From: Macrostomum lignano | Lineage: Eukaryota | Direction: 5' to 3' | DNA length: 64,000 bases | Assembly (NCBI GenBank): GCA_002269645.1 | Contig: NIVC01000012.1 | Coordinates: 806,001 to 870,000 of the forward strand | In this document: piece after piece, positions 1-64,000 of the stretch | Position numbering within the stretch: the stretch's first letter is position 1 | How the letters are laid out: each line of letters opens with the position of its first letter | The notes under the pieces: generated by a model | Seen by the model: the letters and a program-made list of their open reading frames with translations, nothing else | Told to the model about the DNA's origin: nothing | The model's database searches: none | Program-made: the position numbers and the translations under genes

Positions 1-3000
1 GCATATCCGTTACCGAGAACTCGCCTGCAGGTACTAAAGTTGTGACGTTCACCACAACTGACCGCGACATTGGCGACAACGCTATTGCCCTGTATCGAAT
101 TGATTCAACCAGATTGAATGGATCATTGGCTGCTAGTTACTTTCAGGTCTGTTTCTGCCATTGAATAGTTCCTATTATAGTTGTTTTAAGCATACACCAT
201 TTTCACCATTGGCTGCTGATACTCCGTAGATATCGGACTTATAAGACAAAAACACTGCACTGAAATTTCAGCTAAACGCAACATCCGGAATCCTGACTGT
301 GAAAACTCCAATAGACAGGGAAACCTACGCGTCATTGGAATTTTATGTCATCGCCGAGGACAAAGGCAGCCCGGTGCAGACGGCGTCGACGCGAGCAGTA
401 GTCACTGTCAACGATGTTAACGACAATGCGCCAACGTTTGCTAAAACTTTCATCAGCACTGAGATGGCTTACAAGTGAGTGGCAGTGATTGTGTTTGCGT
501 AATTCCCCATATGAGCACGTGTGGGAATTCTGCCGCGCCAGCACCCATGGAATCCCAGCAAACTAGCGGACTAGTGGTTCATCAATCAAGTTTTGAGGAG
601 AGTCTGATTTATTATGCTGCCAAATGAAGCTCAGAAATGTTCTCTCTATTTTGTAGCCATCCAACTGTCTCCTACTAGTGTCTCATTTCCCTGCCCTCTC
701 CTTGTCATCCCGAGCAGCTTCTCCAATACTCAATCAGTAGAGAAAGCAATCATTTTGGGAAGCAGAAGCTGCCTTTCCGCTGTCTCTAAACCCTTCCCCA
801 AGCGGATGTCAGTTAGCTATTCAATATTTGGGACAAGAGCTTTACGGCCTCATAAGAGGGTTAAGAAGTGGAATAGAGATGAACTCGGCACGGGATGGAG
901 CAGGCTCAACCAACCATTTCTTGGACCAGACCAACTCGCCTACCCCCTCGTGCCAGTCTCCCTCTTTCTTTTTTCCGATAAGTATGTATATTGATGCCAG
1001 AATAATAATAAATATATAATATATGAGCCATTATGAGTTATACATTAGAAGTAGCCAGGAAGCCAATGATGAAATCCTAGAGCTACTCTTCTTACTAGCT
1101 AGTAGATTGCCAGCTCTTACCAGAACTCGTATACTGTATACCTTCCTACAACCCCTCCCCTCCTCCTGGCCGGATGGTTGGGAAGTGAGTTAAGGGAAAA
1201 AATGACCCGGGGAATTCTTAGTGAAACAGAGGAATGGAAAGACTATAATACACTCCTGGACGGAAGGGATGGACTGCTCATCCAGCCGAGTCTAGCGAAG
1301 CTGAGTAGCGAAACTATTTATCGCGAAGAGGAGAGAAAAGATGGAAAGATGCGTCCTAAAGTGCAACAAGGACTGCATCCGGGCGGCGGTTGGGCAGTCT
1401 GCCTGCCTCCTTATGGAGTCATAAAAGGACGAAGATAATTGCGCCAACAACCAGGTTTGTAGATGTGTATATACTCTAGCCTAGCGGTTAGCAACCACTT
1501 GTCCGGAAAATGGGAATGGGCGCGATGCTGGATACGGATAATTAAAGCGTCTCATAGTTATTTATGAGAGTATTTGCTCTTGTCTGAGGGCTGTGCTCAG
1601 CCACTGTAAATGAGTCCGCTGCATTCGCGCCATGGGGGGACGACTATTAATAAATACTCAAATATGTTTGACTCCCTTGACAGCAACAGCGACGCATTTT
1701 AGGGTGAATTTAGGATGGTAAATTGACATCCAAGGGTGACATCGTAAGGAAGCAGCCTTCCTTGCCTGCACTTCCGCTAGACCCCTGATTCCTGACGCTC
1801 AAAGTAGCGCCCTGGCACCTTGACGCATAAAAGGGCAACCTTACACATGAAAATTGATGCAAATGATAACGCTAGCATGGGTACATGAGTAGGAGCACTT
1901 TATGTGAATCGTACCGCAGTGTCCGCCTTCACAACCTCTGAAAATTCGAGGTTCTGAAAGGTTATTCCTTTCGACGATGTGAACTTTATGAAACGCACTA
2001 CGAGAACCCGTCCCATTATACCCCGATCAGGGAGCAGCTGACATCCCTGACCCTGGCAACCTTCTCGGCCACAGACAGGGACGTCACAGGATCAGATGTC
2101 CACTACAACTGGGGCTCACTGAGCACCAACTTCGTGATTGGACAGCTCACTGGAGTAGTCAGTCCCGCCCAGGATCAGAGTACATCTCGCTACTCAAAGT
2201 ACATTCAGTACCCGGTAGCCATTGACTCTGGCACGCCGCCGGTCACTTCCACGGCAACGGTTCGAATCGACACTTTCGATCCAACTGAAACAGCGGTTTG
2301 CATCACCTACTCGTTGCTAGAGTCTGGCTTCCAGGCTAAGCAGACTGCCATAGAGACTGCTCTGGCTGAAACTATACAGTTCAAGTACGCCACTTGTAGG
2401 TGCGCCACTTGGAAATACACTGCCCAGAGGTGAGATGCTTAATAACTTTCTAATTGTAGTTCAAAATTGAAATTGAAATCGTATTTCAATTCTCTCTTTT
2501 TGTTTCTATTTGTCTCCTCCCTTTCTCTTTCCCGATTGAACTACTCGTTAACTTCCATTGATTTTAAAAGCCAGCTACGTCCCTATTACCCATTAGTCTT
2601 TGCTAAATTCTCAGCAATTTATTCTTCAATCCATAATTTTTATCCTACAAATTTCAAAACCAATCCCTTCCTCCATAATTCAACTACCGCAAGCTCCGAA
2701 GTCGTGGCCTGCCACTACTGCGTGCAGAACAACGCCACCGACGCGGCATCGGGCATGTCGCTGGTCAAAGATTTTGTACCGCAATCAGATTTGCTCACGT
2801 TTTGGCGTTTGAACACTGACGGAACTCCGACTGCGATGCTGCAGACTGCGGCGTTCTCCTCTGCCACGGTTGTCAAGGTTGAGGGGTAAGAGTCGGCGGC
2901 CTCACACAGTTATGAGTTTGTTGGGATCTGAAAATATAGTTGTTAGTCAGCTCCACAGAAAACCGTATTGACCTCCACAGAAACTCATATTATCCTTCAC

Positions 3001-3907
3001 AGAAACCCATATCAACCCTCACAGAAAACCCATATTAACCTTCACAGAAAACCCATATCAACCCTCACAGAAAACCCATATTTACCTTCACAGAAAACCC
3101 ATATTAACCCTCATAGAAAACCCATATCAACCCTCACAGAAAACCCATATCAACCCTCACAGAAAACCCATATTAACCCTCATAGAAAACCCATATCAAC
3201 CCTCACAGAAAACCCATATTTACCTTCACAGAAACCCATATTAAGCTCCACAGAAACCCATATTAAGCTCCACAGAAACCCATATTAAGCTCCACCAACA
3301 ATATTTGCTACGACTGTTTTATAACAAAAGTATCACTTCAAAATCTTGCCCACCTATCCAGGTACGCGGAAGCAGCCGCCTCTTCAACTCCGTGGTACCA
3401 GACACCCTGGGGCATAGCAGTGCTGGCACTCGCCGGTCTGATGCTGGTCTCAATTCTGGCATTGAGCATCTGGGCACTGGTGACCAAACTTTCAGCTCCA
3501 AGCGCTGCTCCGGATTCTGTGCAGCCGGTGCCGGAGACCAGAGCCAGGCACCCACAGCCTTCAAAGCAACAGAATACTGCTAAGCCAGTGAGTGGGGGTT
3601 ACAGCAAGTCACTGTAGGACCGGTGAATAGGGTAGAAGTTCACTTCAAGGATCAGTGAAGAACATTTAGCATTTTACTGAGCTATCAAAGTGATCAGTTC
3701 ACTCCAAAAAAATAACAAAAAAATCAGACAAAAAAACAAAAAATCGAATGCCAACAGAATCGAAATCTGAACATCTACCGAGACAAGAACCCGTGGAACG
3801 GAGAGAAGGAGCAGACGGCTCAACAGTCTGGCCGAAACAGCAATGGCAGCGGGGAATCCTGGCGCCACGCCCAGCATTCCAAACGCCAGCCAACGCCCAT
3901 TGGCTAG
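1..3907 (+). CDS. Cadherin-related single-pass membrane protein, paralogue A (3' part only). Exons <1-146, 272-474, 2031-2429, 2694-2885, 3362-3587, 3758-3907
   Basis: Spliced translation has cadherin motifs (VTENSPAGT, TDRD, IDRET, NDVNDNAP), a Cys-containing membrane-adjacent domain, a TM helix (TPWYQTPWGIAVLALAGLMLVSILALSIWALV) and a short tail ending PTPIG*. All junctions are GT-AG with consistent phases, and they match the paralogue at 33525-36584 exon for exon. Confidence 0.9.
2950..3295. repeat. Intronic minisatellite, ~20-nt subunits (CACAGAAAACCCATATCAACCCT-like)
   Basis: Visible tandem periodicity; accounts for ORF 2968-3288. Confidence 0.9.
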
Positions 3908-5202
3908 TTGGTAAATCGATGTGATCGATATGATCCATTGGTCATTTGAATTTTTTTCGGTTGAAACGTGAGCTATATAGAGGTTTAATTTGACGCGAAA
4001 TCAAGAAACATAACCATGCAAACTATTTTTATTTATATTTATCCCCGAAAATGTTATTACGCTCATAAATAAAATTGAAAATTTGCGGTGTTTAACAGTT
4101 TTTAAAAGAGCCATTAATTCACTTTTTATTATTTAAATAGTTCGTACGAACATTTTTTTCATTACCGCACGAGCATGAAATATTGTTATTTTGTGACTTA
4201 AGTTCGTCATTAAAAATTTTATACAGCTTTGAAACTGACCCTGTGTTATTTTTTAATTCAAGTGTTTTTCACTTCTCATGGAAATTATTAAATATTTGTT
4301 AAAATGTTGTGAACATCATGTTGCTCAAATTTAGCGCAAGATTAACTGTAAAAAATAAACTGACATACTTTTTAACAGAACGTTGAAATTTATTGCAGTG
4401 CAGAGTGAACATTTCACTTCCTTAAAAATATTTTGTATGGTGCAGTTTAGAAATAGAATAACATTTGTAAAATAATCTTGATATTTAAGAAATAAAATCA
4501 AATCAATCCATTACACGATGTTGCACATTCGACCGCATAATTCTTTTTTCTTGAACATTACTTCCTCTTAAAACAGTTAGATGCAAAAATAGAATTAACA
4601 ATCCATATTTTATAGAAAAATACTTTAAGCCGTTTTTTTGTTTTAACCTAACTTCACAGTTTAGCTCAAATTTATTACTTTTGAGTATTCTTTTAAATAC
4701 TGTATGGACTTTTACAGGTATATCTCAACATCGAGTAAGATAAAAAGAAAATTGATCGAATTTGTAAAGTAAACATGTTAGTTTAACTAAATTAAAGTTT
4801 CTTGAATTTAAAGTTAATATAAAAAAGTAATCCTGTCAAGTGACGTAGGCACGTCCTGGGCCCCAGTAATTTTCGCGCACCCTCCCTTTTTCCCTGTGAT
4901 TCCTGCGCCCCCGGCCGGGATGACTCATTGTGATGATTCATCACGATGACTCATGCTTATCGACTATCCGACGACCACCGTGCCAACCAGCCCTGCCCGT
5001 CGTCGGCCGCGTCTGTAAGGTATTTCTTTCTCTGTTGCCTTGGGTAGTCAGCCCGGTCGCCCCCCCCCCCATTGCTCATCATCTAATTTTTCAATCCTTA
5101 CTTACTAATTCCGTTTTAATAATTTACTGAGCATTTAAGGCCAAGTTTAGGGCCAGTAATTCAGGGCATAGCTATTCAACTAGTTTGCTTCTATATGTTT
5201 GC

Positions 5203-5394
5203 TTATTTACTATGAGACGTGCTATGAAACGTGAGTAGTGAGTGCGCCCCCGGCCTACCTGTCAGCTGTCGCAGGGCCTGGACTAGATGCTGAGGATCAG
5301 AGTGGAAGATCACCCGAGCAGGAGCCGAACTTAACCAAATAATTATAGCAGTAACAATACTTCTAAATAAGTCCCCGTAGGATGAGCACCACAA
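5203..5394 (-). mobile_element. Possible degraded retroelement RNase H-like fragment
   Basis: TAIIIWLSSAPARVIFHSDPQHLVQAL resembles the RNase H segment (..AIxxAL..VxIxSDSxxxVxAL); no other domain is recognisable. Confidence 0.3.
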
Positions 5395-5913
5395 AGTGGC
5401 TCTCGGACCTCTTGCTGCATCGAACCCATCTAGGAGGAAAAAAAATTAAGATGGCGTTATCTATTATCCACCCCTTGGAATCCTGGAGTTTAGGGGCATC
5501 GTAGTTTAAACCGCTCATTCACCAGCTTCAACATTGCTTTTTATACTTTTCCTATTAGCAGTATTTCAAGATAGCTCGTAATAGCTCGAGACAAAAACAA
5601 GATGCCTCTAAATGTACTGTAGGACACGCGAATAATTGCCTAAGAAATAAAGCAATTCAAAAAAGAAAGCCGCATCTTGCATCTGTAACTTATACGTTTG
5701 CGCACTTTAACAAACACAACAAAATTTAAATAATTTGTTAGGCTAACTGAATTTTCGACACACTTTCTTCACTTTAAGTGAGGAATGATCGCGCGGAGAG
5801 ATTGATTCATTCGACGTGTACAAGTCTAGCATTTAAAAACTTGACAATAAATGTAGAATATCGACATTAACAACACAAATTATTTCGTTAGTCGTGTGTG
5901 TGTTTTACCGACG

Positions 5914-6077
<164 letters not shown>

Positions 6078-6114
6078 GGCCTACAACCTAAACACCCGAA
6101 CACACTACTGTACA

Positions 6115-6465
6115 CACTTATCCGTAACCCTCACCCCTATCTGAACCCTTCATCCCTTATCTGAACCCCTCATCCCTTATCTGAACCCCTCATCCCTTAT
6201 CTGAACCCCTCACCCCTTATCTAAACCCTTCCACCCCTTATCCGAGCCCCTCAACCCTTATCTGAACCCCTCACTCCTTATCTGAACCCCTCACTCCTTA
6301 TCTGAACCCTTCCACTCCTTATCTGAACCCCTCACCCCTTATCTGAACCCCGTCATCCCTTATCTAAACCCCTCACCCCTATCTGAACCCCTCACCCCTT
6401 ATCTGAACCCCTCACCCCTTATCTGAACCCATCACCCCTTATCAAAGCCCTCACATCCTATCCAA
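6115..6465. repeat. ~20-bp minisatellite (TCTGAACCCCTCACCCCTTA)
   Basis: Direct tandem periodicity, just downstream of the DOC2-like stop codon. Confidence 0.9.
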
Positions 6466-6551
6466 ACCTCTCACTTCAATAAAACAAAGACTCTGACGCA
6501 TCTGCTTAAGGAAAAACACACCAATAAAACACCCACTCAAATGTCCGCAGG

Positions 6552-12364
<5,813 letters not shown>

Positions 12365-13147
12365 CTTATCTCCGATTTTTTTAATAACTTAGTTTTTCTG
12401 TCCACGCAGTTTTACCTTACATATCCAGCTTCCTTCTTTTCTCTTCCCTATACTGTCCGGGTGGGTTGGCGGCCTGCTCCTGGAGGAAGAAAGCCTGAAT
12501 TGGTATGGCGAGAAGGATGGCTCGCTGAGGTAGGGAAGAGAAGCGACGAAGATAAGAGGGCAGGCGAGGCGGCTCGACAGCCAATCCTCTTCCCTCTTTT
12601 CGTCTCCAGCTTATCCCAAACATTTTGTTCCTCAGTCGTGGCAGCCAAGCCCCCCCTTCAACCATCACAGCCGCACTCAAGCCAACAAACTTCTCTCTGG
12701 CAATCTACCAGCCACTCCAGTGCTCATAATTGACCTCCTTTTATCTCTCTAAACGCACCACTCCAGTGGCGCCTCTTCAGCGTCCTGCGAACCTGGTTTG
12801 CCAATTATCGCACATAGCACACGGGCAAATGATAACTGATGGTAGCAGGTAACACAGCGCAGACCGCTGTTAGCTGTACTTTTAGTAGCAGAAGTTTTAG
12901 ACAGGAAATAAAATGGCCTTCTACTTCTCCTTCAAGTTGCTGTGCGGTCTCTTTCTCAACCTAGATCGAATCGATATAAGAACGAAAATCGAATAACTGA
13001 AGCACTTTGAGCAGTGAGCTTCCAAGTTAAAATCAATGGTAGTGTAGCGTGGGTGAAACGACTCAAAGAATAACCAGTTATAATCTGAATTGTAGCGTAT
13101 TAAGATCTCCGAGCAGTCTGTCAAATGTGTTCTCGTTAGAGTTTTAA

Positions 13148-14310
13148 TTCCTGTCTCTTGGTAGGCGCCACCCTGTCTCTTGGTGGGGGTTCCTGTCTCT
13201 TGGTGGGGGTTCCTGTCTCTTGGTGGGGGTTCCTGTCTCTTGGTGGGCGCCATCCTGTCTCTTGTTGGGCGCCTCCCTGTCTCTTGGTGGGGGTTCCTGT
13301 CTCTTGGTGGGGGTTCCTGTCTCTTGGTGGGGGTTCCTGTCTCTTGGTGGGCGCCATCCTGTCTCTTGGTGGGCGCCATCCTGTCTCTTGGTGGGCGCCA
13401 CCCTGTCTCTTGTTGGGCGCCACCCTGTCTCTTGGTGGGGGTTCCTGTCTCTTGGTGGGGGTTCCTGTCTCTTGTTGGGCGCCACCCTGTCTCTTGTTGG
13501 GCGCCATCCTGTCTCTTGTTGGGCGCCATACTGTCTCTTGTTGGGCGCCACCCTGTCTCTTGTTGGGCGCCTCCCTGTCTCTTGGTGGGGGTTCCTGTCT
13601 CTTGTTGGGCGCCACCCTGTCTCTTGGTGGGGGTTCCTGTCTCTTGGTGAAGGTTCCTGTCTCTTGTTGGGCGCCATCCTGTCTCTTGTTGGGCGCCACC
13701 CTGTCTCTTGTTGGGCGCCATCCTGTCTCTTGTTGGGCGCCATACTGTCTCTTGTTGGGCGCCACCCTGTCTCTTGTTGGGCGCCACCCTGTCTCTTGTT
13801 GGGCGCCACCCTGTCTCTTGGTGGGGGTTCCTGTCTCTTGTTGGGCGCCACCCTGTCTCTTGGTGGGGGTTCCTGTCTCTTGTTGGGCGTCACCCTGTCT
13901 CTTGGTGGGGGTTCCTGTCTCTTGTTGGGCGCCACCCTGTCTCTTGGTGGGGGTTCCTGTTTCTTGTTGGGCGCCACCCTGTCTCTTGGTGGGGGTTCCT
14001 GTCTCTTGTTGGGCGCCACCCTGTCTCTTGGTGGGCGCCTCTTGTTGGGCGCCACCCTGTCTCTTGTTGGGCGCCACCCTGTCTCTTGTTGGGCGCCATC
14101 CTGTCTCTTGGTGGGGGTTCCTGTCTCTTGTTGGGCGCCACCCTGTCTCTTGGTGGGGGTTCCTGTTTCTTGTTGGGCGCCACCCTGTCTCTTGGTGGGC
14201 GCCTCTTGTTGGGCGCCATCCTGTCTCTTGTTGGGCGCCACCCTGTCTCTTGTTCAGCGCCACCCTGTCGGCGCCACCCTGTCTCTTGTTGGGCGCCACC
14301 CTGTCTCATG
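13148..14310. repeat. Intergenic two-variant minisatellite: core CCTGTCTCTTG plus either GTGGGGGTT or TTGGGCGCCA(C/T)
   Basis: Direct reading; interspersed ~20- and ~22-nt units with almost no stop codons on either strand. Confidence 0.95.
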
Positions 14311-15040
14311 GCCACTGCAAGCACGAAACACTGTTCAAAAAATGTGTCACTAAGATAGAAGAAAAACAACTTCACTGTTTAGCTAGTTCGAGCAAAACTA
14401 GACTAATTTATTTTTAAGAGATCATTAATCAAAAACTAGGACATATGTAATTTAATCGATAGAATCAGTTAAGAGTCGAACAATTATAATTAAGATTGTT
14501 ACAATAATTAACTCGAAAAGCAGATAAAAGATTTTGTTTTGAGCAATCATTGAGCACTTACATGTATTTCCACTGCATGTAAGCGAGGAATCGCAAGAAT
14601 CAAACATGATGGGATTAAAATATGACAGCTTAATTTTAAATAGTAACAGACTAAAATAATTATTAGTATGATAAAATTATATTCAATGATGTAATCTCAT
14701 TAGCTAAATTAGTGTAAATTTTTTTATTACTGTAACGTTTTTGGCAAGCGGTTCTCAATGAAATGTTTCATACTGCAACGCATATCAATGATACTACTGA
14801 TGATATCTTCAATACACAAGTAGAAAAGAATGTATAAAATCATAATATATAGATAGTGAAGGAAGCGCTGAATCAGTGATGGAATCGCTAAATAATTAAT
14901 GAGAAATCTCTTAGTAAATCCTAGCAGCTTGAATTTCAAGCCTGATTAAACAAGTCTCCTAATTCCTGTTATTAAATTATGTATAATTCTCTTTCCCTGG
15001 TCGGGCCTGGATTCAAACGGAAACCAGTCCGGTCTTTCAG

Positions 15041-23182
<8,142 letters not shown>

Positions 23183-23189
23183 CTGTGGT

Positions 23190-24515
<1,326 letters not shown>

Positions 24516-25876
24516 ATATATATTCACAATGCCTGACTTTATTTCCTACCTTGATAGCAAATGAATTTCAAACTGAGCAGTGATGAAGCTATTGAAGCAG
24601 GCTGTCCCAACGTAGTGTTTCGGGCTCATATACTTATTCCACAGCTGCTCTCGTGGCCTGGAAATCGTGCACAGTGCAGTCTCGGGCACTCTATTCGGCT
24701 CAAATAGAAGAGAAGACAGAATGCACAAGCAAAGCAATTCAACGAAAAGACCCCACTGTGCTGTGCTATGCCATGGGCCATGATATTCCTCCATTGTTCT
24801 CACACCCAGCCGATGCTGGAGTACAATTGAGCCAGTCCAGAGATGAAAAAGCCCTCGCAGAGAGAGGTTTGAGAACCAATTAGAATCAAGTTTTGCGTGT
24901 ACAGATTTTCAGCTGAGTACAGAGCTCAGAGTTACATTTAGACAATCTTGCAGCTTCGAAGTCACTCTTTGCTAACTCCATTTTCCGTTGACTTTGCGTA
25001 CCTCTGCTTCGGGGTTTAGTTTGTCAACTCGGACCGAAAACTGAAGTTGAGAGACACACCCTCTGGCTAAAAAATGACGCAGAGAGAGTTGGATGCTATT
25101 GCACTTTTGTATTTTGCTCACTTGGTCACCCTACTGGTCACAGAGCACCTGGGCTTGCTATTTATTTGCAACCAGTATAACAAACTGACTTGTCTTTACA
25201 TGAGACACGAAAGCTCGAAGCCATATGCCTATCTAAAGGTATTGCGTCTGAAGAAGTCTAATGGCATCCCCATTAAAACCGTATATAAAGCCAAATTGCA
25301 GGTGTGACAATTAGAGACTTAATAAAGCCAACAGCTAATGGCGTCATGCATCTTTTTATCTAGCTCTGTACTTTGAATTATTTTGAATACACACATTTTC
25401 ATTTGTCTGGATCTCGAAGAATATTCAACAAATTGCCATGAAAATCCAGAACACGGGCAAAAATTTTCCGCTTTTTTCGATGGAGCAACTTCGAGAATCA
25501 CGAAAAATCGGCATCGTCGAGATATTCAACGATTCTCCTCGGGGTGTCTGGTGGCAAAAACCACCAACATTGGCGAATTTTTTCTGCTCACAAAATCTCA
25601 TCCTGAAACCACGTCGTCTCAACAAACTATGCAAATCAGTCGCAGGGACTTTTGCTCTCAGCATCCCAGGCACCAGGGTCCCCTTCATCTCCGTCTGGAG
25701 CATCGGTGGCGACCGTCGGGACCTTCAAAAAAGCACCCGATCGGCATCTCAGAGACGGCTGCGTTCCCAAAACTGAAATGGAAGAATCCTCTTCTGCATG
25801 CAGCATTCAGTCAGTAGACATAATCGGTGAATGAAATGGACGATGGCAACCCTCTAGGCTGACCTGTAGACATACA

Positions 25877-26160
25877 GGCGACCTTCGGGACCTTCAACGG
25901 AGTGCCACCTTGCAGCCCCGACGAGCTGACACCCCCAACATCATGATTTTTCTATCAAGGCACCAAACAAGGCATTCTGCATACTATACAATGGTCCTAC
26001 ACCATGTTCAGCATGCAGCTCTGTCTGGACGACCTTCGGGACCTTCAACGGAGTGCCACCACGCGGCCCTGACGAGCTGGCACCCCCAACATCGTGATTT
26101 TTCTATCAAGGAACCAAACAAGGCATGTCTGCATATTATACAATGCTTTTGCACCATGTT
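25877..26160. repeat. ~150-bp tandem duplication (two diverged copies)
   Basis: GACCTTCGGGACCTTCAACGGAGTGCCACC...GACGAGCTG.CACCCCCAACATC.TGATTTTTCTATCAAGG.ACCAAACAAGGCAT occurs near 25880 and near 26030. Confidence 0.85.
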
Positions 26161-27104
26161 AAATTGGAGAGTTAGATTTAACTAGCGACTGAAAAAATAA
26201 CATATTTAATTGGTCAAATATGATATTACAGTATGTCAAAAATGATAATACAGCAAATTCAGAGCAGAAGGAGCTGAACGGGCAGTAGGACACACACGTG
26301 AGCTCCTCAGAAAACCGGAATTCGCTCCTGTGTGGAGCCATGGTTTGAGTTGAATTCTTGAGATCGGCTGGCAAGCCACTACGAGTGCGCATCTCTGTTC
26401 CAAGAAACGTGAATCCCATTTCCCATTTCAAAGGACCCGAGGGCCGGATAGAGAGACCCCTGTGACTTAAGGGATCCTTTGGTCTCGCAGTCCTCATTGC
26501 TTCGCAGGCCATTTTATAGTCTGCTAATCTAAACTGTGACAGGTTGGAAATTTCTAAGACATACTTTTCAGTTGAGTAGTAACATTTGAAGCCGTAGTAA
26601 AAGGCTACAATGTGATGGAGAGAGCTAGGGCGCACGTACAATTCTGCGTCATAATACAGTCTACGTAAGTAGCTGCGTGTGTTGCGTCAGCGGAATGGTC
26701 GCTGTGAATTGTCTCCTTGCATTTTCTATACGGTCGGACTTAAGTCCTCCTAAAATTCAACAATCCAAGCAAGGACAACCAGCAGGTAAATTAAAGCCTC
26801 TAGTTATCCAAACTCGTATTCAAGTATGAAATAAATAACACTAAAAGTCCATTGTTTTTAATGCTTTTCCAATCAACGAGATCATGCACCGAGCTGGGGC
26901 TAAATATATAGTTTGAGATGTACGCTTTTGCCTATTTGGGCTGCTAAAGAGGGGAAAAATGACTTGAATTTTGATTTCTGGGTACGCGATAAAATTTGCA
27001 TTGGTTGTTCAGTTTTTTGCGGGAGCTAGCTCGTACGAGTATAGGGCTTGAGGAATTAAAAGTTCCAGGTGTCAATTGTCCATGATAATCATTGTTAATA
27101 GTTC

Positions 27105-27770
27105 TCAATCGTCGGATTCGTTGCGAGAGAACAGCCGATTAGCGCAGGTGCGACTGCACTTGGCGCCGCTGCCGTAGCGTCCCTGACGGCGCCCGTAGTG
27201 GCGGCGCAAGACAGCCAGCAGCTGGTCGGCCTGCCTGCCGCAGCTCTCCGGATCGTCCTGGCGCATGCACTGCCTGGCCGCCATCCTGACGTAGACGCGA
27301 TCGCAGACGCGGCTGTCCCGCTGCCCGACAGCGGCGGCGCAGCCCTGGCACAGCTCGTAGCCGTAGCACAGGGCGGCGGCCTCGCCGTCCAGCTTCAGCC
27401 CATAGAGTCGACGAATCGCTGAGCAGCCGCCGCCGAGACTGGCGGCTTCAGGACCGCAGGCCACCATCGTGCCGCCGAGGTCTTTGCTGTTGTCATTTTC
27501 ATCGGGCCGCTCGTCGTCCAGGATCATGTTGCGTCGGACCCGGCCGGCCATGACTTTCAGCCGACCGTTGGCCGCTCGAAGGCGGCGCAGCTGGCGAGCC
27601 TGATGCTGCAGCTCGCACTTCGCCATCTCGTCCGCCTTGCGTAGCGCGGTGAGCGCGGTGATCAAGCGGTTGCTGTCGTCCGAGGCGGAGGATGCTTCGT
27701 TGGAAACTACCAGGAGGCTGAAACTAGCGGCCCCTAGAAGCAGAAATAGCAACGATGGCCGGGCAAGCAT
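27105..27770 (-). CDS. Intronless secreted protein, 221 aa: signal peptide, helical pro-region, RVRR site, and a conodipine/PLA2-like Cys-rich domain with a degenerate active site
   Basis: GC-rich stop-free ORF with a hydrophobic N-terminus. The Cys pattern GCS...CYGYELCQGC...CDRVYVRMAARQC...CGRQADQLLAVLRRHYG...CSRTC parallels the conodipine-type pattern NxCS..CxxHDxCYxC..CDxxFxxxMxxxC..CxxxAxxxxxAVxxxG. The fold assignment is by eye. Confidence 0.75.
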   Translation of the reverse strand: MLARPSLLFLLLGAASFSLLVVSNEASSASDDSNRLITALTALRKADEMAKCELQHQARQLRRLRAANGRLKVMAGRVRRNMILDDERPDENDNSKDLGGTMVACGPEAASLGGGCSAIRRLYGLKLDGEAAALCYGYELCQGCAAAVGQRDSRVCDRVYVRMAARQCMRQDDPESCGRQADQLLAVLRRHYGRRQGRYGSGAKCSRTCANRLFSRNESDD

Positions 27771-27885
27771 CGCGCTTTCAGCCTAGAGGACGGCTCAACT
27801 ATTCCGATAGGAAAAGGGTTAAGCACTTCCAGTTGAAGTGCTCGTCGAGAATTAAAGGATTAGACCGTTGTGAATACTAGCTTCC

Positions 27886-27893
27886 TATTTATA
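27886..27893 (-). promoter_or_regulatory. TATA box (TATAAATA) of the PLA2-like gene, with CCAAT boxes upstream
   Basis: About 115 bp upstream of the ATG at 27770; CCAAT/ATTGG at ~27918, ~27963 and ~28007. Confidence 0.55.
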
Positions 27894-28076
27894 GACAATC
27901 GAAGTGAAAAGTGATGGCCAATCGGAATCAATACAATTGTCTAAGAAGAGATTTCGCAGCGGATTGGCTGATTTGAAGGCCCGCAAATTGGTTTGAGGCG
28001 GAAAAGACGAATCGAATTTGGTTATTATGGGCCGCGCGTTTTAGGTCTAGGAGACCGTGAGGATTAGCTTCTAGCT

Positions 28077-28455
28077 CAGGGGTCGGCAAACTCTGGGGTC
28101 GTGACATGCAGCCGGCGAAGCCTCCGATCTATCCGGCCCTGTCGTTTGAAATTTCAAAATAGCAATCCAGTCCGGTCAAGGCTTCTTCTTAGCTTTTTTT
28201 TCTTTTTCTCCTCTCCTCTCTCATCTCATAGCTTTTAGAGAGAACCTAAAATATTCGAAATTATGGCACATACTTCGCTGAAATATCTGCGTTACCACGT
28301 CAGTGCTTTGGGGTTTGAGGACTCTTGCCTTTCTCCGCCTCTCGCCCTCCTCTCGCCCTCCTCTCGCCCTCCTCTCGCCTCTCCTCTCGCATCTCCTCTC
28401 TCTCCTCTGTTCTCTTTTTCGTTCTTCAAATTAAAAAACCAGCTTGCCAACCTTG
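28077..28455. mobile_element. hAT (Charlie-like) MITE with CT-rich interior
   Basis: Left TIR CAGGGGTCGGCAAACT and degenerate right TIR AGCTTGCCAACCTTG. The 8-bp flanks TTCTAGCT / GTCTAGCG resemble a hAT-Charlie nTCTAGAn target duplication. Related left ends occur at ~19614-19690 and ~57645-57715. Confidence 0.75.
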
Positions 28456-28924
28456 GTCTAGCGTGATGCCAACTTTAAAGTCCGGATGAACCCTCCGGAG
28501 CCCTTGATGTCCGCTCTAGGGGCAATTGATTACGACATAGAGACTGTGGGGGATTCAATTTAGACTTACTAAGAAAAAAGGCGAATGAAAAATATGAATC
28601 GTAGGATCTCTCACAGCACGAGAAAATTTCACCAAAAAATGGCAGCGCACCGAGAGTGGTGGAAGAGGACGCGACGTCACTGAAGAAGACAAACAAGCTA
28701 GAAACTGGTCTCGATCTGTCTGCGCGAGGGTTGGTAAAACGCTACATCCAGTGTCACCATGCAGGCTCTATTGTATGCTCGTAAAAAAGAAACAGAAATC
28801 TATTGTGAAAAGTGACAATGTTTAAGACTTTAGTTGTATACAAAGATACGGACAAGCAAGGCATGGCTTAATAGTTCCTTAGTTCTCAACAGCAATCAGA
28901 TAGCCTGGAAAGAGTCCTGATACG

Positions 28925-29590
28925 ACCGAACAGCCTCCAACATCACCGAGCAGCCTCCAACATCCCCTAGCAGCGTCCAACATCCCCGAGCAGCCCCCAA
29001 CATCACCGAGCAGCCTCCAACATCCCCTAGCAGCGTCCAACATCCCCGAGCAGCCTCCAACATCACCGAATAGCCTCCAACATCACCGAATAGTCTCCAA
29101 CATCACCGAATAGCCTCCAACATCACCGAATAGTCTCCACCATCACCGAATAGCCTCCAAAATCACCGAACAGCCGCCTTCAACATCACTAAGCAGCGTC
29201 CAACATCCCCGAGCAGCCTCCAACATCACCGAGCAGCCTCCAACATCCCCTAGCAGCGTCCAACATCACCGAGCAGCCTCCAACATCACCGAGCAGCCTT
29301 CAACAGCACCAATCAGCCTCCAACATCACCGAAAAGCCTCCAGCATCACCGATCAGCCTCCAACAGCACCCATAAGCCTCCAACATCACTGAGCAGCCTC
29401 TAACAGCACTGGTCAGAATCTAACATCACCGAACAGCCTCCAACAGCACCCATCAGCCTCCAACAGCACCCATCAGCCTCCAACAGCACCCATCAGCCTC
29501 CAACAGCACCCATCAGCCTCCAACAGCACCCATCAGCCTCCAACAGCACCCATCAGCCTCCAACAGCACCCATCAGCCTCCAACAGCCTC
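28925..29590. repeat. 20-mer minisatellite (CAGCCTCCAACATCACCGAG)
   Basis: Direct reading. Confidence 0.93.
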
Positions 29591-30536
29591 CAGAAGGGTT
29601 AACAGCAGCAAGAAGCGAATGCCTTAAGCTGAAACTTATCCATAATTGAAGGCTGCTGTAGAACATCCAACAGTCTCGAACAACATGGAAAGTCTTCAAC
29701 AGTTTTTAGTTTCTGGCACTCTTAAATTTTACAAGTCTCATTTTACCGTCGCGAGCAATTTGGCCAAATTTTAAATCTTATATTTACAGGTAACTTTCAC
29801 GCGACTAAACAAGACGCATCCGTTGATGAATTGGAAGAGCCGTCTGTATAGACAAAGCAAATATTATTCGGCAAATTCAATAAAATGTTTTTTTTTATAT
29901 CGTCAACGCAGAATTGTGCATAAGAAGCATAAATCTATAGATTCCATCACGCGGATTTTTCAGAGCCTCAAATCCTATGAAACACATCCTACGCGCTTAT
30001 AGCCGTCGATTTTAATCCCTTGACGTAGGTGCCTAAGCCGATTACGAATCTTTCTGTAAACGATTTCTCGTCAACGGATAAGACAAAGACGTCCAAAAAT
30101 TGTTCAGAAAATTACTGGGGCTCAGCTGTCGCCGGCCCTGATTCGAGTCCCATAATTGGAGATGAAATCGGCTTTGAAGGCATCCTAAAAATTACAAAAT
30201 AACGGAATGGAAGATTAAAATGATAGCAGAAGGTTCGCCAAAGAGTAACGTGAAGCTGGATTCTGCATGATTTCAAAATTTATTTTTATTTTTATCGAAA
30301 TCGCGAAATCCACCAAAGAGATGGTTGCGCTATAAAGCAATTAAAGCAATTTGTTGTTTGCCTCGGAAATCGTCGTCCCCAGGTGTATTTCGCCTTTTCT
30401 CTCCGCAGGCCTTGCTTTTGACTTCAAAGCAAACAAGAAAATAAAAAAGACAAATTTTTATCATGCGCGTTTCTTTCTCGCGTTTAGACTGCAGCCTTCG
30501 CAGGCCAGGATGAGGAGCTCAAAGAAGGAGATTAAG

Positions 30537-31584
30537 CTAGGCTACCTGGCAGACCCGGGCAAATTTCCCACCGGACCACTTGCACTCGCCCAGGCAGCAC
30601 TCGCCGTCGCTCGAGCAGCGATCGTTCTCGAACAGGCAGGACACACAGGTGCCGCCCTTGAACGGGTTGCTGTTGAAACGGCAGTAGCCGGTGCAGCAAC
30701 GGGCCCACGGCATCTTGTAGCACTCCTGGCCGATGCTGCGACATCCGGCGTCAACTGGAAATCCGGCAAAAAAAACAAGCACAGCGGGTTCAACTTGCGG
30801 GAAAAGTTTGATACCATCAGATTGATTTGGGTCCGTGCATTTCTGGTATTAGCGTAGTGCCTATGTACTTACTGTCGAAACTGGAACAATTCTAGAACGC
30901 TAAAGAGCTAGCCATTGGCCAAATATCGTACCATCAAAGTCTAACGGCTTAATTTTAAACGTATAAAAGAGGAGCCTCACAAAGTTTTACAGATCGGTAC
31001 GATCGAACGCAACACTTCCACGGGCCTCCCCCCTGCGCAAGGCCCTGCTTGGACTCAACCGCAGGGACATCAGGGCGGTGACCATGGCCCTCTCGGATCA
31101 TGGCTGTTTTGCCAGGTATCGCCACCTTCAGGGAAAAATCCGCAGTGAGGAATGCCCCTTCTGCCTCTCCGGTGTCGAGAATGCGGAGCACTTTATCTGT
31201 GAATGCCCCGCATTTACTCAGGACAGGCTCACCTACCTCGGCCCAAACCCGAACCTCTCCGACGTTTTCAGGCCCGAGAATCTCTGCCAGCTCGTCCACT
31301 ACCTAAGGGCTACCGGGCGAGCGACAATCCACCTCCTGGACTCTCCGGAGGGGGACCGCGCTGCGGACACCGGCGCCACCGGAACTCCCTGCGCGACACC
31401 GCAGCACTAGCTGCCCGTCTTCGCCAGGGGTTAGCGAAATGGGCGGCAACGCCTCCTCGCTGCATCCGGATGCACGGAGCCCCTGCAGCTGAGTCAAGTA
31501 TGTCAACACTTCCACTGGAGAAAACTTACCGCTAGAGAAGCAAGCAACTGTTGCCACAGCAATGCACAGCAGAATCTTCATCAT
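30537..31584 (-). CDS. Secreted double inhibitor-cystine-knot (knottin) peptide, 90-aa precursor. Exons 31584-31530 and 30754-30537
   Basis: Exon 1 [18 protein letters not shown](G|GTAAG) joins in phase 1 to TTCCAG|(V)[71 protein letters not shown]. Two C-C-CC-C-C frameworks. Confidence 0.88.
31030..31506 (+). mobile_element. 5'-truncated non-LTR retrotransposon: ORF2 C-terminal CCHC zinc domain plus 3' end, antisense in the knottin intron
   Basis: [22 protein letters not shown]...[21 protein letters not shown] matches the C-terminal GH...CxxC..E..EH...CP domain of LINE ORF2 (Loa/I-like). Confidence 0.8.
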
Positions 31585-32099
31585 GATTGCCAGTTTGAAG
31601 TGGAATATTTATGTTTGCTATACAAATCGACTATTTTTTGCCGAAGTTTGTTTGCTTAGGGCTAGCTGGAAGTGAGCAGATCGCATGCCTCATATAGGGG
31701 CTTGAGCTATTAGTCAGGTCCGGAAGTCGATAGGATTCGAAAATTAACTTCCGGTAATTCCGCTTTCAGTTAAACGTAGCTGAGGGAATTTTTTTCACGT
31801 CCAGGATAGTTTCAGTCGTTCATGACTGGGCAATTAAGTTGGTGTTTTGATAGCCAAAGCTGCAGAATACAAAAAAATCGTGAAAGTTGGCTGATCGCAA
31901 AACGATTCGAATGAAACGAATCACACTGCGAGTCACGCTGGGGAAACTCTCAAAGTTTTACATGCCCCTTCTGTATATTTATCGATCACAAGTCTGTCAC
32001 AGGCCGGATGCTTGCATTGCAGTTTTTCGACTGGTGGTCCAAGCTTAGAGATATTGGGACCGCTTCGTATAAGGGGTACCAGCGCCATCGGTCCCAAGG

Positions 32100-32635
32100 C
32101 TACTGCAAGGGAGTGACAGAGCTGCTGCAAGAGGGAGTGACAAAGCTACTGCAAGAGGGAGTGACAAAGAGAGGGAGTGACAAAGCTACTGCAAGAGGGA
32201 GTGACAAAGCTACTGCAAGCGTGAGTGACAAATCTACTGCAAGAGGGAGTGACAAAGAGAGGTAGTGACAAAGCTACTGCAAGAGGGAGTGACAAAGCTA
32301 CTGCAAGCGTGAGTGACAAAGCTACTGCAAGAGGGAGTAACAAAGCTACTGCAAGAGGGAGTGACAAAGCTGCTGCAAGAGGGAGTGACAAAGCTACTGC
32401 AAGAGGGAGTGACAAAGCTGCTGCAAGAGGGAGTGACAAAGCTACTGCAAGAGGGAGTGACAAAGCTACTGCAAGAGGGAGTGACAAAGAGAGGGAGTGA
32501 CAAAGAGAGGGAGTGACAAAGAGAGGGAGTGACAAAGAGAGGGAGTGACAAAGCTACTGCAAGAAGGAGTGACAAAGCTACTGCAAGAGGGAGTGACAAA
32601 GTTACTGCAAGAGGGAGTGACAAAGCTACTGCAAG
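32100..32635. repeat. 24-mer minisatellite (GAGGGAGTGACAAAGCTACTGCAA)
   Basis: Direct reading. Confidence 0.94.
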
Positions 32636-33524
32636 GGGTCGCCGGTTTGTAAGTCTTGGCCCTCTTAGATGTGAATCACAGGTCTAATGAATGAGTGAAG
32701 TTTAGCTAGGGTGTACGAGCTAGCTACATAAGAAAACTGTTATTATAGTTCAATAATATGTGCATGAATCGCTACCCACAAAAAAAATTAATATTGTTTT
32801 GCTAGGAATCGATTTTGTTTGACGTCGCATATAAAAAGGAGGCTGGAATCGTTATGTTTACTTTTTTAACGAAGTGTTTCATGATCGATATCTTAAAAGC
32901 GGAGCGTTAATTTCATAGATTAATTTCAGCGTCAAATTGGAGGCTAATGCAGCTCACGGATAAAGCCTGTTATTTACAAGGAGGCTACTTCGGTGTTCAA
33001 TGCATAAAATTGGAAATTCGTAAGACCTGCAAACTGCATAAATACTTCATAACTCTATGGAGAAATTGAGTCTACAAAAACTTTAGCGGAACTGAAAAAA
33101 ACTGTCTCATTTACGTAACAAATCTGCAAACAAAATAATGTAATAAAATTTCTTCAACTGCACAGAGGCAAAATGGTATCGGAATGCGACACAGTGAATG
33201 CATGAATTGAATTTGGGTGAAAAGAAATTTTCAGTGGAAGCAGAGAACAAAGTCAGATGGAACGAGCATCTTAAAATATGAGCAGTTATTTGGCTTCTGT
33301 CTGTATTTTGTTACATTTTTTTCTTTTAATCCTTGATTATTTGGAGTAGTGCTCTCGTTTTAAATAATGCCTCGTTTCATCAATTATCGATCATTCATCA
33401 ATACGGAGTAGAAAAATATAACAAAGCTCAAATTAGTTTCTTAAAATGTGGCGACTTAAAACAAAAAATAAGAAAATCTCTCTATAGTTTTTGTCACTCG
33501 TAGATTTGTTTTGCTTTAATCCGT

Positions 33525-48031
<14,507 letters not shown>

Positions 48032-49918
48032 CTGGGCGTTGGAAAATGTTTTAACTATTCAAAATTAAAATGACTTATCGTTCGTTTATTTGTGCCAATC
48101 AAGTTTAAGTAGCAAAAAGTATAACTTAGTTGCAACAGTCTTGCGACACTGTCAGGTGCGCTCTGCTCTTAGATTTTGTAAGAAGCAATTTAAGCCTGCA
48201 GAAAACAGTGCAGCGTAGGGGTAGATATGGGGTGGGACTGGTTTACGCAAAACACAGGGAGCAGGTGGTGCGCTTTGCAAAGTGTTTTCGTCACTGTGTC
48301 TGTTGGCAACTACAGTAAACAAATAAGCGCAACTATGGGGGGATTGATGGAGAGCTTGAAAAGACAGTGGGCGCTAAAAAATAAACTGGAATTCTGTCTG
48401 TCTCTCTACTAACTCGCTTTTCTTACTGCGAGTCCGCACACTTTTCAAATTTGATGAGCTCAAAAGGGCCTGGAAAGAGTCTGTAGCCTTCTTTCATTGC
48501 TCATTTTCCGTCTGCAACGTTCACTCAATTTCTTACTCTCTTTGCTCACTACAAAAGCGTACAGGTTTCGTTGGGATGGTTACAATGGACAGTGTTGGCT
48601 CTGTTGATATCAAAACAGTCTCAATTTTCTTACCTCTTTAACTTGACAGCGCGCCAGAGACGGCGAGAAACTCAAAATATTGCAACAATCAGGCAGAGAG
48701 GTGCCACTGGAGACTTAAGACCAGAGACCGTTTTTTGTGCCTCTAGATCATCGCTCTCTTTTTATATAGAGAAGGGGGCTCCTGAATAGGCTTTGGCTCT
48801 AATTAAGCGCGTTAGGAAGGCCGCATGCCAGAATCTTTCATTCAAACCAATCCCTCTAACCTCTCTCTTTCAGTTGGTATTTTGGCTGTCTAAGGTCTAT
48901 AATTTCTTTTGTGTGTGAAGTTTTGGCTAACTTTTATTGTGCTAAACTAATCGCGTACTATAGTGTATACCATACAGGACTGACAGGAAGTGCACATTGC
49001 TCCCTTCCATGGAAGCTGCTCTGAAATACTCAGGGATCTGTATATCCCTTTTTAGAAATTTCTCAGTCAGTGCAGAATTTCAAGCAAAGCTCTCTTGTGA
49101 CCAGAGAGAGAGAGTTTGATCAACAGCAGTGCAGAGCAGTCCTGCAATCGGGGAGGCAGAGCAGCCTAACGTTAAACACGCCTTGACTCTCGCGCCACGA
49201 CTCCTGCATGGTTCGGTTCCAAGCTAGGCCATTGTACATGCGAAGGGGATCGATGCCAACTTTGTCCCGAAATGAAAAGCCATGCACCAGAGCGGTGCTT
49301 GAGCGTGGAATCATTGATAATCCCAGGACAATATGGGATAAATGAGGATATAATGTCAACTTAAGCTTCCAGAATGGCCTGAACGAATTATCCTTTGTGG
49401 TCTGAGCACAAAAATTTAGCTGGTGAGGGGTTTGCGATTCAGCACCCATGATGACCAACCCCCAAGGTACAGAGCGTGTAGAGGCCTGACGAAGCTAGAA
49501 AGTCAGGACCGCTGTGTAATCGTGTGTATGAATATGAGCCCCTCTCTCCTGCACCGATCGAATATGGAGGCTGTTTGGCAACCATTGCACACCCTGGATT
49601 GCTTTGAGAGACAGTCTCACACAGGAAACTTGTGAAACAATGGCAAGATTCCATGAATGCAGACAAGAAAATCTTTATCCTGCTTTCAGATTCCAAGGAA
49701 AAGAATGGAAGATGTGTCGGAAGTCAAAAATTTCTTTTGGGAATTATACTGCTGCTTCCTGCATGAAAAACAAGCATTGTTCTACGTGGGGGAATTGCAG
49801 GAAGGCTGCTGAGCTGGGCCGTTATGGCCATTTAAGCAATGAAACTCCTTGCTTCACAGCTGACAAAGATAGTTATCCCTAGGAGAGATTAACCGATAAA
49901 AGTTAAAGCCACAGAAAT

Positions 49919-51440
49919 ATGATGCTCTCGGTAGCTGTCTTGCTTTACCTCTGCAGCACAGCAATCACAACCAACGAGGCCGGGACCTCCGAGTGGCGGG
50001 CTCAGCGCGACGACCCCGCCGACTACCTGGTTGACCGCGCCGTCCGCGCCGCCAGCCGCATCTCGTGCGTCTCTCTGGCCAGCGAGAGGCACCAAGCCGT
50101 CTCATTCTCTGGCGATGAAGGCATCTGCCAGCTTCTGACTTGCCGCCTGGGACGCAACGGCTGCAGGAAGTGCCGGCACGCCGTGAACCCCGGCCTGCCT
50201 CTGCTTTGGGTGAGCTGCTCAGAAATGTAAAAAGCCTAATTTAAATTAAAATGCATTGGCGAAATAGGAAACAGGTTAATTTTTAGCAATTTCATCTTCT
50301 GTCAGTTTGTTTGAATCCAAAATGTAATTTCTCCCGAGATGGTTATTTACAAGTACGAGCGTACATGTAGATAGAACTGACTTGGAAAAAACATACTACC
50401 AAATCAAATCAATTATTGTCTCTCCAGTATGTTTTTTCGTCCTGAAATTGTCCTTGTTTGGGGGCAAAGACAACTTACCGCACGCTTTTACTGCACATAA
50501 AATATCCGTTCGGAGACACGATATACTCTTAGCATTTTGCCAGTCTCCCATAAATAAACGCTCTTTGTGCATGGTCTTCTCCTCACGGACCAACAGAAGT
50601 GAGACGCTTTACTAGATTTTCTTAGAAAAGATCTCGATGCCGGGTAAAGAAACTTATACTTGACACATCGCTGGTGCATTTAGTATGCTCTCGAGAACGC
50701 ATAGCAATGACTGGGGGTTTCGCCATAGACAGATGTATAAACTGGAAGGGTTTCACGACACACGAAATCTTCTCACTACCAGCTTGAACGAAAATCAGTC
50801 AACGATCTGATTTCAGGTGAGGCAACTGGACGGCCTCGGGCCGGGCCGCTGCTGGCGAACCTTCCAGCACAGGGTGGACGCCTCTATCAACTTCTACCGC
50901 AACTGGGCGGACTACGTGTCCGAGTTCGGACAGGGTGAGGACAGAAACTTCTGGATGGGCCTGGAGGCGATCCACCTGCTGACTCGAGCTGGCGACAGGA
51001 GAGTGAGATGGGAGATGAGCTCGTGGAACGGCAGCTGGTGGTGGTGGGAGAATGTCGTGTTCGCTGTGCAGGGCGCTGATCAGGACTATCGAGTCTCCGT
51101 GGGCGCCCAGGACGTCGACCGGTCAAACGTCATTCAATGCCCAATGAACTCCTGGCTGTTCATGAATAACCAGAAGTTCAGCGCTCCGGACAGAGACATG
51201 GATTCGTATTCCAAAGATAACTGCGCCAGCATGTACCACGGAGGCTGGTGGTACAGCGCCTGCCACTGCTTCAACCCGAATGGTCGATACTTCACGCCTC
51301 CGACAGCTCTCAGCCTCACGGGATCGAACTGGGCCACTGGAATCGTATTCTCGAGGTACTATCCAGCCCCTGATCCGTCACCGCTAGACTACACCTACTC
51401 TATGCGCACATTCGAGTGCCTGCTGAGTGATCAACTTTGA
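49919..51440 (+). CDS. Secreted fibrinogen-related protein (FReD) with a degenerate N-terminal PAN/apple-like module, 304 aa. Exons 49919-50209 and 50817-51440
   Basis: Signal peptide MMLSVAVLLYLCSTA. Phase-0 intron (TGG|GTGAGC ... TTTCAG|GTG). FReD motifs WRTFQHRVDASINFYRNWADY..FG, FWMGLEAIHLLT, KFSAPDRDMD...NCASMYHGGWWYSAC..NPNGRY. Confidence 0.9.
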
Positions 51441-51651
51441 GCTCGAGTTTAACAATTATTTTTTAGTGCAATGGAACATGAAACCTACCAATTAAGATCG
51501 ACCAAAAAGTTGTTCCGGTTTAGGAGTTTAGGATTTTTCATTTTGGGAAAGTGGGGGTATCTCAACCCCATAACTCCATCTCTAGAAGCTGGAGTTTTTG
51601 AGCATATGCCATAGAGAGCAGCAGTAACAGCATGTTTATTATATAGCCTCT

Positions 51652-51887
51652 GGGGGGGGCATCATAAACCCAATATATCATATTCTCTAAAATTCTTACA
51701 AGCCCCATCATAAACAAACCCTAAATATCATATTCTCTAAAATCGAAAATGCAGGCCGCATCAGAGTTTTCGAGACTATTAAGGGTGATATTTCGGGTTT
51801 GTGATATTTAGGGTAGTTTATGATGCGGCCTGCATTTTGGACTCAATTGAGAATATGATATTTAGGGTCTGTGGTGGCGCCCCCCCC
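51652..51887. mobile_element. Foldback-type MITE with imperfect and nested inverted repeats
   Basis: Left GGGGGGGGCATCATAAACCCAATATATCATATTCTC versus right GAGAATATGATATTTAGGGTCTGTGGTGGCGCCCCCCC; inner pair ATGCAGGCCGCATCA / TGATGCGGCCTGCAT. Confidence 0.75.
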
Positions 51888-51929
51888 TGTAATTCTTATT
51901 ACGAGTTTGTCTAAACAACGAACCCACTA

Positions 51930-52203
51930 GGGTTGTAGCCTAGTGGTCAGAGCGTCGGACTCATGACTTGAAGGTCGGGGGTTCAATTCCCGAATCCCAC
52001 TGGAACAATTTGAGTCATTGAGCAAGACACTTAACTCTGCATTGCTTCAGTTCACCCAGCTGTAAAATGGGTGCCAGCATTAGCTGGGGTGATTGAGGGT
52101 GTGCGTGTGGCGACCCCCCAGTCCTTGGACTGAACAGCCGTACGCAGCCTTCAGATGCGCATTGCCCATTAGGGCAGGTGCAATCTTATTATTATTATTA
52201 TTA
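51930..52203 (+). mobile_element. tRNA-derived CORE-type SINE, copy 2, with (TTA)n tail
   Basis: A box TAGCCTAGTGG, anticodon-like loop CTCATGA, B box GGTTCAATTCC, CORE-like segment 52012-52072, (ATT)n tail. Confidence 0.88.
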
Positions 52204-54287
52204 TGCAATTCTGAATAGGGAATTCACGCGGTCAGGTGCATGAAATGGCTAGTTGAAGTTTCGCTCTCGTCATCTCGTAAGGCCTCGTGCGTGGAACAGC
52301 TTTAATATTCCTACATGTACTTTAAGAGCCCCACAGGAAAGAGTTGAAATGGACATCTACGAGTATACTTGCCATCTGCAAGCAATGTTGCTTGAAGACT
52401 GCTTTCACCAATGCAACATAAGAAGGACTATGAAGCCGACTAGCTACTTAAAACTTAAAACCTTTTTGATAAATAAAAAGAATCAGACAAGCACAGGAAT
52501 AAGCAGGCATTGGCATTATTTATTGACGTTTTTCGCTTCAGTGCTTTTACAACCAAAGTAGCCAAAAATTTGTTTTTGCCAGTTGTTAAATTGTATAATT
52601 TTTCATGTATAAATATGTTTTGAAAATTTAAAAAATTATTATTGATGGGAAAAACGTACCAATAGAAGGAAGTGTCAAGCCATTTTATTGTCCATGGGGG
52701 AGCATGGGGATTTTTTGTTAGCAAAATCGGGTGCAAAAGTAGGCAAATTACTACAGTAATAATTAAACACTTCCACTCTTTAATAATATTCACGCATGAA
52801 GGCGGCATTAAAGAGCTATAGAAGATACGGAGAATAAAATACAGGAAAAAGTGAGGCTTATGAATGAAGAGCAAAACGAAAAAAATCCTTAAATCTATGT
52901 ACAGGAAAACACTTTTTGATAACTGAAGATCGCGCGCACTAAAAAACAGCAGACTTGCTCCAGTTGAACTTTTGATTAATTATAAAAATTTATCAGTTCA
53001 ATTCATAATATTATTAGGAACCTGAGTCAACAAAACAGGGACGAACAGAGCCGGCTCAAAGTTTATAAAATTTTACTTAATTAGTTGTTTATCAAATGTT
53101 TAAACAAAACGTGATGATTAAAGAGAGAGAGAGATCAGTTTCGTAAGGTAGGTCTTATATTGGTAGAGTGAAAATACAGAACTAACAGAATTAACAAGCA
53201 AAGTAAGAGCAAAATTTATCAGCTCTGCTTCCTCTGTCTTTTTCAAAGTCGATTTCATACAAAACAAAATTGAGAAAAAAAACGCACAAGAAATGAAAAC
53301 AAGAACAATAAAGCATTATTATACACAAATTTCTAATCAGTTAGTCAATGTTTGAGCGAGTCGACGCAATCAGGAAAAGGGAGGAGGGCTGGACAAATAG
53401 TTATTACTAATAGTAGCATAGAGTTCACACGCACAAATCTGCACAAAGTTTTATTCAGTTCAATTATCAGACCTGCAAGCTGGAAGATGCTATTAAAAAA
53501 CAACTGATGGACAACACTGGATTTCAGCAGTTAATGATATTTTAATGCAGCCAATGTAGTGTATATCTAGTGAATTTGTTTTACTCTAACCAAAAAAAAT
53601 TAATAAAAAAAGACGTCCGCACATCTGCCTACTGCTAATTAATGAAGTCAGTAGTGCAATAAGCTACATATCGGTGCTATAAATAAATAGGGAAAATCTA
53701 GAAAATTTCAAAGGAAGGTGAATTTGACAAAGCAGATTTTTTTATTAAAAAAAGTTAACTACCGCACATCTCTAGGCAATTAAGTAAGTTATATTTACAA
53801 ATCAGTGTCATCATTACCAATAAATCAATAATTATACATAAAAGTTTGGTGGGAAAAAACAGACACTTCAAAATCAGTTTGACAAACAAAACAAAAAAGC
53901 AGACAGAAAACTGCAGTCGGCGGCCCCTCGCTGCTAACAATTAGAAAAAAAAAACTGTTCAAGTCAGCACTGAAGATATGAAATGTGTTTGGGGAACAAT
54001 AGGCGACCGCAGGGAGGAACTGGCCAGACAGCAGTGAACTCTGTACACAGAAATATAGCAATAAATACTCGGTAAATATTTAATATAGAGCATGAGCTGC
54101 CAAATTTTGTTATAATAATTATATAGTAACAATAACTATATGAGTAGAACATGCAAATCATATTTATATTTATTATTATTAATATTATTATTAAAGAGGC
54201 AATGAAAAGTGCAAAAAATTAGGCTTACCAGTGACACACACAGTTCATGAAGTTGATAAATAATTAAACGTTATCAAGTCGTCGAGT

Positions 54288-57200
54288 TTAATAAGGATAA
54301 TGAGTCGCATTGAGCTGCTGCTGCTGCTGCTGTTGCTGCTGCTGTTGCTGCAATTGCTGCTGCTGCTGCTGAATTGCTGCCGTGTAGCCATTGGCTGCAG
54401 AAGCGCTGCTTACGGCCGCTGCTGCGGCGGCTGCGGCGGCCGCCGGACCGAATGCCTGCTGATAGGCGCCAGCTGCGGAACAATAAGGGTTGGTTTCTAT
54501 TGTGTCTCAGACTGAAGTGCCTAACCAGAATCGGATCTGTCTCTCAGCCAATCAGAATCCGATTCATTTTGTCAGCCAATAAGAATCGGATCTATCTCTC
54601 AGCCAATCAGACTCGGATCAATCTCTCAGCCAATCAGAATTGATTCATTCTCTCAGCCAATCAGAAGCTGATTCATCTCTCAGGCAATCAGAATTGATTC
54701 ATCTCTCAGCCAATCAGAAGCTGATTCATCTCTCAGCCAATCAGAAGCTGATTCATCTCTCAGCCAATCAGAAGCTGATTCATCTCTCAGCCAATCAGAA
54801 GCTGATTCATCTCTCAGCCAATCAGAAGCTGATTCATCTCTTAGCCAATCAGAATATCTTTCATTCTCCCAACCCAACATACCGGCATCCCCGGAAAGTT
54901 GATTCCTCAAGTACTCAAACGCTGCAGTTGAAGAACCGGCTCCGTAAGCGTCCCAATTTGAAGCTGCCGCAGCTGCGGCGGCTGCCGCTGCAGCCGCGGC
55001 CGCCGAAGACGATGAAGGCACAACCGAGGTGGCAGACGATGATGTCACTTGAGTTGGCTGCGGCTGCATCGGAGGCGGTGGAGGCAACTGCGCCGGCTGT
55101 TGCTGCTGCTGCTGATGCTGCTGCTGCTGCGGGTGAGCAGCCATGGCAGTCCAGGCTGGACCGTACGGACCCGGAGGAAAGCCGGGCGGTCTGTACTGGT
55201 GCGCATAGGCGCCCCCAGCATAGTACGAAGCTAGCAGAGCCTGCGACGCCCCGAAGCCAGGCGGCACTGGCACCCGCTCCCGGTCCTGCATGCTCTGAAT
55301 GTCTTCCAGCACTTCGTCGAGAAAATCTCGGCCGGGTATGCCGACAACACCGCCAGGCCCGGTGCTGACCCCGGGGCCGCCGCCCAGCTCAGGCGGTGTC
55401 CAGTGACGCTTCCTAGCGGCCGCTGCTGCTACGGCAGCCTGATTGAACAGGTGCTGCTGATGCTGCTGCTGCTGAAGATGCTGCTGATGCTGTTGCAGCA
55501 ATTGTTGCTGCTGCTGCTGTTGTTGCTGCTGCAAGTGGTGCTGCTGCTGTTGCTGCTGCGGCTGCTGCTGCTGCTGCTCTCGCTGGGGCGCATGAACCGA
55601 GCGAATGTGAGAGCGCAGCGACCACTTGCTTGAGTAGGACTTGTTGCAGTGCGGGCAAGTCTGCTTCTGCTGTTGCTGTTGCTGCGACTGCTGCTGCTGC
55701 TGCTGCTGCTGGATGTGCTGTTGCTGCTGGAAGTGGGCCAGATGTTGCTGCTGCTGCTGCTGCTGCTGTTGTTGCTGGGGAAAATAACTTTGCGCCTGAG
55801 CATACATAGGCATTCTGTACTGCGGATGCTGCTGCTGCTGTTGTTGCAGTTGCTGCTGATGAAGCTGCTGCTGCTGCTGCTGCTGATGATGCTGCTGATG
55901 GTGCTGCTGCTGCTGATGGTGGGCAGGGTGAACGGGCGGAGCGGGCGGCGGGGGCGGCGGCGGAGGCAGCTTCCTTGGCGCGTGATGAGCCTGGTACTGC
56001 TCAACATCGATGCTCTCAGTGTTGGCTAGGATGTCATCCAGGCCAGTCATTGCCGAGCCAAGGAATTTTGTTGGCTGCTGCTCTTTATCCTGGGCTGGAG
56101 GCTGGGATGCTGCCTCATCGGCCTGCAATTATGATGCCATCATCTCATTGATATCTGCGATATTTTATAATTATTTTAAAAGCTTCCTATTCCGTCTAAT
56201 GCAATTTTCAATTCACTTTAGCACTAATTAATATGCCATACCTGGAATCTTACACCTGTTAATACCGGGATCCCACTAACCAGAATCCCACATCTGTTAA
56301 TATCCCATTACCTGAATCTCACATCTGTTAATATCCCACTAACTGGAATCTCACACCTGTTAATATCCAATTACCTGGAATATCACACCTGTTAATATCC
56401 AATTACCTGGAATCTTACACCTGTTGATACCGGGATCCCACTAACCAGAATCCCACATCTGTTAATATCCCATTACCTGAATCTCACATCTGTTAATATC
56501 CCACTAACTGGAATCTCACACCTGTTAATATCCAATTACCTGGAATATCACACCTGTTAATATCCAATTACCTGGAATCTTACACCTGTTGATACCGGGA
56601 TCCCACTAACCAGAATCCCACATCTGTTAATATCCCATTATCTGAATCTCACACCTGTTAATATCCCACTAACTGGAATCTCACACCTGTTAATATCCAA
56701 TTACCTGGAATATCACACCTGTTAATATCCAATTACCTGGAATCTCACACCTGTTAATACCGGGATCCTACTAACCTGAATCTCACACCTGTTTATATCC
56801 CATTACCTGGAATATCACACCTGTTAATATTCAAATACCCGGAATCTCACACCTGTTTATATCACACCTCCAAATTTAGCATCAGTTATTAGAAATTTCT
56901 TAAGTCGAACAGATGTTGCTGCCACTCACTCTGCCTTAGTCTTGACACCACTAATGAAACCCAATAAATTAAAGCATATAAGCGAACCGTTTTAGCTGGC
57001 TCCTCAGAACCATCCGCCAGAACTTTATCTGCCTTCGCAGCTTCCACAGATGTCGAAGGCAGCGCCACATCGCCAGACGCTGTTGTCTTAGATTCGCCAG
57101 AGTCCAACATACCATTGCTGCACTGCTCTGGCGTCTTCTCCCCGGCAGTTGGACTTAGTCGAGCCAATTTCGCTGCTGGCTCCTCGACGGCAGCTTCAGC

Positions 57201-57539
57201 AGCGTTAGCTGAGGCGGCGCTGTCGTCAACGGCGCTACTGTCCTCTGTCTGGTGGCTATCGAATGTCGCAGCAGACTCCTCACCCTCCAGTTCCTGTTCA
57301 GCGGTGTCTGCTGTGTGTTTATCAGCTGCTGCAGCTGAGCCTGTATCATCGCCAACTTGTTGAATTGCTTTTTCAACAGCTGGCACTGTTTCTGCTAGCC
57401 CATCGGCTGCCTCTGGCACAGCTGATGCAATTGGCTCCGATGCGCTGGAACCATTATTAACATCATCATCATTGGCCGCTGTGGAGTCCCGCATCAGAGG
57501 CAATTCTGCGTCAGCGTCTGTCATGTAGGCGGCATGCAA
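54288..57539 (-). CDS. Low-complexity nuclear protein with one C2H2 zinc finger flanked by polyQ, plus polyA/polyP, ~655 aa. Exons ~57539/57524-56988, 56122-54883, 54472-54288
   Basis: QTCPHCNKSYSSKWSLRSHIRSVH finger; acidic N-terminal exon with NLS-like PAAKLARLSP; phases 0 and 1 are consistent. The donor at 56987 (GTTCGC) is atypical, so that junction is less certain. A 5' non-coding exon donor (GAC|GTGAGT) lies near 61482. Confidence 0.8.
54535..54855. repeat. 27-mer minisatellite (CTCAGCCAATCAGAAGCTGATTCATCT) in a zinc-finger gene intron
   Basis: Direct reading. Confidence 0.94.
56245..56865. repeat. ~30-mer minisatellite (CACACCTGTTAATATCCAATTACCTGGAATCT) with higher-order repetition
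   Basis: Direct reading; the variant ACCGGGATCCCACTAAC recurs at intervals. Confidence 0.92.
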
Positions 57540-60500
57540 AAAATATTTATCAACACTGTAAGTAGTGTGTATCGGTTGTCTTGCTAAATAGGTTTAGTTT
57601 AGTTAAATACTAATGTAATAGTATACTTTCATAATATTCTGGATCAAGGGTCAGCAAACTCCGGCCTCTCTATCCCGCCATTGGGTTTTTTGAAAATTCA
57701 AAATAGCAATCCAGCCTAATTAAGTTTGATCTCTTCTCTCTCTCTTATAATAAAGTAGGAAAGAAATTTTGTCAAATTTACTACTGCAATTCTGAAAGTC
57801 AATCCAAATATACTAAATCTCTAAGGTTTGTATGCTTGCTGGCTTGATTGCTTGTCCATAATTTTACATACTAATTTTGCACTGTTTGTCTGTCAGTTTG
57901 TTTGTAGTTGATTTTTTCGAGAACTGTCTGGCCAATTTTTTTCAAATTTGCTTTAAAAAATTCTAATTTTTTTTGGGGATCATGCATAACTTTTTTGATG
58001 AAAAATTTGAATGGGAAGTGGGTCAAATATTTGAAAAACTATTTTTTTAATGCTTTAATGGGCATTCTGTTTCTAAATTAATTGCCCACTTCAACCATTT
58101 AGGCCTCTCCTTGGTCAATGTACAGTGTAAGATGTACATTCACCACAAATAAGCTAAAGGAGTTTTATGACCCTTCGTGTGGCAAGCATTTTCTCATATA
58201 TTTTATTTCAGAATAATCTGAGAGAAATTGGTCACTGGCACATAGAGTGCCAATTTTTTTAATGTTGCTGAGTATATATAAAATTTCAAACAATGAAAAA
58301 ATAGATTTAGAAGGTCAAATATTCAAAAAACAATTTTTCATGCTTTCAATGTTTGGATTTTGAATTCAAATGCTCCCATGGAGGCTTAATGCGCTAGTCT
58401 GTCTTGCACTCATAATGAAATACATAGGCCATGCAACACAATATTGCATATTTTATTTAGCACATATAAACAGTAAGTGTGCAAAAGTTGGCATTTAACA
58501 AAAGCTCACAAAAATTTTACCACACAACAAAGTGTAACAAAAGCAAATTAGAATTGCTACTACATAATGATACATACACAATGTGTTATCAATGTATACT
58601 TTATATGAAATGGAATCTATAAATCCACTATACTAAAAATTGTTTGTCAGTAAGTAGGTTAATGCTATTTGCAATGAATGTATAAGATCAATAATGAAGA
58701 TTACAAAACAAGAAAAACCATTATCCAATAGTTATAGACTAAAGCTGAGATGATATAACTGAGAGTTGACAAAGCCTCTTGGCATTTATTGGATCAATTG
58801 TATAAAAATTTGATAAATAATAAAAAGTAATGTTTATTTAGCTAGCATCAGTCAAATAAACTTTGCAACTACTCTACTTTATTTATTGTTCTATATATAT
58901 TAGCAATATATATATTTCTAATTTTATTGCCTTTTTATTGCTTTATCTACATATATAGCTATTACTTCATTTACCTATCTATTAATTGCTTTATCTAGTG
59001 CTTAGGGGCACTATGTTGTGATACCAATTCAAACTTGAAAACATTATATAACTAATATAACTCAAAAGATAGCTTTTTCTAAAGCTCATACTGAATACTT
59101 AGTATACAAAAAGCAAATCTATTATACTAGCCTATAGGTCATACTCAATTTAAAGATCACTATCAGCCTATTGTTTGTAAAATATTTTATTCTATTCTAT
59201 TTTATCATTGAAAGCTCTTTAAAATCAAATATTAAATGGCTTTATAAACCAAAATTGCACCAATAAAGAATAGAATTTTTTTTTGATCTTAGAATCCTAC
59301 CTTAGCCCAATTTGTTAGGATCCTAAGATTAGCAAAGTCTGAGATATCCCAATCCTAAGAATCCTAGGGTTGGCATAACTTGGGTTTTATATTCGTAATA
59401 CTAGATTGTACCTTGGACTCTATGGTATATATGTATGCTAGAATTTTCTGGTATATACAATTGGCATACAATTTGGCATATAAAAGGGCCTAGTGTACCC
59501 CTTGGTATACATTTAAGCATTGAGATTTCTAAGACAGTAGGTGGGACCAAGTTCTAAGTCTCAATCAATGTACATAGTTACTAGTATACAAAAATGACCA
59601 AGTTCAAATTTGGTAGTCTTTATATATACACTTACAAAAACTAAATTTTAATAAAAAATAGTTTCTTGCCAAAAAATTAATATAAAATTAGTGCTTTGCC
59701 ATAGCTATAGCTACTGTCATAGGATTATATGGCAAATATAATAAAACAAGTGTTTATACCAACTATGGATATGCCTATTATAGATAGCTATTCTTATAGC
59801 TACAACTATACAAATATAGTAGTTGCAGTCATATTCTATAGATTCCCTTTCTATAGCTATAGTTATAAATTAAAAAGTATTAGAAATACTATTTGAAAAA
59901 AAGATATATAATAGATTTTAAAAGTTGTCAATTATTTATACCCTATAAAATATATAAACACTACTAAATTCTAACTTTGATTCATATAAAAAAGTTTACT
60001 AACACTTAGATAGTCAATATTTACAAGCCTTTTTATACTTGTAAAGTTTAATAAAAATGTAAAAATAATTTAATACCATTATCATACTTTATTATAGCCA
60101 AGGTCTAAATTATGCCATACACCCCATATTTCTATGCTAAACTAGGCTCTAGTGTATGAAAATAATAGGCAATAGGGCATAGTAAATAGCAAGCAAAGCT
60201 AAAGGGGAAGCCATTTAGGCCTAAACTTTTGACCATAGTCAAACCTGAGTCATATTTGTATGACTTTAGCAAATTGAAAATAATAGGCCTGCCTACGATT
60301 GCAAAAACCTTTTTGAAAGATATATGATAATGATAAAATTCCTCGTCAGCTACTTAGTACTACTACTTGGTGTTTTTCGGGTGGGCATTTTTGTGACTTC
60401 CATGGTTGGCTGCCAAATTGGTCGGCCACATCGGCCGACTTGGCTGACTGTTGCGCATGTATGATATAGATCTATGTCAATAATTTCCAGCTTATCCTTA

Positions 60501-61299
60501 CAATAGCTTATTCAAATAGCTGCCCTTATTCAAGTCTATAGGCCATATCAATAATTCCAATTTTATATACGTATCCATGTCAATAGTTTTCAACTTATCC
60601 CTATGGCTAAGATTGTGCAACTGTTTATGTTTAGTTTTGTATACATTGTACTGACATTAAATCAATATTGTCATTAGGGCCTATTATTAGGCCCAATATT
60701 ATTATCATTATTCATAATATATTTTGAATTTTTTTATTGTGCAACTAGTGCAAGTCTCATATTTCTCATTTGCCTTAATCTTAGGGTAATTTATTAGCAA
60801 AGTGAATATTTAAAATTAACCCTTTTATTGATAAAAAAGTTTTAACAAAGTACTTGATACTATTTAGTATTTAGCAGTTTATTTGTAAGATTTGTAAAAC
60901 AGTAAAATCAAAAAGATAGTTTTTGAACAGATTCATTTTAAGGTTCTCTATAGGCCTACCAATAAGCTACCATGCCTACATGCCATAGGGATAAGCTGGG
61001 AATTATTATCATGGATATATTATATGTGGATAAAATTCGAATTATCAACACAACACGGGACCAGGGGAATAAGCACTTCTTATGATAATTAGGCTTTTGA
61101 CAAAAATTGGTTCCAGTCTAAAACCAGATTCAGTAGGAAAATGAAAAGCTTTGAACCCATTTTATGTTTGTCAGTCTTTACAAATTAATTTTGTCTTTCC
61201 TTGTCTTTGTTTCTTGGATATGACAAAAAATGGAATAATTAACACCAATAAGAAAAAATTGAAAATTTCAAATCTATTTTACTGTTAAAATGTAAACAT

Positions 61300-62250
61300 G
61301 ACAATGGATCGAGAAAATTTCTCGATCTAAATTCCAGAACCAGAACAGGGTTCTGAAACCGATTCTGAAAACGGAACAGACAACACAAAAAGCTTCGAAC
61401 CGATTCGGAGGTTCTGGAATCGGTAATATAAAAAGCTTAAACAAGTCAACAACAACACAACAAGTGTGATGATACAACTCACGTCACACGAGTTACATAA
61501 GCGAAACTTTACTTAAACCAAATAGCCTTGTTTGAATACTAATGATTTTGTTTAGGCCCCTAGCATGCGAAAAATCACCCTAAGCCATAGTTAGTTAGAA
61601 ACGGCACAGCACACTGTACACGCATCATTTTCTACACAGTTTGAACTCATTTAAAATGAAAAATCACACTACTATTAACACTTTGAATTTTTTGATTTAG
61701 TAAACAAAGTGAACTATAGCATTTTGTTTAGTAGCATACTTACTGAAATATTGAAAACACGAAAGCTAAAAAAGATATTTTATAACAGCCAAGTAAAAGC
61801 AAATGCTGTGTAAAACAGTTTTTAGTTCTAAGAAAATCAGTGTGTTTGAATTCAAAACCACCTTAATGTGGCCCGCCGCTCGCCGCGCCTGTATAGCGAC
61901 GTTATGTTAATCGTAGGAAACCAATCGTTTATTGGTGCGGTCGTTCATTGATAGATATACGTAACCACTTTAATAATTTGCAGTTAACAACAGGCAACCT
62001 ACGTAACGAAAGATTCTGTTTTGTTGCCCTTCTAGTTTTCTTTGAATTTCTGTATTTTTATTTTTACTTATATTGGGAGTCGGGACTTGGGCCTGCTAAA
62101 TACAGCTTATGCTCCTAGCTAAACCTCGCGGGACTAGGCCTATCTGTAAAAGTGTAAATTAAATATTTTCGCTATGTATTTCTCCATTCGACCTACCCAT
62201 TTTATTTTTCACTTTGCTATTGTTATTTATCGCTATAGTCTCGTGGCTTG
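61300..62250. promoter_or_regulatory. CpG-rich putative promoter of the zinc-finger gene, possibly bidirectional
   Basis: Abrupt CpG enrichment, GC-box-like GGCCCGCCGCTCGCCGCGCC, CCAAT and ATTGG at ~61921-61937, minus-strand donor at ~61482. Confidence 0.55.
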
Positions 62251-64000
62251 TGTTTTAGAGTCCTTTAACAGCAATATATTTCTTAGTGAAAAATTTGCTA
62301 GCAATGGCCCTGATGGGCTTAGAACTGCCCATAAAATTTTGTTAAATGACACCAACTTAGACGATGACTATCTTATTCAATTCTTGCATAATAGAATTTT
62401 GAACTTGAATTTTCATCAGCATCAATATGGTGATGGTGCTAGGTCTAGTAGTAAGAATATCAATGCATCATATTTTCCTTCACTTTTGTAAGTATCATTT
62501 TAAAATAATTTGATTTAAATGTAAATTATTTTTTTGCTTTTTAACTAGACAATGACATTTTTAATAAAGCAAAGTATTCTTGCATTTTAAAACTAAAAAA
62601 ACTAGGCCTAATTCTTAGACCTATTAATATTACTCTGGATCATGTAGTATATGCCCAAAAATTCAGGCATGCATTGGCCTTGTAAGCCAAAAATTAGGCA
62701 TGTATAGTTGCAACACTAGCCTAGTCTAGATTTAAGAATATGGATATGCACTTAATTTTTTGGCATTTGTAACTGTCAAATTTTGTTTAGGCATGCACTT
62801 AACCTATAGTTCAGAAGGCAACATGTATGCTAGGATTTCCTGGTGTACCAGGGTCAGGATTGTATGCCACTGTACGCTGGAACAAAAATTGCTTCCATAG
62901 CTCATGCATGCCAATGTACGCCAACAAACTTTTTATCGCATACAAAAATATGCCAAAATAAAAATTACAAATTACAACTAAACTAATATTAAAAGCTTGC
63001 AAAATTTTAATATTCAAACAACCTATGTTATAACTGAAAATATTTTTACTAAACTGTAGAGAACTAGTTCATTTTAACTATTTTTGTTTTACTTTTACTT
63101 TCTTAGAAAAGTTAAACCCTTTTTTAATTTAGTTTTCTGTTTTTTTTCTTGAAAGGCTGGCTATTCTTTCTGATCAAAATTTTGCTACTGTAACTATATA
63201 AATGGAAACTATGCCAAATGTAAACTTAATCATTTTTGTATGCTAGTCTCAGCAATCTTTATATGCCAAGCTATACACCAAGAGGGCATGCCAGGCGCCT
63301 TTGTACACCAAGTTGTATGCCAATGTGTAATCTAGGTCCCTCTGTACGCTGGAAAATTCCGGCGTACATGTATCCCATTCGGAGTCTGGCCAATGTACAT
63401 ACATGCGCAACACCCCTGATTTACACTGGCCATATGACTTAGTTTTTGACCAAAAATGTGACTTAAAATGTGACCTATGAATAAAACCCTAAAGCAAAAT
63501 TAATGTAGTTTTGGGTAAATAGCAGGAGTAACTGTGACTGTCTTATCAGGCCTAAATGCCTCAGCATCTAATTAGTACTATATTTGTATTTTCTAGGGTG
63601 GCATTTTTGCAACTTACCCCTTGTCCACCACAATTTATGGTGGCCAGATTGGCCAAGTTGGCTAGCAGTTGTGCATGTATGCCGGTGTATAACAAAGATA
63701 CTTGCCATTTTTCAGCATACATCAGCATACATCCCAGCATACATAACACAGTGCAAAAATTTTGGCTTGCATGTCTGACATACCTACATATATATTAAGA
63801 TCAAATAAAGTGACTTTATATAGAATATGCTATATGCAACACTGTCATTACGGAACAAAGAATACTAAAAAAACAAATTTAAACTTTTTTTCTTAAAAAC
63901 AATAAAAAGTATTTAATATGCTTTTTTATAATTGTACTTTCTCATTGCACATTGCAAAAGTGCATAATTTTAAAGTTTGTTACTCTGCATAAATAATAAA

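Follow-up and report, generated by a model that had tools for sequence, protein, structure and literature searches.

PLA2-type and inhibitor-cystine-knot (ICK) peptides co-occur in animal venoms, and among the group XII secreted PLA2 (sPLA2) proteins PLA2G12B is a catalytically dead paralogue of PLA2G12A that lacks the catalytic His. To our knowledge, no group XII or group IX PLA2 structure has been solved and Macrostomum lignano is not known as a venomous animal. The described family closest to one of the two genes considered here is UPF0506, a flatworm and nematode family none of whose members has a known function; published work assigns it a knottin fold, uses it as a parenchyma marker in Schistosoma and places it in the Schistocephalus secretome.

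The initial annotation of the M. lignano locus proposed that a 'pseudo-PLA2' and a 'double knottin' form a co-regulated, venom-like gland-cell module. The best explanation of the locus, and a reasonably probable one, is that two unrelated genes, each transcribed on its own and each encoding a small secreted protein rich in disulfides, are chance neighbours in a repeat-rich stretch.

Organization of the locus

The window, that is, the whole 64,000-nucleotide stretch of DNA that was analysed, is 100% identical to its source, M. lignano contig NIVC01000012.1. Two small secreted Cys-rich genes, gene 1 and gene 2, lie on its minus strand with a gap of 2,767 bp from coding sequence to coding sequence, which bears out the earlier description of such a pair on one strand approximately 2.8 kb apart. 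No further gene is found in the gap, which contains a 20-bp satellite and a MITE-like element. The pair is flanked by an ammonium transporter gene downstream and a large cadherin gene upstream, which are not really the 'housekeeping-type' genes they had been taken for. The shared strand, tandem orientation and 2.8-kb spacing are compatible with shared regulation. The repeats and mobile elements in and around the pair are:

28069-28466, no strand assigned: MITE-like element, with imperfect terminal inverted repeats at approximately 28069-28095 and 28440-28466
28338-28408, no strand assigned: 11-bp CT-rich microsatellite, inside the MITE-like element
28925-29585, no strand assigned: minisatellite, 20-bp unit, 33 copies, TRF score 763
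31036-31410, plus strand: LINE (non-LTR) retrotransposon 3' fragment, antisense in the gene 2 intron

The presence of a LINE fragment and satellites near the pair, as previously noted, was thereby confirmed, with the former located in the intron of gene 2. The LINE fragment contains an ORF with a CxxC...HxxxC tail that matches zf-RVT weakly (E = 0.1), and the fragment is 83% identical to a second copy at 36855-37157. The call of a MITE is upheld in part: the terminal inverted repeats, albeit imperfect, are present and the 5' end of the element is found again at 19632-19689 and 57645-57714, but the automated repeat search reported no inverted repeats for it.

M. lignano has three copies of this region and the gene pair is kept in all three. 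Collinearity of the paralogous loci extends over their whole length and takes in the intergenic DNA; the LINE fragment is also present in them, and the copy number of the minisatellite varies among them. Given the recent duplication of the whole region, linkage of the two genes in three M. lignano copies is uninformative.

Gene 2 and the UPF0506 family

The features of gene 2 are:

30537-31584, minus strand: gene 2, two exons; annotated 90-aa protein BOX15_Mlig011635g2
31530-31584, minus strand: exon 1, encoding the signal peptide (18 residues), read directly from the sequence
30755-31529, minus strand: intron of 775 nt, GT...AG, with a GTAAGT donor and a TTTCCAG acceptor
30537-30754, minus strand: exon 2, encoding the mature double-ICK peptide and the stop codon
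30279-30290, minus strand: two overlapping AATAAA signals (TTTATT on the plus strand), approximately 250 nt past the gene 2 stop

The spliced product of 90 aa shares 100% identity with BOX15_Mlig011635g2, the M. lignano protein at NCBI, and in the literature 'Mlig011635' occurs in no searchable paper. It matches Pfam UPF0506 (PF11703) with 31.7 bits against a gathering cut-off of 23.2 (E = 2e-7), spanning profile positions 1-56 of 59, and the precomputed Pfam assignment of the NCBI protein is likewise UPF0506. The precursor carries two tandem C-C-CC-C-C frameworks, C-x6-C-x5-7-CC-x3-C-x10-11-C, one made up of Cys 23, 30, 38, 39, 43 and 55 and the other of Cys 58, 65, 71, 72, 76 and 87, with a 2-residue linker between them. 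This repeated framework and the above-threshold UPF0506 match sustain the name 'double knottin'; weak sub-threshold matches to knottin peptides were also obtained in Pfam and the PDB. Judged from its sequence, gene 2 is an ordinary UPF0506 member with a predicted tandem ICK, a protein of a known kind, and its product would most likely be an extracellular protease-stable ligand or defence peptide.

Gene 1 and its homologues

The features of gene 1 are:

27105-27770, minus strand: gene 1, single exon, ATG-to-stop ORF, 221 aa, 11 Cys
27702-27770, minus strand: predicted signal peptide, aa 1-23, MLARPSLLFLLLGAASFSLLVVS, read directly from the sequence
27531-27542, minus strand: RVRR, candidate furin/proprotein-convertase site, aa 77-80, upstream of the Cys-rich domain
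27144-27458, minus strand: C-terminal 10-Cys helical domain (predicted), Cys105 to Cys209
27357-27359, minus strand: Tyr138 codon; His in 5/6 family members, aligning to the PLA2G12A catalytic His
27877-27892, minus strand: TATAAATA-like box, approximately 110-118 nt upstream of the gene 1 ATG, pattern match only

None of the three M. lignano copies of the region has an annotation for gene 1, and the exact gene 1 product has no record in protein collections. The signal peptide has a basic n-region, a hydrophobic core and small residues at its end. TATA-like and ATTAAA signals lie at sensible distances, and an inverted CCAAT (ATTGG), again a pattern match only, lies farther upstream than the TATAAATA-like box. 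GC3 is 0.79, compared with a GC2 of 0.51, and is strongly raised as in the annotated neighbour. In each of the three paralogous loci the ORF is unbroken and free of indels, with the signal peptide and the 10 domain Cys all preserved.

Homologues were identified by an exhaustive phmmer search (best E = 9e-15, down to approximately 1e-3) and comprise Dimorphilus gyrociliatus DgyrCDS2141 (CAD5112934.1) and the transcriptome proteins P0002, P0003, P0006 and P0008. None of these is characterised; all have the same layout as gene 1, with a signal peptide, a helical/acidic region and a C-terminal 10-Cys domain, and one sits on transcript-like contigs with AATAAA. Across the six-member alignment all 10 domain Cys are invariant, together with D, E, A, D, A and L, and in three of the longer homologues KR precedes the first Cys of the domain by 3-13 residues. 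The homologues are 296-664 aa in length and keep the His, whereas gene 1 is the shortest member (221 aa) and has Tyr in its place; the gene of the Dimorphilus homologue contains introns, whereas gene 1 is intronless. At E <= 1, neither gene 1 nor any of its five homologues matches a Pfam family, and gene 1 has no sequence match in the PDB. An AF2 model of the domain, for which the input was the alignment of the six family members, is all-helical with a pLDDT of 73 overall and 75-93 in the core.

As far as can be told without leaving the sequence, gene 1 is a real gene, given its GC3, its homologues with 10 invariant Cys and its intact ORF in three copies. It belongs to a spiralian family that is uncharacterised, and within which it is short and lacks introns. 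In this family a signal peptide is followed by a putative pro-region, helical and acidic, and then by a 10-Cys domain at the C-terminus that is predicted to be all-helical; in gene 1 a furin-type cut at RVRR would probably free this domain. Nevertheless, the constraint on gene 1 may be relaxed, given that none of the three copies is annotated, that pN/pS between paralogues is approximately 0.5 (from only 12-13 substitutions) and that two conserved positions are altered in the window copy, D136Y and R120L. Tyr at position 138 is also found in both paralogous copies.

Possible distant relationship of gene 1 to secreted PLA2

What stands of the 'pseudo-PLA2' call is an alignment of motifs. Comparison of the gene 1 family with human PLA2G12A by hhalign (P = 0.013, probability only 3.4%) pairs seven Cys, the His, a Tyr and Cys-Asp, within the motifs C-x-x-H-x-x-C-Y and C-D-x-x-[FY]. 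The real score of 19.8 is reached once in 300 full shuffles (mean 11.6 +/- 2.2) and once in 250 shuffles that leave the Cys fixed; the control with the sequence reversed scores 16.3. What does not stand is a match to a PLA2 model, PDB sequence or fold: the PLA2 Pfam models, including PLA2G12, give no match at E <= 1 to gene 1 or to any of the five homologues; no PLA2 came up at E <= 10 when all PDB chains were searched with a profile; and a Foldseek search of the PDB with the AF2 model gave nothing below E = 1.4, with no PLA2 among the best 50 of 99 matches at E <= 10.

The catalytic CCxxHDxC is absent. M. lignano gene 1 has C-Y-G-Y-E-L-C in all three copies, with Tyr138 for His, and the homologues read L-C-[DNS]-x-H-[KQRE]-x-C, which contains the His, no Asp and one Cys in place of CC. 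All family members have C156-D157 with x-x-[YF] after it, and this aligns to C-D-E-E-F of PLA2G12A. The Cys of the PLA2G12A Ca2+-loop 'GCGSP' aligns to the second Cys of the family, which has no conserved Gly; GGGC is found at this position in M. lignano gene 1 alone. The 'pseudo-PLA2' identity is only a lead, under which the gene 1 domain may be related, very distantly and without catalytic function, to the core of group XII secreted PLA2. Given that the Asp after the catalytic His is missing family-wide and that the His is replaced by Tyr in M. lignano, the gene 1 product, if PLA2-like, would work as a binding or scaffold protein and not as an enzyme.

Discussion

Both products carry signal peptides and are predicted to be disulfide-rich, their genes lie 2,767 bp apart on the same strand with no gene between them, the pair is kept in all three M. 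lignano copies and PLA2-type and ICK peptides are found together in venoms. This raises the possibility of a co-regulated secretory module, in which gland cells of one type (prostate, rhabdite, pharyngeal or adhesive) would express both genes and release a venom- or defence-like cocktail. However, this is quite unlikely for several reasons. The retention of the pair in three copies follows from the recent duplication of the whole region. The 500-nt regions upstream of the two genes share no k-mer of at least 10 nt (8-9-mer counts are approximately twice the shuffle mean) and each gene has a TATA-like box of its own. The two genes belong to unrelated families, the UPF0506 gene of Schistosoma marks parenchyma and not gland or venom, and gene 1 is without the PLA2 catalytic residues. 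Furthermore, the neighbours of the gene 1 homologue in Dimorphilus are scramblase genes and one gene of no known identity, with no UPF0506 gene among them (tblastn with gene 2 finds nothing), this annelid being the sole outgroup for linkage and too distant to exclude linkage specific to flatworms. The proposed module and the conserved linkage that would accompany it are thus not borne out, and the two genes are not a demonstrable functional cluster: they are one neighbour pair in a genome rich in secreted-protein genes, and their adjacency may be no more than chance.

The preferred reading, of two separately transcribed genes that are neighbours by chance, takes both to be working genes. Gene 1 may be questioned here, since a decaying or non-functional copy, such as a retrocopy of an intron-containing parent, would leave only one working secreted-protein gene at the locus. 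Its lack of introns next to the intron-split Dimorphilus homologue, its short length, its absence from the annotation of three loci and from protein collections, the loss of the conserved His (and of D136 and R120 in the window copy) and the pN/pS would all be consistent with decay. This scenario is unlikely, given that the ORF, signal peptide and domain Cys have survived in three copies with no indels, that GC3 is elevated as in the annotated neighbour, that TATA-like and ATTAAA signals are suitably placed and that neither a poly(A) tract nor a target-site duplication was seen at gene 1. It is also conceivable, albeit very unlikely, that gene 1 encodes a prohormone-like precursor, which convertases would divide into a helical/acidic N-terminal part and a Cys domain to give signalling products unrelated to PLA2. 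Multiple basic sites (RRLR, RVRR and GRR) in gene 1, the KR or KKKR, long acidic spacers and conserved, granin/prohormone-like E-N-x-x-L-A-x-A-L helix of the longer homologues and the failure to match either a PLA2 model or a PLA2 fold point in this direction; against this, no known neuropeptide family is matched, there are no obvious amidation motifs except HYGRR, and conservation is strongest in the large Cys domain and not in short peptides. The most far-reaching proposal is that gene 1 belongs to an undescribed spiralian-wide family of secreted, processed pseudo-enzymes derived from a group XII-type sPLA2 core, and that a single type of secretory cell expresses both it and the adjacent UPF0506 double knottin. 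This is highly improbable; if true, it would amount to a venom-like two-component secretion in an animal that is not considered venomous.

With regard to known systems, the gene 1 family is like group XII sPLA2 (PLA2G12A) in having C-x-x-H-x-x-C-Y-x(1-2)-C followed by C-D-x-x-[FY]...C and in being secreted and, by prediction, helical, and M. lignano gene 1 is without the His, as is PLA2G12B. It differs from PLA2 in having a single Cys where PLA2 has CC, in the residue after the His, which is K, Q, R or E and never Asp, in lacking a conserved glycine-rich Ca2+ loop and in the 11-residue stretch between the two motifs, which is a 6-residue one in PLA2. Group III and group IX (conodipine) sPLA2 offer a looser comparison. 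Gene 2 shows weak sequence matches, all below thresholds, to Toxin_29, omega-atracotoxin-Hv2a and the plant knottin Ep-AMP1, and is like other UPF0506 members, for example Schistosoma mansoni 'upf0506', in being small and secreted with 12 mature Cys. In its consecutive six-Cys frameworks it is similar to the double-knot peptides of spider venom and to single ICK peptides.

Layout of the locus

As the initial annotation had described, two small secreted Cys-rich genes lie on one strand about 2.8 kb apart: a gap of 2,767 bp separates the coding sequences of gene 1, a single-exon gene, and gene 2, a knottin gene with locus tag BOX15_Mlig011635g2.

Features of the gene pair and the interval between (window coordinates)
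27105-27770, minus strand: gene 1 coding sequence, an ATG-to-stop ORF of 221 aa
~28069-28466: MITE-like element with imperfect terminal inverted repeats, between gene 1 and gene 2
Between gene 1 and gene 2: 11-bp microsatellite
28925-29585: 20-bp satellite, 33 copies, between gene 1 and gene 2
~250 nt 3' of the gene 2 stop codon: AATAAA signals
30537-30754, minus strand: gene 2 exon 2, acceptor TTTCCAG
31036-31410, plus strand: LINE fragment (zf-RVT, E = 0.1), within the gene 2 intron
31530-31584, minus strand: gene 2 exon 1, donor GTAAGT

The MITE-like element, satellite and LINE fragment said to be interleaved with the genes are all present, with the correction that the LINE fragment sits inside the gene 2 intron. 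It codes for a Cys/His tail of the type found in non-LTR reverse transcriptases and has a second copy, at 83% identity, at 36855-37157, and the 5' end of the MITE-like element recurs at 19632-19689 and 57645-57714. Given that the whole window holds ~25 distinct mini- and microsatellite arrays, the satellites near the gene pair are background. Long pure tetranucleotide arrays occur at 15281-16449, (GTTA) x293, and at 23190-24520, (GATA) x333, the latter giving rise to a spurious 480-aa ORF (23085-24527) adjoining or inside the ammonium-transporter locus.

The flanking genes do not merit the label "housekeeping-type", one being the ammonium transporter and the other a large cadherin with multiple exons. 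The cadherin is FAT/CELSR-like, with many Cadherin-domain ORFs (35213-47449, minus strand); it is annotated in L001 and L002, the contigs carrying two paralogous copies of the region, and without a call in the window's own contig, where it may represent a second annotation gap. Further along are an ORF for a fibrinogen C-terminal globular domain (PF00147, E = 3e-36; 50817-51440, plus strand), a secreted-type gene ~19 kb from the knottin, and a 482-aa ORF with one C2H2 zinc finger (54680-56128, minus strand). On the opposite strand of the latter, a short near-pure poly-Cys frame (30 Cys in 49 aa; 55638-55784, plus strand) is due to a TG/GC-rich simple repeat.

Gene 1 is a conserved gene without a gene model

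Gene 1 has no gene call at any of the three M. lignano loci; its exact product is absent from the protein collections searched and a word-index homology search with gene 1 alone found nothing. When 1.84 billion representative proteins were searched exhaustively with phmmer, five true homologues emerged; P0004 and P0005 from the same search were discarded as low-complexity or zf-BED false positives. Given these homologues, a canonical signal-peptide-like N-terminus, a GC3 of 0.79 (GC2 0.51; regional GC ~48-51%), and an ORF intact and without indels in all three copies, gene 1 is a real gene, or ceased to be one only very recently. Its GC3 equals that of the annotated gene 2.

A relaxed or dying gene remains a rival reading. 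In its favour, gene 1 is short, and it is intronless where the homologue in the annelid Dimorphilus is split; the window copy differs from its paralogues by 12-13 substitutions, with a pN/pS of 0.46-0.53, and the window copy alone carries D136Y and R120L, at positions conserved elsewhere. However, decay sits poorly with the same GC3 and the lack of any indel in the three ORFs. If the organism of runs SRR28338163-67 were M. lignano, the closest homologue, P0002, would be the "intact" paralogue. An argument for constraint from BLAST identity (98% in the gene 1 ORF, 93.5% in its flanks) was dropped: in a gap-aware alignment, intergenic bins between paralogues also show 94-100% substitution identity, the duplicates being too young for coding and non-coding sequence to be separated in this way.

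P0002 (296 aa, E = 9e-15, 41% identity to gene 1) lies on GC-rich transcript-like contigs of SRR28338163-67 with an AATAAA signal at the end, and a literature search on these runs found nothing. The other homologues are the Dimorphilus gyrociliatus protein DgyrCDS2141 (P0007) and three sequences (P0003, P0006 and P0008) from transcriptome or metatranscriptome assemblies. Each begins with a signal peptide, continues through a helical stretch that is often very acidic, and closes with a C-terminal domain of ~105 residues; 10 Cys and a further six positions of this domain do not vary among the six family members. P0002 has a longer pro-region than gene 1. Residue 52 of gene 1 (27615-27617, minus strand) is an eleventh, unpaired Cys within a pro-region predicted to form a coiled coil; aligned P0002 has nothing to match this Cys, which could mediate dimerisation.

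No Pfam domain covers this region in any family protein, the family profile matched no PDB sequence, and a word-index search with the family alignment found nothing. An AlphaFold2 model from the six-sequence alignment is all-helical (pLDDT 73, pTM 0.68, core 75-93), and Foldseek against the PDB returned no meaningful match to it (best E = 1.4, TM 0.36); a model built from the gene 1 sequence alone reached only pLDDT 55 and was set aside. Gene 1 is a member of an uncharacterised spiralian 10-Cys family, seen in transcriptomes as well as in a flatworm and an annelid. The family is without a Pfam model, a solved structure or a name, and at no copy of the M. lignano locus is gene 1 annotated. The conserved secreted domain and the missing gene model are the useful outputs of the analysis.

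Gene 2 is an annotated UPF0506 knottin

Spliced gene 2 encodes a product that matches the NCBI protein BOX15_Mlig011635g2 at 100% identity from end to end. The 90-aa precursor has an 18-residue signal peptide followed by the mature part, and matches Pfam UPF0506 (PF11703) at 31.7 bits, above the cut-off of 23.2 bits, over profile positions 1-56 of 59. It carries two consecutive frameworks, C-x6-C-x7-CC-x3-C-x11-C and C-x6-C-x5-CC-x3-C-x10-C, joined by Val-Ser, so that "double knottin" is, as far as the cysteine pattern predicts, a fair description. Below threshold, it also matched the spider ICK family Toxin_29 in Pfam (E = 3.6e-4) and, in the PDB, the knottins Ep-AMP1 and omega-atracotoxin-Hv2a (E = 0.07-1.4). 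Gene 2 is a member of a known family and already annotated; literature searches for M. lignano knottins and for the locus tag found nothing.

A study of the Schistocephalus solidus secretome describes UPF0506 as a knottin fold and found one member to be secreted (PMC8400842). The cell atlas of Schistosoma mansoni has upf0506 as a marker specific to parenchyma (bioRxiv 10.1101/2020.02.03.932004), and human IGFBP1 is reported to be bound by a UPF0506 protein of S. mansoni (2026 preprint). None of these reports indicates a venom gland.

Adjacency of the two genes

The initial annotation proposed that the pair forms a co-regulated, venom- or defence-like effector module. The two products come from unrelated families. 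A separate TATA-like box precedes each gene, ~105-118 nt upstream of the ATG, the 500-nt upstream regions have no common k-mer of 10 nt or more, and there are no further Cys-rich secreted ORFs in the 64-kb window. In Dimorphilus, scramblase genes and one unknown gene are the neighbours of the gene 1 homologue, and the 10 kb to each side of it contain nothing UPF0506-like.

Within M. lignano, three contigs of GCA_002269645.1 encode BOX15_Mlig011635g2, with identical protein sequence. One of them, NIVC01000012.1 (L003), is 100% identical to window positions 20537-40000, and L001 and L002 are collinear paralogous copies of the entire region. The gene pair, cadherin, ammonium transporter, satellites and LINE fragment are kept in all three. 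L001 and L002 differ from the window mostly by indels, with substitutions at only ~2-6%; the gene 2 intron differs by ~104 bp (30923-31040; gene span 1152 against 1048 bp), and the 20-bp satellite varies in copy number (28985-29385). The threefold retention of the pair thus reflects one recent duplication of the whole region and not selection for linkage.

Given the lack of a common upstream k-mer and of linkage in Dimorphilus, and copies that trace to a single duplication, the proposed module is unsupported. The accompanying caution that adjacency could be chance fares better, since one secreted-protein gene would be expected beside another many times per genome; two such neighbours are unremarkable and carry little weight as a "system". 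UPF0506 knottins are prominent yet unexplained secreted proteins in parasitic flatworms, and M. lignano, which is free-living, is a practical species for their study because it is amenable to transgenesis and RNAi.

Weak resemblance of gene 1 to phospholipase A2

Gene 1 had been called a "pseudo-PLA2". By standard criteria the PLA2 identity does not hold: neither gene 1 nor its family matched PLA2 models or structures by Pfam or PDB sequence profile, no PLA2 is among the 50 Foldseek matches listed of 99 in the PDB at E <= 10, and a flatworm PLA2 survey makes no mention of Macrostomum or the family. What stands is a weak, unproven group XII resemblance. The similarity is to the pair of active-site helices found in secreted PLA2 of groups XII and III, and lies in two family motifs: L-C-[DNS]-x-H-x-x-C-[YAQ]-x-C and, 11 residues further on, C-D-x-x-[YF]...C.

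In one pre-specified comparison, the family profile was aligned with a non-toxin enzyme, human PLA2G12A (the sequence matches PF06951 at E = 3e-84). The hhalign score was 20.8 (P = 0.013, probability 3.4%), in a register that aligns seven Cys, the His, the following Tyr and the Cys-Asp. In scripted control reruns without the realign step, on the mature sequence, the real sequence scored 19.8 against 11.6 +/- 2.2 for 300 composition-preserving shuffles (1/300 reaching 19.8), 11.5 +/- 2.2 for 250 Cys-fixed shuffles (1/250 reaching the real score) and 16.3 for the reversed sequence. The comparison suggests remote similarity, short of proof, and from these alignments PLA2 ancestry would be a tentative and somewhat doubtful reading.

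Should the resemblance be real, the family would probably be non-catalytic, because every member has K, Q, R or E in place of the Ca2+-ligand Asp that follows the His in PLA2 and, in all three M. lignano copies, Tyr138 replaces the His that P0002 keeps; the "pseudo" of the earlier label is to that extent apt. PLA2G12B and otoconin are among the few secreted proteins derived from PLA2 that are not enzymes, and a genuine group XII relationship would add this family to them.

Follow-up and report, generated by a model that had tools for sequence, protein, structure and literature searches.

Peptides in which two inhibitor cystine knots (ICKs) follow one another within a single chain have been published from spiders (DkTx and Hi1a) and from a remipede (Xt3a), i.e., in all cases from venoms. 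The two domains of these known bivalent toxins are plainly alike, with Xt3a, for example, being a double-ICK toxin that is made of calcin-like repeats. Bivalency in turn gives rise to avidity, that is, on TRPV1 with DkTx, on ASIC1a with Hi1a, and on RyR with Xt3a. The linkers that separate the two domains consist of 6 residues in Hi1a and of 12 residues in DkTx.

A different point of reference is the Pfam family UPF0506 (PF11703), proteins of which have been named from Schistosoma, Schistocephalus, and Opisthorchis, and also from Anopheles. UPF0506 has been termed a knottin fold, and is found in secretomes of the cestode Schistocephalus solidus while being absent from the proteomes of that animal (PMC8400842). 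In adult Schistosoma mansoni it also serves as a specific marker of the parenchyma, its transcript is enriched in cercariae of S. japonicum, a UPF0506 gene is down-regulated in Opisthorchis viverrini taken from diabetic hamsters, and in Anopheles stephensi a set of 120 midgut genes responsive to infection, temperature, and time includes the UPF0506 label. These published mentions assign no function to the family, and nowhere in the literature searched is UPF0506 presented as a tandem knot. No paper in that literature pairs Macrostomum with knottins, and inhibitor cystine knot in combination with flatworm gave nothing relevant. A 2026 preprint describes the binding of an S. mansoni 'hypothetical protein UPF0506' to human IGFBP1, as seen in a primary screen. 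That binding is not accepted here as functional evidence, as it was not reciprocated and as the gene ID involved is ambiguous. Specifically, the UPF0506 panel of the preprint is labeled Smp_311670, which in other papers is the Kunitz inhibitor SmKI-1, so that either the ID or the name may be wrong.

Considered here is a small gene from a flatworm which, unlike the parasites and the mosquito of those published mentions, is free-living, i.e., Macrostomum lignano. The gene is found on the minus strand of the window, meaning the whole 64,000-nucleotide stretch of DNA that was analyzed, which belongs to contig NIVC01000012.1, and all positions are given as those of the window. On balance, this appears to be a functional gene, carried in three nearly identical copies, which encodes a secreted, two-module UPF0506 knottin peptide, a reading which we consider probable though well short of assured. 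That the peptide has an extracellular role in defence or binding is the least certain part of the reading, and is less likely than not. We use here the terms K1 and K2 to describe the first and the second of these modules, respectively.

Gene model and precursor

Read on the minus strand, the gene begins at 31584 with its ATG, which is preceded at a distance of nine codons by an in-frame TAA. Exon 1 (31530-31584, 55 nt) supplies this start codon, residues 1-18 of the signal peptide, and, of codon 19, the first base only, i.e., it ends in phase 1. There follows a 775-nt intron (30755-31529), which opens with GTAAGT and closes with a polypyrimidine tract and CAG (as TTTCCAG), and then exon 2 (30537-30754, 218 nt), which carries the end of the signal peptide, K1, K2, a QVA tail, and a TAG stop codon (30539-30537). 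The spliced coding sequence is 273 nt long and specifies a 90-aa precursor. On the same strand, 112 nt upstream of the ATG, is a TATA-like element (TATATG, 31691-31696), a putative core promoter as judged by motif match only, and 247-253 nt past the stop codon are two overlapping AATAAA polyadenylation signals (30279-30290).

Following its hydrophobic leader, the precursor displays 12 Cys residues, which are spaced as C-x6-C-x7-CC-x3-C-x11-C, then VS, then C-x6-C-x5-CC-x3-C-x10-C, and finally Gln-Val-Ala. The order C-C-CC-C-C, within ~30-35 residues, is present in K1 and again in K2. By the -3/-1 rule, the likeliest, putative signal cleavage is that after Val-Asp-Ala21 (VDA, A21), which would yield a 69-aa mature peptide, ~7.6 kDa in size and with a net charge of +2.6. 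Coordinates, the 31530/30754 splice junction, and Cys spacing as originally proposed for this gene all were reproduced by this minus-strand reading. So too was the phase 1 ending of the exon that carries the leader. The further idea that the signal peptide has that exon to itself is close to correct, though not exactly so, since the putative cleavage site is located 3 residues into exon 2. The whole of the mature peptide, K1 and K2 together, that is, comes from a single exon.

K1 (C23-C55; 30645-30743, minus strand) consists of 33 residues, is cationic (+3.7), and contains many aromatic residues. K2 (C58-C87; 30549-30638, minus strand) consists of 30 residues and is acidic (-1.3). Between them is a linker of just two residues, Val56-Ser57 (30639-30644, minus strand), which is without a dibasic or other processing motif. 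Reading of the full 90-aa precursor for an N-glycosylation sequon, an amidation signal, or a dibasic site revealed none of these, and given no dibasic site K1 and K2 therefore should remain joined. That there exist two ICK-type Cys frameworks within one spliced, secreted-type precursor, as had been the core of the original prediction, thus is borne out by the gene model along with the absence of a processing site from the linker.

No further paralogue of the peptide gene was found within the 64-kb window using tblastn with the mature peptide, nor did an Rfam scan of the window match any RNA family. The intron, separately, carries a GC-rich, repeat-like insert with a 110-aa antisense open reading frame (ORF) at 31078-31410 (plus strand), and this insert with its antisense ORF is found in all three genomic copies. 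The ORF presumably resembles the C-terminal Cys/His region of ORF2 of a non-LTR retrotransposon, while a Pfam search of it returned nothing at E<=0.01.

Genomic copies and constraint

The identical 90-aa product already exists in the databases as BOX15_Mlig011635g2/g4, i.e., as PAA56754.1, PAA63340.1, and PAA94306.1, and as UniProt A0A267E785. These GenBank and UniProt entries are named hypothetical or uncharacterised, each with PF11703 as a precomputed domain. For assembly GCA_002269645.1, the sole source of the GenBank annotation was a set of transcript assemblies from RNA-seq, with ORFs called by TransDecoder (PMC5730564). That this transcript-built annotation contains the identical 90-aa model therefore is indirect evidence of a spliced transcript with junction 31530/30754. 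As to where in M. lignano such a transcript is expressed, Mlig011635 was not found in the literature full text searched, nor among the entries listed in supplements of M. lignano expression papers.

The peptide gene is found in three genomic copies, that is, on this contig and on two further contigs, where the gene order, all on one strand, of cadherin, peptide gene, and ammonium transporter is kept. Three near-identical copies fit with the known redundancy of the polyploid M. lignano genome. Exon 1 does not differ across the three copies, whereas between copies there are 2-3 differences in exon 2. In total the coding sequence displays three substitutions among the copies, every one of which is synonymous, and the chance of seeing this under neutrality is ~0.01 (given 58 synonymous and 212 non-synonymous sites). 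Divergence among the copies is 3.7% in the 5' flank (31585-31884, the 300 nt before the ATG), while the 3' flank (30237-30536, the 300 nt past the stop) is 100% identical across all three. The latter identity could be a consequence of a constrained 3' UTR or, instead, of gene conversion which ends near the 5' end of the gene. The intron possesses indels among the copies, being ~104 nt longer in the other two and rearranged in its middle part. It is this rearranged segment of ~100 nt, which adjoins the ORF-containing insert, that sets the present copy apart from the other two. The peptide gene, in short, is functional, transcribed, and under constraint.

The cadherin gene is a large one, exons of which (matching Pfam Cadherin with E as low as 3e-32) are seen upstream on the strand of the peptide gene, at 37307-47449 (minus strand) of the window and at 1-7715 of L001 and L002. 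This copy, however, lacks a called cadherin gene within 10 kb of the peptide gene.

Membership in UPF0506

Against the UPF0506 profile the precursor scores 31.7 bits and the mature peptide 32.4 bits, with a gathering threshold of 23.2 bits. The match places residues 23-79 onto profile positions 1-56 of 59 and therefore runs from the first Cys of K1 through five Cys of K2. K1 on its own is placed on positions 1-33 at 17 bits, with K2 contributing ~15 bits more. When non-Cys residues were shuffled with Cys held fixed (n=10), nine shuffles gave no match at all and the remaining one reached 15.6 bits, so the match requires more than the Cys skeleton. The profile is overrun at its end by the last loop of K2, which is 10 residues in length, and indeed a K2 variant with a 4-residue loop has its match extended to position 58. 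A single Cys-to-Ser change, be it in the first half or in the second, lowers the score by ~3 bits, though these Cys-to-Ser and loop-length probes, with most scores at 29.3 bits and a composition scatter of ~2 bits, are of qualitative use only.

Swapping of the modules is informative as to what the profile describes. A K1K1 construct gives 30.2 bits over profile positions 1-56, K2K1 gives 17.4 bits with K1 only being matched, on positions 1-33, and K2K2 is placed on positions 29-56 at 17.6 bits. Neither DkTx nor Hi1a, their sequences entered by hand for this probe, matches the profile. Together these probes suggest that the UPF0506 profile itself consists of two knot-like modules whose order is fixed, and indicate that it does not respond to double knots in general. 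Thus the two-module layout looks to be family-wide rather than an invention of this one gene. The M. lignano peptide also is like UPF0506 proteins in being small, secreted, and Cys-rich, with the probes giving the same order of a K1-like followed by a K2-like module.

Searches for relatives by other means returned only the protein itself. These were a word-indexed search of 5.8 billion proteins, an exhaustive phmmer search of 1.84 billion representatives (where, with a 72-residue query and a library this large, weak relatives fall outside the 1e-3 cut-off), and a scan of JGI metagenome contigs by back-translation. The peptide's link to the UPF0506 family is made, that is, solely by way of the Pfam profile.

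It had been suggested originally that the architecture is a rare one and that it comes from a lineage not known for such peptides. That suggestion does not survive, as the peptide falls within UPF0506, a family to which a knottin fold has already been ascribed in work on flatworms, and as the profile covers both modules. Whether the peptide is identical with a member of an already described family, which would have counted against the original prediction, has a two-part answer: Protein and family indeed both are catalogued, but a function has never been described for them. What may be new, given that both the M. lignano 90-aa protein and UPF0506 are already on record, is the reading of UPF0506 as a non-venom family of double knots with a two-residue linker.

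Fold of the modules

AlphaFold2 modeling of the full mature peptide, as done without an alignment, reached a pLDDT of 45.6, and Foldseek matches of that model are meaningless. With K2 modeled alone, K1 serving as the sole other alignment row, the best model reached a pLDDT of 85.5 and the other four of the five ranged from 66 down to 50. This best model displays a C-terminal beta-hairpin, with strands at 20-22 and 29-31. Among its Foldseek neighbours in the PDB, ~40 of 45 are knottins, all at E > 0.5 as the query consists of just 32 residues. The closest superposition is with SOTI-III (TM 0.83, rmsd 1.7 A, E 1.3), imperatoxin A superposes at TM 0.70, and further neighbours include the sea-anemone peptide Tst2, Magi4, Hi1a, DkTx, atracotoxins, and conotoxins. 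Based on this model, K2 looks like an inhibitor cystine knot.

Sequence searches against PDB chains provide, for each module, a single-domain counterpart. For K2 the match is to imperatoxin A, a calcin, which is gapless from first to last Cys (E 0.16) and reflects an identical spacing of C-x6-C-x5-CC-x3-C-x10-C. The calcins are strongly basic, however, whereas K2 is acidic. For K1 the best match is to Ep-AMP1, an antimicrobial knottin from cactus, which is gapless over 33 residues (E 0.026). The motifs IGQ.C, RCC.G, and PF.GG.C are common to both, though the fifth Cys of K1 is displaced by two residues relative to that of Ep-AMP1. The E-values of these two likenesses are weak and convergence may be their cause. 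It is plausible nevertheless, going by its Cys pattern and this match, that K1 too is a complete knottin. We infer, therefore, that each half is a complete and autonomous ICK module of ~33 residues, one which for K2 is supported by the model and for K1 is plausible.

Comparison with double-knot toxins

Like DkTx, Hi1a, and Xt3a, the flatworm peptide appears to have two ICK-type modules within one mature chain, and, as in the Hc1a subfamily, a single exon encodes the entirety of its mature peptide. The K2 model, in addition, superposes on the lobes of Hi1a and DkTx at a predicted TM of 0.61-0.63. The differences are these. With two residues only, the flatworm linker is shorter than that of either Hi1a or DkTx, the modules are of opposite charge and dissimilar to one another, and the flatworm peptide is without a venom context. 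That dissimilarity can be quantified: A global alignment of K1 with K2 scores 35, which compares with a mean of 28.9 (sd 9.9) for Cys-fixed shuffles (p = 0.27). Any duplication giving rise to the two modules therefore is old, and a recent internal duplication as the source of K1 and K2 was rejected on the same grounds, i.e., similarity that is no better than that of shuffles.

By phmmer against all PDB chains, with E up to 10, no homology to DkTx, Hi1a, or Xt3a was found, nor is there a Pfam family that is common to the flatworm peptide and DkTx or Hi1a. From sequence comparison it would appear, then, that the flatworm peptide is not a member of these toxin families, even if by analogy it may be, as they are, a rigid bivalent binder. 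The designation 'toxin', as originally applied to the peptide, accordingly is not retained, there being neither homology to DkTx or Hi1a nor evidence of a venom or of a target.

Possible functions

Many of the knottins of plants and of non-venomous invertebrates are defence peptides. It is in part for this reason, i.e., that many non-venom knottins serve in defence, that a role for the M. lignano peptide as an extracellular defence or binding peptide, for example as an effector that is antimicrobial, antiparasitic, or surface-binding, is favoured here. That role is favoured also because flatworms, both free-living and parasitic, and a mosquito possess the family, with secretion or parenchyma as its settings, and because K1 is cationic, rich in aromatics, and has an antimicrobial knottin as its best match. 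Mechanistically, K1 and K2 would be fused via Val-Ser into one uncut chain, with the cationic, aromatic-rich face of K1 making contact and with a rigidly attached K2 supplying a second surface along with stability. The two-module layout in this scenario would be the architecture of UPF0506 itself rather than a duplication that is recent to this lineage. This assignment of function, made by analogy, is a tentative one, as the net charge of the peptide is no more than +2.6 and as the likeness of K1 to the plant antimicrobial knottin is weak (E 0.026). It is preferred nonetheless over action as a signaling ligand or antagonist, over a neurotoxin, and over a protease inhibitor, with some probability left for other roles such as one in seminal fluid.

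A venom neurotoxin is what the double-knot architecture might most readily call to mind. The two knots in that case would engage neighbouring sites of a multimeric ion channel, of prey or of a predator, and thereby gain avidity as do DkTx, Hi1a, and Xt3a. Consistent with this are two ICK-type modules in a single chain with no cleavage site between them, the occurrence of Hi1a and DkTx among structural neighbours of the K2 model, the identity in Cys spacing between K2 and imperatoxin A, a calcin (the repeats of Xt3a being calcin-like), and sub-threshold Pfam matches of K2 that are to spider-toxin families (Toxin_29, 23.2 bits versus a cut-off of 25). Sequence homology to DkTx or Hi1a is lacking, however, the charge of K2 is opposite to that of the strongly basic calcins, and K1 and K2 resemble one another only at the level of Cys-skeleton shuffles, unlike the self-similar domains of bivalent toxins. 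UPF0506, furthermore, is known from the parenchyma or secretome of parasitic flatworms and from mosquito midgut, none of which is a venom setting. M. lignano itself feeds on diatoms, and is not known to possess a venom apparatus. We do not consider an identity as venom neurotoxin to be likely, and would regard it as slightly less probable than the signaling role that is considered next.

If instead the 12 Cys form a single integrated domain, then the two halves would be packed together by the two-residue junction, perhaps even cross-linked by disulfides in the manner of Dickkopf- or colipase-type Cys-rich domains, and would present one binding surface such as that of an extracellular signaling ligand or antagonist. 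A sub-threshold Dickkopf_N match (18.9 bits versus a cut-off of 25) does extend across the K1/K2 junction, chains of a Dkk-LRP6 complex are found among the Foldseek neighbours of K2, the Pfam curators' model is of one 59-position domain, and the linker is far below the lengths seen in Hi1a (6) and DkTx (12). The IGFBP1 binding from the preprint would fit as well, except that this interaction is unreciprocated and that Smp_311670 is a Kunitz inhibitor elsewhere. Against a single domain are the predicted knot of K2 when modeled alone, at its pLDDT of 85.5, the end-to-end match of either half to complete single-domain knottins, and the continued placement of K1 alone onto UPF0506 positions 1-33. 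We consider this reading to be improbable, if still worth keeping in mind. Far less probable is a knottin-type protease inhibitor, with the canonical loop of one module presented to a serine protease or carboxypeptidase. That idea owes its existence to SOTI-III, a spinach trypsin inhibitor, being the closest superposition of the K2 model, but the Foldseek E-value of that superposition is 1.3 and the neighbours overall span every functional class of knottin. There is, moreover, no sequence match to any inhibitor family and, as read from the sequence, no recognisable squash-type reactive loop (Pro-Arg/Lys-Ile-Leu).

To the defence or binding role that is preferred here may be added a broader and more speculative idea, one for which the chances seem rather slim. 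This is that UPF0506 might be an ancient family, unconnected with venom, of double knottins that are fused rigidly, and that flatworms might share it with at least some arthropods. The dissimilar modules would then jointly engage, in bivalent fashion, a multimeric receptor or ion channel, which could belong to the animal itself or to a microbe, a host, or a predator.

Significance

Should UPF0506 as a whole possess a fused two-knot layout, then the tandem-ICK architecture exists also outside of venoms. It would exist, that is, in animals of medical importance, given that schistosomes, liver flukes, and tapeworms are among those in which UPF0506 proteins are expressed or secreted. Were the bivalent-ligand reading true as well, then this would be the first double ICK from outside of arthropod venoms, its linker of 2 residues would be the shortest known, and a function would be at hand for a family which schistosomes and tapeworms both express and secrete. 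M. lignano is amenable to both RNAi and transgenesis and is in this regard a practical organism for the study of UPF0506 function. A two-knot scaffold with a two-residue linker, in addition, could be of interest to peptide engineers.

Other features of the window

Where introns and flanks of the ammonium-transporter gene, which is downstream of the peptide gene, are expected, i.e., over 2954-24520, the window contains unusually dense micro- and minisatellite arrays. These include the tetranucleotide arrays (GTTA)n at 15281-16449 and (GATA)n at 23190-24520, along with arrays of 12- to 42-nt units at 8722-9300, 11454-12142, 13148-14311, 18764-19391, 20491-21229, and 21660-22415. Many of the long 'ORFs' of this region are repeat artefacts. 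At 50817-51440 (plus strand) there is an ORF whose product matches PF00147, the C-terminal globular domain of fibrinogen (E 3e-36), that is, a ficolin/FREP-like lectin domain, and domains of this kind frequently are linked to invertebrate innate immunity. Lastly, a 482-aa ORF at 54680-56128 (minus strand) displays a C2H2 zinc finger just under the Pfam cut-off (24.1 versus 25.2 bits), and contains TGC/CTG repeats at 55452-55578 and 55820-55918 which would yield homopolymer runs.
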